Origin: an uncultured Actinomycetota bacterium | Lineage (GTDB): Bacteria > Actinomycetota > Actinomycetes > Propionibacteriales > Nocardioidaceae | Reading direction: 5' to 3' | NCBI GenBank assembly: GCA_963780355.1 | Contig: CAWABT010000004.1 | Coordinates: 17,724-81,723 of the forward strand | DNA: 64,000 nucleotides | Shown here: one piece after another, positions 1-64,000 of the stretch | How the letters are laid out: each line of letters begins with the position of its first letter | Position numbering within the stretch: the first letter of the stretch is position 1 | Position numbers and translations under genes: made by a program | Notes under the pieces: generated by a model | Databases searched by the model: none | Told to the model about the DNA's origin: nothing | What the model saw: the letters and a program-made list of their open reading frames with translations, nothing else

Positions 1-576
1 GATGTCGCCACGGGGCTCGTTGGGCTTGGGCTCGAGGGCGAAGCGGAGGTCGTAGCCCTGGTCGAGCACGTACTGACCGAGCACGTCGAAGGCCTCGCGG
101 TAGCGGTCGAGCGCCGTGCGCACGTCCTTCGCGGCACCCGACTCCGCGCCCTCGCGGCCGCCCCAGGCCACGAACACCGAGGCCCCGAGCTCGGCGGCCA
201 GGTCGATGTTGGCGAGGGTCTTGCGCAGCGCGAACCGGCGCACGTCGCGGTCGTTGTTGGTGAAGCCGCCGTCGCGGAACACCGGGTGCGAGAAGAGGTT
301 GGTGGTGACCATCGGGATGGTCAGCCCGGTGTCGGCCACCGCCTGACGCAGCTCGCCGAGCAGCCGGTCGCGCTCGCCGGCGCTCGACCCGAAGGGCACG
401 ACGTCGTCGTCGTGGAAGGTGATGCCGCCGGCGCCGAGCTCGGCCAGCTTCTCGACGGCGAGCCGGGCCGGCAGCGGCGGGCGGACCGCGCCGCCGAACA
501 CGTCGACGCCCTGCCAGCCGACGGTCCAGAGCCCGAAGGTGAAACGGTCCTGCCGGGTCGGTGTGTAGTCGTCCAC
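1..576 (-). CDS. xylA: Xylose isomerase (class I, actinobacterial), 3' end outside window
   Basis: Manual translation of the minus strand from GTG at 576 gives [29 protein letters not shown]...[12 protein letters not shown]; GAGGAG RBS upstream; adjacent to a sugar ABC transporter and ROK regulator. Confidence 0.95.
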
Positions 577-599
577 CGCTGACTCCTCGCTGTGAAGGT

Positions 600-682
600 C
601 TTGTGTGCGTAACCAACAAACCCGGCCCGATCTGACTATTGCCACGCGGGGGTCACGTCTCTATGTTGTGGCAAGCAACATA
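600..682. promoter_or_regulatory. Two candidate ROK/XylR-type operators in the divergent xylA-transporter intergenic region
   Basis: Perfect palindrome TATGTTG-N7-CAACATA at 662-682 and imperfect CTTGTGT-N7-CAACAAA at 600-620; AT-rich in a high-GC background. Confidence 0.55.
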
Positions 683-761
683 TAGGTGACGGTCATCACA
701 CGACAACCGGAACCGGCAGCAACTGAATGAGCCCAGCCAACGGACGAAGGAGAACGGGCGC

Positions 762-1889
762 ATGACGAGGTCTAGGTGGAGCGGTGTGGCGCGGACGGCG
801 TCGCTGGCCGCAGTGGGGGTGCTGGCGACCGCGATGCTCGCGGCCTGCGGCGACGACCCGGGTAGCGGGGGCGGCGAGGGCGAGGGCGGTGGTTCGGTCG
901 GAGTGATCCTGCCCGACGCGGAGACGTCCCCCCGGTGGGAGAACAACGACCGGCCGAGCCTGCAGAAGGCGTTCGACGACGCCGGCATCGAGGCCGACAT
1001 CCAGAACGCCCAGGGCGACACCGGGACGTTCGGCCAGATCTGCGACAGCATGATCAACAACGGCGTCAACGTGCTGATCATCGTCAACCTCGACTCCGAC
1101 TCCGGCGGCGCGTGCCTCAAGAAGGCCGCCGACGCCGGCATCCAGAGCATCGACTACGACCGCCTCACCCTCGGTGGCGGCGCGTCGTACTACGTGTCCT
1201 TCGACAACGTGCTGGTCGGCGAGCTCATGGGTCAGGGCCTCATCGACTGCCTCGACGCCAAGAGCAAGCCGAAGGCCAACATCGTCTACGTGAACGGTGC
1301 GGCCACCGACAACAACGCGGCCCTGTTCAAGGAGGGCTACGAGAAGGCGCTCGCCGCCAAGATCGACGGCGGCGACTACACGCTGGTCGGCGACCAGAGC
1401 GGTGAGTGGGACGCCACCCGCGCCGGCACCGTCTTCGAGCAGATGTACACCGAGAACGACGGCAAGATCGACGGCGTCGTCTCCGCCAACGACACGATGG
1501 CCGGCGGCGTCATCGCCCGGCTGCGCGCCCAGAAGCTGAACGGTGAGGTGCCCGTCACCGGCCAGGACGCCTCGATCGAGGGCCTGCAGAACATCCTGTC
1601 CGGCGACCAGTGCATGACGGTCTACAAGAACACCAACCTCGAGGCCGACCTGGTCTCGAAGCTGGCGATCGCGCTGATCAACGGCGACAAGGACGAGGCC
1701 GACTCCCTCGTCACCGGCTCGGTGCCCGACACCGAGACCGGCGAGGACGTGCCCTCGGCCCTGGCCGAGCCGGAGACCATCACGCTGGACAACATCTCCA
1801 CGCCGGTCGACGACGGCTTCGCCGACGCCGGCGAGCTGTGCGCGGACGACTTCGCCACGCTGTGCGAGGAGAACGGCATCACGCCGTAA
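762..1889 (+). CDS. xylF: Sugar (probably D-xylose) ABC transporter substrate-binding lipoprotein
   Basis: Lipobox LAAC; XylF/ChvE-like motifs ETSPRWE, SIDYDRL, YYVSFDN, PVTGQDA; divergent from xylA. Confidence 0.85.
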   Translation: MTRSRWSGVARTASLAAVGVLATAMLAACGDDPGSGGGEGEGGGSVGVILPDAETSPRWENNDRPSLQKAFDDAGIEADIQNAQGDTGTFGQICDSMINNGVNVLIIVNLDSDSGGACLKKAADAGIQSIDYDRLTLGGGASYYVSFDNVLVGELMGQGLIDCLDAKSKPKANIVYVNGAATDNNAALFKEGYEKALAAKIDGGDYTLVGDQSGEWDATRAGTVFEQMYTENDGKIDGVVSANDTMAGGVIARLRAQKLNGEVPVTGQDASIEGLQNILSGDQCMTVYKNTNLEADLVSKLAIALINGDKDEADSLVTGSVPDTETGEDVPSALAEPETITLDNISTPVDDGFADAGELCADDFATLCEENGITP

Positions 1890-2011
1890 CCACCCCCGGC
1901 TGAGCCCTCCCTCGGGCTCATCCCGCTCCCGGTCGGGTCGCGGCGCCCCCGCGGCCCGGCCGGGTCACCACGCACACTGCACCGAACCCGAACGACTCCG
2001 AGGAGACCCCC

Positions 2012-2845
2012 GTGTCCGTCGACGCACCCGAGTCCGCGCCGCCCACGCCGGCCGCCGACGACGAGATCGCGCCGCTCCTGAGCCTGCGCGGCGTGCAGAA
2101 GAGCTTCGGTCCCGTCCACGTGCTGAAGGGCGTCGACCTCGACGTCCGCCCCGGGCGGGTCACCGCCCTCGTCGGCGACAACGGCGCCGGCAAGAGCACC
2201 CTGATCAAGGGCATCGCCGGCATCCACGCCTTCGACGCCGGCGGCTACACCTTCGAGGGCCGCCCGGTCACGGTGCACGGCCCGCGTGACGCCAGCGCCC
2301 TCGGCATCGAGGTCGTCTACCAGGACCTCGCGTTGTGCGACAACCTCGACGTCGTCGACAACATGTTCCTCGGCCGCGAGCTCAAGAGCCGCGGCACCCT
2401 CGACAACGACTCGATGGAGGAGCGGGCGCGCGAGACCCTCGACGGCCTGTCGGTCCGCACCCTCCAGTCGGTGCGGACGCCGGTCGCGGCGCTCTCCGGC
2501 GGCCAGCGGCAGACGGTCGCGATCGCCCGCGCCGTGCTCTGGAACTCCCGCATCGTCATCCTCGACGAGCCCACCGCCGCCCTCGGCGTCGCGCAGACCG
2601 AGCAGGTGCTCGCGCTCGTGCGCCGGCTCGCCGACAAGGGCCTCGGTGTGGTGCTCATCAGCCACAACCTCAACGAGGTCTTCGAGGTCGCCGACGACAT
2701 CGCGGTGCTCTACCTCGGCCGGATGGTCGCGCAGGTGGACGTCGAGTCGGTCACCCGCAACCAGGCCGTCGAGCTGATCACCGCCGGCCACTCCGGCGAC
2801 CTCGGCATCTCGCCGGCCGCAGCCCAGGACGGAGACGCGCTGTGA
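2012..2845 (+). CDS. Sugar ABC transporter ATP-binding protein
   Basis: Walker A GDNGAGKST, LSGGQRQ signature, ILDEPT. Confidence 0.93.
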   Translation: MSVDAPESAPPTPAADDEIAPLLSLRGVQKSFGPVHVLKGVDLDVRPGRVTALVGDNGAGKSTLIKGIAGIHAFDAGGYTFEGRPVTVHGPRDASALGIEVVYQDLALCDNLDVVDNMFLGRELKSRGTLDNDSMEERARETLDGLSVRTLQSVRTPVAALSGGQRQTVAIARAVLWNSRIVILDEPTAALGVAQTEQVLALVRRLADKGLGVVLISHNLNEVFEVADDIAVLYLGRMVAQVDVESVTRNQAVELITAGHSGDLGISPAAAQDGDAL

Positions 2846-4128
2846 GCACCACGACCACCCCGCCGGACACGCCGTCCAACCCGGCCGAGGCGATCGCCGC
2901 GGCCCAGTCGCAGTCGGCCGGCCTGGGCGACGTCGCCCGCGCCTACCTCGTCAAGCTGCGCGGCGGCGACGTCGGCTCGCTGCCGGCGATCCTCGGCCTC
3001 ATCACGCTCATCATCGTCTTCTCGAGCCTGCGCCCCCAGAGCTTCACCAACTCGTTCAACTTCGCGAACCTCATCAACCAGTCCGCCGGCGTCGTGGTGC
3101 TGGCGATGGGCCTGGTGTTCGTGCTGCTCCTCGGCGAGATCGACCTCTCGGCAGGCTTCGCGGGCGGGACGTCGGCAGCAGTGCTCGGCTTCGCCTTGAC
3201 GAAGCAGGGGGTGTCACTCCCCTCCAGCATCATCCTCGGTCTCACGGTGGGCGCCGCGATCGGCCTGGCCATCGGCCTGCTCGTGGCCAAGCTCGGCATC
3301 CCGTCGTTCGTGGTCACGCTCGCGGCGTTCCTCGCCCTCAAGGGCGTGCTGCTGAAGGTGGTCGGCGAGGGCAAGACGATCAGCTACCGCAACGACAAGA
3401 TCCTCGCCCTCAACAACGACACGCTCCCGGTGTGGCTCGGCTGGACCCTCGCCGTCGTCGGCATCCTGGCCTTCGCCGGCTTCACCCTGGTCCGCAACCT
3501 GCGCCGCCGGCACCGCGGCCTGGTGGCCGAGCCGATGCTGCTGTGGGTCATCAAGACAGTCGTGCTGTCGGCGATCGTGCTCGCCGCCGTCGGCTACCTC
3601 TCGGTCGAGCGCAGCCGCAACCCGGCGTTCTCGTCCCTCAAGGGCGTCCCGCTCGTGCTGCTCGTGATCGTGATCCTCGCGCTCGTGCTGACGATCCTGC
3701 TCTCCGCGACCTCGTGGGGCCGCCACGTGTACGCCGTCGGCGGCAACACCGAGGCGGCCCGCCGGGCCGGCATCAACGTCACCTGGATCAAGCTCAGCTG
3801 CTTCATCATCTGCAGCATGACGGCGGCCCTGGCCGGCGTGCTCATCGCCAGCCGCGACAACGGCGTGAACGGCGACACCGGCGGCGAGCAGACGCTGCTG
3901 TTCGCGGTCGGCGCGGCGGTGATCGGCGGCACCAGCCTCTTCGGCGGCAAGGGCCGGGTCACCGACGCGATCATCGGCGGGCTCGTGATCGCCGTCATCG
4001 ACAACGGCATGGGCCTGCTGCAGCAGCCGCCGAGCAACGTGCAGATCGTCACCGGCCTGGTGCTGCTCCTGGCGGCCAGCGTCGACGCGATCAGCCGGCG
4101 CCGGAGCAAAGCCCAGGGATTGGGCTAG
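2842..4128 (+). CDS. Sugar ABC transporter permease (XylH-like)
   Basis: GTG start overlapping the ATPase stop (GTGA); motifs LLLGEIDLSAG, IPSFVVTLA, YAVGGNTEAARRAGI, IGGTSLFGGKG. Confidence 0.92.
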   Translation: MSTTTTPPDTPSNPAEAIAAAQSQSAGLGDVARAYLVKLRGGDVGSLPAILGLITLIIVFSSLRPQSFTNSFNFANLINQSAGVVVLAMGLVFVLLLGEIDLSAGFAGGTSAAVLGFALTKQGVSLPSSIILGLTVGAAIGLAIGLLVAKLGIPSFVVTLAAFLALKGVLLKVVGEGKTISYRNDKILALNNDTLPVWLGWTLAVVGILAFAGFTLVRNLRRRHRGLVAEPMLLWVIKTVVLSAIVLAAVGYLSVERSRNPAFSSLKGVPLVLLVIVILALVLTILLSATSWGRHVYAVGGNTEAARRAGINVTWIKLSCFIICSMTAALAGVLIASRDNGVNGDTGGEQTLLFAVGAAVIGGTSLFGGKGRVTDAIIGGLVIAVIDNGMGLLQQPPSNVQIVTGLVLLLAASVDAISRRRSKAQGLG

Positions 4129-4295
4129 CTAGTGGCTCGTCGTGACTAATTCACGGGCGTGGCGACGCCCAGGCACGCACCTCGCGGCGTTGCCGGCGCT
4201 CGCTGGACGGTCAAGTACGGCGTCGCTTCGGCGCCTTGCGATGCACGCACCTGGACGCCGCCACATCCCGTCCTTTAGCCACGACAAGCCACTAG
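4129..4295. mobile_element. MITE-like palindromic element with 21-bp imperfect terminal inverted repeats ending in CTAG
   Basis: CTAGTGGCTCGTCGTGACTAA ... TTAGCCACGACAAGCCACTAG plus nested internal inverted repeats; no coding capacity; an extra CTAG at 4125-4128. Confidence 0.7.
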
Positions 4296-4302
4296 GCCCG
4301 CC

Positions 4303-5502
4303 ATGACCACCCGCCCGGCCGGCGTCGCCTCGGACGGGCTCCGGCGCACCAACCTGCGGGCGATCCTGCAGGCGGTGCACCACCGGGGTCCCACCACGCG
4401 CGCCGTCCTCACCCGGCAGCTGGGCCTCAACCGCAGCACCATCGGCGACCTGGTGGCCGAGCTCCAGGCGCTCGGCCTGGTGAGCGAGGGCACCGGCCCG
4501 GTCGGCGGTCCCGGCCGGCCCTCCCACGTGGTGTCGCCCTGCCCGGAGAACGCCGTGGTCGCCGTCGACGTCGGCGTCGACCGGATCTCGGCCGCGGTGG
4601 TCGGCCTCGGCGGTGGTGTGAGCGAGCGCCGCACCCGGCCGCACCACCGCGGCGAGCACGACGTGGCGCACGTCGTCGAGTCGGCGGCGCAGATGGTCGA
4701 GGACCTCGTGGCCGCCACCCCCGGCGCACGCCACCTCGGCGTCGGCGTGGCGGTGCCCGGTGCGGTACGGGCGGCCGACGGCCTGGTGCAGTTCGCGCCC
4801 AACCTGGGCTGGACCCGGGCGCCGTTCACCGCGCTGCTCGCCGAGCGGCTCGCGCTCCCGGTCAACGCCGGCAACGACGCCGACCTCGGCGTGCTGGCCG
4901 AGCACGTGCGCGGCGCCGCCGTCGGGTTCACCCACCCCGCCTACCTCAACGGCTCGGTCGGCATCGGTGGCGGCTTCCTCGTCGACGGCGTCCCGCTGCG
5001 CGGTGCCCACGGCTACGCGGGCGAGGTCGGCCACCTCCAGGTCGACACCACCGGTCCGCAATGCCGGTGCGGGGCCGTCGGCTGCTGGGAGAGCCGGGCG
5101 GGGGAGAACCGGCTGCTGCAGCTCGCCGGCCGGTTGCCCGGCGGCGGCCCGGAGGCCGTCGCCGAGGTGATGGCGGCGGCCCGCAACGGCGAGGCGCGCG
5201 CCACCGATGCGTTCGCCGAGGTGGCCGGCTGGGTCGGCGTCGGGCTGCGCGCGGTGATCAACGTGTTCAACCCCGACGTCATCGTGCTCGGCGGCAGCCT
5301 CGCCCAGATCTGGGACGTCGCCGCGGACGCCGTCGACGCCGCCGTCCAGCAGGGCGCCCCGCTCGCGCCGCGCGACGAGTTGACCATCACCGCGGCCCGG
5401 CTCGGGCTCGACAGCCCGCTGGTCGGCGCCGCGGAGCTCGCCTTCGCGCGGCTCCTCGACGACCCGCAGGGCGTGGCCGGAGCGCTCACCGGTTCCGCCT
5501 GA
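4303..5502 (+). CDS. ROK-family transcriptional regulator (probable xylose repressor)
   Basis: N-terminal HTH (TTRAVLTRQLGLNRSTIGDLV); ROK motifs NDADLG, AGEVGH, CRCGAVGCWE. Confidence 0.92.
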   Translation: MTTRPAGVASDGLRRTNLRAILQAVHHRGPTTRAVLTRQLGLNRSTIGDLVAELQALGLVSEGTGPVGGPGRPSHVVSPCPENAVVAVDVGVDRISAAVVGLGGGVSERRTRPHHRGEHDVAHVVESAAQMVEDLVAATPGARHLGVGVAVPGAVRAADGLVQFAPNLGWTRAPFTALLAERLALPVNAGNDADLGVLAEHVRGAAVGFTHPAYLNGSVGIGGGFLVDGVPLRGAHGYAGEVGHLQVDTTGPQCRCGAVGCWESRAGENRLLQLAGRLPGGGPEAVAEVMAAARNGEARATDAFAEVAGWVGVGLRAVINVFNPDVIVLGGSLAQIWDVAADAVDAAVQQGAPLAPRDELTITAARLGLDSPLVGAAELAFARLLDDPQGVAGALTGSA

Positions 5503-5545
5503 GCGCCGCGGCTGCTCTACCCTCCTCGGCGTGCTGCAGACGAGC

Positions 5546-6190
5546 GTGCTCGACCGATTCAAGGGTTTCTGGCAGGGCGTGGTGCTGCGGCCCTTCATCC
5601 GGCTGTTCCTCCGGATGGGCATCGGGCCGGACGCCGTCACGCTGGTGGGCACCATCGGCGTGTGCGCCGGCGCGCTGATCTTCTTCCCGCGGGGGGAGCT
5701 GCTCATCGGCGTCCTGGTGATCACCGCCTTCGTGTTCAGCGACCTGATCGACGGTGCGATGGCGCGCGAGCTCGGCCGCGACTCCACGTTCGGAGCGTTC
5801 TGGGACTCCACCCTCGACCGGTTCGGCGACGGCGCCGTGTTCGCCGGCCTCGCGCTCTACTTCGCCCGCGACGGCGACAGCTTCCTCTACCTGTGCGTGG
5901 CGCTGTACTGCCTCGTCACCGGGTCGGTGACCTCCTACGCCCGCGCCAAGGCCGAGTCGCTCGGCATGGACGCCCGCGGCGGGATCGCCGAGCGCGCGGA
6001 CCGGCTGGTGCTGATCCTCGTGCTCACCGGCTTCTCCGACATCTTCGACACCCCCGAGCTGCTCTACGGCGCGCTGTGGGTGCTGGCCGCGGCCAGCACG
6101 GCCACCGTCGTCGTCCGCGTGCTCAAGGTCCGCCGTCAGGCACTCGCCCTCGACGCCGCCAAGTCGGCTCCGGACACCTCTCAGCCGTAG
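5546..6190 (+). CDS. pgsA: Phosphatidylinositol phosphate synthase (CDP-alcohol phosphatidyltransferase)
   Basis: Motif SDLIDGAMAR...FGAFWDSTLDRFGD and GGIAERADRL; start GTG 5546 preferred (5531 possible). Confidence 0.88.
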   Translation: MLDRFKGFWQGVVLRPFIRLFLRMGIGPDAVTLVGTIGVCAGALIFFPRGELLIGVLVITAFVFSDLIDGAMARELGRDSTFGAFWDSTLDRFGDGAVFAGLALYFARDGDSFLYLCVALYCLVTGSVTSYARAKAESLGMDARGGIAERADRLVLILVLTGFSDIFDTPELLYGALWVLAAASTATVVVRVLKVRRQALALDAAKSAPDTSQP

Positions 6191-6199
6191 GCTGGGGAC

Positions 6200-7108
6200 A
6201 TGGCTGACAGCACCACCCCGAACCACCCCGAGACCGGCACCACCCGCGTGAAGCGGGGCATGGCCGAGATGCTGAAGGGCGGCGTCATCATGGACGTCGT
6301 CACGCCCGAGCAGGCGAAGATCGCGGAGGAGGCGGGCGCCGTCGCGGTCATGGCGCTCGAGCGGGTGCCGGCCGACATCCGGGCCCAGGGCGGCGTCAGC
6401 CGGATGAGCGACCCGGACATGATCGACGAGATCATCGCCACCGTCTCGATCCCGGTGATGGCCAAGGCGCGCATCGGCCACTTCGCCGAGGCGCAGGTGC
6501 TGCAGAGCCTCGGCGTCGACTACGTCGACGAGTCCGAGGTGCTCACCCCGGCCGACTACGCCCACCACATCGACAAGTGGCGGTTCACCGTGCCGTTCGT
6601 GTGCGGCGCCACCAACCTGGGCGAGGCGCTCCGCCGCATCTCCGAGGGCGCGGCGATGATCCGCTCCAAGGGCGAGGCCGGCACCGGCGACGTCTCGAAC
6701 GCCGTCACCCACATGCGCACGATCCGGCAGGAGATCCGCCGGCTCGGCAGCCTCCCGGAGGACGAGCTGTTCGTCGCCGCCAAGGAGCTCCAGGCGCCCC
6801 ACGACCTCGTCGCCGAGGTGGCGCGCACCGGCAGCCTGCCCGTCGTCCTGTTCACCGCGGGCGGCATCGCCACCCCGGCCGACGCCGCGATGATGATGCA
6901 GCTCGGCGCCGAGGGCGTGTTCGTGGGCTCGGGCATCTTCAAGTCCGGCAACCCGGCGCAGCGCGCCGAGGCGATCGTCAAGGCCACCACGTTCCACGAC
7001 GACCCGGCGATGGTCGCCAAGGTCTCGCGCGGCCTCGGCGAGGCCATGGTCGGCATCAACGTCGAGGACCTCGCGCAGCCGCACCGGCTCGCCGAGCGCG
7101 GCTGGTAG
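6200..7108 (+). CDS. pdxS: Pyridoxal 5'-phosphate synthase lyase subunit
   Basis: [33 protein letters not shown]; TAGGCT -10 six nt before the ATG (leaderless-like). Confidence 0.98.
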
Positions 7109-7109
7109 G

Positions 7110-8600
7110 TCAGCCGCCGCCGGCGGCGCAGCGGCGGCCGACGGCCTCGACCCGCGCGCTGAGCTCGGGCGACGCCTCGTCGGACTGCAGCTCTTCGACG
7201 CTGAGCTCCTCGACGACGCCCAACGCGTAGCAGCGGGCGAGGTCGTCGGGGATGCCCTGGGTGAGGACCTCGTCGAGCAGCTGGGTGCGCGAGAGCGGGA
7301 ACGAGATCACCGCCTCGTCGGCCGGGTCCTTCCTGCCGACGCCTTGGGGGTCGCAGGAGTCGAAGGTGAGGGCCTGGCGGCCGCGGTCGACGGTGGCGTC
7401 CGACGGGCCGGCCGCCGCCCACGCGTCGAGCGCGTCCGCCAGCTCGCGGGTGTCGCGCGCCGTGTCGCCGCGGTAGGCGACCCGCATGCAGCTGCGGCCC
7501 CGCTCCTCGTAACCGACGTAGGCGTCGCCGCCCCAGCCGTCGCTGGCCCGGATCGAGGTCTTGGGGTCGAGTCGCTGCGCCAGCATGAAGTAGAGCGCGA
7601 ACGCGCCGAACGTCCCGGAGTCGAACTCCTTCTCGCGGCGGCCGAGCGCCGGGTTCTCGACGTCGAGCACGTCGGTGCGGTTCGGCTCGCGCAGGAGGAG
7701 CCACGGGTCGAGCACCGCCTCCTCCGAGACCGGCGGCGCGCGCAGCAGGTCGTCGACGGCGTCGTCCCCGTCGAGCGTGACGGCGAGCTTCAGCATCTGC
7801 TCGCCCAGCACGTAGGGCGCAGCGCTGAAGCCCACCAGGGCGCGGGGGAGCCGCGCGACCCGCCGCTCGGTGCGGCGCTGGTCCTGCCGCTCGGCCCGGG
7901 TGCTGCGACCACCGCCGTGCGTCTTCTCGTACCGCGTGGCGACGCGCGAGGCGTCCCCTTCGGTGACCACCTGCAGCATCTGGGAAGCGGTGCCGTCCTC
8001 GTCCTTCGAGAGGTCCTCGAACCGGCTGCCGATGTCGAAGTGCTGGTCCTGGAGCGCGTGGGTGAGCTCGTGCACCAGGGTCTTGCGCACCTCCGTCGTG
8101 AGTCGCGTCCCGCGCACCCGGATCGTCTCGTCGTCGAACGCGTAGAAGCCCACGGTGCCGGCCTGCGCCAGCGTGCGCGTCACCGCACCCAGGTCGACGC
8201 CGTCGGCGAGCAGCCCGACCGCCCGGAACAGCCCGGCGTACTGCTCGAGCTCCTTCTCGTCCTCGGCGGTGCCCTCGTTCTTTCCGCTGACGAGCGCCTT
8301 CTCGAACGCGGCCGGCTTCAGGTAGCGCACGTAGACCGGGTGCTCGAAGGTGAGGCCGCGCTCCTTCTCGACGAAGGCCACGAGCGGCGCGACCCGGCGG
8401 TCCCACTGGTCCGGGTGCGGCGGTCCCTCGGCGGCAGGCTCGTCCCGGGCGATGTAGGTGCGGTACCCGTACCAGCCGCCAGCGGCCACGAGGGCGAGCG
8501 CGACGACGACCACCAGCACCCGCGGGGCGGTGCCCGAGAGCAGCCGGCGACGCCGGCTCGGGGCGTCGAGGGAGAGGTCCGGGGGCCAGCCGCGTCGCAC
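7110..8600 (-). CDS. Membrane-anchored putative zincin-like metallopeptidase (HExxH), uncharacterised
   Basis: N-terminal TM segment, LVHELTHALQDQHF, downstream EGDA, later GWGGD motif; start GTG 8600 follows TATCGT -10 by 6 nt. Confidence 0.7.
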   Translation of the reverse strand: MRRGWPPDLSLDAPSRRRRLLSGTAPRVLVVVVALALVAAGGWYGYRTYIARDEPAAEGPPHPDQWDRRVAPLVAFVEKERGLTFEHPVYVRYLKPAAFEKALVSGKNEGTAEDEKELEQYAGLFRAVGLLADGVDLGAVTRTLAQAGTVGFYAFDDETIRVRGTRLTTEVRKTLVHELTHALQDQHFDIGSRFEDLSKDEDGTASQMLQVVTEGDASRVATRYEKTHGGGRSTRAERQDQRRTERRVARLPRALVGFSAAPYVLGEQMLKLAVTLDGDDAVDDLLRAPPVSEEAVLDPWLLLREPNRTDVLDVENPALGRREKEFDSGTFGAFALYFMLAQRLDPKTSIRASDGWGGDAYVGYEERGRSCMRVAYRGDTARDTRELADALDAWAAAGPSDATVDRGRQALTFDSCDPQGVGRKDPADEAVISFPLSRTQLLDEVLTQGIPDDLARCYALGVVEELSVEELQSDEASPELSARVEAVGRRCAAGGG

Positions 8601-8802
8601 CAGCGCACGATAAACGCCGGTCCAGCGCACCGGCGGCGTCCGCAGTAGCACCTAGGGGTGAATCCGCTACGTCACTCCCGTCACATGCGTACCTTGAGTA
8701 GTCCTTGAGGATTCCCTGTGGCTTCGGCGCGGGTGACCTTGACCTTGGGGTCGTGGAATACGTGCAACGCATTCCTCCCCACGGATCCCCTAAGGACGCG
8801 AC

Positions 8803-9303
8803 ATGACCACCACTCGCACCACCACCTCCCCGACCAGGCGCAAGCGCAAGGTCGCCATCGTCGCCGCCGCGCTCGTCGGTGCCGCCTCCGTCGGCGCCTT
8901 CGCCTTCTGGAGCAGCACCGGCGCCGGCACCGGCTCGGCCGCCACCGGCGACGTCGCCGCGATCACGGTCGTCCAGACCAGCACCGTCTCCGGTCTGGCT
9001 CCCGGCCTCGCCGCCGAGACCCTGTCGGGCAACTTCGACAACCCGAACTCCGGCCCGGTCTACATCACGTCGGTGACCGCGAGCATCGACAGCGTCACCA
9101 AGGCCGGCGGCGCCCCCGCGGGCACCTGCGACGCCACCGACTACACGCTCTCCAACGCCGTCATGGCCGTGGGCGCCGAGGTCCCCTCGGGCACCGCGCA
9201 GGGCGCCTGGACCGGTGCCACCATCGCCTTCAACAACAAGGCCGGCGTGAACCAGGACGCCTGCAAGGGCGCCACCGTCAACCTGGCGTACTCCGCCAGC
9301 TGA
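8803..9303 (+). CDS. Secreted pilin-like subunit 1 with SipW/TasA-type signal peptide (probable major subunit)
   Basis: RRKRK + hydrophobic core + AFA|FWSS; LAPG..NPNSGPVY, two Cys, C-terminal NQDACKGATVNLAY; AAGGA RBS. Confidence 0.75.
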   Translation: MTTTRTTTSPTRRKRKVAIVAAALVGAASVGAFAFWSSTGAGTGSAATGDVAAITVVQTSTVSGLAPGLAAETLSGNFDNPNSGPVYITSVTASIDSVTKAGGAPAGTCDATDYTLSNAVMAVGAEVPSGTAQGAWTGATIAFNNKAGVNQDACKGATVNLAYSAS

Positions 9304-9310
9304 GCTGGCT

Positions 9311-9345
9311 GCGGAGGCCGCCTGCTGGGGGGCGGCGGCCTCCGC
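9311..9345 (+). terminator. 12-bp GC-rich stem-loop directly after subunit 1
   Basis: GCGGAGGCCGCC ... GGCGGCCTCCGC, no U-tract. Confidence 0.6.
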
Positions 9346-9364
9346 GCCGATTGTGTCGACTGAC

Positions 9365-9883
9365 ATGGACAGCGCAGCACCAGCCACGGCGCGGACCCGG
9401 GCCAAGGCGCTCAGCGGACTCCTGCTCCTGGTCGTCCTGCTGGTCGGGACGCTCCGGGCCGACGCAGGCACCGCCGGGCTCCCGTCCGAGTCGAGTCGCA
9501 GCGGCCACGCGGTCGCCAAGGTCGGCATCCGCGGCATCGCGACCGGACGGCTCACGCCCGGCCGGATGACCACGGTGCGGATCCAGCTGCGGAACAGGAC
9601 CACGTACCCGGTCTACGTCAGCAGGATCCGGATCCGGATCACCAAGGTCGTCGCACCGCGAGCCACGGCCCTCCGGCCGTGCACCACGAAGGACTTCCGG
9701 ATCCGCCAGATCAAGTCGAACGTCCGGATCCGCGTCGCACCCCGACGCGGGGCCTGGGTTCCGAAGGCCAAGCGGCCGGCGATCGGCATCGTCAACCGGC
9801 GGGTCAACCAGGACGGCTGCAAGGGCGCCGTCGTCCGGCTGAAGTACACCGCCTACCGGGTCCAGCGAGCTCCGCGCCGCTGA
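9365..9883 (+). CDS. Secreted pilin-like paralog 2, extremely cationic
   Basis: Signal/TM segment; LTPG..NRTTYPVYV, two Cys, NQDGCKGAVVRLKY; start ATG 9365 or GTG 9353. Confidence 0.7.
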   Translation: MDSAAPATARTRAKALSGLLLLVVLLVGTLRADAGTAGLPSESSRSGHAVAKVGIRGIATGRLTPGRMTTVRIQLRNRTTYPVYVSRIRIRITKVVAPRATALRPCTTKDFRIRQIKSNVRIRVAPRRGAWVPKAKRPAIGIVNRRVNQDGCKGAVVRLKYTAYRVQRAPRR

Positions 9884-9930
9884 GCCGGAACCACGAAACC
9901 ACGAGAAGCACGAGAGAGGAGGTGAGCACG

Positions 9931-10431
9931 ATGGCAGCACGACTGCGTCGGCTCACCTCCGCTCGCGTTCTCAAGCCCCTCGCGGGTCTGGCGGTCGTGA
10001 TCCTCGTCGTCGTCGGCGGCCCGGCCGCCGGCTGGTGGACCGCCGCCGGCGCCGGCACCGCGACCGGCAGCACCGGGACCACCGTGGACCTCACGCTCGA
10101 CCCCGGCACCGCGTCGGCGCAGCTCTACCCCGGCGGTGCCGGCGACGTCGTGCTCACGATCACCAACCCCAACGGCTCGCCCGTGCGGGTCGGCAGCCTG
10201 GACCTCGCCAGCGCCCAGGGCACCGGCGGCTATTCCGTCGATGGCGCCCATTCCGCGTGCGGCGTCGGTAGCCTGACCTACACCCCCCAGACCAACGGCG
10301 GCGCCGGCTGGACCGTGCCGGCGAACGGGTCGACGAACGTCACGCTCACCGGAGCGCTGGCGATGTCCGTCTCCGCCGCCAACGCCTGCCAGGGCGCCAC
10401 CTTCACCGTCTACCTGCAGGCTGCCCCGTGA
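9931..10431 (+). CDS. Secreted pilin-like paralog 3 with SipW-type signal peptide
   Basis: GGAGG RBS; AAG|WWTAAGAGTATG; LYPG..NPNGSPVRV, two Cys, AANACQGATFTVYL. Confidence 0.75.
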   Translation: MAARLRRLTSARVLKPLAGLAVVILVVVGGPAAGWWTAAGAGTATGSTGTTVDLTLDPGTASAQLYPGGAGDVVLTITNPNGSPVRVGSLDLASAQGTGGYSVDGAHSACGVGSLTYTPQTNGGAGWTVPANGSTNVTLTGALAMSVSAANACQGATFTVYLQAAP

Positions 10432-13400
10432 ACCGTCGTCGCACCTTCGTCACCGCCGTCGTCGCGCTCGCGCTGACGGCGTCGGTGGCGTACGGCTTCT
10501 GGAGCGGCGGCTCGACGCCGGGTGGCGGCGGCAGCTCGAAGGCGCAGACCGTCCCGCAGGGCGGCGTGCCGACCCCGTCGGTCGCCGGCCGCGCGGTCAC
10601 CCTGACCTGGAGCGCCGTCAACCTGCCCGGTGGGCAGCCGGTGGCCGGCTACCAGGTCGGCCGCTACGACGAGGCCAGCTCGGCCCCGCAGACCGTGCTC
10701 TCGGGCTGCACCGGCACCGTCGCCGGGCTGACCTGCACCGAGAGCAACGTGCCCGACGGCCACTGGCGCTACGGGATCATCCCGCGGATCGGCACCAACT
10801 GGCAGGGACCCGAGAGCGCCCTCAGCACCACCGCCCTCGTCGACCAGACCGCGCCGGTCAACGACCTCAGCCTCTCGTCGGTGTCGGGTGGCGCCGCGCT
10901 CGTCGGCACGACGGCGTACTACCGGGGGAGCGCGTCCGGCGGCTTCCGGATCACCAACGCGCTCACCGACGCCACCTCCGGCCCCGCCCGCAGCACGACA
11001 TCCGGGCTCTCCGGACCGGCCGGCGGCCTCAGTCACTCCGGCCTCGCCGTCACCACGCCGGCCGGCGGCCCGTACGTGTCCAACCCGTTCACCTGGACGA
11101 GCGGCACGACGGCCTCCCCGACGTTCACCGTCACCGGTCGGGACGTCGCCGGCAACACCGCCCCCGTCACGCTGACCCTGACCAACGACTCGGCCGCACC
11201 CAGCGCCGGCTCCATCAGCTACCAGGACGGCGCCCTGCCCGGCCGGTCGGTGAGCGTCACCTTCGCCGCCGGCACCGACGCCGGCTCGGGCGTGGCGGTC
11301 CGGCGGCTGCAGCGGTCCTCAGCGCCGGTCTCCGGCGGGTCCTGCGGCTCGTTCACCGCGTACGTCGACATCGCCACCGACCCGACGTCGCCCTACGTCG
11401 ACGCGAACCGCGGACGCGGCTGCTACCGCTACCGGCTCCTGGTCCGCGACCGGGTCGGCAACCAGACCACCGCCACCGGCACCAGCACCGCCCAGGTCGG
11501 CTACGCCGGCGCGGTCGCCGCCACCACCGGCACGAAGGGGGTCTGGCGGCTCGGCGAGTCCGGCCCGCTCACCTCCGACTCCTTCACCGGCACCGTGGGC
11601 GCGACGCTCCAGTCCCGCACGGGCGAGGTCGGCGCCGGCTGGACCAACGCCGGGTTCTCCGACTCGCAGCTCACCGGTGTCACCGGTCGCATCTTCAAGA
11701 GCGGCCTCCTCACCGCCGGCTCCCTCTACTACTCCTCGGCCACGCCGGGCAGTCCCGACTACTCGGTGAGCGCCGACGTCGTCGCCGTCACCCCCGTCGC
11801 GAACGACGCTGCCGGCGTCGTCGGCCGGCTCGCCACCGGCTCCACCACGTTCTACGCCGCGCGGTACGACCGGGCTACCGGCGCCTGGGTGCTGAGCAAG
11901 GTCGTCAACGGCACCTCGACCTCGCTCGGCTCGTGGGCGCAGGCCTTCACCATCGGCACCCAGCGGGTCACGCTGGCCATGGACGGCACCTCGATCCGGC
12001 TCCTCGTGAACGGCGTCGAGCGGGTCGCGGCCACCGACAGCAGCATCACGGCGGCCGGACGTGGCGGCACGCAGCTCGGGTACGTCGCCACCGGCTCGCC
12101 GACCACCATCACTACGCTCACCACCGGCCTCCAGCTCGACAACGTGCTGGTCACGCCGGCCGTCGTCGACGGTGCCGGCACCAACCACGGCGCCTACGGC
12201 CGCGTTCCGACCCTCGGGGTCGCCGGCGCCCTCACCGGTGACGCCGACACCGCCGCAACCTTCGACGGCGTCGACGACTACGCGAGCGTGCGGCGCGCGG
12301 TCTCCGACGACCTGACCGTCGAGTTCTGGTTCAGGTCGACCGGCGGCACGGGCACCGGCTCGCAGTGGTACCAGGCCATGCCGCTGGTCGACTCCGACGC
12401 CGCGGGCGTGGCGAACGACTTCGGCGTCGGGCTCCGCTCGGACGGCAAGGTCGTCGCCGGCGTCGGCAACGGCGCCAGCGAGACCTCGGTCGTCTCCACC
12501 GCCACCGGCCTCAACAACGGCGCGTGGCACCACGTCGCCGCCACCCGGGTGCGCTCCACCGGCCTGCTCACCGTCTACGTGGACGGCGCCGCGTCGGGCA
12601 GCGTCACCGCCGGCACCACCTCCCTCACCGGCTCCCCGATGGTGTTCTTCGGCGCCTCCGCCGACCTCACCCGGTTCCTGACCGGCAGCCTCGACGAGGT
12701 CGCCGTCTACGACCAGGCGCTGGGCGGCGCCGTCGTCGCCGACCACTACGCGCTCGGCTCGGCGCCGGTCGCCGACCTGGCCGGACCGACGGGCGGCTCG
12801 GTGGACGCGACCGGCCTCGTCGGCACCGGCTCGCGGTACTCGACCAGCACCACACTCAACTTGGCGCTCTCCGCCGGCTCCGACCCCAGCGGGCTCGACA
12901 GCGCGACCGCCCGGCTCGACCGCGCCACGGCGCCGCTCACCGGCGGTAGCTGCGGCACCTACGGCGAAGCCGAGACCATCGCCACCGCTCCCACCTCACC
13001 GCGCACCGACGTGGTCGACGACGGCCTCTGCTACCGCTACGAGTACGTCGTGAGCGACACCCAGGGCAACGGCACCACCTACACCAGCGGCGACATCAAG
13101 GTCGACACCACCGCGCCCGGTGCGGTCGCCCTGACCCCCACCAGCGGGTCCGGGTCGTACGTCTCCGGCAGCCAGGTCTACTACCGTCCCGCCGCCGCCA
13201 CCCGCACGTTCACCGTCACGGCCAACGTCACGGAGAACGAGTCCGGCATCGCGAGCTACGGCTTCCCGACGATCGGCGCCGGGTGGAGCGCGACCGGGAC
13301 CGGCAACTCCCGCCAGTACACCTGGCCCACGACCTCCACCGTCTCGGGCGCGCAGACCGTCACCGCGACCAGCAACGCCGGCGTCGCGGCCTCGCCCAGC

Positions 13401-14390
13401 GGAAGCTTCACCGTCACCCCCGACAGCACCGCGCCGACCACGAGCGTCACCTACACCGGCGGCATCGCGAACGCCCCGGCAGTGTCGGTCACGACGGCGG
13501 CGTCCGACGCCGGCTCCGGCCTCGCCTCCGTGACCCTCGAGAGGGGTGCGGCCACCCTGACCGGCGCCAGCACCTGCGGTGCCTTCACGTGGAGCCTGCT
13601 CGCCACCAACCCCGCCGCGTCGTACGCCGACACGCTGCCGAGCACCGGGTGCTACCAGTACCGACTGACCGCCACCGACCAGGTGGGCAACACGTTCACC
13701 ACGGCGACCGGCGCGACCGTCATCAACGCCGGGCTCTACGAGAACCGGGTCACCAACACCACCGGCCTGGTGAACTACTGGCGCCTCGGTGAGGCGTCCG
13801 GCACCGCAGCCGCGGACGCCACCGGCGGAGCGAACGGCACCTACACCTCGTCGACGCTGAACCAGGCCGGTGCGCTGAACGGCGACACGAGCACCTCGGT
13901 CACCTTCAACGGCACGAGCAGCTTCGTGAGCGCACCCCGCCAGATCGGTAACAGCTTCTCGATCGAGCTCTGGTTCAAGTCCACCCAGAACGTCACCGCA
14001 GGCAACAAGTGGCGGGTCGGCGCCGCGCTGTTCGACTCCGACGGCAACGGCAACGGCGCCGACTTCGGGTTCTCGCTCGACGGGAGCCAGATCTCCGCGG
14101 GCGTGGCCAACATCAACCCGGTCACCGGCGGCACCGGCCTCAACAACGGCCAGTGGCACCAGGTGGTGTTCACCCGCAACCAGACCAGCGGCGCCCTGGT
14201 CCTGTACGTGGACGGGGCCCAGGTGGCCACGGGCACCGGACCGACGACGGCCCTGACGGCGTCCGCGGTCGTCAACATCGGCCGGTCCACCCAGGCCGCG
14301 CGCTACTTCAACGGCACGATCGACGAGGTGTCGACCTACAGCACGGTGCTGCCGGCAGCCACGGTGCTCGACCACTTCAACAACCGCTGA
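10428..14390 (+). CDS. Large secreted adhesin/lectin: SipW-type signal, Ig/FN3-like repeats, two LamG (ConA-like) domains
   Basis: AYG|FWSG N-terminus; repeats with CG..CY(R/Q)Y..D..GN; LamG motifs WRLGE, EFWF(R/K)ST, LNNG(A/Q)WHHV, G(S/T)(L/I)DEV; GTGA overlap with paralog 3. Confidence 0.85.
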
Positions 14391-14412
14391 TCCGCCGCCC
14401 TACGCTTTCGGG

Positions 14413-15004
14413 GTGGCCCTGAGGATCGGAGTGCTCGCCCTGCAGGGCGACGTGCGCGAGCACGTCGCCGCGCTCGGCCGGCTCGGGGTCAGCGCGACGA
14501 CGGTGCGTCGCCCGGCCGAGCTCGACGCCGTCGACGCACTCGTCCTGCCGGGCGGTGAGTCCACGACGATGGCCAAGCTCGCCCGCACCTTCGACCTGCT
14601 CGAGCCGCTGCGGCTGCGGGTCAAGGAGGGGATGCCGGCCTTCGGCACCTGCGCCGGGATGATCCTGCTCGCCGACCGGGTGCTCGACGGCGTGCCCGGG
14701 CCAGGAGACGATCGGCGGGCTCGACGTCACCGTCCGCCGCAACGCCTTCGGCCGCCAGGTCGACTCGTTCGAGGGGCCGCTCCGGATCGCCGGCATCGCC
14801 GACCCGGTGCCCGGGGTGTTCATCCGCGCGCCCTGGGTGGAGTCGACCGGACCCGGCGTCGAGGTGCTCGGCCGGGTGGAGGAGGGTGAGGCGGCCGGTA
14901 GGATCGTGGCGGTCCGGCAGGGCCCGCTGATGGCGACGTCGTTCCACCCCGAGATGGGTCACGACCCCCGCGTGCACGCCCTGTTCGTCGACCTGATCCG
15001 CTGA
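14413..15004 (+). CDS. pdxT: PLP synthase glutaminase subunit; +1 frameshift at 14698-14700 (GGG)
   Basis: [31 protein letters not shown] in one frame; [26 protein letters not shown] in the +1 frame; removing one G joins them. Confidence 0.93.
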
Positions 15005-15023
15005 GTCGTAGAGAAGAGAAGGC

Positions 15024-15791
15024 ATGTCCGGGCACAGCAAGTGGGCGACCACGAAGCACAAGAAGGCCGTCATCGACGCCAAGCGCGGCAAGATGTTCGC
15101 CAAGCTCATCAAGAACATCGAGGTCGCCGCGCGCACCGGTGGCGGCGACCCGTCCGGCAACCCGACGCTCTACGACGCCATCCAGAAGGCCAAGAAGAGC
15201 TCGGTCCCGAACGACAACATCGACCGCGCGGTCAAGCGCGGCTCCGGTGACGACACCGGCGGCGCCGACTACCAGACGATCATGTACGAGGGCTACGGCC
15301 CGGCCGGCGTCGCGCTGCTCATCGAGTGCCTCACCGACAACAAGAACCGCGCGGCCATGGAGGTCCGCATGGCGATGACCCGCAACGGCGGCTCGCTCGC
15401 CGACCCCGGCTCGGTCTCCTTCCTCTTCAACCGCAAGGGCGTCGTGCTCGTGCCCGTCGCGCAGGAGGGCCGCACGGTCACCGAGGACGACATCCTCGAG
15501 GCCACCCTCGAGGCCGGCGCCGACGACGTGCAGAGCCTCGGCGACTCCTTCGAGGTCGTCTCGGAGGCCACCGACCTGGTCGCCGTCCGCACCTCGCTCC
15601 AGGCCGCCGGCATCGACTACGACTCCGCCGAGGCCTCGTTCGTGCCCGACAACAAGGTCGAGCTCGACAAGGACGCCGCCGGCAAGCTGTTCCGCCTCGT
15701 CGACGCCCTCGAGGACCTCGACGACGTGCAGGACATCTACGCCAACTACGACGTCAGCGACGCCGTCATGGAGCAGCTCGCCGACGCCTGA
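15024..15791 (+). CDS. yebC: YebC/PmpR family protein
   Basis: [42 protein letters not shown]. Confidence 0.97.
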
Positions 15792-16298
15792 CTGTCCTGC
15801 GGGAAGTTCGGGCGCCCGCGCGCGTATCACGACCGGCACCCGCCGTCAAGGGCCTCCGCTTCGCTCCGGTCGCTGCGCGACGGCCTTCGGCCGTCCTTGA
15901 CTGCGGGTCCCGGCCGGTCGGATCCACGGCGCGCAGACGGCACGGGCTCCGCCCGCGCCGTCCGCGCATGCGCGGGCGCCCCACCTTCACCTGGTGTCAC
16001 TTCGCTACCAGTGGGCGTACGAACCTGGACATCTCAGGCGCGGGAATCCGGGGCTGTGATGTCCAGTTTCTTACGCCGTGGTAGCGAAGTGAGCCCCAGG
16101 TGACAGGCTGGTGCGCCGCGCCTGCGCGGACGGCGTGGCGGAGCCCGCCGTTCGTGCGCCGTCGGAACACGCCGGACGAGGACTCGCAGTCAAGGACGCG
16201 CCGAAGGCGCACCGCGCAGCGGCCGGAGCGAAGCGAGGTCCTTGACGGCGAGGCGCCGGCGTGATACGCGCGCGGGCGCACGCAACCCCGACGGACAG
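15792..16298. repeat. ~507-bp nested palindromic element, copy 1
   Basis: Ends CTGTCC...GGACAG; at least six nested inverted-repeat pairs; reverse complement of 25097-25580. Confidence 0.85.
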
Positions 16299-16344
16299 TA
16301 GGCGTGTCGCGGCACGGCCCCACGCGGTCGGTCACCTACGGTTG

Positions 16345-16358
16345 CGAACACACGTTCG
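16345..16358. promoter_or_regulatory. LexA (SOS) box upstream of ruvC
   Basis: CGAAC-ACAC-GTTCG matches the actinobacterial consensus CGAAC-N4-GTTCG, 17 nt before the ruvC GTG. Confidence 0.85.
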
Positions 16359-16375
16359 ACCGAGGGAGGCGACAG

Positions 16376-16912
16376 GTGCGCGTGCTGGGGATCGACCCGG
16401 GGCTGACCCGGTGCGGGCTGGGGGTGGTCGACGGCGACGTCGGCCGGCCGCTGCGGCTCGTCGACGTCGGCGTCCTGCGCACCTCCGCCGACCTGCCGGT
16501 CGCCGAGCGGCTGGTCACGATCGAGCGCGGCGTGGAGGCGTGGCTCGAGGAGCACCGGCCGGACGCCGTCGCGATCGAGCGGGTGTTCGCGCGCTCCGAC
16601 GTCAGCACGGTGATGGGCACCGCCCAGGCCAGCGGCGTGGCGATGGTGGTCGCGGCCCGGCGCGGGCTGCCGATCGCGCTGCACACGCCGAGCGAGGTGA
16701 AGGCCGCCGTGTCCGGCAACGGCCGTGCGGACAAGAAGCAGGTCGCCCAGATGATCGTGCGCATCCTGCGGCTCGACGTCGCCCCGAAGCCGGCCGACGC
16801 CGCCGACGCGCTCGCGCTGGCCATCACCCACATCTGGCGCGGGGGAGCGCAGGCCCGGATCGACGCCGCGCTCGCCGGATCTCGACAGGCTCGATCAACG
16901 GAGGGGTCATGA
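16376..16912 (+). CDS. ruvC: Crossover junction endodeoxyribonuclease
   Basis: [46 protein letters not shown]. Confidence 0.97.
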
Positions 16913-17511
16913 TCGCGTTCGTGCGCGGCGAGGTCGCCGCTCTCAGCCTCGACAGCGCCGTGGTGGAGGTCGGCGGGGTCGGGCTCCAGGTGCAGTGCAC
17001 CCCCGGCACGCTCGCCGGCCTGCGCACCGGGCAGCGCGCCACGCTGCCCACGAGCATGGTGGTGCGCGAGGACTCGCTCACCCTCTACGGCTTCGCCGAC
17101 GAGGAGGAGAAGGTGATCTTCGAGCTCGTGCAGACCGCCTCCGGCGTCGGCCCGAAGGTCGCCCAGGCGATCACGGCGGTGCTCGGCCCCGACGACGTCC
17201 GCCGCGCCATCGCCACCGACGACACCAAGACGCTCACCCAGGTGCCGGGCATCGGCCAGAAGGGTGCGCAGCGGATCATCCTCGAGCTCAAGGACCGCAT
17301 CGGCCCGCCCACCGGCGGCTCGGTCGGCAACGGCGCCGCGCCGGCCGCCGTCGACCCGTGGCGCGACCAGGTCGCGCAGGGTCTGGTCGGGCTCGGCTGG
17401 TCCACCAAGGACGCCGACCGCGCGGTCGACTCGGTGGCCGACGAGGCCGGCGACCAGCCCGACGTCGGCGCCCTGCTCCGCGCGGCGCTGCGCTCCCTGA
17501 GCAAGGCCTGA
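16909..17511 (+). CDS. ruvA: Holliday junction branch migration protein A
   Basis: [43 protein letters not shown]; ATGA overlap with ruvC. Confidence 0.97.
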
Positions 17512-17525
17512 CGGAGACTGCAGTG

Positions 17526-18602
17526 ATGCGCGACGACGAGCTGGGGCTGGCCGAGGATGAGCACCTGCGCTCGCTCACGGCCGCCGAGGCCGACGGCGAC
17601 GAGCGGGTCGTCGAGGCCGCGCTGCGGCCCCGCACCCTGGCCGAGGTGGTCGGTCAGCACCGGGTACGCGAGCAGCTCGGGCTGGTGCTCGAGGCCGCCC
17701 GGCGCCGCGGCCGGGCGCCCGACCACGTGCTGCTGTCCGGGCCGCCGGGGCTCGGCAAGACCACGCTCGCGATGATCATCGCGGCCGAGATGAGCGCCCC
17801 GCTGCGGCTCACCAGCGGCCCCGCGATCACCCACGCCGGCGACCTCGCCGCGATCCTGTCGGGCCTCAACGAGGGCGACGTGCTCTTCGTCGACGAGATC
17901 CACCGGATGTCGCGCCCCGCCGAGGAGATGCTCTACCTCGCGATGGAGGACTTCCGGGTCGACGTCGTGATCGGCAAGGGCCCCGGCGCCACGGCGATCC
18001 CGCTCGAGATCCCGCCGTTCACCCTCGTCGGCGCCACCACCCGCGCCGGCCTGCTGCCCGGCCCGCTGCGCGACCGGTTCGGGTTCACCGGCCACCTCGA
18101 GTTCTACGACGCCGCCGAGCTCGACGAGATCGTGCGCCGCTCGGCCCGGCTGCTCGACGTCTCCGTCACCCGCGACGGCGCCGCCGAGATCGCCTCCCGC
18201 TCCCGCGGCACCCCCCGCATCGCCAACCGGCTGCTGCGCCGGGTGCGCGACTACGCCCAGGTGCGCGCCGACGGCGTCGTCACGCTCGACGTCGCCCACG
18301 CCACCCTCGACCTCTACGAGGTCGACCGGCTCGGGCTCGACCGCCTCGACCGCGCCGTGCTCGACGCGCTGTGCCGCCGGTTCAGCGGTGGGCCGGTCGG
18401 GCTCTCCACCCTCGCGGTGGCCGTGGGGGAGGAGCGGGAGACCGTCGAGGAGGTCGCCGAGCCGTTCCTCGTGCGCAGCGGGTTCCTCGCCCGCACCTCG
18501 CGGGGGCGGGTCGCCACGCCGTCCGCCTGGCACCACCTCGGCCTCCGGGCCCCGGCCGCCGGGCCGGACGCCGGGCCGGACGTCGCCCTGTTCGACGACT
18601 GA
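17526..18602 (+). CDS. ruvB: Holliday junction DNA helicase B
   Basis: [46 protein letters not shown]. Confidence 0.98.
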
Positions 18603-18637
18603 GTTTCGAGGCTCGCTCCGCTCGCACCTCAACCACC
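18603..18637. repeat. REP-like element, (G)GTTTCGA...CTCAACC family
   Basis: GTTTCGAGGCTCGCTCCGCTCGCACCTCAACCACC directly after the ruvB stop; same terminal motifs at 26889, 38905, 49377 and 49475. Confidence 0.7.
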
Positions 18638-18647
18638 GGGCGAGCGG

Positions 18648-18675
18648 GGGAACCCGGCAGCCGTGCCGGTCGTTG
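18648..18675 (+). promoter_or_regulatory. Candidate SigH/SigR-type ECF promoter upstream of yajC-secDF
   Basis: GGAAC (18649-18653) - N18 - GTT (18672-18674); a separate TACACT -10 at 18715-18720. Confidence 0.5.
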
Positions 18676-18796
18676 GGGGTCTCGGGGATTCGCCGACGGC
18701 CGGAACCTCACCGTTACACTGGCCCGTCGGCCGTCCTGCGCCCCGTGAGGCGCGTGCCGCTTGCTCCCGCATTCGATCGCTGAGAGGTCTCTGTTC

Positions 18797-19114
18797 GTGG
18801 ATGGGCTCATCGGGGTGCTGCCCCTCATCGGGATCGCGCTCGTCTTCTGGCTCCTGATCATCCGGCCGGCTTCGCGCCGCAACAAGGACATGCGCGCGAT
18901 GCAGTCCTCGCTGTCGGTGGGCGACGAGGTGATGCTCACCTCCGGATTCTTCGGCACGGTGCGTGCGCTGCACGACGACCGGCTCGAGGTCGAGCTGGCG
19001 CCGGGCACCGTCGTCACGGTGGCCAAGGGCGCCGTCGGCAACGTCGTGCCCCGGCCGGGCGACGACGTGATCCCGTCCCGCGACGACGAGCCGACCGACC
19101 CCGAGGAGCGCTGA
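18797..19114 (+). CDS. yajC: Preprotein translocase subunit YajC
   Basis: TM segment + WLLIIRP, LSVGDEVMLTSGFFGTV; upstream of secD. Confidence 0.93.
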   Translation: MDGLIGVLPLIGIALVFWLLIIRPASRRNKDMRAMQSSLSVGDEVMLTSGFFGTVRALHDDRLEVELAPGTVVTVAKGAVGNVVPRPGDDVIPSRDDEPTDPEER

Positions 19115-19115
19115 G

Positions 19116-20927
19116 GTGGCGAAGAAGCCGGCCCGCCCGGGACGCACCCTCGTCCTGTTCCTCCTCGGCACGTCGCTCCTGTACGGGCTGGTGGCTCTGG
19201 CCGGCAGCTGGACGCCGGAGCTCGGTCTCGACCTGCGCGGCGGCACCCGGATCACCCTGAACGCCAAGGGCGACCCCAGCCAGACCAGCCTCGACGAGGC
19301 CCGCTCGATCATCGACCAGCGCGTCAACGGCTCCGGAGTCACCGAGGCCGAGGTCACCACCCAGGGCGGCAACGTGATCGCCGTCGAGATCCCCGGCGAG
19401 CGGCGCCGCGACCTCATCGAGACCGTCCAGCGGCAGGCGCAGCTGCGGTTCCGGCTGGTGGCGTGCTCGGACAGCCGGCCGTGCTCGAGCCCGACGCCCG
19501 CGGCGCCGACCGACCCGACCGCACCCACCGGTCCGGCGGCCCCCGAGACGACGGCCGCCCCGCCGGCCGGCACCGAGACCCCGGGCGGCGCCGCCAACCG
19601 GCCGCCCACCGGCTACGCCGCCGACGGCACGACCACCCCGACCCCCACCCCGTCGCCCACCGGCGAGCCCACCGAGGACCCCTCGGCCTCGCCGGGTGCC
19701 GACCCCACCTCGACGCCGGCTCCCGGTGACGTGAAGGACGAGTCGGCGGTGGCCGACCTCGACACCGAGTACCAGTGGAGCAAGGCCCCCGACGAGGCGG
19801 CGATCGCGAAGTTCAACCAGTACGCCTGCGACGCCGAAGGCAACCTCACCAAGGCCGACGGCTCGCCGCTCGGTGTGGCCGACGCCGTCGTCGACGACCC
19901 GCTGCAGCCGCTGGTCGCGTGCTCGCCGCCGGAGGGCGACCCCGACGACGAGGAGTACCGCCCGGCGGAGAAGTTCCTGCTGTCGAAGGCGATCATCTCG
20001 GGCACCGACCTCGAGGGCGCCGACTTCGGCATCCCGCAGAGCGAGGTGCAGTACGTCGTCACGCTGGAGATGGGCGGCAAGGGCAGGGACGTCTTCACCA
20101 AGGCGTCCGAGACCCTGCAGACCGACGTCGACCAGTTCGCGATCGTGCTCGACGGGCAGGTGCTGTCGGCCCCGACGTTCCAGGGCCGCATCCCCGACGG
20201 CAACGCGCAGATCAGCGGCAACTTCACCGAGGCCACGGCGTCCTCGCTGGCCACCAGCCTGCGCTACGGCGCGCTCCCGATCTCGTTCGAGGAGCCCTCG
20301 GTCCAGACCATCGGCCCCTCGCTCGCCGGCGACCAGCTGCGCGCGGGCCTCACCGCCGGGGCCTTCGGCCTCGGCCTGGTGCTGATCTACTGCCTCTTCT
20401 ACTACCGAGGCCTCGGCCTGGTGGTGGTGAGCTCGCTGCTCGCCGCCGCGGCCACCACGTACGCGCTCGTGCTGCTGCTGAGTGAGACGGCGGGCTTCAC
20501 GCTCACCCTGCCCGGCATCGCGGGTCTCATCATCGCGGTGGGTGTCACCGCCGACTCCTTCATCATCTTCTTCGAACGCATCAGAGACGAGATGCGCGAG
20601 GGCAAGTCGATGCGGGTCGCGGTCGAGACCGGCTGGAAGCGCGCGAAGGTGACGCGACTGGCCGCCCAGGTCGTGTCGCTGCTCTCGGCGCTGGTGCTCT
20701 ACATCTTCGCCACCGGCGCGGTGAAGGGCTTCGGCTTCGCGCTCGGCCTCACCACGATCGTCGACCTCGCGATCCTGTTCTGGTTCACCAAGCCGATGGT
20801 GTCGTGGCTGGCCCGCTTCAGGTTCTTCAACAGCGGCCACCGGCTCTCCGGCCTCAGCAAGGGGACCCTCGGGCTCGACGAGCCGAGGAAGAAGCCGGTC
20901 GCGGCGACCGCGGGAGGGAGGGCCTGA
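19116..20927 (+). CDS. secD: Protein translocase subunit SecD
   Basis: LGLDLRGGT, RVNGSGVTEA, LRYGALP, LTLPGIAG, FERIRDE, VKGFGFAL. Confidence 0.97.
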   Translation: MAKKPARPGRTLVLFLLGTSLLYGLVALAGSWTPELGLDLRGGTRITLNAKGDPSQTSLDEARSIIDQRVNGSGVTEAEVTTQGGNVIAVEIPGERRRDLIETVQRQAQLRFRLVACSDSRPCSSPTPAAPTDPTAPTGPAAPETTAAPPAGTETPGGAANRPPTGYAADGTTTPTPTPSPTGEPTEDPSASPGADPTSTPAPGDVKDESAVADLDTEYQWSKAPDEAAIAKFNQYACDAEGNLTKADGSPLGVADAVVDDPLQPLVACSPPEGDPDDEEYRPAEKFLLSKAIISGTDLEGADFGIPQSEVQYVVTLEMGGKGRDVFTKASETLQTDVDQFAIVLDGQVLSAPTFQGRIPDGNAQISGNFTEATASSLATSLRYGALPISFEEPSVQTIGPSLAGDQLRAGLTAGAFGLGLVLIYCLFYYRGLGLVVVSSLLAAAATTYALVLLLSETAGFTLTLPGIAGLIIAVGVTADSFIIFFERIRDEMREGKSMRVAVETGWKRAKVTRLAAQVVSLLSALVLYIFATGAVKGFGFALGLTTIVDLAILFWFTKPMVSWLARFRFFNSGHRLSGLSKGTLGLDEPRKKPVAATAGGRA

Positions 20928-22166
20928 TGGGCAAGTTCTCGCGGCTGGGCAACCAGCTCTACAACGGCCGGAAGTCGATCGACTTCATCCACCGCCGTCC
21001 GCTCTGGTACGCGATCACGAGCGTGTTCGTGATCGCGGCGATCGCGGCGATCGTGCTGCGCGGCCTGAACTTCGGCATCGAGTTCACCGGCGGCACGCAG
21101 TACTCGGTGCCGGCCTCCGACATCTCGCAGGACACCGCCGACCGGCTCCGCGAGGTCACCCAGGACTCCGGCCTCCCCGAGGCCGAGTCGCCGATCGTCA
21201 CCACGGCGGGCAACTCGATCCTCATCCAGGTCGAGGAGATGTCCACCGAAGACACCGACCAGCTCGCCGAGGAGCTGTCGCAGGCCTCGGGGGTGCCGTC
21301 GGACGACATCACGATCTCCGAGATCGGGGCCAGCTGGGGCAAGGACGTCGCCCAGCGCGCCGTGCTCGGCGTCATCGTCTTCCTGATCCTCGTCCTCATC
21401 TTCATCGGGTTCTACTTCCGAGAATGGAAGATGTCGCTCGCCGCGCTCGTGGCGCTCGTGCACGACGTCGTGATCACGATCGGCGTCTACGCCCTGTCCG
21501 GGTTCCCGGTCACACCCTCGGCCGTCACCGGCATCCTGGCGATCCTGGGCTTCTCGCTGTACGACACCGTCGTCGTCTTCGACAAGGTGCGGGAGAACAC
21601 CCACGAGATGCGCGAAAAGCGGCACACCTACGCCCAGGCCGCCAACCTGGCCGTCAACCAGACCCTGGTGCGCTCGATCAACACCGGCATCGTGGCCCTC
21701 ATCCCGATCGGCGCGATCCTCTGGGTCGCGGCGATCCAGCTGGGTGCCAGCTCGCTGCAGGACCTCGCGCTGTCGCAGTTCGTCGGCATGGCGGTCGGCG
21801 TCTACTCCTCGATCTTCCTGGCGCCGCGCGTGCTCGTGCACCTCAAGTCGAACGAGAACGAGGTCGTGCTCGCCGAGCGCCGTGCCAAGGCGCGCGAGAA
21901 GGCCCGGGCCGACAAGTACGCCGCGGTGCCGGCGTTCACCGACGACCTGCCGGTCCGTGACGAGCCCGACGTCGAGCCGGACGACGACTACGCCGCCTAC
22001 GAGACCCGGCGCTGCCGGTGACGAGCCCGCGCCGCGGGAGCCGGCCACGCCGGCGGCCTCCGGTCGCGGTCGCACCGTGCCGGAGACGCGGCGGCCGATG
22101 GGCGACAGCCGCGCGTCCGGGCGGCAGCAGCCGTCGCGCAAGCCCAAGTCGCAGCGCGGCAAGTGA
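20927..22166 (+). CDS. secF: Protein translocase subunit SecF; probable frameshift near 22003 (called frame stops at 22021, natural basic tail in another frame ends at 22166)
   Basis: GIEFTGG, ALVHDV, GFSLYDTVVVFDKVREN, QTLVRSINT; the tail ...SGRQQPSRKPKSQRGK stops 4 nt before apt. Confidence 0.93.
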
Positions 22167-22170
22167 GCAC

Positions 22171-22716
22171 GTGAGACTGCCCGACGCCGCGGCGGAGGTC
22201 ATCCGGCTCACGGTCGACGTCCCGGACTTCCCCGAGCCGGGGGTTGTGTTCAAGGACCTCACACCGGTCTTCGCCGACCACCAGGCGCTCAGCGCCGTGG
22301 TGGCAGCGCTGGCCGCGTCCGGGCTCGACGACGACGGCACGGTCGCCGTCGACAAGGTGGCCGGGATCGAGGCACGCGGCTTCGCGCTCGGCGCCCCGGT
22401 GGCGCTGGCGCTCGGTGTCGGCTTCGTCCCGGTGCGCAAGGCCGGCAAGCTGCCCCGCGAGACCCACACCGTGTCCTACGAGCTGGAGTACGGCGAGGCC
22501 GCCGTCGAGGTGCACCGCGACGCGTTCGCGGCGGGGGAGCGGGTGCTGCTCGTCGACGACGTGCTGGCCACCGGCGGCACCATGGCCGCCGCCCGCGACC
22601 TCGTGCTCGCCTGTGAGGCGGTGCCGGTCGCGGCCGCCGTCGTGCTGGAGCTGTCGTTCCTCCCGGGCCGCGCCACCGTGGGTCACCTTCCGGTCACGTC
22701 GATCGTGACGGTCTGA
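22171..22716 (+). CDS. apt: Adenine phosphoribosyltransferase
   Basis: PDFPEPGVVFKDLTP, IEARGF, RKAGKLP, YELEYG, LVDDVLATGGT. Confidence 0.97.
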   Translation: MRLPDAAAEVIRLTVDVPDFPEPGVVFKDLTPVFADHQALSAVVAALAASGLDDDGTVAVDKVAGIEARGFALGAPVALALGVGFVPVRKAGKLPRETHTVSYELEYGEAAVEVHRDAFAAGERVLLVDDVLATGGTMAAARDLVLACEAVPVAAAVVLELSFLPGRATVGHLPVTSIVTV

Positions 22717-22747
22717 CCGCACCGCGGTCCGCTCCTAGACTGTTGAC

Positions 22748-25096
22748 ATGACGGAGGACCGCACGGAGCCGGCAGCGCCGGAGCGTGCGCCCGAGCCCGC
22801 TCGCCCGACGTCGGACCGGCCCGTTCCGGACGTCCCCACCACCGGCCGCAGCATGCGCTCCCGGCTGGCCCGGATGGGCACGCGCAGCCAGCCCACCAAC
22901 CCGGTGCTGGAGCCGCTGTTCCGCGCGGTGCGCGCGAACCATCCCAAGGCCGACCTGGCGCTGCTCGAGCGGGCCTACCTCACCGCCGAGACCATGCACG
23001 GCACCCAGATGCGCAAGAGCGGCGACCGGTACATCACCCACCCGCTCGCCGTCACCACGATCCTCGCCGGCATCGGCATGACCGAGCCCACGCTCGTCGC
23101 CGCGCTGCTGCACGACACCGTCGAGGACACGCCCTACACCCTCGAACGGTGCCGCGAGGAGTTCGGCGAGGAGGTGGCGCAGATGGTCGACGGCGTCACC
23201 AAGCTCGACAAGGTCCAGTACGGCGACTCCGCGCAGGCGGAGACCATCCGCAAGATGATCGTCGCGATGTCGCGCGACATCCGGGTGCTCGTCATCAAGC
23301 TCGCCGACCGGCTGCACAACATGCGCACGCTGCGGTACGTGCCGCTCCGCAGCCAGGAGCGCACCGCCCGCGAGACCCTCGACATCTACGCCCCGCTGGC
23401 CCACCGGCTCGGCATGAACACCATCAAGTGGGAGCTGGAGGACCTCGCGTTCGCCACCCTGCACCCGAAGATCTACGACGAGATCGTGCGAATGGTGGCC
23501 GAGCGGGCGCCGTCGCGCGACCAGTTCCTCGCCGAGGTGATCACCCAGGTCGAGCAGGACCTGCGCGAGGCGAAGGTCACCGCCACGGTCACCGGCCGGC
23601 CGAAGCACTACTACTCGATCTACCAGAAGATGATCGTCGGCGGCCGCGAGTTCGACGACATCCACGACCTGGTCGGCATCCGCATCCTGGTCGAGCAGGA
23701 CCGCGACTGCTACTCGGTGCTCGGCGTCCTTCACTCCCGCTGGAACCCGGTGCTGGGGCGATTCAAGGACTACGTCGCGATGCCGAAGTTCAACATGTAC
23801 CAGTCGCTGCACACGACGGTGATGGGCCCGACGGGCAAGCCGGTCGAGATGCAGATCCGCACCTTCGCGATGCACCGCCGCGCCGAGTACGGCGTCGCGG
23901 CGCACTGGAAGTACAAGGACGACTCTCGCGCGGGCCGCGACACCGACAAGCGCGGCGACGCCGTGCCGACCCAGGGCGACATGACCTGGGTGCGCCAGCT
24001 GCTCGACTGGCAGAGCGAGGTCGACGACCCCGGCGAGTTCCTGGAGTCGCTGCGCTTCGAGATCAACCGCGCCGAGGTCTACGTCTTCACGCCGCGCGGC
24101 GACGTGATCTCGCTGCCCGCCGGCGCCACCCCGGTCGACTTCGCCTACGCCGTCCACACCGAGGTCGGCCACCACACCATCGGCGCCCGGGTGAACGGCC
24201 GGCTGGTGCCGCTGGAGTCCACGCTCGACAACGGCGACGTCGTCGAGGTGTTCACGTCCAAGAACGCCAACGCCGGCCCGTCGCGCGACTGGCTCGGCTT
24301 CGTGAGGTCGCCGCGGGCGCGCTCCAAGATCCGGCAGTGGTTCACCAAGGAGCGCCGCGAGGAGGCGATCGAGCGGGGCAAGGACCAGATCGCCAAGCTC
24401 ATGCGCAAGGAGGGCCTGCCGATCAAGCGGCTGCTCTCCCACGACTCGCTCACCCAGGTCGCCGCCAGCTTCCGGATCGCCGACGTCTCGGCCCTCTACG
24501 CCGCCGTCGGCGAGGGCAACCTCGGCGCCCCCACGGTGGTGCGCAAGGTCATCGAGCTGCTCGGTGGCGAGGACGGCGTCCAGGAGGACCTGGCCGAGGC
24601 CGTCACGCTCACCGGACGCCGCGGCCGGCCACGGATCACCGGCAGCACCGAGGCCGGCGTCATCGTGAAGGGCGCCCCCGATGTGTGGGTGAAGCTCGCG
24701 AAGTGCTGCACGCCGGTGCCCCCCGACGGGATCCTCGGCTTCGTCACCAAGGGCGGCGGCGTCTCGGTGCACCGCCACGACTGCACCAACGCCGCCGAGC
24801 TCCGCACCCAGCCGGAGAAGTTGCTCGAGGTCGAGTGGGCCCCCACCGCGCAGTCGTCGTTCCTCGTCAACATCCAGGTCGAGGCCCTCGACCGGGCCCG
24901 GCTGCTCTCCGACATCACGATGGCGCTCTCCGACGCCCACGTGAACATCCTCAGCGCCAACCTCACCACCACCCGCGACCGCGTCGCCAAGACCCGCTTC
25001 ACCTTCGAGATGGCCGACGCCATGCACCTCGACACGGTGCTCAAGAACGTGAGGTCGGTGCCGGGCGTCTTCGACGCCTACCGCGTGACGCAGTGA
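22748..25096 (+). CDS. relA: Bifunctional (p)ppGpp synthetase/hydrolase
   Basis: [13 protein letters not shown] motif, [27 protein letters not shown] and ACT domains. Confidence 0.98.
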
Positions 25097-25580
25097 CCGT
25101 CCTGCGTGGTTGGTGGCCGCGCGCGTAACACGCCGGGTCTCGCCGTCAAGGACTCGCTTCGCTGCGGCCGCTGCGCGGCGCGCTTCGCGCATCCTTGACC
25201 GCGAGCCTCGTCCGGCGTGTTCCGACGGCGCACGAACGGCGGGCTCCGCCACGCCGTCCGCGCAGGCGCGGCCACCAGCTGCAATCGCGGGCTACTTGGC
25301 CGACGAAACTGGACACCTGGACCCGGTTTCCGGGCCTGTGATGTCCAGGTTCGTACGCCCACTGGTAGCGAAGTGACACCAGGTGAAGGTGGGGCGCCCG
25401 CGCATGCGGGCGGCGCGGGCGGAGCCCGTGCCGACTGCGCGCCGTGGATCCGACCGGCCGGGACCCGCAGTCAAGGGCGGCCGAAGGCCGTCGCGCAGCG
25501 ACCGGAGCGAAGCGGAGGCCCTTGACGGCGGGTGCCGGTCGGATACGCGCGCGGGCGCCCCACAGTCACCCGCAGGACAG
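25097..25580. repeat. ~484-bp nested palindromic element, copy 2 (inverted relative to copy 1)
   Basis: Fills the whole gap between the convergent relA and DUF349 TGA stops; right half is a near-exact reverse complement of 15792-16050. Confidence 0.85.
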
Positions 25581-26807
25581 TCACGAGAACTCGGCGGCCG
25601 CCTGCTTCGCCATGTCGAGGAACGACTGCCGCGAGGCGAGGTTCTCCTCGAGCTCCTTGACCTTGCGGTCGTCACCGGCGGCGCGGGCCTTCTCCAGGTC
25701 GGTCTCGATGCCGGCGATGGCGGTCTCGAGCTTGCCGACCATGTCGTCGGCGCGGCGGGTCTTCTCCGGGTCGGAGCGACGCCACTGCTCGTCCTCCAGG
25801 GCTCGGATCGCCTGCTCCACCTTGCGGATCCGGCCCTCGAGCTCCTTGATCCGGTCGCGGGGGACCTTGCCGGCGGCGTCCCAGCGGTCGGCGATGTCGC
25901 GGAACGCCTTCTTGGCGGCGTCGAGGTCGGTGACCGGGAGCAGCGCCTCGGCCTCGACGATGAGACCGTCCTTCACCTCGGCGTTCGCGGCGAACTCCGC
26001 GTCGAGGGCGGCGTTGGCGGCGTCGCGGGCCCCGAAGAAGGTGTCCTGCGCGCCGCGGAACTTCGCCCACAGCTCGTCGTCGACACCCTTGGGCGCCGGG
26101 CCGGCGGCCTTCCACTGCCGCATCAGGTCGCGGTACTTGCCGGCGGTCGGCCCCCAGTCGGTGGACGACGCCAGACCCTCGGCCTCCTTCACCAGCCGCA
26201 GCTTCACGACCCGCGCCGACTCGCGCTTCTCGTCCTGCTGCGCGAAGTGCACCTTGCGGGCCTTCGTGTAGGCGGTGCGGGCCGCGGAGAACCGCTTCCA
26301 CAGCGCGTCGTCGGACGCGCGGTCGAGCCGGGGGAGCCCCTTCCAGGTCTCGAGGAGCTCGCGGAGCCGGTGCGCGCCGTGCCGCCAGTCGGTCCCGGCG
26401 GCGATCGCCTCGGCCTCACCGACCAGCTTCTCCTTGTCCTCGCGCGCCTGCTCGACCTTCTGCGCCCGCTCGACCTTGCGGGCCTCGCGCTGGGAGGCGA
26501 TGAGCGGGCCGAGCGCGTCGAGCCGGGCCGACAGCGCCGCGAGGTCGCCGACCGCGTTGGCGTCGGTCACCTGGGCGCGCACGCCCTTGACCGTCTCGTG
26601 CGCCTCCTCCGGCGTCATCTTCGCCGCCCGGACCCGCTGCTCGAGCAGCTCGACCTCGGAGGCCAGCGCGTCGTAGCGGGCGGTGTAGAACGCCAGGGCG
26701 TCCTCGGGGGATCCGGCGGCGTACTGACCCACCGACCGCTCGCCGTCGGCGATCCGCACGTAGACCGTGCCGTCGTCGTCGACGCGACCCCATTCGCTGC
26801 TCGTCAC
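25581..26807 (-). CDS. DUF349 domain-containing helical protein
   Basis: WGRVDDDGTVYVR N-terminus; repeated W..F..A..FF, WK..G motifs; conserved position after relA. Confidence 0.88.
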   Translation of the reverse strand: MTSSEWGRVDDDGTVYVRIADGERSVGQYAAGSPEDALAFYTARYDALASEVELLEQRVRAAKMTPEEAHETVKGVRAQVTDANAVGDLAALSARLDALGPLIASQREARKVERAQKVEQAREDKEKLVGEAEAIAAGTDWRHGAHRLRELLETWKGLPRLDRASDDALWKRFSAARTAYTKARKVHFAQQDEKRESARVVKLRLVKEAEGLASSTDWGPTAGKYRDLMRQWKAAGPAPKGVDDELWAKFRGAQDTFFGARDAANAALDAEFAANAEVKDGLIVEAEALLPVTDLDAAKKAFRDIADRWDAAGKVPRDRIKELEGRIRKVEQAIRALEDEQWRRSDPEKTRRADDMVGKLETAIAGIETDLEKARAAGDDRKVKELEENLASRQSFLDMAKQAAAEFS

Positions 26808-26888
26808 CACAGTTCCTTCTCCTCGCCGTCCCGGAAGCGCCCATGTTAGGGGCACCGCGCCGTGGGGCCTGGGTGGCACGGCTGCGGT

Positions 26889-26944
26889 GGTTTCGACTCC
26901 GGGCACCGCGGGTTCGTTCCTCACCCGCGGGCCGTCGCTCGACC
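26889..26944. repeat. REP-like element, GGTTTCGAC...GTTCGTTCCTCAC...GCTCGACC
   Basis: Shares the core GTTCGTTCCTCAC and both termini with the units at 49377 and 49475. Confidence 0.7.
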
Positions 26945-27003
26945 TCGCTCGCGGCGCGACCGACCCGTCCTCGGCGGCACTGCGGCCTCGCTACGCTGAC
27001 GCG

Positions 27004-27705
27004 GTGTTGATCGCCGGCTTCCCCGCGGGTCCATGGGGCACGAACTGCTACGTGGCCGCCACCGGCCCGGGCACCGAGTGCGTCGTCGTCGATCCCGGTA
27101 TGAACGCCGCCGACGGCGTCGCCGAGGTGGTGCGGCAGCACAACCTCAAGCCGGTGGCGGTGCTCGTCACCCACGGCCACGTCGACCACATGTGGTCGGT
27201 CGCGCCGGTCGCCGGCACCTATGACGCCACCGCGTGGATCCACCCGCGCGACCGGCACCTGCTGGCCGACCCGATGGCCGGCATGTCGCCCGAGACGGCG
27301 CGGATGATGCTCGGCCAGGACGTCACGTTCGCCGAGCCGGACGACGTCCGCGAGCTCACCGACACCCAGGTGCTCGAGCTCGCCGGCCTGACCTTCGTGG
27401 TCGACCACACGCCTGGCCACACCGAGGGCTCGGTCACGTTCCGCTCGCCGTACGACGACACCGACGAGGTCTCCGAGGTGCTGTTCTCCGGTGACCTGCT
27501 CTTCGCCGGCTCCATCGGCCGCACCGACCTGCCCGGCGGCGACCACCCGACGATGCTCGACAGCCTGCGCCACAAGGTGCTCACGCTCGCCGACGACGTC
27601 GCGGTGCTGCCCGGCCACGGCGAGCAGACCTCGATCGGCGTCGAGCGCGCCACCAACCCCTACCTGCTCGAGCTGCAGGACGACCACGTCGCCCGGCGCC
27701 GCTGA
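27004..27705 (+). CDS. MBL-fold metallo-hydrolase (glyoxalase II-like)
   Basis: THGHVDH, HTPGHTEGS, FSGDLLF, PGHG; conserved upstream of hisS; TACGCT -10 six nt before the GTG. Confidence 0.92.
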   Translation: MLIAGFPAGPWGTNCYVAATGPGTECVVVDPGMNAADGVAEVVRQHNLKPVAVLVTHGHVDHMWSVAPVAGTYDATAWIHPRDRHLLADPMAGMSPETARMMLGQDVTFAEPDDVRELTDTQVLELAGLTFVVDHTPGHTEGSVTFRSPYDDTDEVSEVLFSGDLLFAGSIGRTDLPGGDHPTMLDSLRHKVLTLADDVAVLPGHGEQTSIGVERATNPYLLELQDDHVARRR

Positions 27706-27706
27706 C

Positions 27707-29050
27707 ATGGCCCGAGTCACCCCGCTCAGCGGGTTCCCCGAGCTGCTGCCCGCGCAGCGCGTCGTCGAGCGCGAGGTCGTCGCGTCGCTGGCGCGCACCT
27801 TCGCGCTGCACGGCTTCGCCGACATCGAGACCCGGGTGGTCGAGCCGCTGGACCGGCTGGCCAAGGGCGGCGAGGTCGACAAGGAGATCTACGTGCTGCG
27901 TCGGCTCCAGGCCGCCGACGACGACCCCGGCGACACCGGACTGGGTCTGCACTTCGACCTCACGGTGCCGTTCGCCCGCTACGTGCTCGAGCACGCCGGC
28001 CACCTCGAGTTCCCGTTCCGGCGCTTCCAGATCCAGCCCGCGTGGCGCGGGGAGCGGCCGCAGATCGGCCGCTACCGCCAGTTCACCCAGGCCGACGTCG
28101 ACGTCGTCGGCCGCGACGTGCTGCCGTTCCACCACGACGTCGAGGTGATGCGGGTGATGGTGGAGGCGCTCGACGAGCTGCCGCTGCCGGCGCTGAGCTT
28201 CCAGTTCAACAACCGCAAGCTGATCCAGGGCTTCTACCGCGGCCTCGGGATCCCCGACCTCGTGGCCGCGATCCGCACCGTCGACAAGCTCGACAAGCTG
28301 CCACCAGAAGCCGTCGCCCAGCAGTTGACGGAGAGCGGGGCCACGGTCGAGCAAGCAGAGCAATGCCTGACGCTCGCCACGATCCGCACCTCCGACGCCT
28401 CGTTCGTCGACCAGGTGCGGGCGCTCGGGGTGCAGGACGACCTGCTCGACGAGGGCCTGGCCGAGCTCGCCGCCGTCGTCGAGGGCTGCGGCGCGGGAGA
28501 GCGGCGCAACGTCACCGTCGAGGCGAACCTGCGCATCGCGCGTGGCCTCGACTACTACACCGGCACCGTGGTCGAGATCTTCATGGCCGGCTACGAGCAC
28601 CTGAAGTCGGTCGGCGGCGGCGGCCGCTACGACGCCCTCGCCAGCGACGGGAAGACGACGTACCCCGGCGTCGGCGTCTCGTTCGGCGTCTCCCGCACCC
28701 TGGTGCCGCTCATCTCCGACGGCGTCCTCTCCGGCTCGCGACCGGTGCCGAGCGCCGTCCTCGTCGCCGTCGTCGACGACGACAGCCGGGCCGCGAGCGA
28801 CGCCGTCGCGGCCGCCCTGCGGGCTCGCGGCATCCCGTGCGAGGTCGCGGCGGCGGCCCAGAAGTTCGGCAAGCAGATCCGCACCGCGGAGCGCCGTGGC
28901 ATCCCGTTCGTCTGGTTCCCGCAGGCCGACGGCAGCCACGAGGTGAAGGACATCCGCTCCGGCGACCAGGAGCCGGTCGATCCCGATTCCTGGCGGCCGC
29001 CGGAGGCCGACCTGCACCCCACCATCGTCCAGAAGGAAGAGACCCAGTGA
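27707..29050 (+). CDS. hisS: Histidine--tRNA ligase
   Basis: [48 protein letters not shown]. Confidence 0.97.
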
Positions 29051-30819
29051 TCCGCACCCACGACGCCGGCACCCTGCGTGCCGAGCATGTCGGCCAGACC
29101 GTGACCCTCGCCGGGTGGGTGGCCTCCCGGCGCGACCACGGTGGGGTGGTCTTCCTCGATGTGCGCGACGCCAGCGGCGTCGTGCAGGTGGTGGTGCGGG
29201 AGGAGGACGCCGCCCACGCGCTGCGCAGCGAGTTCTGCATCAAGGTCACCGGCGAGGTGGTCGCCCGCGAGCCCCACAACGTCAACCCCGACCTCGCCAC
29301 CGGCGAGGTGGAGGTCGTCGCCGCCGCACTCGACGTGCTGAGCCCCGCCGCCACGCTGCCGTTCCCCATCGACGAGCACGTCACGGTGGGGGAGGAGGCG
29401 CGGCTGCGCCACCGCTACCTCGACCTGCGGCGCAGCGGCCCGGCGAACGCCATCCGGCTGCGAAGCAAGGTCAACCGTGCGGCTCGTGACGTGCTCGACC
29501 AGCACGGCTTCGTCGAGGTCGAGACGCCGACCCTGACCCGCAGCACCCCCGAGGGCGCACGCGACTTCCTGGTGCCGGCCCGGCTCCAGCCCGGCAGCTG
29601 GTACGCCCTGCCGCAGAGCCCGCAGCTGTTCAAGCAGCTGCTCATGGTCGGCGGCCTCGAGCGGTACTACCAGATCGCCCGCTGCTACCGCGACGAGGAC
29701 TTCCGCGCCGACCGGCAGCCGGAGTTCACCCAGCTCGACATCGAGATGAGCTTCGTCGAGCAGGACGACGTCATCACGCTCTCCGAGGAGATCCTGGTCG
29801 CGCTGTGGTCGCTCATCGGCTACGACGTGCCCACCCCGATCCAGCGGATGACCTACGCCGAGGCGATGGCCCGGTTCGGCACCGACAAGCCCGACCTGCG
29901 GATGGGCCTCGAGCTCGTCGACTGCACCGACTACTTCACCGACACCCCGTTCCGGGTCTTCCAGGCGCCGTACGTCGGCGCCGTGGTGATGCCCGGCGGC
30001 GCGAGCCAGCCCCGCAAGCAGCTCGACGCCTGGCAGGACTGGGCCAAGCAGCGCGGGGCCCGCGGCCTCGCCTACGTGCTCTACGGCGAGGACGGCGAGC
30101 TCGGCGGCCCGGTGGCCAAGAACCTGTCGGAGGAGGAGCGCGCCGGGCTGATGGCCCACGTGGGTGCCGAGCCCGGCGACTGCGTGTTCTTCGGCGCGGG
30201 CGCGGTGAAGTCCACGCGAGCCCTGCTGGGCGCCGCGCGGCTCGAGATCGGCCGCCGCGGCGCGCTGCTCGACGAGAGCGCCTGGAGCTTCCTGTGGGTC
30301 GTCGACGCGCCGCTGTTCGAGCCGGCCGACGAGGCCACGGCCGCCGGCGACGTCGCGGTCGGGGACGGCGCCTGGACCGCCGTGCACCACGCCTTCACCA
30401 GCCCGCAGGACCCCGACGGCTTCGAGCAGGACCCGGGCGGCGCACTGGCCTGGGCCTACGACATCGTCTGCAACGGCAACGAGATCGGCGGCGGGTCGAT
30501 CCGTATCCACCGCCGCGACGTCCAGCAGCGGGTGTTCGGCGTGATGGGTCTCGACGAGGCCGAGGCGCAGGAGAAGTTCGGCTTCCTCCTCGACGCCTTC
30601 CAGTACGGCGCTCCGCCGCACGGCGGCATCGCCTTCGGCTGGGACCGGGTGGTGGCGCTGCTGGCCGGCACCGAGTCGATCCGCGACGTCATCGCGTTCC
30701 CCAAGTCCGGCGGGGGGATCGACCCGCTCACCGATGCCCCGGCCCCCATCAGTGCGGAGCAGCGGAAGGAAGCGGGCGTCGACGCCGTCCCGTCGGACGA
30801 AACGCCGGACTCCGACTGA
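29047..30819 (+). CDS. aspS: Aspartate--tRNA ligase
   Basis: [56 protein letters not shown]. Confidence 0.98.
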
Positions 30820-30851
30820 TCCGACGTAACAATCGGGCTGTCGGTCGAGAC

Positions 30852-30869
30852 CACATCGTTACCGATGTG
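30852..30869. promoter_or_regulatory. Palindromic operator candidate upstream of the peptide ABC operon
   Basis: CACATCG-TTAC-CGATGTG perfect 7-bp inverted repeat. Confidence 0.45.
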
Positions 30870-30978
30870 TGCTTGCCGAGGCGAGGCCCAGGTCACATAG
30901 AGTCCACTGCGGCTGACCGGGCGATCCCCGCTCGACCACGGCTGGAAACGCTCGAGATCCCGAGGAGATGGTGACCAG

Positions 30979-32010
30979 GTGACGCTGACCGCTTCGAACC
31001 TGGAGTCCCACGGCGACGACCACTTCGACGGCGACGCCACCGAGGGTGACGACACCGGCGGTCGCGACGTCAAGGGTCGTTCCCCGCTCCGGTTGGCGGT
31101 CTCGCGGTTCCGCAAGGACAAGCTGTCGATGGTGGCGTTCGTCATCACGGCGGTGTTCTTCGTGGCGGCGATCGCCAGCCCGATCCTGGTGAAGCTCGGC
31201 GTGCTGGATCCCAACGGGTTCAACCAGGAGCTGCTCGACTACACCAGGGGCGGCATCCCGACGGGCGCGGGGGGAGGCATCAGCTGGAGCCATCCGCTGG
31301 GGGTCGAGCCCACCACCGGCCGCGACGTCCTCTCCCGGCTCATGCTGGGCACCACGCTCTCGCTCACCATCGCGCTGACGGCGGCACTCCTCACTGTCAT
31401 GTTCGGCACCGCGATGGGCATCATCGCCGGCTTCAGCGGCGGTTTCCTCGACAGCGCCATCGGCCGGTCGATCGACCTCGTGCTGTCGTTCCCGAGCACG
31501 CTGATGCTGATCGCACTCTCCGGCGTCGTGACCGACCGGATGGGCGACATCGGCATCCCGAAGGGTCCCAACGGCGCCTTCATCGACGGCTCCTACGTCG
31601 TGATCGTGCTCGCCTTCTTCGGGTGGCCGCCGGTCGCGCGGCTGATCCGGGGTCAGGTGCTGTCGATCCGCGAGCGCGAGTTCGTCGACGCGGCGATCCT
31701 CATGGGCGCCTCCCGGTGGCGGATCTACTTCAAGGAGATCCTGCCCAACCTGTGGGCCCCGATCCTCGTCTACTTCACGCTGCTCATGCCGGCCTACGTG
31801 TCGGCCGAGGCGGCCCTCAAGTTCCTCGGCGTCGGCATCAACAACCCGACGCCCACGCTCGGCAACGTGCTCCAAGGGGCGCTCGGCTACTCGCAGACGG
31901 ACTTCGTGTTCTTCTTCGTGCCGGCCGCGATCATCGCCAGCATCGTCATCTCGTTCAACCTCCTGGGCGACGGCGCACGCGACGCCCTCGACCCGCGGGC
32001 GGCGCGGTAG
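30979..32010 (+). CDS. Oligopeptide ABC transporter permease (DppC/BldKA-like)
   Basis: HPLGVEPTTGRDVLSR, RLIRGQVLSIREREFVDAA, FNLLGDGARDALDP. Confidence 0.93.
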   Translation: MTLTASNLESHGDDHFDGDATEGDDTGGRDVKGRSPLRLAVSRFRKDKLSMVAFVITAVFFVAAIASPILVKLGVLDPNGFNQELLDYTRGGIPTGAGGGISWSHPLGVEPTTGRDVLSRLMLGTTLSLTIALTAALLTVMFGTAMGIIAGFSGGFLDSAIGRSIDLVLSFPSTLMLIALSGVVTDRMGDIGIPKGPNGAFIDGSYVVIVLAFFGWPPVARLIRGQVLSIREREFVDAAILMGASRWRIYFKEILPNLWAPILVYFTLLMPAYVSAEAALKFLGVGINNPTPTLGNVLQGALGYSQTDFVFFFVPAAIIASIVISFNLLGDGARDALDPRAAR

Positions 32011-32098
32011 CAGGTCGTCAACCCGTCCCACCTCACAGACTTTCCATAGGAAAGAACCCGCCGGCGTCTCGGCGGTGATACCCCTCGAAGGAGAAAAC

Positions 32099-33859
32099 AT
32101 GGGCAGGAAGCGCAAGCAGCTGATCGCTGTTGCCGCGTCCACCGTGCTGGCGGCCACCTTGGCCGCCTGCGGTGGCGACGACGGCGGCGGCGGTGGCAAG
32201 GGCGAGGAGCAGGAGCGCACGACCGCCGAGAAGGGCGGCACGATCAACTACATGCAGACCGCGGTCACCGAGCACCTGGACCCGCAGCGCGTGTACGTCG
32301 GCCGTGACATCTCGAACCTGGGCCGCCTGGTCTACCGCGGACTGCTGACGTTCCCCGCGGGCGAGACCGACCCGGCCAAGGGCACCACTCCGGTCCCCGA
32401 CATCGCGACCGACACCGGTACCTCCAACGAGGACGCCACCGAGTGGCAGTTCACGATCAAGGACGGCGTCAAGTGGGAGGACGGCGAGGACGTCAAGTGT
32501 GAGGACTTCGCCTACGGCGTGTCCCGCAACTTCGCCACCACCGTGATCGACGGCGGTCCGAACTTCTACCCGCGCGACTTCCTCGACGTCCCCTCGGGTG
32601 ATGACGGCGAGTCGGTCTACAAGGGTCCCTACACCGGTGAGGGCCAGGCCGAGTTCGACAAGGCCGTGTCGTGCGACGGCAGCACCATCACCTACAAGTT
32701 CCGCAAGCCCTTCCCGGACCTCCCGCTGGCGATCGCTGCGCTGCACGCGTTCGCGCCGTACCGCGAGGACCTCGACAAGGGTGACAAGAACAACCTGGTC
32801 GTCATCTCCAACGGTCCCTACAAGCTCGACGGGGACTGGAACGAGGACTCCGGCGGCACGTTCGTCCGCAACGACCAGTGGGACGGCGACGAGGACGAGA
32901 ACCGCGAGGCCAACTTCGACTCGATCACCTTCGAGATCGGCATCGAGCCCGAGGTCCAGATCGACCGCCTGATCGCTGCCGACGGGGGCGACGACGCCAA
33001 CACGATCGCCTCGACCAACATCCCGGCCTCGCGCTACGCGCAGATCACCGGTGACGTCCAGAAGCGCTCGATCCGCATCCAGTCGCCGTTCACCAACTAC
33101 CTGGTGCCCAACTTCAACCGGGTCACCAACCTGAAGGTGCGGCAGGCGCTGGCGCTGGCCACCAACCGTGCGGCCTACATCGGCGCGCTCGGCGGCGAGA
33201 ACGCCTCGAGCCCCGCGCTCACCATCGTCAGCCCCGACGTTCCCGGCCACACCGAGAACGAGGCGTTCGGCACCCCCGAGGGTGGCGACATCGAGGCTGC
33301 GAAGAAGCTCCTCGAGGAGTCCGGTGAGCCGACCCCGTACCCGATCAAGCTCACCTACCCGATCGGCTCGGAGGAGTCCGACAAGGCGTTCGCGGCCCTG
33401 AAGGACACCTACGACCAGGCCGGCTTCGAGGTGGAGCTCGAGGGTCTCGACCCGTCGGGTCCGTACTACGACACCATCCAGAAGCCGGACTCGGACAGCG
33501 ACCTCATCTGGGGTGGCTGGGGTGCCGACTGGCCGTCGATCTCCACGGTGATCCCGCCGCTGTTCGACAGCCGCATCAACCTGACCGCGACCAACAACGG
33601 TCAGGACTACGGCAACTACGACAGCGACGAGGCCAACGCCCTCATGGACGAGGCCGGCGCCGAGACCGACCTGGACGCCTCCGCCCAGAAGTGGGCCGAG
33701 GTCGACGCCAAGCTGGCCGAGGACGTCGCCTACATCCCGCTCGACACCACCAACTTCTACTACCTGCGTGGTTCCAACATCGCGAACTACGTGAACGCGG
33801 TGTCGACGAGCGGCTACCCGGACCTGGGAGTCATCTCCTTGGCCGACCCGAACGAGTGA
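32099..33859 (+). CDS. Oligopeptide ABC transporter substrate-binding lipoprotein (family 5, BldKB-like)
   Basis: Lipobox LAAC, HLDPQR, PDIAT, VKWEDG, SNGPYK, VRQALALA. Confidence 0.93.
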   Translation: MGRKRKQLIAVAASTVLAATLAACGGDDGGGGGKGEEQERTTAEKGGTINYMQTAVTEHLDPQRVYVGRDISNLGRLVYRGLLTFPAGETDPAKGTTPVPDIATDTGTSNEDATEWQFTIKDGVKWEDGEDVKCEDFAYGVSRNFATTVIDGGPNFYPRDFLDVPSGDDGESVYKGPYTGEGQAEFDKAVSCDGSTITYKFRKPFPDLPLAIAALHAFAPYREDLDKGDKNNLVVISNGPYKLDGDWNEDSGGTFVRNDQWDGDEDENREANFDSITFEIGIEPEVQIDRLIAADGGDDANTIASTNIPASRYAQITGDVQKRSIRIQSPFTNYLVPNFNRVTNLKVRQALALATNRAAYIGALGGENASSPALTIVSPDVPGHTENEAFGTPEGGDIEAAKKLLEESGEPTPYPIKLTYPIGSEESDKAFAALKDTYDQAGFEVELEGLDPSGPYYDTIQKPDSDSDLIWGGWGADWPSISTVIPPLFDSRINLTATNNGQDYGNYDSDEANALMDEAGAETDLDASAQKWAEVDAKLAEDVAYIPLDTTNFYYLRGSNIANYVNAVSTSGYPDLGVISLADPNE

Positions 33860-34040
33860 CCTGCCGATACACGCCGATCACTTGATTCACATGCACACAG
33901 TCACCAGTTCCACCAGTTCCACCAGCACCACCGGCGCTGAGGCGCCACCGGTCCGCGCGGCCCTACGTTCACACGTGGGGCCGCGCGGCACCGTCCGGGC
34001 GTAGGGTCCGGAACAGACACTGAGATCTCCGAGGTGGCAG

Positions 34041-35054
34041 ATGTTCGCGTACACGGTCCGACGGATCTTCGCTGGAGCGATCCTGCTCGTGATCATGAGC
34101 ATGGTCACCTATGTGCTCTTCTTCGCCAGCTCCGAGCAGCCCGAGCGGTTCGCCTGCGGCCCCAAGTGCACGCAGGCCCAGCTCGAGACGACCAAGAAGT
34201 CGCTGGGCTACGACGAGCCGATCTACGTCCAGTGGGGCAAGTTCGCCAAGGGCGTCGTCGTCGGCCGGGAGTTCCCCGACGACCCCGCGCTCAAGAAGAG
34301 CGCGCCCGACCTCATCACGGAGTGCCCGGCCCCGTGCATCGGCTACTCCCAGGGCTACAACACGCCGGTCCTCGAGAAGATCAAGGACGCGTTACCGATC
34401 TCGGTCTCGCTGGCGATCGTCGCCTTCATCATGTGGATGTCGGGCGGCATCTTCTTCGGGGTCTCAGCAGCATTGATGAAGGGCACCATCATCGACCGCG
34501 GCATCGTCGCGCTGTCACTGCTGGCCTTCGCCTTCCCGACGTTCTTCATCGGGCTCCTGCTCTTGCAATTCGTGGCCATCCCGCCGGGATGGCCAGACAT
34601 CCCGCGCTACACCCCGCTGACCGAGAACCCGTGGGCATGGTTCACCGGGCTCCTCATGCCGTCGTTCGTGCTGGCGCTGGTCTACATGGCCGGCTACATC
34701 CGGATGACGCGCGCGTTCGTCCTCGAGACCATGAGCGAGGACTACATCCGCACCGCGCGCGCCAAGGGCCTGCCGAAGCGCAAGGTGGTCGGCAAGCACA
34801 CCCTGCGCGCCACGCTCACCCCGCTGGTCACGCTCTCCGGGCTCGACCTGGCCGGCCTGCTCGGCGGCGCGCTGATCACCGAGACGGTCTTCAACTTCAA
34901 CGGTGTCGGTCGGCTCGCCATCCGCTCGATCCAACGATTCGACCTCCCCATCATCGTCGGCATCGTGCTGCTGGTGGCAGCCTTCGTCATCGTGGCCAAC
35001 ATCGTGGTCGACCTGCTCTACGCGGTCATCGACCCGCGCGTCCGTCTCGGCTGA
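34041..35054 (+). CDS. Oligopeptide ABC transporter permease (DppB/BldKC-like)
   Basis: MSEDYIRTARAKGL, LITETVFN, VDLLYAVIDPRVR; extracellular Cys pairs CGPKC and CPAPC. Confidence 0.93.
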   Translation: MFAYTVRRIFAGAILLVIMSMVTYVLFFASSEQPERFACGPKCTQAQLETTKKSLGYDEPIYVQWGKFAKGVVVGREFPDDPALKKSAPDLITECPAPCIGYSQGYNTPVLEKIKDALPISVSLAIVAFIMWMSGGIFFGVSAALMKGTIIDRGIVALSLLAFAFPTFFIGLLLLQFVAIPPGWPDIPRYTPLTENPWAWFTGLLMPSFVLALVYMAGYIRMTRAFVLETMSEDYIRTARAKGLPKRKVVGKHTLRATLTPLVTLSGLDLAGLLGGALITETVFNFNGVGRLAIRSIQRFDLPIIVGIVLLVAAFVIVANIVVDLLYAVIDPRVRLG

Positions 35055-35101
35055 CCGGACCGTCCCCCCGACGTCCGAGAAGCCCCGCAGAAGGAGTTCC
35101 C

Positions 35102-36210
35102 ATGTCCGCCACCGACGAGGTCACCGCGGCTGCGCCGCGCAGCAGCAAGCCCGCCGACGACGCCCCCCTGCTGGTGGTCGAGGACCTCAAGGTCCACTTC
35201 CCCTCCAGTGACGGCGTCGTCAAGGCGGTCGACGGCCTGAGCTACACCGTCGAGCGCGGCCAGACCCTCGGCATCGTGGGCGAGTCGGGCTCGGGCAAGT
35301 CCGTGTCGAGCTCGGCCATCATGGGCCTGTTCCACGGCAGCTCGGCCCAGCTGTCCGGCAGCATCCGGCTCAGCGGCCGCGACATCCTCACCCTCGAGGA
35401 GCGCGAGATGCGCCGGCTGCGCGGCCAGGACGTCGCGATGATCTTCCAGGACCCGCTCTCGGCCCTGCACCCCTACTACACCGTGGGCGCGCAGATCATC
35501 GAGGCCTACCGGGTCCACAACGACGTCTCGAAGCGGGTCGCACGCAAGCGGGCGATCGAGCTGCTCGACCGGGTCGGGATCCCGCAGCCAGACGCCCGCG
35601 TCGACTCCTACCCGCACCAGTTCTCCGGCGGCATGCGGCAGCGCGCCATGATCGCGATGGGCCTGGTCAACGACCCCGCGCTGCTCATCGCCGACGAGCC
35701 CACCACCGCGCTCGACGTCACGGTGCAGGCCCAGATCCTCGACCTGTTGCAGGACCTGCAGCGCGAGTTCAACTCGGCCGTCATCATCATCACCCACGAC
35801 CTCGGCGTCGTGGCCGAGATGACCGACGACACCCTGGTGATGTACGCCGGCCGCGCCGTCGAGTACGGCGCGACCAAGGAGATCCTCACCCATCCTGAGA
35901 TGCCGTACACCTGGGGACTGCTCTCCAGCGTGCCCGACGTCACCGGTGACACCAGCGCCAAGCTGATCCCGATCCCCGGCAACCCGCCGTCGATGCTGAA
36001 CCCGCCGACGGGTTGCGCGTTCCACCCACGGTGCCTGCACCGCGCCAAGGTGCCCGGCAACCTGTGCACCACCGACATGCCGGAGCTGTTGCCGGGCAGT
36101 CGCGGCCCGGGGCACCTGAAGCGGTGCCACCTACCCGACTCCGCGGAGATCTTCCGCGAGGAGATCCTTCCCGAGATCGCACCCGACCTCGTGGTGGAGG
36201 AGGAGCGCTG

Positions 36211-36211
<1 letters not shown>
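35102..36211 (+). CDS. Oligopeptide ABC transporter ATPase (DppD-like)
   Basis: [30 protein letters not shown]-terminal CAFHPRC. Confidence 0.95.
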
Positions 36212-37489
<1,278 letters not shown>

Positions 37490-37503
<14 letters not shown>

Positions 37504-38866
37504 CGCGCTCTTCGACGCGCCTGCCGCGGCCCCCGCGGCGGGCGCCTCGGTGGGTGGCGGCGGCTCGCTGAGCGACTCCGCGCACGCGGCGGCGCCGCTG
37601 GCCGTCCGGATGCGCCCGCGCACGCTCGACGAGCTGGCCGGCCAGGAGCAGCTGCGCGCCCCCGGCTCGCCGCTGCACCAGCTGGTGCAGGGCGACCAGT
37701 CGCTCTCGCTGCTGCTGTGGGGACCCCCGGGCACCGGCAAGACCACGATCGCCTCGATCGTCAGCCGCACCACCGGCCGCCGGTTCGTCGAGGTGTCGGC
37801 GGTGTCGGCCGGCGTCAAGGAGGTGCGCGCCGCCATCGACGCCGCCCGCCGCGAGCTGGTGCGCGGCGGCACCGAGACGGTGCTCTTCGTCGACGAGGTG
37901 CACCGCTTCAGCAAGGCCCAGCAGGACGCGCTGCTGCCCGGCGTCGAGAACCGTTGGGTCACCCTCGTCGCCGCCACCACCGAGAACCCGTTCTTCAGCG
38001 TCATCTCGCCGCTGCTCTCGCGCAGCCTGCTGCTGCGGCTGGAGCCGCTGAGCGACGACGACGTCCGCGGCGTGCTCGTCGGGGCGCTCACCGACGAGCG
38101 CGGCCTGGCAGGAGCCGTCGAGGTCGACGACGAGGCGCTGGACCACCTGGTGCGGCTGGCCGGCGGCGACGCCCGGCGCGGCCTCACCTACCTGGAGGCG
38201 GCGGCCGGTGCGGCCGCGTCCCGCGGCACGGAGCGGGTCGACCTCGAGACGGCCGAGACCGCCGTCGACCGGGCCGCGGTGCGCTACGACCGGCAGGGCG
38301 ACCAGCACTACGACGTCACCAGCGCCTTCATCAAGTCGATCCGCGGCTCCGACGCCGACGCGGCGATGCACTACCTGGCCCGGATGGTGGAGGCGGGGGA
38401 GGACCCCCGGTTCATCGCCCGGCGGCTGGTGATCCTCGCCAGCGAGGACATCGGGCTCGCCGACCCGACCGCCCTCACCACCGCCGTCGCGGCCGCGCAG
38501 GCGGTGCAGCTGATCGGGATGCCGGAGGCCGGGCTCAACCTCGCGCACGCCGTGATCGCACTGGCCGTGGCGCCGAAGTCGAACGCCGTCACCACTGCGC
38601 TCGGTGCCGCCACCGCCGACGTGCGGGCCGGCAAGGTCGGCCCGGTGCCCGCGCACCTGCGCGACGCGCACTACCCGGGCTCGCAGAAGCTCGGGCACGG
38701 CACGAGCTACACCTACAGCCACGACGCGCCGTACGGGATCGCCGAGCAGCAGTACGCCCCCGACGTCGTCGCCGACGCCGAGTACTACCGCCCCACCGAG
38801 ATCGGCGCCGAGGCCGCCGTCAAGGAGCGGTGGGAGCGGGTCCGACGCCTCATCCGCGGCAAGTAA
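37490..38866 (+). CDS. rarA: Replication-associated recombination protein A
   Basis: [49 protein letters not shown]; TTG start approximate. Confidence 0.96.
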
Positions 38867-38873
38867 CGACGGG

Positions 38874-38900
38874 GTCCGGCGGCTGATCCGGGGCGATTAA
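38874..38900 (+). repeat. Synonymously diverged duplicate of the last 9 codons of rarA
   Basis: GTC CGG CGG CTG ATC CGG GGC GAT TAA (VRRLIRGD*) versus GTC CGA CGC CTC ATC CGC GGC AAG TAA (VRRLIRGK*) at 38840-38866. Confidence 0.75.
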
Positions 38901-38904
38901 GGAC

Positions 38905-39001
38905 GTTCGTCGAGCCTGTCGAGACGCCGGGACCGATCTCGTCGACCGGCCGGGTCAGGTCGGCGAGATCGGGTCGGGGCGTCTCGACAAGCTCGACGAA
39001 C
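38905..39001. repeat. 97-bp REP-like hairpin
   Basis: GTTCGTCGAGCCTGTCGAGACGCC ... GGCGTCTCGACAAGCTCGACGAAC (1 mismatch in 24) with an inner stem. Confidence 0.8.
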
Positions 39002-39043
39002 GGGGGGTTCGGCGTCGCAGGTGATGGCCTAGGCTCGGTCCCC

Positions 39044-39547
39044 ATGACCGCCGACTGGACCGCGCCGGCCTGGGCCGTCCTCTCCGGGTGCGGCCTCGTG
39101 GTCGTCCTGGTGCTCGCACTGGCGCTGTCGCTGGCCCGCTCGCGCCGTCGCACCGCCCGCTCGCTGGCGGCCGCCCGGCGCGACGCCGAGGCGCTGCGCG
39201 AGCAGGTCGAGGCGATCGAACGGCGGCTCGCCGAGCCGACGCCGCGGCACCGGGCCGAGGCGCCGGAGCAGAGCGAGTACACGATCACGACGATCGGCCG
39301 CGAGGAGCCCGAGCCCGAGCCGGTGCCGATGGTGCCCGGCCCGCTGTTCGCCGACCTGGTGCTGCGCGAGAGCGTCGTGCAGGCCGGCTCGCTCGTGGCC
39401 GGCCTGCGGCGCGCGCTCGCGCCGGAGACCCGCAACCGGATCCGCTTCGAGATGCGGCAGGAGGTCAAGCGGGCCCGGAGGCAGCGTCGTGCCGACCTGC
39501 GCCAGGCGCGCCGCGAGTTCGAGGCACGTCAGCGGGCCGCCGCATGA
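39044..39547 (+). CDS. Conserved hypothetical membrane-anchored coiled-coil protein
   Basis: N-terminal TM segment, LAPETRNRIRFEMRQEVKRARR; TAGGCT -10 upstream; GC-rich third positions. Confidence 0.75.
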   Translation: MTADWTAPAWAVLSGCGLVVVLVLALALSLARSRRRTARSLAAARRDAEALREQVEAIERRLAEPTPRHRAEAPEQSEYTITTIGREEPEPEPVPMVPGPLFADLVLRESVVQAGSLVAGLRRALAPETRNRIRFEMRQEVKRARRQRRADLRQARREFEARQRAAA

Positions 39548-39824
39548 GCCGGGCGATCTGGTTCGTCGCCGGCACCGGCGCCGGCGTCTACGCCGCCGTG
39601 CGCGCCAAGCGCGTCGCCGAGGCGCTCAGCGTCGACGGTCTCCGCGATCGCGTGAACGCCGCCGTGGTGGGCGCGCGGATCTTCCGCGACGAGGTGGCCC
39701 AGGGCCGGGCCGAGGCCGAAACCGGGTTGCGCGAGCGGATGGGCGTCGCGCTCCATGGGGCAGAGCAGCGCCGCGCCCTCGCGGCCGTCGAGCCGCAGCA
39801 CGAGAAGGAAGAGAGCAGCACCTG

Positions 39825-39825
<1 letters not shown>
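39544..39825 (+). CDS. Small conserved protein upstream of alaS (DUF6167-like)
   Basis: MSRAIWFVAGTGAGVYAAVRAKR; ATGA overlap upstream and TGATG overlap downstream. Confidence 0.75.
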
Positions 39826-42520
<2,695 letters not shown>

Positions 42521-42524
<4 letters not shown>

Positions 42525-43003
42525 GGCTCGGTGTCCGGATCGGCCTCGACCCCGGCGACGCCCGGATCGGGGTCGCCCGGTGCGACCCGTCCGGGATGAT
42601 CGCCACCCCCGTCGAGACGGTGTCGGCGGGCCAGGGCGCGCTGCGCCGGATCCGGCGGCTGGTCGAGGAGCACGAGGCGGTCGAGGTCGTCGTCGGGCTG
42701 CCCCGGTCGCTGTCCGGCGGCGAGGGCCCGGCCGCCGTGAAGGTCCGCGAGTTCGCCGCCCGGCTCGCGGCCGCCGTCGACCCGGTGACGGTGCGGCTGG
42801 TCGACGAGCGGCTCACCACGGTGAGCGCGGAGGCTATGCTGCGCGACCGTGGCCGCAAGGGGAGCGGACGGCGAGCCGTGGTCGACCAGGCCGCCGCCGT
42901 GCTGATCCTGCAGCACGCCCTCGACAGCGAGCGCACCTCCGGTCGCGCGCCGGGCGAGACCGTGGCCGTACACCCAGACCAGGAGACGCATGACGGAGCG
43001 TGA
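42521..43003 (+). CDS. ruvX: Holliday junction resolvase RuvX / pre-16S rRNA nuclease YqgF
   Basis: IGLDPGDARIGVA, VVVGLP, VDERLTT, VDQAAAVLILQ. Confidence 0.95.
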
Positions 43004-44159
43004 CCCGCACGACCCGACCGTGGTGCCCGGCATCGCGCCCGAGCCGGGGGTCCGACGGGCCCCGGGCTCGCGTCGCCGCAAGCGGCGCGGCTCGGGCTGC
43101 CTGCCGATCCTCGTGGTGCTGGTGATCATCGGCGCCCTGGGCTACGTCGGCGTCACCCGCGGCATCGACTTCGTGCAGGACCGGCTCGGCGGCGAGGCCG
43201 AGGACTACCCGGGCCCGGGCTCTGGGCGTGTGGTGTTCGAGGTGCAGGAGGGCGACTCGGTGGCCGAGGTCGGCCGCAACCTCAAGACGGCCGAGGTGGT
43301 GGCGAGCGTCGACGCGTTCACCGAGGCGGTGGGCGGCAGCGCGCTGAACCCCCAGGTCGGCGTCTTCGTGCTCAAGAAGGAGATGAAGGCCACCGACGCG
43401 CTCGAGGTGCTCGCCAACCGCGCGAACGACAAGAGCGTCCGGCTCACCCTGCTGCCGGGGAAGACGGTGAAGGAGATCGTCACCCTGCTCGGCAAGGACA
43501 CCGAGTTCGGCAGGAAGGCGTACGAGAAGGAGCTCGACAACCCGGAGGCGCTCGGGGTGCCCGAGTACGCCGAGGGCGACGTCGAGGGCTTCCTGGCGCC
43601 GGGCGCCTACGTGTTCGGCCCGGACGACACCCCACGCACGATCCTCGGTGCGATGGTCGCGCGGTTCGTGGCCGAGGCCGACGCGGCCGGGCTCGAGGCG
43701 GGCGCCGAGGAGCTCGGCTACACACCGCTCGAGGTGATGACGGTCGCGAGCATGCTCCAGGTCGAGGGACACGAGGACGACCGCGAGAAGATCGCGCGGG
43801 TCGTCTACAACCGGCTGGAGATCGACGGCAACCCGAGCGGTGGCTTCCTCCAGGTCGACGCCACGGTGAACTACGCGCTGGGCCGCAAGGTCGCGCGGCT
43901 CACGCTCGACGAGATCGACTCGGTGGCCGACTCGCCCTACAACACCTACACCAACCAGGGGCTGCCGCCCGGCCCGATCGCCACGGTGTCCGGCAGTGCG
44001 CTGGAGGCGGCGCTGAAGCCCGCCGACGGGCCGTGGTTCTTCTACGTCACGGTGAACCTCAAGACCGGGCGCACCAAGTTCACCGAGGACCCCGACGAGT
44101 TCCAGCGGTTCAAGGCGCAGCTGGACGAGTACTGCGCGACCCAGTCCGACCGCTGCTGA
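42990..44159 (+). CDS. mltG: Endolytic transglycosylase
   Basis: TM anchor, EGFL.P..Y, VASMLQVE, VVYNRL, LQVDAT, SPYNTY..GLPPGPI. Confidence 0.93.
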   Translation: MTERDPHDPTVVPGIAPEPGVRRAPGSRRRKRRGSGCLPILVVLVIIGALGYVGVTRGIDFVQDRLGGEAEDYPGPGSGRVVFEVQEGDSVAEVGRNLKTAEVVASVDAFTEAVGGSALNPQVGVFVLKKEMKATDALEVLANRANDKSVRLTLLPGKTVKEIVTLLGKDTEFGRKAYEKELDNPEALGVPEYAEGDVEGFLAPGAYVFGPDDTPRTILGAMVARFVAEADAAGLEAGAEELGYTPLEVMTVASMLQVEGHEDDREKIARVVYNRLEIDGNPSGGFLQVDATVNYALGRKVARLTLDEIDSVADSPYNTYTNQGLPPGPIATVSGSALEAALKPADGPWFFYVTVNLKTGRTKFTEDPDEFQRFKAQLDEYCATQSDRC

Positions 44160-44169
44160 GGGCGGCCTG

Positions 44170-44976
44170 ATGCGTTGCGCGGTCCTGGGCGACCCGATCG
44201 CCCACTCGCTCTCGCCGGTGCTGCACCGCGCGGTGTACGCCGACCGCGGGCTCGACTGGACCTACGACGCCGTGCAGGTGCCGGCCGGCAGGCTGCCCGC
44301 GTTCCTCGCCGGCCTCGACGACGGGTGGCGCGGCCTGTCGCTGACGATGCCGCTCAAGCGTGAGGTGCTCGCGTCGGGCACCCACCGCAGCGCCGTCGTC
44401 GACCTGGCCGGTGCCGCCAACACCGTGGTGCTCGACGGCGCGGGTGGGGTGGCGCTCGACAACACCGACCTGCCGGGGGCCGCGGCCGCCGTCCGGGAGC
44501 GGTACGACGGGCCGGTCACCGCCGTCACGATCCTCGGCGGCGGGGCCACCGCCGCCTCGGTGGGTCTCGCGCTGTGCGACCTCGGCGCCCGTGAGGTGCG
44601 GCTGCTCGCCCGCTCGCCGGAGCGGGCGGCCGAGACGGTCGCCGCGCTGGCCCGGCATCCCGCGGCGCCCGAGGTGACCGTGGGTGACCTGGCCGCGGAC
44701 GACGTCGCCGGCGACGTACTGGTGTCGACCGTCCCGTCGGCGGCGCAGGACGCCGGACTCGTGGCGCGGTGCGCCGGCGTGCCGGTGGTGTTCGAGGTGG
44801 TCTACGACCCGTGGCCGACGCCGCTCGCCGCCGCGGCCGCCGACCGCACCCTCGTGAGCGGGCTCGACCTGCTGGTGCACCAGGCCGCGCTCCAGCACGC
44901 GCTGTTCACCGGCGAGCCGGCCGACCCGGCCGTGGTCGCGGTCATGCGCGAGGCGGGGGAGCGGGCGCTGCGGTGA
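44170..44976 (+). CDS. aroE: Shikimate dehydrogenase
   Basis: GDPIAHSLSP.LH, GLSLTMPLK, AANT, DNTD, GGGATA. Confidence 0.95.
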   Translation: MRCAVLGDPIAHSLSPVLHRAVYADRGLDWTYDAVQVPAGRLPAFLAGLDDGWRGLSLTMPLKREVLASGTHRSAVVDLAGAANTVVLDGAGGVALDNTDLPGAAAAVRERYDGPVTAVTILGGGATAASVGLALCDLGAREVRLLARSPERAAETVAALARHPAAPEVTVGDLAADDVAGDVLVSTVPSAAQDAGLVARCAGVPVVFEVVYDPWPTPLAAAAADRTLVSGLDLLVHQAALQHALFTGEPADPAVVAVMREAGERALR

Positions 44977-45701
44977 GCGTCGCCGAGGCCGTGCAGGCCG
45001 CCGTCGCGAGCGCGGCGGCATGCGCGCTGGCCGCCGTGCTGGTGGCCCGGCTGGTCGGCCGGCTGCCCGAGCCGGAGCCCGACCCCGAGCTCGAGGCCGC
45101 AGAGGGGCCGAAGGAGCCGTACCGGGAGATGGCGGTCGCCCCCGGGTTCGCGGCGTCCGTGGTGTGGGCGGCGGCCGCGGTCGGCGCGGTGGCCGGTGCC
45201 TCGCTCGGCTGGGACTGGTACCTCGCCGTCGTGCTGCCCGTGACGCCGCTCGGTGCGGCGCTCGCGGTCGTCGACCTGCGGGCGCGGCTGCTGCCGAGGT
45301 GGCTGGTGTACCCCGCGCTGGCGCTCGCCGTCGCCGGGGCGCTCGTCGTGTGGGCGGTCACCGGGGAGCACGACGTCCTGCTGCGCGGCGGGCTCGGCTA
45401 CCTGATCGCACTGGCGGTCTACGAGCTCCTGTGGCGGATCAGCCCGAACGGGCTGGGGTACGGCGACGTCCGGGCGGCCGCGCTCGCCGGCTTCCTGCTC
45501 GCGCCGCTCGGCTGGGAGACCTACGTGGTGGCGCTGTGGCTGTCGTCGGCGCTCCTCGGGGTGCCGGCGCTCGTACGGGCCGTGATGCGGCGGGACCGCG
45601 GCCTGCTCCGGGCCCACTACCCGTTCGGCCCGTTCCTCCTCGGCGCGGTGCCCGTCGGTCTCGCCATCCAGCGGCCGCTCACGGCCCTCCTCTCCGGCTA
45701 G
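44973..45701 (+). CDS. A24 family (prepilin-type) aspartic peptidase
   Basis: Multi-TM, VVDLRARLLP, GLGYGDVR, PFGPF; position between aroE and aroC is common in actinobacteria. Confidence 0.85.
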   Translation: MSVAEAVQAAVASAAACALAAVLVARLVGRLPEPEPDPELEAAEGPKEPYREMAVAPGFAASVVWAAAAVGAVAGASLGWDWYLAVVLPVTPLGAALAVVDLRARLLPRWLVYPALALAVAGALVVWAVTGEHDVLLRGGLGYLIALAVYELLWRISPNGLGYGDVRAAALAGFLLAPLGWETYVVALWLSSALLGVPALVRAVMRRDRGLLRAHYPFGPFLLGAVPVGLAIQRPLTALLSG

Positions 45702-45716
45702 GGGAGACTTGCCCGC

Positions 45717-46904
45717 ATGCTGCGCTGGTTGACCGCGGGGGAGTCCCACGGTCCGTCCCTGACCGCGATCCTGGAGGGCCTGCCCGCCCACGTCGCGCTC
45801 ACCACCGACGACCTCGCCGACGCGCTGGCCCGGCGGCGGCTCGGCTACGGCCGCGGCGCGCGGATGAAGTTCGAGCAGGACGCCGTGACGATCACCGGCG
45901 GCGTGCGACACGGCCGCACCCAGGGCGGGCCGGTGGCGATCACGATCGGCAACACCGAGTGGCCGAAGTGGGAGACCGTGATGGCGGCCGACCCGGTCGA
46001 CGCCGACGTGCTCGAGGGGCAGGCCCGCAATGCCGCCCTCACCCGCCCCCGGCCCGGCCACGCCGACCTCGCCGGCATGCAGAAGTACGACTTCGACGAG
46101 GCCCGCCCGGTGCTGGAGCGCGCCTCCGCCCGCGAGACCGCGGCCCGCGTGGCGCTCGGCCGGGTCGCCACCAACTTCCTCGACCAGGCGGTCGGCGCGG
46201 TCGTGTACTCGCACGTGATCGAGCTCGGCGGCGTGCGCGCCCCGGCCGGCGTCTGGCCGCAGCCCGACGACGACGGCGTGCTCGAGCGGCTCGACGCCGA
46301 CCCGGTGCGCTGCCTCGACCCGGACGCCTCGGCGGCGATGGTCGCGCGCGTCGACCAGGCGCACGCCGACGGCGACACCCTCGGCGGCGTCGTCGAGGTG
46401 GTGGTGCACGGACTGCCGCCGGGCCTCGGCTCGCACGTGCACTGGGACCGCCGGCTCGACTCCCGGCTCGCCGGCGCGCTCATGGGCATCCAGGCGATCA
46501 AGGGCGTCGAGGTGGGCGACGGCTTCGAGCTCGCCGCCACCCCGGGCTCGCAGGCCCACGACGAGATCGTGCCGACCGCCGACGGCATCCGCCGCACCTC
46601 CGGCCGCTCCGGCGGCACCGAGGGCGGCATGAGCACCGGCGAGGTGCTGCGGGTGCGGGCCGCGATGAAGCCGATCGCCACCGTGCCGCGGGCGCTGCGC
46701 ACCGTCGACGTCAGCACCGGCGAGGAGGCGGTGGCCCACCACCAGCGCTCCGACGTCTGCGCCGTGCCGGCCGCCGGCATCGTGGCCGAGGCGATGGTGG
46801 CGCTGGTGCTGGCCGACGCCGTGCTCGAGAAGTTCGGCGGCGACTCGCTCGGCGAGACCCGCCGCAACGCCGAGTCGTACCTCGCGGCGCTGAGGTACCG
46901 GTGA
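45717..46904 (+). CDS. aroC: Chorismate synthase
   Basis: [49 protein letters not shown]. Confidence 0.98.
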
Positions 46905-47407
46905 GTCCGCGCGTGGTGCTGGTCGGCCCGATGGGCGCCGGCAAGACCACGGTCGCGGCGATCCTGGCCGAGCGGTTCGGCGTCGCCGCGCGCGACACCG
47001 ACGCCGACGTCGAGGCCGCCGAGGGCCGCACGGTGTCCGACATCTTCGTCGACTCCGGCGAGGCGCACTTCCGCGCGCTGGAGCGGGCCGCGGTGGCCGA
47101 GGCGCTGGCCTCGCACGACGGCGTGCTCGCGCTCGGTGGGGGAGCCGTGCTCGACGAGCAGACCCGCGCCGCGCTCGCCGGCCACCCCGTGGTGTTCCTG
47201 CGGGTCGGGCTGTCGGAGGCGGTGAAGCGGGTCGGACTCGGCGTCGGGCGGCCGCTGCTGCTCGGCAACGTGCGCTCGCGCATCAAGGCGCTGCTCGACG
47301 AGCGGACCCCGATCTACGAGTCGGTGGCCACCGTCGTCGTCGACACCGACGAGGCCAGCCCCGACGACGTCGCCGACCGGATCCAGGAGGCGTCGTCTGA
47401 TCCATGG
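46901..47407 (+). CDS. aroK: Shikimate kinase; stop codon lost through a probable missing A at 47406/47407
   Basis: [29 protein letters not shown]; inserting one A (CCA TGA) gives a stop overlapping the aroB ATG. Confidence 0.9.
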
Positions 47408-48498
47408 TCCTCAGACCGTGCTGCACGTCGAACGGTGCCGACCCGTACGACGTGGTGGTCGGCCACCACCTCTCCGACCGGCTGCCGGCGATGGTGGGCG
47501 ACGCGCACCGGGTGGCGATCATCGCGCCCGACCCGCTCGAGCACCTCGTCGACGAGATCGTGCCGCCATTGGCCGAGCGCGACCTGACCGTGCTGATGGT
47601 CCCGGACGGCGAGGAGGCCAAGACCGCGGAGGTCGCCAACTCCTGCTGGGAGGCGCTGGGCGAGGAGGGGTTCACCCGCTCCGACGTCGTGGTCACGCTC
47701 GGCGGCGGCGCCACCACCGACCTGGGCGGCTTCGTGGCGGCCTCCTGGCTGCGCGGGGTGCGGGTGGTGCATGTGCCCACCACACTGCTCGCGATGGTCG
47801 ACGCCGCGGTGGGCGGCAAGACGGGCATCAACACCGAGGCCGGCAAGAACCTGGTCGGCGCGTTCCACGAGCCGTCCGGTGTGCTCTGCGACCTCGGACT
47901 GCTCGAGTCCCTGCCGCGAGCCGAGCTGGTCTCCGGGCTGGCCGAGGTCGTGAAGTGCGGCTTCATCGCCGACCCCGAGATCCTCCGGATCGTCGAGGAG
48001 ACCGACCCCGACGCGCTCGTGCCGTCGTCCGCCGAGCTGCGCGAGCTGGTCGAGCGGGCGATCCAGGTGAAGATCGACGTCGTGGTGGCCGACCTCAAGG
48101 AGACCGGCGGCAGCGGGGGACACCCGGGCCGGGAGGCGCTCAACTACGGGCACACGCTCGCGCACGCGATCGAGCGGGCCGAGGGCTACACGATCCGGCA
48201 CGGCGAGGCGGTGGCGATCGGCTGCGTGTACGTCGCCGAGCTCGCCCACCGTGCGGCGGCGCTGTCGAGCGACCTCGTCGAGCGGCACCGGACGGCGTTC
48301 GGCCGGGTCGGGTTGCCCACCACCTACGACGCGGCCCCGTTCGACCACCTGCTCGCCACCATGCGGGTCGACAAGAAGGCCCGCGGCGACCGGCTCCGGT
48401 TCGTCGTGCTCGACGACGTCGCCCGGCCCACGATCCTCACCGGGCCGTCCGAGGGCGACCTGCGCGATGCCTACCTTGCGATCGGAGGCCGCGGATGA
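47404..48498 (+). CDS. aroB: 3-dehydroquinate synthase; compensating -1/+1 indels in the first ~10 codons
   Basis: GGGATTDLGGF, PTTLLAMVDAAVGGKTG, GKNLVGAF, LNYGHT, HGEAV; corrected N-terminus MSPQTVLHVDGADPYDV. Confidence 0.95.
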   Translation: MVLRPCCTSNGADPYDVVVGHHLSDRLPAMVGDAHRVAIIAPDPLEHLVDEIVPPLAERDLTVLMVPDGEEAKTAEVANSCWEALGEEGFTRSDVVVTLGGGATTDLGGFVAASWLRGVRVVHVPTTLLAMVDAAVGGKTGINTEAGKNLVGAFHEPSGVLCDLGLLESLPRAELVSGLAEVVKCGFIADPEILRIVEETDPDALVPSSAELRELVERAIQVKIDVVVADLKETGGSGGHPGREALNYGHTLAHAIERAEGYTIRHGEAVAIGCVYVAELAHRAAALSSDLVERHRTAFGRVGLPTTYDAAPFDHLLATMRVDKKARGDRLRFVVLDDVARPTILTGPSEGDLRDAYLAIGGRG

Positions 48499-48959
48499 CC
48501 CGCGTGCTCGTGCTGAACGGCCCGAACCTCGGCCGGCTCGGCCGCCGGCAGCCCGAGATCTACGGCACCACCACCCACGCCGAGCTCGCCCACCTGTGCG
48601 TCGAGTGGGGCACCGCGCTCGGGCTCGAGGTCGAGGTGCGGCAGACCAACCACGAGGGCGAGCTGCTCGACTGGCTCAACGACGCCGCCGACGACGGCAT
48701 GCCCGTCGTCCTCAACGCCGCCGCCTGGACCCACTACTCCTACGCGCTCTTCGATGCCTGTGCGCAGCTCACCGGCCCGCTGGTGGAGGTGCACATCTCG
48801 GACCCGTCGCAGCGGCCCGAGGAGTTCCGGCACTCCTCGGTGGTCTCCGAGCACGCCGTCCGCGTCGTCGCCGGGCAGGGGATCGAGGGCTACCGCATCG
48901 CCCTCGCGACGATCGCCGAGGGCGTCGCTGGTGCCGGTCAGGCCGAGCCGCTCCCGTAG
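48495..48959 (+). CDS. aroQ: Type II 3-dehydroquinate dehydratase
   Basis: LNGPNLGRLGRRQPEIYG, QTNHEG, NAAAWTH, EVHIS. Confidence 0.96.
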   Translation: MTRVLVLNGPNLGRLGRRQPEIYGTTTHAELAHLCVEWGTALGLEVEVRQTNHEGELLDWLNDAADDGMPVVLNAAAWTHYSYALFDACAQLTGPLVEVHISDPSQRPEEFRHSSVVSEHAVRVVAGQGIEGYRIALATIAEGVAGAGQAEPLP

Positions 48960-49324
48960 GGGCGGGTGATGATCTCCAGCCAGTGGCCGTCCGGGCCCTC
49001 CCAGTAGAGGCCGCGGCCGCCGTCCTCGTGGTTGATCTCGCCGGGCTGCCGCCGGTGCGGGTCGGCCCACCACGGCCGGCCGCCGTCGCGCAGCCGGCCC
49101 CAGATCGCGTCGAAGTCGTCCTCGCCGACGAGGAACGCGTAGTGCTGGGCCTTGATCTCACCGGTGTCCTCGATGAAGTCGAGGGTGGTGCCGTTGTCGA
49201 ACTGGAGCACGGCGAACGGCCCGTACGGCGCGGGCTCGGCCAGCCCGAGCACGGTGCCGACCTCGCGGGCCGCAGCCCAGATGTCCCGGGCGTGCACGAG
49301 GGTGTGGTTGAACTCGATGCTCAT
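48938..49324 (-). CDS. VOC (glyoxalase/bleomycin resistance) family protein
   Basis: [33 protein letters not shown]; 22-nt convergent overlap with aroQ. Confidence 0.9.
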
Positions 49325-49374
49325 GGGTCCCCATGCTCGCACCTCGGCGTGCGCTCACGTCGCGCTTGACCTTG

Positions 49375-49570
49375 CGTGGTTTCGACGCGCCGTCGCGAGT
49401 TCGTTCCTCACTCGCGGGCTTGCTCAACCCTCCGGCGCCCACGCCGCCCCCTCCTCCGTCGGGATCGGCTGCCGTGGTTTCGACGCGCCGTCGCGAGTTC
49501 GTTCCTCACTCGCGGGCTTGCTCAACCCTCCGGCGCCCACGCCGCCCCCTCCTCCGTCGGGATCGGCTGC
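49375..49570. repeat. Perfect 98-bp tandem duplication containing a REP-like unit
   Basis: 49375-49472 is identical to 49473-49570 by manual comparison. Confidence 0.9.
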
Positions 49571-49592
49571 GCCTCCGCCTAGGATCCCGCCC

Positions 49593-50156
49593 ATGGCCAC
49601 CACCAACGACCTGAAGAACGGCATGGTGCTCGTGCTCGACCGCCAGCTCTGGTCCGTCACCGAGTTCCAGCACGTCAAGCCGGGCAAGGGTCCTGCCTTC
49701 GTGCGCACCAAGCTCAAGAACGTCGAGTCCGGCAAGACGGTCGACAAGACCTTCAACGCGGGCACCAAGGTCGAGACCGCCACGGTCGACCGCCGCACGA
49801 TGCAGTACCTCTACAACGACGGCACGTCGTACGTGTTCATGGACGTCTCCACCTACGACCAGGTCGAGATCCCGCCCGAGGTCGTCGGGAACGCCAGCAA
49901 CTTCCTGCTCGAGAACCAGGAGGCCGTGGTGGCCTCGAACGACGGCCGGGTGCTGTTCATCGAGATGCCCGCGTCGGTGGAGCTCGAGATCACCTTCACC
50001 GAGCCCGGCGTCGCCGGCGACTCGGCCACCGGCCGCACCAAGCCCGCCACCCTCGAGACCGGCCACGAGATCCAGGTCCCGCTGTTCGTCACCCAGGGCG
50101 AGAAGGTCAAGGTCGACACCCGCGACTCCTCCTACCTGGGTCGCGTCAAGTCGTGA
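49593..50156 (+). CDS. efp: Elongation factor P
   Basis: [38 protein letters not shown]; TAGGAT -10 seven nt upstream. Confidence 0.98.
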
Positions 50157-50166
50157 CGGGGCTCTG

Positions 50167-50583
50167 ATGGCGGCTCGCTCCAAGGCGCGCCGGCGGGCGC
50201 TCGACCTGCTCTACGCCGCCGACCTGCGCGACGAGCCGGCCACCGACACCCTCGAGCGCGCCGTCGGCGAGGGCACCGGCCCGGCCAACCCGTACACCGA
50301 GACCCTGGTGCGCGGCGTCGTCGAGCAGCTGGAGCGCATCGACCGGATCCTCGGCGCGTACTCCGAGGGCTGGACCCTCGACCGGATGCCCGCCGTCGAC
50401 CGGAACGTGCTGCGGCTCGCCGTCTGGGAGCTGATCTGGGCCGACGACGTGCCCGACACCGTCGCCATCACCGAGGCGATGGCGCTCGTACGTGACCTCT
50501 CCACCGACGACTCGCCCCCGTTCGTCAACGGCCTGCTCGCCACCGTCGCCCGCCACCGCGCCACCGACGACCTCCCTGGGTGA
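50167..50583 (+). CDS. nusB: Transcription antitermination factor
   Basis: ARSKARRRALDLLY, WTLDRMPAVDRNVLR, FVNGLL. Confidence 0.97.
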   Translation: MAARSKARRRALDLLYAADLRDEPATDTLERAVGEGTGPANPYTETLVRGVVEQLERIDRILGAYSEGWTLDRMPAVDRNVLRLAVWELIWADDVPDTVAITEAMALVRDLSTDDSPPFVNGLLATVARHRATDDLPG

Positions 50584-50719
50584 CGCTGGGGGTGCATGAA
50601 TCCCCGGTTACCCGGGGATTCATGCTCTTCTCGGCCGAAATTTCGGCTGAGAAGTACCGGAGTCCCCGGGTAACCGGGGATTCCGACGGCGTCCCCGGCG
50701 CGACGACCTCCCTGGGTGA
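50565..50719. mobile_element. 117-bp cloverleaf palindromic insert flanked by a 19-bp direct repeat of the nusB 3' end
   Basis: CGACGACCTCCCTGGGTGA at 50565-50583 and 50701-50719; three internal palindromes. Confidence 0.75.
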
Positions 50720-50754
50720 ACCCACCCGGTTGACGCCGGGTCCATGCTGACCGG

Positions 50755-52137
50755 ATGGCGGAGGGAACCGAGGAGACCGACCTGGTCGTGATCGGGCTCG
50801 GGCCCGGCGGGGAGGCGCTGGCCACCGGGGCGGCGCAGGCGGGGCTCAGTGTCGTCGCGGTCGACAAGCACCTGGTCGGCGGCGAGTGCCCCTACTACGG
50901 CTGCGTGCCCACCAAGACCATGGTGCGCGGCGCCGAGGTGCTGGGGGAGGCCCGCCGCGTCGCGGGCACGGCCGGCGAGGCGGTGGTGACGCCGTCGTGG
51001 ACGCCGGTGGCGACCAAGATCGCCGAGCAGGTGACGACGCACTGGGACGACACGATCGCCGTCGAGCGGCTCCAGAAGGCCGGCGCCACGGTGCTGCACG
51101 GCCACGGCCGGCTCACCGGCGTCGGTGAGGTCGAGGTGACGCTGCCCGACGGCTCCACCCGCGCGTTCAAGGCCGCCACCGGGATCGCGCTCGACCCCGG
51201 CACCCGGCCCGCCACCCCGCCGATCGAGGGTCTCGACGGCACGCCGTACTGGACCAACCGCGAGGTCGTGAAGACCGACGCCGTGCCCGGGTCGCTGGTG
51301 GTGCTCGGCGGCGGGCCGATCGGGTGCGAGCTGGCGCAGGTGTTCGCGCGGTTCGGGTCGCGGGTCACGATCGTGCAGCACGGCGACCGGCTGCTCCCCA
51401 ACGACGAGCCCGAGGCGGCCGAGCTGCTGGCCTCGGTGCTCGCCGAGGAGGGGGTGCGGGTGCTCACCGGCGTCGAGGCCACCCGCGTCGAGCACGCCGA
51501 CGGCACCTTCACGGTGCACCTCGACACCGACGACACCCTCACCGCCGACCGGCTGCTCGTCGCCGCCGGCCGCCGTCCGAACCACGACGACATCGGGCTC
51601 GACGCCGTCGGGCTCGACCCCACCGCGCGGCACGTCGACGTCGACGAGCGGATGCGGGCGGGGGAGAAGCTGTGGGTGATCGGCGACGTCGCCGGGCACG
51701 GGGCGTTCACGCACCTGTCGATGTACCAGTCCGCCGTCGCGCTGCGCGACCTCCTCGGCCAGGACGGGCCGCCGGCGTCGTACCACGCCGTCCCACACGT
51801 CACCTTCACCGATCCCGAGGTCGGCGGCGTCGGGCTCACCGAGCAGCAGGCCCGCCACGCCGGCCTGAGCGTGCGGGTCGGCAGCACGCCGCTGGAGTAC
51901 TCGACGCGGGGCTTCACCCACGGCGCCGGCGCCCGCGGACTGGTGAAGGTCGTCGAGGACGCGGACCGCGGGGTGCTCGTGGGGGCGAGCGTCGTCGGGC
52001 CGTACGGCGGCGAGATCCTCGGGCTGCTCGCGCTCGCCGTGCACGCCGAGGTCCCGACCGAGACCCTCCGCACGATGATCTACGCCTATCCCACCTTCCA
52101 CCGGGCGATCGAGTCCGCGATCGGAGACCTCGCATGA
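50755..52137 (+). CDS. Class I pyridine nucleotide-disulfide oxidoreductase (LpdA/MerA-like superfamily)
   Basis: IGLGPGG, GGECPYYGCVPTK redox motif, GGGPIGCE, IGDVAG; C-terminal YAYPT. Confidence 0.9.
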   Translation: MAEGTEETDLVVIGLGPGGEALATGAAQAGLSVVAVDKHLVGGECPYYGCVPTKTMVRGAEVLGEARRVAGTAGEAVVTPSWTPVATKIAEQVTTHWDDTIAVERLQKAGATVLHGHGRLTGVGEVEVTLPDGSTRAFKAATGIALDPGTRPATPPIEGLDGTPYWTNREVVKTDAVPGSLVVLGGGPIGCELAQVFARFGSRVTIVQHGDRLLPNDEPEAAELLASVLAEEGVRVLTGVEATRVEHADGTFTVHLDTDDTLTADRLLVAAGRRPNHDDIGLDAVGLDPTARHVDVDERMRAGEKLWVIGDVAGHGAFTHLSMYQSAVALRDLLGQDGPPASYHAVPHVTFTDPEVGGVGLTEQQARHAGLSVRVGSTPLEYSTRGFTHGAGARGLVKVVEDADRGVLVGASVVGPYGGEILGLLALAVHAEVPTETLRTMIYAYPTFHRAIESAIGDLA

Positions 52138-52973
52138 CGTCGACGCCCTCCAAGCCGAGCATGCCGAGCATGCCGAGTGTCAGACAGGCCCACCAGAGCG
52201 ACTGGGTCGACCGGCTCGCCGGCTTCGGGCTGGTCTCGTTCGGCGTGGTCCACCTGATCCTCGGCTGGCTCTGCGTGCAGCTGGCGCTCGGTGACCGCGC
52301 GGGCTCGCCCTCCACCACCGGCGCCGTCCAGGAGCTCGCCGAGAAGCCGTTCGGTCAGTTCCTCGTGTGGACGGTGGCCGTCGGGCTGGTGGTGCTCGCG
52401 GCCTGGCAGGCGCTGGAGGCGGCGATCGGCCACCGCGACGAGGAGGACGGCAAGCGGCTGCGCAAGCGTGCCCTCTCCGCCGGCCGGGCGGTGGTGTACG
52501 GCGCCATCGCCGCCGGAGCCATCTCCGTGGCCACCGGCAGCTCGAGCGGCGGTGGGGGCGGCGGCAGCGACACGTACACCGCGAAGCTGATGTCGGCCCC
52601 GGGCGGCCAGGTGCTGGTCGGTCTCGTGGCGTTGGGGATCATCGCTGTCGGGATCGGGCTGATCGTCGTCGCCGTGCGGGAGAAGTACCTGAAGTCGCTC
52701 AAGGGCAAGGCGACCAGCGGCACCACCGGCACCGTGGTCCGCTGGCTCGGGCGCGTCGGGCACGTCGCCAAGGGCATCGCCCTCGGCGTCGTCGGCGGGC
52801 TGTTCCTCTACGCGGCGGTCACCCACGAGCCCGACAAGTCCGGCGGCCTCGACCAGGCGCTGCGCACCGTGCTCGACCAGCCGTTCGGCCCCTTCCTGCT
52901 CGGCGCGATGGGGCTCGGCTTCGCCTCGTACGGCGTGTTCTGCCTCGTGAAGGCGCGCTACCTGGACCGGTGA
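52134..52973 (+). CDS. DUF1206 family membrane protein
   Basis: RLAGFGLVSFGVVHL, GAVQELAEKPFG, GGLDQALRTVLDQPFGP. Confidence 0.85.
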   Translation: MTSTPSKPSMPSMPSVRQAHQSDWVDRLAGFGLVSFGVVHLILGWLCVQLALGDRAGSPSTTGAVQELAEKPFGQFLVWTVAVGLVVLAAWQALEAAIGHRDEEDGKRLRKRALSAGRAVVYGAIAAGAISVATGSSSGGGGGGSDTYTAKLMSAPGGQVLVGLVALGIIAVGIGLIVVAVREKYLKSLKGKATSGTTGTVVRWLGRVGHVAKGIALGVVGGLFLYAAVTHEPDKSGGLDQALRTVLDQPFGPFLLGAMGLGFASYGVFCLVKARYLDR

Positions 52974-53115
52974 GGCGGTCCAGACCATGTGTGGGGTGAC
53001 CTCGGACTGGGCAGAGGAGCCGCATGCGTCACTCCCCCCACGGCCGTCCCAGGTCGTCCAGGTTCTCGGGACCGCGTAGGGTCGGCCGAGTCACTCGCAC
53101 GCTCGGAGGTGCCGC

Positions 53116-54546
53116 GTGAACCAGCCAGACCACCAGACGGACCACTCGGCGCCGCCCCGGACCGACCACCTGGCCGACCCGCTCTCGGACCCGCTGCCGG
53201 ACCCGCTCTCCGACGAGATCCCCGAGCCGGTCGACCTGTTCGCCGAGGAGCCCACGGTGGAGGTGCCGACGGCGCCGCCGGTGGAGCCGATCTGGGAGGA
53301 GCAGGGCGTGCCGGACGCCGACCACACCCGCATCTCGGCCGCCCGCGCAGTGCCCGACAAGCCCGCGCCGTGGGGCGAGGCGCCCCCGGTGGGGCACCCG
53401 GCCCCGCCTGCGAGCCCGCCGCCGTTCGCCCCACCGCCGTCGGCCCAGCCGGCGGCCCCGCCGCCCAGCGCGCCGCCGCCGCCCCCGAGCAGCCCGCCCC
53501 CCGCGGCTCCGCCGCCGCAGATCACGCCGGCCGGCCCGCCGCCGGCCGCGCCGCCTGTCGCACCGCCGGTCGCGCCGCCCGCCGATGCGCCGGTGGCCGA
53601 GCCCCGCCGCTTCATGACGGCCACCGACTTCCTCGACCGCCGCGACGAGGAGCAGGAGGTCGGGCCGGCCACCTGGGGCTGGCGCGGTCGGATGCGCCGC
53701 TGGTCGGGCGGCGCCATCAAGCCCAAGATGGGCCGCAAGGAGGAGGCGTACCAGCGCGACCGCCGGATGATCCAGAAGGACTTCGACGGCCCGCGCACCA
53801 TCGTCTTCGTCAACCCGAAGGGCGGCGCGGCCAAGACCACCGGCGTGCTCGCCGCGGGCTACACCTTCGGCACCGTCCGCGGTGGCGGCGTCGTCGCGTG
53901 GGACAACAACGAGACCCGCGGCACCCTCGGCATCCGCGGCACCCGCAGCGCGCACCGCAACACCACCCGCGAGCTGCTCGAGGACCTCGAGCGGTTCAAG
54001 GACGTCTACCAGTCCCGGATCGGCGACCTCGGCGCGTTCGTCCGCAACCAGGGCGACGCCCACTTCGACGTGCTGGCCTCCGACGAGCGGCCCGACGTCA
54101 CCGGCACCATCAAGGCCGACGACTTCAACGAGGTGCACGACCTGCTGGAGCGCTTCTACCGCGTGATCCTCGTCGACTCCGGCAACAACATGCGCGCCGA
54201 GAACTGGCTCGCCGCCGTCGACGCCGCCGACCTGCTGGTGGTCACCAGCACGGTCCGCGAGGACACCGGCTACTCCGGGCTGTGGATGCTCGACGCCCTC
54301 CAGGACGCCGGCATGCACGACCTGCGCTACAAGACGGTCACCGTGCTCTCCGACCCCTCCACCAAGGTCGACGAGAAGCTCGCCTCCGACCTGGTCTCGG
54401 TCTACCAGCAGCGGACCCGCTCGGTGTTCCGCGTGCCGTACGACCCGGCCCTCGTCGCCGGCTCCGTCGTCCCCTACGAGCAGCTCTCCGACGAGACCCG
54501 GATGTCGTGGCTCCGCGCCTGCGCGGGCATGGCCGACGCCCTCTGA
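53116..54546 (+). CDS. MinD/ParA-like ATPase with long Pro-rich N-terminus (EspI-like architecture)
   Basis: NPKGGAAKTT, WDNNETRGTLG, ILVDSGNN, VPYDPAL; GGAGG RBS. Confidence 0.82.
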   Translation: MNQPDHQTDHSAPPRTDHLADPLSDPLPDPLSDEIPEPVDLFAEEPTVEVPTAPPVEPIWEEQGVPDADHTRISAARAVPDKPAPWGEAPPVGHPAPPASPPPFAPPPSAQPAAPPPSAPPPPPSSPPPAAPPPQITPAGPPPAAPPVAPPVAPPADAPVAEPRRFMTATDFLDRRDEEQEVGPATWGWRGRMRRWSGGAIKPKMGRKEEAYQRDRRMIQKDFDGPRTIVFVNPKGGAAKTTGVLAAGYTFGTVRGGGVVAWDNNETRGTLGIRGTRSAHRNTTRELLEDLERFKDVYQSRIGDLGAFVRNQGDAHFDVLASDERPDVTGTIKADDFNEVHDLLERFYRVILVDSGNNMRAENWLAAVDAADLLVVTSTVREDTGYSGLWMLDALQDAGMHDLRYKTVTVLSDPSTKVDEKLASDLVSVYQQRTRSVFRVPYDPALVAGSVVPYEQLSDETRMSWLRACAGMADAL

Positions 54547-54579
54547 CGACGCTGACCCGTCCGGCGTAGCGTCGGGGGC

Positions 54580-55581
54580 ATGCGCGCGGTCGTCTACAGC
54601 GAGCCCGGTCCGTCGTCGGTGCTGCGGGTCGAGGAGCTCCCCGACCCCACGCCCGGAGCGGGCGAGGTGGTGGTGCGGCTGGAGCGGGCCGGGGTGAACC
54701 CGACCGACTGGAAGTTCCGCTCGCAGACGATGCGCGGGTTCGGCGAGGTGGTGCCCGGGCAGGACGGCGCCGGGACGGTCGAGGCCGTCGGCGAGGGCGT
54801 CGGGAGCGTGGCGCCCGGCGACCGGGTCTGGCTCACCGTCGCCCAGCACGAGCGGCCCCACGGCACCGCGGCCGAGCTGACGGTGCAGTCCGAGGCGCGG
54901 GTGGCACGCCTGCCGGACGACGCCGACGCGGACCTCGGTGCGTCGCTCGGCGTCCCGGCGGTCACCGCCCACCGCGCGCTCACGGCGGGCGACGTCACCC
55001 GGCTCGGCCCGGGCGCGCTCGACGGCGCCACCGTGCTGGTGGCCGGAGGAGCCGGCGCGGTCGGCAACGCTGCCATCCAGCTCGCTCGCTGGGCCGGCGC
55101 CACCGTGGTGAGCACGGTGAGCAGCGAGGAGAAGGCCGCGCTGGCCCGGGCAGCGGGCGCCCACCACGTCGTGAACTACCGCACCGACGACGTCGTGACG
55201 TCGGTCCGCGACGTCGCCCCCGACGGCGTCGACCAGGTGGTCGAGGTGTCGCTGGTCGACAACGTGGCCGCCGACGTCGAGCTGCTCCGCACCCACGGCA
55301 CGCTCGCCTACTACGCCGACGCCGGCGGCGCCGAGGCAGCGCTGCCCGTGCGCGCCAGCTTCGCCAAGAACCTGCGGCTCCAGGGGTTGATCCTCTACAC
55401 GCTCGCGCCCGGCCTGATGGCGGCCGCCCAGGAGGACGTCACCGCCGCCGTCGCCGCCGGTGCGCTGCGGGTGGGCGAGGACGCCGGGCTCGCGCTGCAC
55501 CACTACCCCCTCGCCGAGGCCGCGGCTGCGCACGACGCGGTGGAGCAGGGCACGGTCGGCAAGGTCCTGCTTACGTTCTGA
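54580..55581 (+). CDS. NADPH:quinone reductase (MDR family)
   Basis: GVNPTDWK, PGQDGAG, GGAGAVGNAAIQLA, GKVLL. Confidence 0.9.
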   Translation: MRAVVYSEPGPSSVLRVEELPDPTPGAGEVVVRLERAGVNPTDWKFRSQTMRGFGEVVPGQDGAGTVEAVGEGVGSVAPGDRVWLTVAQHERPHGTAAELTVQSEARVARLPDDADADLGASLGVPAVTAHRALTAGDVTRLGPGALDGATVLVAGGAGAVGNAAIQLARWAGATVVSTVSSEEKAALARAAGAHHVVNYRTDDVVTSVRDVAPDGVDQVVEVSLVDNVAADVELLRTHGTLAYYADAGGAEAALPVRASFAKNLRLQGLILYTLAPGLMAAAQEDVTAAVAAGALRVGEDAGLALHHYPLAEAAAAHDAVEQGTVGKVLLTF

Positions 55582-55596
55582 GACTCGCTCCGATCT

Positions 55597-55611
55597 TGAC
55601 AGTCACTGTCA
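55597..55611. promoter_or_regulatory. TetR-type operator overlapping a TTGACA -35
   Basis: TGACAG-TCA-CTGTCA perfect palindrome, followed by a half-site-like TGACTGTC before the GTG at 55631. Confidence 0.65.
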
Positions 55612-55630
55612 GTTTGGACTGACTGTCGGA

Positions 55631-56698
55631 GTGGAGCAGATCAAGGTCGTCCAGTGGGCCACCGGCGGCGTCGGCCGCGCCGCCATCGAGGGGGTGCTCA
55701 GCCACCCCGACCTCGTGCTCGCGGGCGCCTGGGTGCACAGCCCCGACAAGCAGGGCCGCGACGTCGGCGAGGTGCTCGGGCTCGGCGAGGTCGGCGTCAC
55801 CACCACCGGCAGCCTCGAGGAGGTCTGTGCCCTCGACGCCGACGTCGTCGTCTACGCGCCGCTGGTGCCGAACGACGACGAGGTGGTCGCACTGCTGAGC
55901 GCCGGCCTCGATGTCGTGACGCCGGTCGGCTGGATCTACCCGAACCCCGCCAGGGTCGCCGCCATCGAGGAGGCCTGCCGCACCGGCGGGTCGACGCTGC
56001 ACGGCACCGGCATCCACCCCGGCGGCATCACCGAGCGGTTCCCGCTCATGGTCAGCGGCGTCAGCGCCCGCGTCACCCACGTGCGCGCCGAGGAGTTCTC
56101 CGACATCCGCACCTACGGCGCCCCCGACGTGATCCGCCACGTGATGGCGTTCGGCGGCACCCCCGAGGAGGCGCTCGCCAGCCCGATGGCCGCGCTGCTC
56201 GGCGGCGGCTTCAAGGCGTCGGTGCGCATGGTGGTCGACGAGCTGGGCTTCGCCGCGGAGCCCAGCATCGAGACGGTGCAGGAGGTCGCCGTCGCCACGA
56301 AGCCCATCGACAGCCCGATCGGCCCGATCGAGCCCGGCCTGGTGGCCGCCCGGCGGTTCCACTGGCGCGCCCTGGTGGACGGCGAGCCGGTGGTCACCGC
56401 CACCGTCAACTGGCTCATGGGCGAGGAGCACCTCGACCCCGGCTGGAGCTTCGGCCCCGAGGGCGAGCGGTTCGAGGTCGAGGTCACCGGCGACCCGAGC
56501 GTGAAGCTCACCATCCACGGGCTGCAGCCCGAGAACGTCGAGGCCGGTCTGGTGCGCAACCCGGGCGTCGTCTCGACGGCGAACCACTGCGTCAACGCCA
56601 TCCCGTACGTGGCCGCCGCGGAGCCCGGCATCAAGACCTACCTCGACCTGCCGCTGATCGCCGGTCGCGCGGCCCCGCACCTGGGACACGCGCGGTGA
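55631..56698 (+). CDS. DapB-N-like NAD(P)H-dependent (amine) dehydrogenase
   Basis: VVQWATGGVGRAAI, KQGRDVGE, STLHGTGIHPG, TANHCVNAIPYV..A.PGI. Confidence 0.8.
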   Translation: MEQIKVVQWATGGVGRAAIEGVLSHPDLVLAGAWVHSPDKQGRDVGEVLGLGEVGVTTTGSLEEVCALDADVVVYAPLVPNDDEVVALLSAGLDVVTPVGWIYPNPARVAAIEEACRTGGSTLHGTGIHPGGITERFPLMVSGVSARVTHVRAEEFSDIRTYGAPDVIRHVMAFGGTPEEALASPMAALLGGGFKASVRMVVDELGFAAEPSIETVQEVAVATKPIDSPIGPIEPGLVAARRFHWRALVDGEPVVTATVNWLMGEEHLDPGWSFGPEGERFEVEVTGDPSVKLTIHGLQPENVEAGLVRNPGVVSTANHCVNAIPYVAAAEPGIKTYLDLPLIAGRAAPHLGHAR

Positions 56699-56742
56699 TC
56701 CTCGACCGGTTCCGCCTCGACGGCCGGGTCGCGGTCGTGTGA
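56695..56742 (+). pseudogene. 15-codon remnant of a short-chain dehydrogenase N-terminus
   Basis: MILDRFRLDGRVAVV* with GTGA overlap on the upstream stop; breaks just before the expected TGxxxGxG motif. Confidence 0.7.
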
Positions 56743-56780
56743 CGCGCGCGGCCACCAACCCGAGGGACGGTCAACGACTC

Positions 56781-57374
56781 ATGGAAGCCTCACCACAGCC
56801 CGGCAGGCTCGGCCTGCGTGAGCAGCGTCGCGTCGACCTGAGGGCGCGGACCCGGCGGACGTCGCTGGAGCTGTTCGCCGAACGCGGCTACGACGCGGTG
56901 ACGATGGAGCAGGTGGCGGCCGCCGTCGGCGTCTCGCTGAGCACGCTGTTCCGGCACGTGGCCGCCAAGGAGGACCTGCTGGTCGGTGTCGTGCGCACCG
57001 GTCGCGCCGCCATCGTGCGGAACTTCGCCGAGCGGCCCGCCGACGAGCCGGTCGCCGACGCGCTCACCGCCGCGGTGCTCGCCCGGACGGCGGAGTTCGC
57101 CGACGAGACCGCCGTGGTCGGGCTGTGGCGCCGCGCGATGGCCGGCGCGCCGGAGCGACTGCGCCGCGCGTCGCTGCTCGACGCCGCCGAGCGCGACGAG
57201 CTCGAGCGGCTGGTCGCGGAGCGGCTCGGCGTCGACCCCGCGGCCGACGTGCGTCCCGGCGCCCTGGTGCGGAGCCGGCTCGCGGCAGCCGAGTACGCCT
57301 TCGAGCACTGGCTCACCAGCGACCCGGACCGGTCGCTGCACGACCTGACCCGCGCGGCCCTGGCGAGCGGCTGA
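56781..57374 (+). CDS. TetR-family transcriptional regulator
   Basis: LELFAERGYDAVTMEQVAAAVGVSLSTLFRH..KEDL HTH. Confidence 0.9.
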   Translation: MEASPQPGRLGLREQRRVDLRARTRRTSLELFAERGYDAVTMEQVAAAVGVSLSTLFRHVAAKEDLLVGVVRTGRAAIVRNFAERPADEPVADALTAAVLARTAEFADETAVVGLWRRAMAGAPERLRRASLLDAAERDELERLVAERLGVDPAADVRPGALVRSRLAAAEYAFEHWLTSDPDRSLHDLTRAALASG

Positions 57375-57375
57375 C

Positions 57376-59244
57376 TCAGCGGCCGTTGTAGCGCGCGCTG
57401 AGCGTCCGCACCCGGACGTTGCCCGCGTTGTCGAACGCCTTGGCGCGGACGATGACCCGGGTGCGCGCCGCGTTGAACCACACCGTGGCGCGGCAGGAGC
57501 GGACGCCGGACAGCTCGTCGGTGGCGACGCACCGCACGGCCGGCCGCCGGCTGTGGATGCGCGCCGTGTTGAACCCGGCGACCCGGACCTGCGGCCCGGT
57601 GCGGTCGATGGAGACCACCGTGACCGACGACACCGCGTCGCCGTCGGCGGTCCTCACCCACCGGGTGACGGTCTGACGAGCGCCGCTGCGGCTCAGCGTG
57701 ACCGAGGTCGGGCACGGAGCGGCGAGGGTGCTGCCCCCGGCGTCGCAGGTGTAGGTGATGGTGACCGGTGCGCGGTACCAGCCCGAGGCCGAGCGCCGCA
57801 GGGGGCTGGTGACGCGGGCGGTGATGGACGGAGCCGCGGTGTTGACGAGGAACTCCCGCGTCGCCGGAGTGGCGTCGGTGTTGCCGAGGGCGTCGACGGC
57901 GCGCACCGAGAACGTGTAGCCGCCCTCGGGCAGGTCGGTGTAGGCGAGGCCGGCGTTGGCGCAGGGGGCGAACCCGGCGGTGCCACCCGGCTCCGCCGGT
58001 GCGAGGTCGCACTCGAAGCGGTCGACGTCGCCGTCGGTGCCGGTGTAGGTGAACGCCGGGTCGTTGTCGCCGGTGGTGCCGCTCGGCCCGGTGGACACCA
58101 ACGTGTCGGGGGCGGTGGTGTCGACGCCGAACGCGCCGGTGGCCGGGGTGGCATCGGCGTTGCCGGCGGCGTCGACGGCGCGCACCGAGAACGTGTAGGC
58201 CGCGTCGGGCAGGTTCGCGTACGAGACGCCGGTGCCGTCGCAGGTCTCGTAGCCGGCAGCACCGCCGGGCTCGGCGGGGGAGAGGTCGCACTCGAGGTGG
58301 TCGACGTCGCCGCTGCCGGCGTAGGTGAACGCGGCGCCGGTGCTCGTGGAGATGCCGGTGGGACCGGACTCGAGCGAGGTGTCCGGGGCCACGGTGTCGA
58401 CGGTGAAGGCTCGGCTCGCCACGGGGCTGGATCGGCCATCGTCGTCGACCGCCCGCACCGAGAAGGTGTAGTCGTCATCGGGCAGGTCCAGGTACGAGAC
58501 GCTGCCGTTGCCACAGGTCCCGTACCCCGCGGGACGTCCGAGGTCGGCCGGCGTCAGCTCACACTCGAAGTGGTCGACCTTGTCAGCGGGGACGGCCCCG
58601 TAGGTGAAGACCGGGTCGTTCTGGTTCGTGAGGCCCGAAGGTCCGCTGGTGACGGTCGTGGCGAGGTTGAGCTCGTAGTCCAGCGAGACGAACGGGCCGA
58701 AGTCGGTGTAGGTGGTGCCGTTCTGTGTCAGCGACCTGCCGGTGAGCCGGAGGTCGCCGTTGCTCGCGGTGAGCGGCTCGAGGCTGCCGATCATGTAGTG
58801 GAGGAGGCTGGCGTCGGTCTGCACCACGCGGACGGCGGACCGGCCGGTGGGGAGGTCGAAGGTGACCGGCACGGGGATCACCTGGCCGGCGAGCCGCGAC
58901 TGGACGGTGATGTTGCGCCGCTTGGTCCAGCCGGTGTTCGAGCCCTCGTGGCCGACGGCCGACCCGGAACGGGTGTAGATGTCGAGGTTGAGGTTGAACA
59001 GACCCAGGACGAGCTGGTCGGAGGCGGTGATCCCGAGCCCGCGCACCCGCACGCCTCCCGGAGCCGCGACGTCGAGGTCGAAGGTGAACGCCTCGGCGAC
59101 GATGCCGCCGCCGGAGAACCCCGTGCTGATGGTCTGGACGTCGTCGTCGATGGTGGCGGCGGCCGTCGGTGCCGAGGCGACGGAGAGGCCGATCACAGCC
59201 AGGGTCGCGGCCAGGGCCGGGACGAGGCGTGTGCGAGGAGACAT
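57376..59244 (-). CDS. Secreted multidomain surface protein with three tandem Ig-like repeats and a cationic C-terminal domain
   Basis: Signal peptide ending AAA; three ~90-aa repeats (FTY...ECDL...C...Y.DLP...YTFSVRAVD..GN...DT.AP); GAGG RBS. Confidence 0.82.
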   Translation of the reverse strand: MSPRTRLVPALAATLAVIGLSVASAPTAAATIDDDVQTISTGFSGGGIVAEAFTFDLDVAAPGGVRVRGLGITASDQLVLGLFNLNLDIYTRSGSAVGHEGSNTGWTKRRNITVQSRLAGQVIPVPVTFDLPTGRSAVRVVQTDASLLHYMIGSLEPLTASNGDLRLTGRSLTQNGTTYTDFGPFVSLDYELNLATTVTSGPSGLTNQNDPVFTYGAVPADKVDHFECELTPADLGRPAGYGTCGNGSVSYLDLPDDDYTFSVRAVDDDGRSSPVASRAFTVDTVAPDTSLESGPTGISTSTGAAFTYAGSGDVDHLECDLSPAEPGGAAGYETCDGTGVSYANLPDAAYTFSVRAVDAAGNADATPATGAFGVDTTAPDTLVSTGPSGTTGDNDPAFTYTGTDGDVDRFECDLAPAEPGGTAGFAPCANAGLAYTDLPEGGYTFSVRAVDALGNTDATPATREFLVNTAAPSITARVTSPLRRSASGWYRAPVTITYTCDAGGSTLAAPCPTSVTLSRSGARQTVTRWVRTADGDAVSSVTVVSIDRTGPQVRVAGFNTARIHSRRPAVRCVATDELSGVRSCRATVWFNAARTRVIVRAKAFDNAGNVRVRTLSARYNGR

Positions 59245-59419
59245 GGGGCACCTCGGGTGTGTGGGAGCGGGCAAGGTCCATTGCACCGGCTCGGAGCCAC
59301 CTCAAGCGGGAACTTCTGAGCACCTTGCGGAAACCTTGTCGCCTTGCGGTTTTCTTGAGACAGCGGCCGAGGGTGCCCTCCGGCGGCGGTCCCGCTGCTA
59401 GGGTCGCCGTCGAACCGAC

Positions 59420-60104
<685 letters not shown>

Positions 60105-60108
<4 letters not shown>

Positions 60109-61037
60109 GGAAGCATCTCCTGTCGGTCGACGACCTCACCCCCGACGACGTCACCACCCTGTTCACCACCGCCGCCGAGATGCACGACGTGCAGAAGCGG
60201 CAGGTCAAGAAGCTGCCGGCGCTGCGCGGCCGCACCGTCATCAACCTGTTCTTCGAGGACTCCACCCGCACCCGCTCCTCCTTCGAGATCGCGGGCAAGT
60301 GGCTCAGCGCCGACACCATCAACATCACCGGCAAGGGCAGCTCGGCGAGCAAGGGCGAGAGCCTGCGCGACACCGTGCGCACCATCACCGCGATGGGCGT
60401 CGACGCCCTGGTGATGCGGCACTCCGCCAGCGGCGCCGCGCAGCAGGTGAGCGAGTGGGTCGACGCCGCCGTGGTCAACGCCGGCGACGGCACCCACGAG
60501 CACCCCACCCAGGCCCTGCTCGACGCCTACACGCTCCAGCAGCGGCTGGGCAGCCTGGAGGGCCGGCAGGTGGCCGTGGTCGGCGACCTCACCCACAGCC
60601 GGGTGTTCCGCAGCAACGTCGGGCTGCTCACGATGCTCGGCGCCCACGTCACCGCCGTCGCGCCGCCGACGCTGATGCCGAGCGGCGTGGCCACCTGGGC
60701 CAAGGAGGCGGGGTTCTCCACCTCCTACGACCTCGACGAGGTGCTGCCCACCGCCGACGCGGTGATGATGCTCCGCGTCCAGCGCGAGCGGATGAGCGGC
60801 GGCTACTTCCCGAGCGCGCGGGAGTACACCGTCGGATACGGCCTCACCAAGGACCGGCTCCGGGTGCTCGGCCCCGACGTGCCGATCTGCCACCCGGGCC
60901 CGATGAACCGCGGCCTCGAGATCGCCGCCGACGCCGCCGACGCGGCTCAGTCGCTGGTGCTCGAGCAGGTCTCGGCCGGCGTCGCGGTGCGGATGTCGAT
61001 CCTGTACCACCTGCTCGCCGGCGAGGAGAAAGCATGA
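60105..61037 (+). CDS. pyrB: Aspartate carbamoyltransferase catalytic subunit
   Basis: [49 protein letters not shown]. Confidence 0.98.
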
Positions 61038-62323
61038 GCGACCGGATCCTGGTGCGCGGCGCCCGCCTGCTCGGCGACGACGCCGCCGACCTGCTGCTCG
61101 CCGACGGCGTCATCGCCGAGATCGGCAGCGTCTCCGACGCCGGTGCGCGCGTCGTCGACGCCGACGGCCTGGTCGCACTGCCCGGCCTCGTCGACCTCCA
61201 CACCCACCTGCGCGAGCCCGGCCGCGAGGACGCCGAGACGGTGCTCACCGGCTCGCAGGCCGCCGCGGCCGGCGGGTTCACCGCGGTGCTCGCGATGGCC
61301 AACACCAGCCCGGTCACCGACACCGCCGAGGCCGCCGAGCGGGTCCACGACCTCGGCCGCGCCGCCGGCCTGGTCGACGTCCAGCCGGTCGGCGCCGTCA
61401 CCCGCGGCCTCGCCGGCGAGGAGCTCGCCGAGCTCGGCCTCATGCACCGCAGCCGCGCCCGGGTCACGGTGTTCTCCGACGACGGCCGCTGCGTCGCCGA
61501 CGCCCGCGTGATGCGCCGGGCGCTGGAGTACGTGAAGGCGTTCGGCGGCGTGGTGAGCCAGCACGCCCAGGACCCGGCGCTGGCCGGACCGCAGGCCTGC
61601 TGCCACGAGGGCGAGCTCTCCGGCCGGCTCGGGCTGCCGGGCTGGCCCGGTGTCGCCGAGGAGGTCATCGTGGCGCGCGACGTGATGCTGGCCCGCCACA
61701 CCGGCTCGCGGGTCCACGTGGCCCACGCCTCCACCGCCGGCACCGTGGAGGTACTGCGGTGGGCCAAGGCGCAGGGGATCGCGGTCACCGCCGAGGTGAC
61801 GCCGCACCACCTGCTGCTCACCACCGACCTGCTCGCCGGCTACGACCCCACCTTCAAGGTCAACCCGCCGCTGCGGCCGCAGGAGGACGTCGAGGCGCTG
61901 CGCGAGGCGCTGGCCGACGGCACCATCGACGCCGTCGCCACCGACCACGCCCCGCACGCCCGCCACGACAAGGAGCACGCCTTCGTCGACGCCGCGTTCG
62001 GCATGCTCGGCCTCGAGACCGCACTGCCCGTCGTCGCCACGGTGATGGTCGAGTCCGGCCGGATGTCGTGGGCCGACGTCGCCCGCGTGATGTCCACGAC
62101 GCCGGCCCGGATCGCCGGGCTGGAGGGCCAGGGCGCCCCGCTCGCCGTCGGGCAGCCCGCCAACCTCACGCTCGTCGACCCGGGCACGCCGCTCGTCGTC
62201 GATCGCGAGGAGTCGGTGTCGCTGTCGCGCAACAACCCCTGGCACGGCCGCACCCTGGCCGCGTCCGTGCACGCCACGTTCCTGCGCGGCGTCCCCACCG
62301 TCCTGGAAGGGAAGCTGGTGTGA
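61034..62323 (+). CDS. pyrC: Dihydroorotase
   Basis: [48 protein letters not shown]. Confidence 0.97.
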
Positions 62324-63220
62324 GCGAGAAGCGGATCCCGGTGCAGACGCCGTCCGGCACCTTCGAGGTCTGGACCCGGAAGGCCGGCGACCACCAAACG
62401 GTCAAGGTGCTGCTGTTGCACGGCGGCCCCGGCGCCACCCACGAGTACCTCCTGCCGCTGGAGGAGCCGCTCGTCGGTGCCGGGTACGAGATCTACTTCT
62501 ACGACCAGCTCGGCTCGCACCTCTCCGACCAGCCCGACGACCAGTCGCTCTGGGAGATCCCGCGGTTCGTCGACGAGGTCGAGCAGGTGCGCGCCGGGCT
62601 CGGGCTCGAGTCGGATGGTGCTCTACGGCCAGTCGTGGGGCGGCGTGCTCGCCATCGAGTACGCCCTCGCACACCCCGACCGGCTGCAGGGGCTGGTGGT
62701 CTCCAACATGATGTCGGACGTCTCCGCGTACAACGCCTACGCCGAGCAGGTGCTCAAGCCGGCGATGGACCAGGACGCGCTGGCCGAGATCACGCGGATG
62801 GAGGACGCCGGCCAGACCGCCGACCCGGCGTACGAGGCGCTCCTGATCGAGCACTACTACGTCGACCACCTGCTCCGTCGTCCGCCCGAGGAGTGGCCCG
62901 ACGCGGTCACCAGCACCCTCGCGCACCTCAACCACCAGGTCTACGACCTGCTGAACGGTCCCAGCGAGCTCGGCGCCATCGGCACCCTCAAGCACTGGGA
63001 CCGCAGCGGCGACCTGGCCGGGATCGACGTGCCCGCCCTGGTGATGGGCGCCCAGCACGACACGATGGACCCCGAGCACCTGCGCTGGATGGCCGACCAG
63101 CTGCCCCGCGGCCAGTACCACCACAGTCCCGAGCGGCAGCCACATGGCGCACATCGACGACCACGACACCTATGTGGCCGGGCTGCTCGCCTTCCTGCGC
63201 GACCTGGAGGCGACGGATGA
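62320..63220 (+). CDS. Proline iminopeptidase-family (S33) alpha/beta hydrolase with ~3 indels (62613-62614, ~63133, ~63215); sequencing errors or pseudogene
   Basis: LLHGGPG, YDQLG, YGQSWGG, AQHDTM, GSHMAH.DD spread over three frames; GTGA and ATGA overlaps at both ends. Confidence 0.85.
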
Positions 63221-64000
63221 CCGGCGCGATCCTGGTGCTCGAGGACGGGCGCACCTTCCACGGCGACGCCTACGGTGCGGACGGCGAGACGTTCGGCGAG
63301 GCGGTCTTCAACACCGGCATGACCGGCTACCAGGAGACCCTCACCGACCCCAGCTACCACCGGCAGGTGGTGGTGATGACCGCGCCGCACATCGGCAACA
63401 CCGGCGTCAACGACGAGGACCCCGAGTCCTCGCGGATCTGGGTGGCGGGCTACGTCGTCCGCGACCCGGCCCGGGTGCCGTCGAGCTGGCGCTCGCAGCG
63501 CTCGCTGGACGACGAGCTCGGGGCCCACGGCGTCGTGGGCATCTCCGGCATCGACACCCGCGCGCTCACCCGCCACCTGCGCGAGCGCGGCGCGATGCGG
63601 GTCGGCATCTCCTCGGTCGAGACCGACCCCACCGCGCTGCTCGAGCGGGTGCGTGACACCGCCGAGATGGCCGGCGCCGAGCTGGCCGGCGAGGTGTCCA
63701 CGACGGAGGCGTACGTCGTGCCGGCGCTGGGGGAGAAGCGGCTGACCGTCGCCGCCCTCGACCTCGGCATCAAGGCGATGACGCCGAGGCGGCTCGCCGA
63801 GCGCGGCGTCGAGACCCACGTGCTGCCGGCCACCGCCACCCTCGACGACCTGCTCGCGGTCTCACCCGACGGGCTCTTCTACTCCAACGGCCCCGGCGAC
63901 CCGGCCGCCACCACTCACCAGATCGAGGTGCTGCAGCAGGCGCTCGAGCGCGGCGTCCCGTACTTCGGCATCTGCTTCGGCAACCAGCTGTTCGGGCGGG
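63217..64000 (+). CDS. carA: Carbamoyl-phosphate synthase small subunit, 3' end outside window
   Basis: [63 protein letters not shown]. Confidence 0.97.

Follow-up and report, generated by a model that had tools for sequence, protein, structure and literature searches.

The TasA superfamily is taken here to comprise TasA, AbpA, AbpX, Tafi, thread and CanA. Archaeal Tafi loci encode a major and a minor subunit, a tip and an anchor that rely on strand donation (PMC12337348), and AbpX-like loci of Bacillota and Chloroflexota are predicted to encode a major subunit, a minor subunit and a tip together with an LPXTG or SLH anchor, connected through strand complementation (bioRxiv 10.64898/2026.01.04.697558). 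TasA, AbpA, AbpX and Tafi loci usually carry a signal peptidase of their own (bioRxiv 10.64898/2026.01.04.697558). The DNA analysed here, a stretch of 64,000 nucleotides referred to as the window, originates from a soil actinobacterium. Its positions 8803-14390 encode four co-oriented exported proteins, P1 to P4, which were found in the ORF listing on the + strand at the coordinates given by a first-pass annotation. The layout of this cassette appeared closest to that of the archaeal Tafi loci and the predicted AbpX-like loci. With somewhat more confidence than doubt, we predict a self-contained adhesive fibre, anchored to the cell and of the strand-donation (TasA-superfamily-like) type, as the joint product of the four genes; the cassette probably represents an uncharacterised fibre of this kind. 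The first-pass annotation had called the system undescribed, which holds for the cassette family, whereas the concept is already in print for Tafi pili and, as a prediction, for AbpX-like loci. The likeness to Tafi is one of part list, including N-terminal strand donation without chaperone or usher (PMC12337348), as proposed for the cassette. Tafi pilins are archaeal and for the most part Tat-signalled, whereas the cassette is bacterial, with Sec-type signals and a Gly-rich N-terminal segment.

The gene order P1-P2-P3-P4 was kept across related loci, and all four genes were detectable in 23 of these by single-sequence search. The cassette was found in 429 species-representative genomes of Actinomycetota and Chloroflexota, mainly in the former, in contrast to the Bacillota and Chloroflexota range of the AbpX-like loci. 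With 1685 P1 homologues, 2965 clusters at 50% identity in the homologue count, 429 loci and a conserved gene order, its recurrence is far beyond chance. The sole further conserved neighbour was a response regulator (13 loci), and the comparison of gene order and neighbourhood across loci bears out the proposal of a single conserved four-gene cassette. Every P1 homologue was annotated as "hypothetical"; a gene set that hitherto carried hypothetical annotation only has been kept together in hundreds of Gram-positive-type species.

P1 is predicted to be the major (shaft) subunit. Encoded by a 166-aa ORF (8803..9303, +), it consists of a signal peptide (residues 1-34; 8803-8904, +), a conserved N-terminal segment F35-W36...G40-x-G42-x-G44 (8905-8952, +) and a beta-sandwich domain (residues 51-166). 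P2, the predicted base or anchor subunit (176-aa ORF; 9353..9883, +), has an N-terminal hydrophobic helix at about residues 19-34 (9407-9454, +), then a pilin-like domain, and ends in the basic C-terminal sequence RVQRAPRR. P3, the predicted minor or adaptor subunit (166 aa; 9931..10431, +), comprises a signal peptide (9931-10032, +), an N-terminal W35-W36 plus Gly/Ala/Thr segment (10033-10080, +) and then a pilin-like domain; its ATG at 9931 is preceded by a Shine-Dalgarno-like GAGGAAG, and the listed ORF begins further upstream. Judged by their sequences, the three are paralogous small proteins of a predicted beta-sandwich type, as had been suspected: L65, P67, G68, N80, P85, V86, C154, G156 and A157 were invariant in their three-way alignment, and profile-profile comparison (hhalign) matched P3 to P1 over the full length (99%, E 2.5e-17) and P2 to P1 over the domain only (P2 68-175; 99%, E 3e-18). 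Each contains exactly two cysteines (109/154 in P1, 110/156 in P2 and 110/153 in P3). The C-terminal signature described earlier was recovered in its C-(K/Q)-G-A-x-x-x-(L/V)-x-(Y/L) part, but the preceding N-x-C was exact for P3 only, P1 and P2 having D-x-C. P3, with 771 homologues and an AF2 model at pLDDT 80, was always positioned between P2 and P4. Tafi likewise combines a small beta-sandwich major pilin with a minor pilin paralogue (Haloarcula hispanica TafA-G; Natrinema TafE) (PMC12337348), and a pilin domain with two cysteines and an aromatic residue at predicted donor-strand position 2 are shared with AbpX-like proteins (bioRxiv 10.64898/2026.01.04.697558).

P1, P3 and P4 share a near-invariant junction, A-x-A|Y-W-(S/T)-x-x-G-x-G-x-G, which P2 lacks. 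The aromatic pairs quoted in the first-pass annotation (AFA|FW, AAG|WW and AYG|FW) were present as given and conserved in orthologues. Among 80 P1 junctions, Y occurred at +1 in 75, W at +2 in 79, and A at -1 and at -3 in 78; position +2 was W or F in 42/44 P3 and W in 40/42 P4 sequences. The junction conforms to the -3/-1 Ala rule in all three proteins, and the predicted signal-peptide cleavage would leave position 2 of the mature protein aromatic, one of the features expected of the TasA superfamily. In the P1 homologue alignment, W36, G40, G42 and G44 were invariant, as were C109 and C154. No part of P1 is better conserved than the junction segment, which was nevertheless disordered in the AF2 monomer model (pLDDT <50 for residues 28-44, compared with >90 for residues 50-166).

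All four proteins are expected to be exported by Sec. With signal peptidase as the putative acting enzyme, P1, P3 and P4 would be cut between A-x-A and Y/F-W, freeing an N-terminal (Y/F)W(S/T)xxGxGxG segment of about 12-16 residues that may insert into the following subunit's beta-sandwich, either by adding one strand or by combining an aromatic plug with a strand. Two points speak against strand donation: donor strands are seldom Gly-rich, and, with about seven strands already predicted by AF2 in the P1 domain, an open acceptor groove is only putative. The same junction might instead mark exported proteins under common regulation whose specialised signal peptide and junction serve a dedicated processing step and do not mediate binding among them. 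The step might be wall retention, the action of one particular peptidase, or glycosylation of the Ser/Thr/Gly segment; we regard this reading, with any of these steps, as improbable. Signal peptide and junction are the only sequence common to P4 and the small proteins (hhalign of P4 against P1/P3, 90-93%, over signal peptide and N-terminal motif only) and hold most of the TasA similarity, and the aromatics at cleavage-site positions P2 and P2', which hinder E. coli LepB (PMC10269814), point to special processing. However, shared processing would leave unexplained the anchor signals on the motif-less paralogue, the fixed gene order and the presence of the motif on proteins with unrelated distal domains, and the neighbourhood of the cassette contains no conserved processing enzyme.

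The relationship to TasA put forward in the first-pass annotation stood on sub-threshold Pfam hits and on profile-profile comparison, but no family-model match rose over a curated cut-off. P1 scored 12.8 bits (E 0.1) against PF12389 (TasA/camelysin), whose cut-off is 22.5. Sub-threshold PF12389 matches were obtained for 26/44 P1 homologues (best E 1e-5), NF046066 matched four of the 44 (best 2.6e-5, below its cut-off of 450 bits), and one of 40 P3 homologues matched in the TasA/camelysin family-model test; every PF12389 or NF046066 match lay far under the curated cut-off. The signal-peptide models TIGR04088, brought up earlier, and TIGR04089 did not bear out the expectation: none of the four proteins matched at E<=1, and TIGR04089 matched one of the 44 P1 homologues (E 0.18). 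In hhalign comparison with the PF12389 family alignment, the best TasA link was that of P3 (90%, 1.8e-6, residues 30-87), followed by P1 (probability 68%, P 4.7e-5) and the P4 N-terminus (65%, 6e-5), the reversed-profile null being 0.17. The TasA profile match was limited to about 55 N-terminal residues, mostly the signal-peptide junction and the next 50, and P fell to 0.027 for P1 without its signal peptide. Both cysteines are aligned with a pair of Cys in a TasA-like family. The TasA fibre 8aur_A ranked third in a Foldseek search with the P1 model, although weakly (probability 0.93, E 0.09, TM 0.41); the P3 model matched generic Ig-like sandwiches only, and a profile search against PDB sequences gave 0 matches. 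Homology to TasA thus graded by sequence and model comparison is marginal, with a weak fold match.

Relative to Bacillus subtilis TasA-TapA-SipW (PF12389; 8AUR), the remote link takes in the L-x-P-G-D...N-x-G region as well as the signal-peptide junction and the N-terminal strand. The two systems are alike in the aromatics at cleavage-site positions P2 and P2' and in sortase-independent polymerisation, which is predicted for the cassette. In contrast to TasA, mature P1 is shorter (about 130 aa vs about 230 aa) and has no acidic residue at donor-strand position 4, and the cassette includes a predicted tip adhesin of its own and a predicted wall/membrane anchor subunit and no SipW or TapA-like gene. 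No SipW-type peptidase was found in the window, as already noted in the first-pass annotation, and no S26 peptidase either. Among 80 related loci scanned, a SipW-type peptidase lay within 10 kb only in L038 (TIGR02228, 1.4e-25), as part of a separate, canonical TasA operon; because such an enzyme was near only 1/80 loci, a dedicated peptidase for the cassette is unsupported. In Tafi loci, by contrast, the subunits come with a signal peptidase of the locus itself (TafD) and with TafG, a DUF5305 partner, and AbpX proteins are acidic and calcium-dependent and are accompanied by a 10-TM signal peptidase, whereas the cassette has neither a peptidase nor the acidic position 4. A released biofilm-matrix scaffold resembling Bacillus TasA, with P1 fibres shed and a SipW-type peptidase encoded elsewhere, seems distinctly improbable. 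It would agree with the remote PF12389/TasA similarity, with the aromatic pattern that matches the TasA cleavage site and with a canonical TasA-SipW operon located 3 kb from the cassette in one Chloroflexia genome; however, the anchoring of P2 by LPxTG or TM and the modular make-up of the adhesin P4 speak for a cell-bound, tipped structure, and SipW was missing from 79/80 neighbourhoods.

No assembly gene (sortase, chaperone or dedicated peptidase) is conserved beside the cassette, and three established pilus types were rejected. For a sortase-assembled pilus, P1, P3 and P4 lack C-terminal sorting signals and no locus contained a pilus-specific sortase. In the window, none of the four proteins ends in a C-terminal LPxTG and no sortase-like motif was found; the earlier statement that LPxTG signal, sortase and class III signal are absent was upheld, the only hit being an internal LPSTG at P4 residue 1070 with no membrane segment after it. 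Nor was a sortase-like protein conserved near the cassette across loci. SpaA-type sortase pili of Actinobacteria and Firmicutes share the shaft, tip adhesin and base roles predicted for the cassette, as well as an LPxTG-attached base in a subset of its relatives, but the cassette shaft and tip carry neither sorting signals nor pilin motifs, so the subunits are presumably not sortase-joined. A type IV pilus, whose class III leaders are short and basic and are cut ahead of a hydrophobic helix (G|F-T-L-x-E type), was dismissed because the signal peptides are of the classical n-h-c kind, their hydrophobic core being followed by A-x-A, and no prepilin peptidase or ATPase was found near the cassette. 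A chaperone-usher pilus, which calls for operon genes for a PapD-like chaperone and an outer-membrane usher, was dismissed on the conservation of only four cassette genes across loci and on the monoderm lineages of the hosts. Chaperone-usher (Fim/Pap) pili and the cassette have in common ordered subunits, of which one end would lack a donor strand and the other an acceptor, a stem-loop after the major subunit gene and a lectin tip. The polarity is opposite, however, as in the cassette the adhesin would bring the strand and the anchor only the acceptor, and periplasmic chaperone, usher and outer membrane are missing.

The assignment of P2 as the anchor subunit is supported by its relatives. The Y-W/Gly-rich motif was missing from 35/36 P2 orthologues, with an aromatic pair in 1/36. 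In 10 loci, the gene at the P2 position ends in LPxTG/LAxTG, a TM segment and an Arg-rich tail, and the encoded proteins are homologous to P2 (98%, 1e-13); in loci without a sorting signal, the N-terminal apolar run of P2 has a median of 19 aa, the length of a membrane helix. These signals agree with the base role first proposed for P2. The label "sortase-independent" applies to polymerisation, for which no sortase signature was found, but not to anchoring in the subset with an LPxTG-bearing P2, which evidently uses a housekeeping sortase. P2 would be retained through an N-terminal membrane helix that escapes cleavage or, in some lineages, through LPxTG/sortase attachment to the wall, and, since it has a predicted acceptor domain and no strand, the fibre would end at the cell. 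In Tafi, too, the anchor has a single membrane helix with a pilin-like domain behind it (PMC12337348).

P4, the predicted tip adhesin (1320 aa; 10428..14390, +), starts with a GTG that overlaps the P3 stop. A signal peptide (10428-10496, +) and an N-terminal F24-W25 plus Gly-rich segment (10497-10547, +) are followed by a conserved first domain to about residue 140 and then by Cys-pair Ig-like modules, with two LamG/ConA-like lectin domains at 12267-12731 and 13917-14366 (both +; Laminin_G_3 3e-39 and 9e-22). The N-terminal 140 aa were kept in 44 loci, whereas the remainder varies between loci and contains LamG, Big_13/Big_3, fn3, cadherin-like or beta-propeller modules. Since the junction and first domain are conserved and the distal modules swapped, the reading of P4 as a tip adhesin, already favoured in the first-pass annotation, is supported. 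P4 appears to carry a strand and no pilin domain and could therefore cap one end only, where it would present variable binding modules, here the two LamG lectin domains. A conserved joining part with a variable outer domain is also found in the Tafi tip protein (PMC12337348).

For the subunit order and polymer length, we infer an arrangement in which P3 would join P4 to the shaft and P1 would polymerise head to tail. A short non-polymeric surface stalk of about 1:1:1:1, built from the anchor P2 and then P1, P3 and P4 with no long filament, is a lesser possibility, as is the corresponding role of keeping one large adhesin away from the wall. The evidence on parts, anchor and tip fits such a stalk equally well, and hetero-contacts alone could account for the conservation of the P1 and P3 N-terminal segments because these are nearly identical. 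However, of the four proteins P1 shows the highest conservation (pairwise identity 58% vs 31-47% for the other cassette genes) and is immediately followed by a hairpin, as expected of a homopolymeric major subunit, and P1 alone is duplicated in some loci (for example, L026). The conservation and the hairpin also sustain the original designation of P1 as the major subunit of the predicted fibre. This GC-rich hairpin, identified in the sequence directly 3' of the P1 stop codon (9311..9345, +), has a 12-bp perfect stem (GCGGAGGCCGCC/GGCGGCCTCCGC) and a loop of 11 nt, and the 78 nt from the stop codon gave -45.1 kcal/mol (z -3.6). A z<-2 was obtained at the post-P1 position in 65% of 85 orthologous loci vs 2% of coding controls. 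The hairpin is probably a partial terminator or an mRNA-stabilising stem, and would increase the amount of P1 relative to that of the minor subunits. Relatives of the cassette are transcribed in soil, with metatranscriptome contigs running across the P1-P2 junction.

The four cassette genes lie co-oriented on the forward strand at 8803–9303 (P1, 166 aa), 9353–9883 (P2, 176 aa), 9931–10431 (P3, 166 aa) and 10428–14390 (P4, 1320 aa), the last with a GTG start that overlaps the P3 stop codon. Third-position GC is high in all four (8803–14390). P1, P2 and P3 are paralogous (hhalign probability 99%), share the alignment invariants L-x-P-G, N-x-x-x-x-P-V and C-(K/Q)-G-A, and contain exactly two cysteines each. 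The observations of the first-pass annotation were thereby confirmed, namely four co-oriented genes, paralogy, two cysteines per small subunit and no C-terminal sorting signal in P1–P4; its description was accurate save for the C-terminal N-x-C motif, which is D-x-C in P1 and P2. The insertion site of the cassette is a housekeeping region in the genome of a soil actinobacterium, with pdxS (6200–7108) on the P1 side and pdxT, yebC and ruvCAB past P4. pdxS and pdxT (14413–15000), which are normally adjacent, are split by the cassette in the window. The same pdxS–cassette–pdxT–yebC placement was seen again in five to six Nocardioidaceae-type loci (L006, L009, L016, L017 and L031), which makes it an insertion site of long standing here. 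Outside this lineage the cassette lies at other positions, in some loci beside transposases (L001, L002).

The gene order P1-(P2)-P3-P4 recurred among 80 related loci. When all likely genes from −8 to +14 kb of the cassette were clustered, only the cassette genes were conserved; the pdxS/pdxT/yebC flanks occurred in the five to six loci and a response regulator in 13, and no peptidase, chaperone, usher, sortase or ATPase travelled with them in these neighbourhoods. Searches for P1 homologues gave 1685 proteins, all annotated as hypothetical, and 2965 clusters at 50% identity, of which the best 150 listed were all P1-like; 429 P1 loci were located in species-representative genomes. Neither Pfam nor NCBIfam has a model for the family, and about 3000 protein clusters are accordingly labelled "hypothetical". 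Nocardioides supplied the closest relatives. The hosts comprise Nocardioidaceae and other Propionibacteriales, many Micrococcales (Arthrobacter, Paeniglutamicibacter, Cryobacterium, Agrococcus, Microbacterium and Pseudolysinimonas), Geodermatophilaceae, Solirubrobacterales, Chloroflexia and Limnocylindrales, and they include the cultured isolates Nocardioides lentus JCM 14046, Arthrobacter terrae Z1-20, A. bambusae DS999, Paeniglutamicibacter antarcticus JCM 18952 and Pseudolysinimonas yzui CGMCC 1.16548. The sole Gram-negative label among the 80 loci belongs to a P1 homologue on a contig binned as Sphingomonas paucimobilis (CALRVO020000014.1), which was probably mis-binned rather than a true Gram-negative occurrence.

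P1, P3 and P4 share a junction at which a normal n-h signal peptide meets an aromatic pair and a Gly-rich segment. Its consensus (↓, predicted cut site) is A-(Y/F)-A↓Y-W-T-A-G-G-S-G-T-G-S-A-x-T-G-T in P1, A-x-A↓Y-W-x-a-x-G-s-G-t-G in P3 and A-W-A↓Y-W-s-A-g-S-x-x-G-G-x-G-A-A-A-A in P4, and the motif is missing from 35 of 36 P2 proteins. Among 80 P1 orthologues, Ala occupies −3 in 78 and −1 in 78, Tyr +1 in 75 and Trp +2 in 79; this strict −3/−1 rule argues for signal-peptide cleavage exactly before the aromatic pair. Within the N-terminal segment W36, G40, G42 and G44 are invariant in P1. In the AlphaFold model of P1, residues 28–44 have pLDDT below 50 and the beta-sandwich (50–166) exceeds 90, the N-terminal segment being the sole part of the mature protein left unplaced. 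An invariant segment that is disordered in the predicted monomer looks like an intermolecular strand or plug, and we infer that P1, P3 and P4 may donate strands. The strands of P1 and P3 are nearly the same and that of P4 is different, which would fit insertion of P1 and P3 into P1- or P2-type acceptors and of P4 into P3.

Comparative evidence assigned a putative role to each subunit. P1 is the predicted major subunit: its mean pairwise identity is 58%, against 47% for P3, 47% for the P4 N-terminus and 31% for P2. A GC-rich stable hairpin (9311–9345) begins fewer than 10 bases after the P1 stop codon, and the post-P1 position reached z < −2 in 65% of 85 orthologous loci versus 2% of coding controls. 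A hairpin just after the gene is an arrangement typical of major pilin genes. Soil metatranscriptome contigs of relatives covered P1 and crossed the P1–P2 junction, which shows transcription and read-through, though DNA carry-over is possible; the fragmentation of these contigs and their contamination with GC-rich chance hits precluded relative expression levels. P3 is a candidate adaptor, as a full-length paralogue that carries the junction motif and always adjoins P4.

P2, whose alignment with P1 covers the domain only (P2 residues 68–175), is the predicted anchor. In ten related loci the gene at the P2 position encodes LPxTG or LAxTG, a hydrophobic stretch and an Arg-rich tail at the C-terminus, as in the Arthrobacter terrae protein, which ends in ...ELPDTGAVIGGLLLGTGVLALAGWILFMAARRRRAK. 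These LPxTG/LAxTG-type proteins are homologous to the window-type P2 (98%, 1e-13). In the other P2 proteins the apolar run at the N-terminus spans a median of 19 residues, the length of a membrane helix, and in this they match TafF, the proposed anchor of the Tafi pili (PMC12337348). P4, the predicted tip, has only the signal peptide and N-terminal motif in common with P1 and P3 (90–93%, approximately residues 10–37). In 44 loci residues 1–140 are conserved, and the rest is swapped between lineages for LamG, Big_13/Big_3 repeats, fn3, cadherin-like modules or a beta-propeller with He_PIG. The shaft (P1), base (P2), adaptor (P3) and tip (P4) topology put forward in the first-pass annotation thus gained independent comparative support from the P2 anchors, the modularity of P4, and the conservation and hairpin of P1. 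In the window, P4 contains two Laminin_G_3 domains (12267–12731 and 13917–14366, forward strand). A Cys-pair module, G-G-S-C-G...C-Y-R-Y...D-x-V-G-N, occurs in three copies (residues 306/332, 842/868 and 1050/1075), each upstream of a LamG or LamG-like region, and no Pfam model detected any copy. The internal LPSTG at P4 residue 1070 is not a sorting signal.

Kinship with TasA, also proposed from the first reading, was marginal overall. An NCBIfam scan of the four proteins that included TIGR04088, TIGR04089 and the TasA models gave no match, and P1–P4 matched no curated TasA model. Sub-threshold matches to PF12389 were found in 26 of 44 P1 homologues (best 1e-5) and to NF046066 (TasA) in 4 of 44 (best 2.6e-5), and these matches are specific. 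An alignment of the TasA family was built from homologues of a bona fide PF12389 protein in L038, a cassette locus of a Chloroflexia genome. Against it, hhalign gave 68% (P 4.7e-5) for P1, 90% (P 1.8e-6) for P3 and 65% (P 6e-5) for the P4 N-terminus, with a reversed-profile null of 0.17; the P1 alignment against the single L038 sequence was not significant and improved only with the family alignment. The aligned region runs from the signal-peptide end through the N-terminal segment up to L-x-P-G...N-x-G. Without its signal peptide P1 gave only P 0.027, though both of its cysteines then aligned with the pair of cysteines in the TasA-like family. A profile of 44 P1 homologues matched no PDB sequence at E ≤ 10. 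The fold evidence from predicted models is weak: Foldseek ranked the TasA fibre 8aur_A third for P1 (E 0.09, probability 0.93, TM 0.41) and returned only generic Ig-like sandwiches for P3. The family is probably a very divergent branch of the TasA superfamily.

The SipW dependence anticipated in the first-pass annotation was not supported; its interpretation as a whole is partly supported. In agreement with its reading, the window contains no sortase and no S26 or SipW-type peptidase. A regex for the S26 motif, and phmmer with an authentic SipW as query, run on the window and on related loci, hit L038 only. A SipW-type enzyme (TIGR02228, 1.4e-25) lay within 10 kb of the cassette at only one of the 80 loci, L038, where it belongs to a separate, adjacent canonical TasA-like operon; the cassette is therefore without genetic linkage to SipW. 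This operon (13243–15231 in L038), 3 kb downstream of the P1 cassette, comprises a canonical TasA-like gene (PF12389), the SipW-type peptidase and a further secreted protein, and a PilZ/YcgR-like gene (11975–12820) lies between it and the cassette on the opposite strand. The aromatics at positions P2 and P2′ of the TasA cleavage site were reported to make it a poor substrate of E. coli LepB (PMC10269814). Candidate enzymes for cutting the cassette proteins would be a SipW encoded in trans or a housekeeping LepB. Wedged between pdxS and P1 in the window, and divergent from the cassette, is a reverse-strand gene (7110–8651) for a 513-aa Hvo_1808-like HExxH protein with an N-terminal membrane segment. 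It matched the archaeal Hvo_1808 family surface protein model below cut-off (E 3.7e-30) and, weakly, the DUF6782 metallopeptidase. This putative metallopeptidase was rejected as the processing enzyme, since its position next to the cassette is not conserved in other loci.

Comparable part lists are known from the experimentally supported archaeal Tafi pili, with major and minor pilins, a variable tip, an anchor and strand complementation (PMC12337348), and from AF3-predicted AbpX-like loci of Bacillota and Chloroflexota, which have an aromatic residue at donor-strand position 2 (bioRxiv 10.64898/2026.01.04.697558). The cassette is predicted to share this part list, including a TM-helix or LPXTG anchor. 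In contrast to Tafi and AbpX-like loci, it encodes neither a peptidase nor a DUF5305 partner, the acidic position 4 is missing from its Gly-x-Gly-x-Gly segment, its domain is smaller and its taxonomic range is different; a peptidase is linked to the TasA, AbpA, AbpX and Tafi loci, unlike the cassette (bioRxiv 10.64898/2026.01.04.697558). No published description of such an actinobacterial fibre was found in literature searches.

A tentative proposal, which we hold to be possible but doubtful, is that the cassette encodes an unrecognised, widespread class of Gram-positive pilus in which signal-peptide cleavage is the polymerisation step and a Gly-x-Gly-x-Gly strand with a Tyr-Trp plug is the donor. 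Each subunit, on export, would be held at the membrane by its own signal peptide until it had accepted the N-terminal strand released by the fibre above it; its own cleavage would follow. Growth would take place at the base and stop once an uncleavable or wall-linked P2 terminated and anchored the fibre. Such a cleavage-driven pilus would assemble without a sortase, chaperone, usher or ATPase and without a peptidase encoded at the locus, and its plugged strand would be a new sort of donor element. The actinobacterial pili currently described are sortase-built or of type IV/Tad. A fibre built by strand donation would be a third type. If it is present in the hundreds of soil species that carry the cassette, among them Nocardioides, Arthrobacter, Microbacteriaceae, Solirubrobacterales and Chloroflexota, adhesion and aggregation of these abundant bacteria would be explained differently. 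The cassette also bears on whether TasA-type fibres require a dedicated signal peptidase, and the swappable P4 tip modules may offer a natural scaffold for the display of binding domains. Because the four-gene cassette is small and present in cultured isolates, the fibre model is directly testable.

A sigma-70 promoter scan found no sites, an absence that 72% GC makes uninformative. In 13 related loci (for example, L079 8849–9532) a response regulator of LuxR/OmpR type is encoded shortly upstream of the cassette, which hints at two-component control; none adjoins the cassette in the window. The Nocardioidaceae-type locus L016 carries two complete cassettes in tandem (3422–9739 and 9938–15567), each with a large P4, and in another related locus (L026, 10004–11348) P1 alone is present in two tandem copies.
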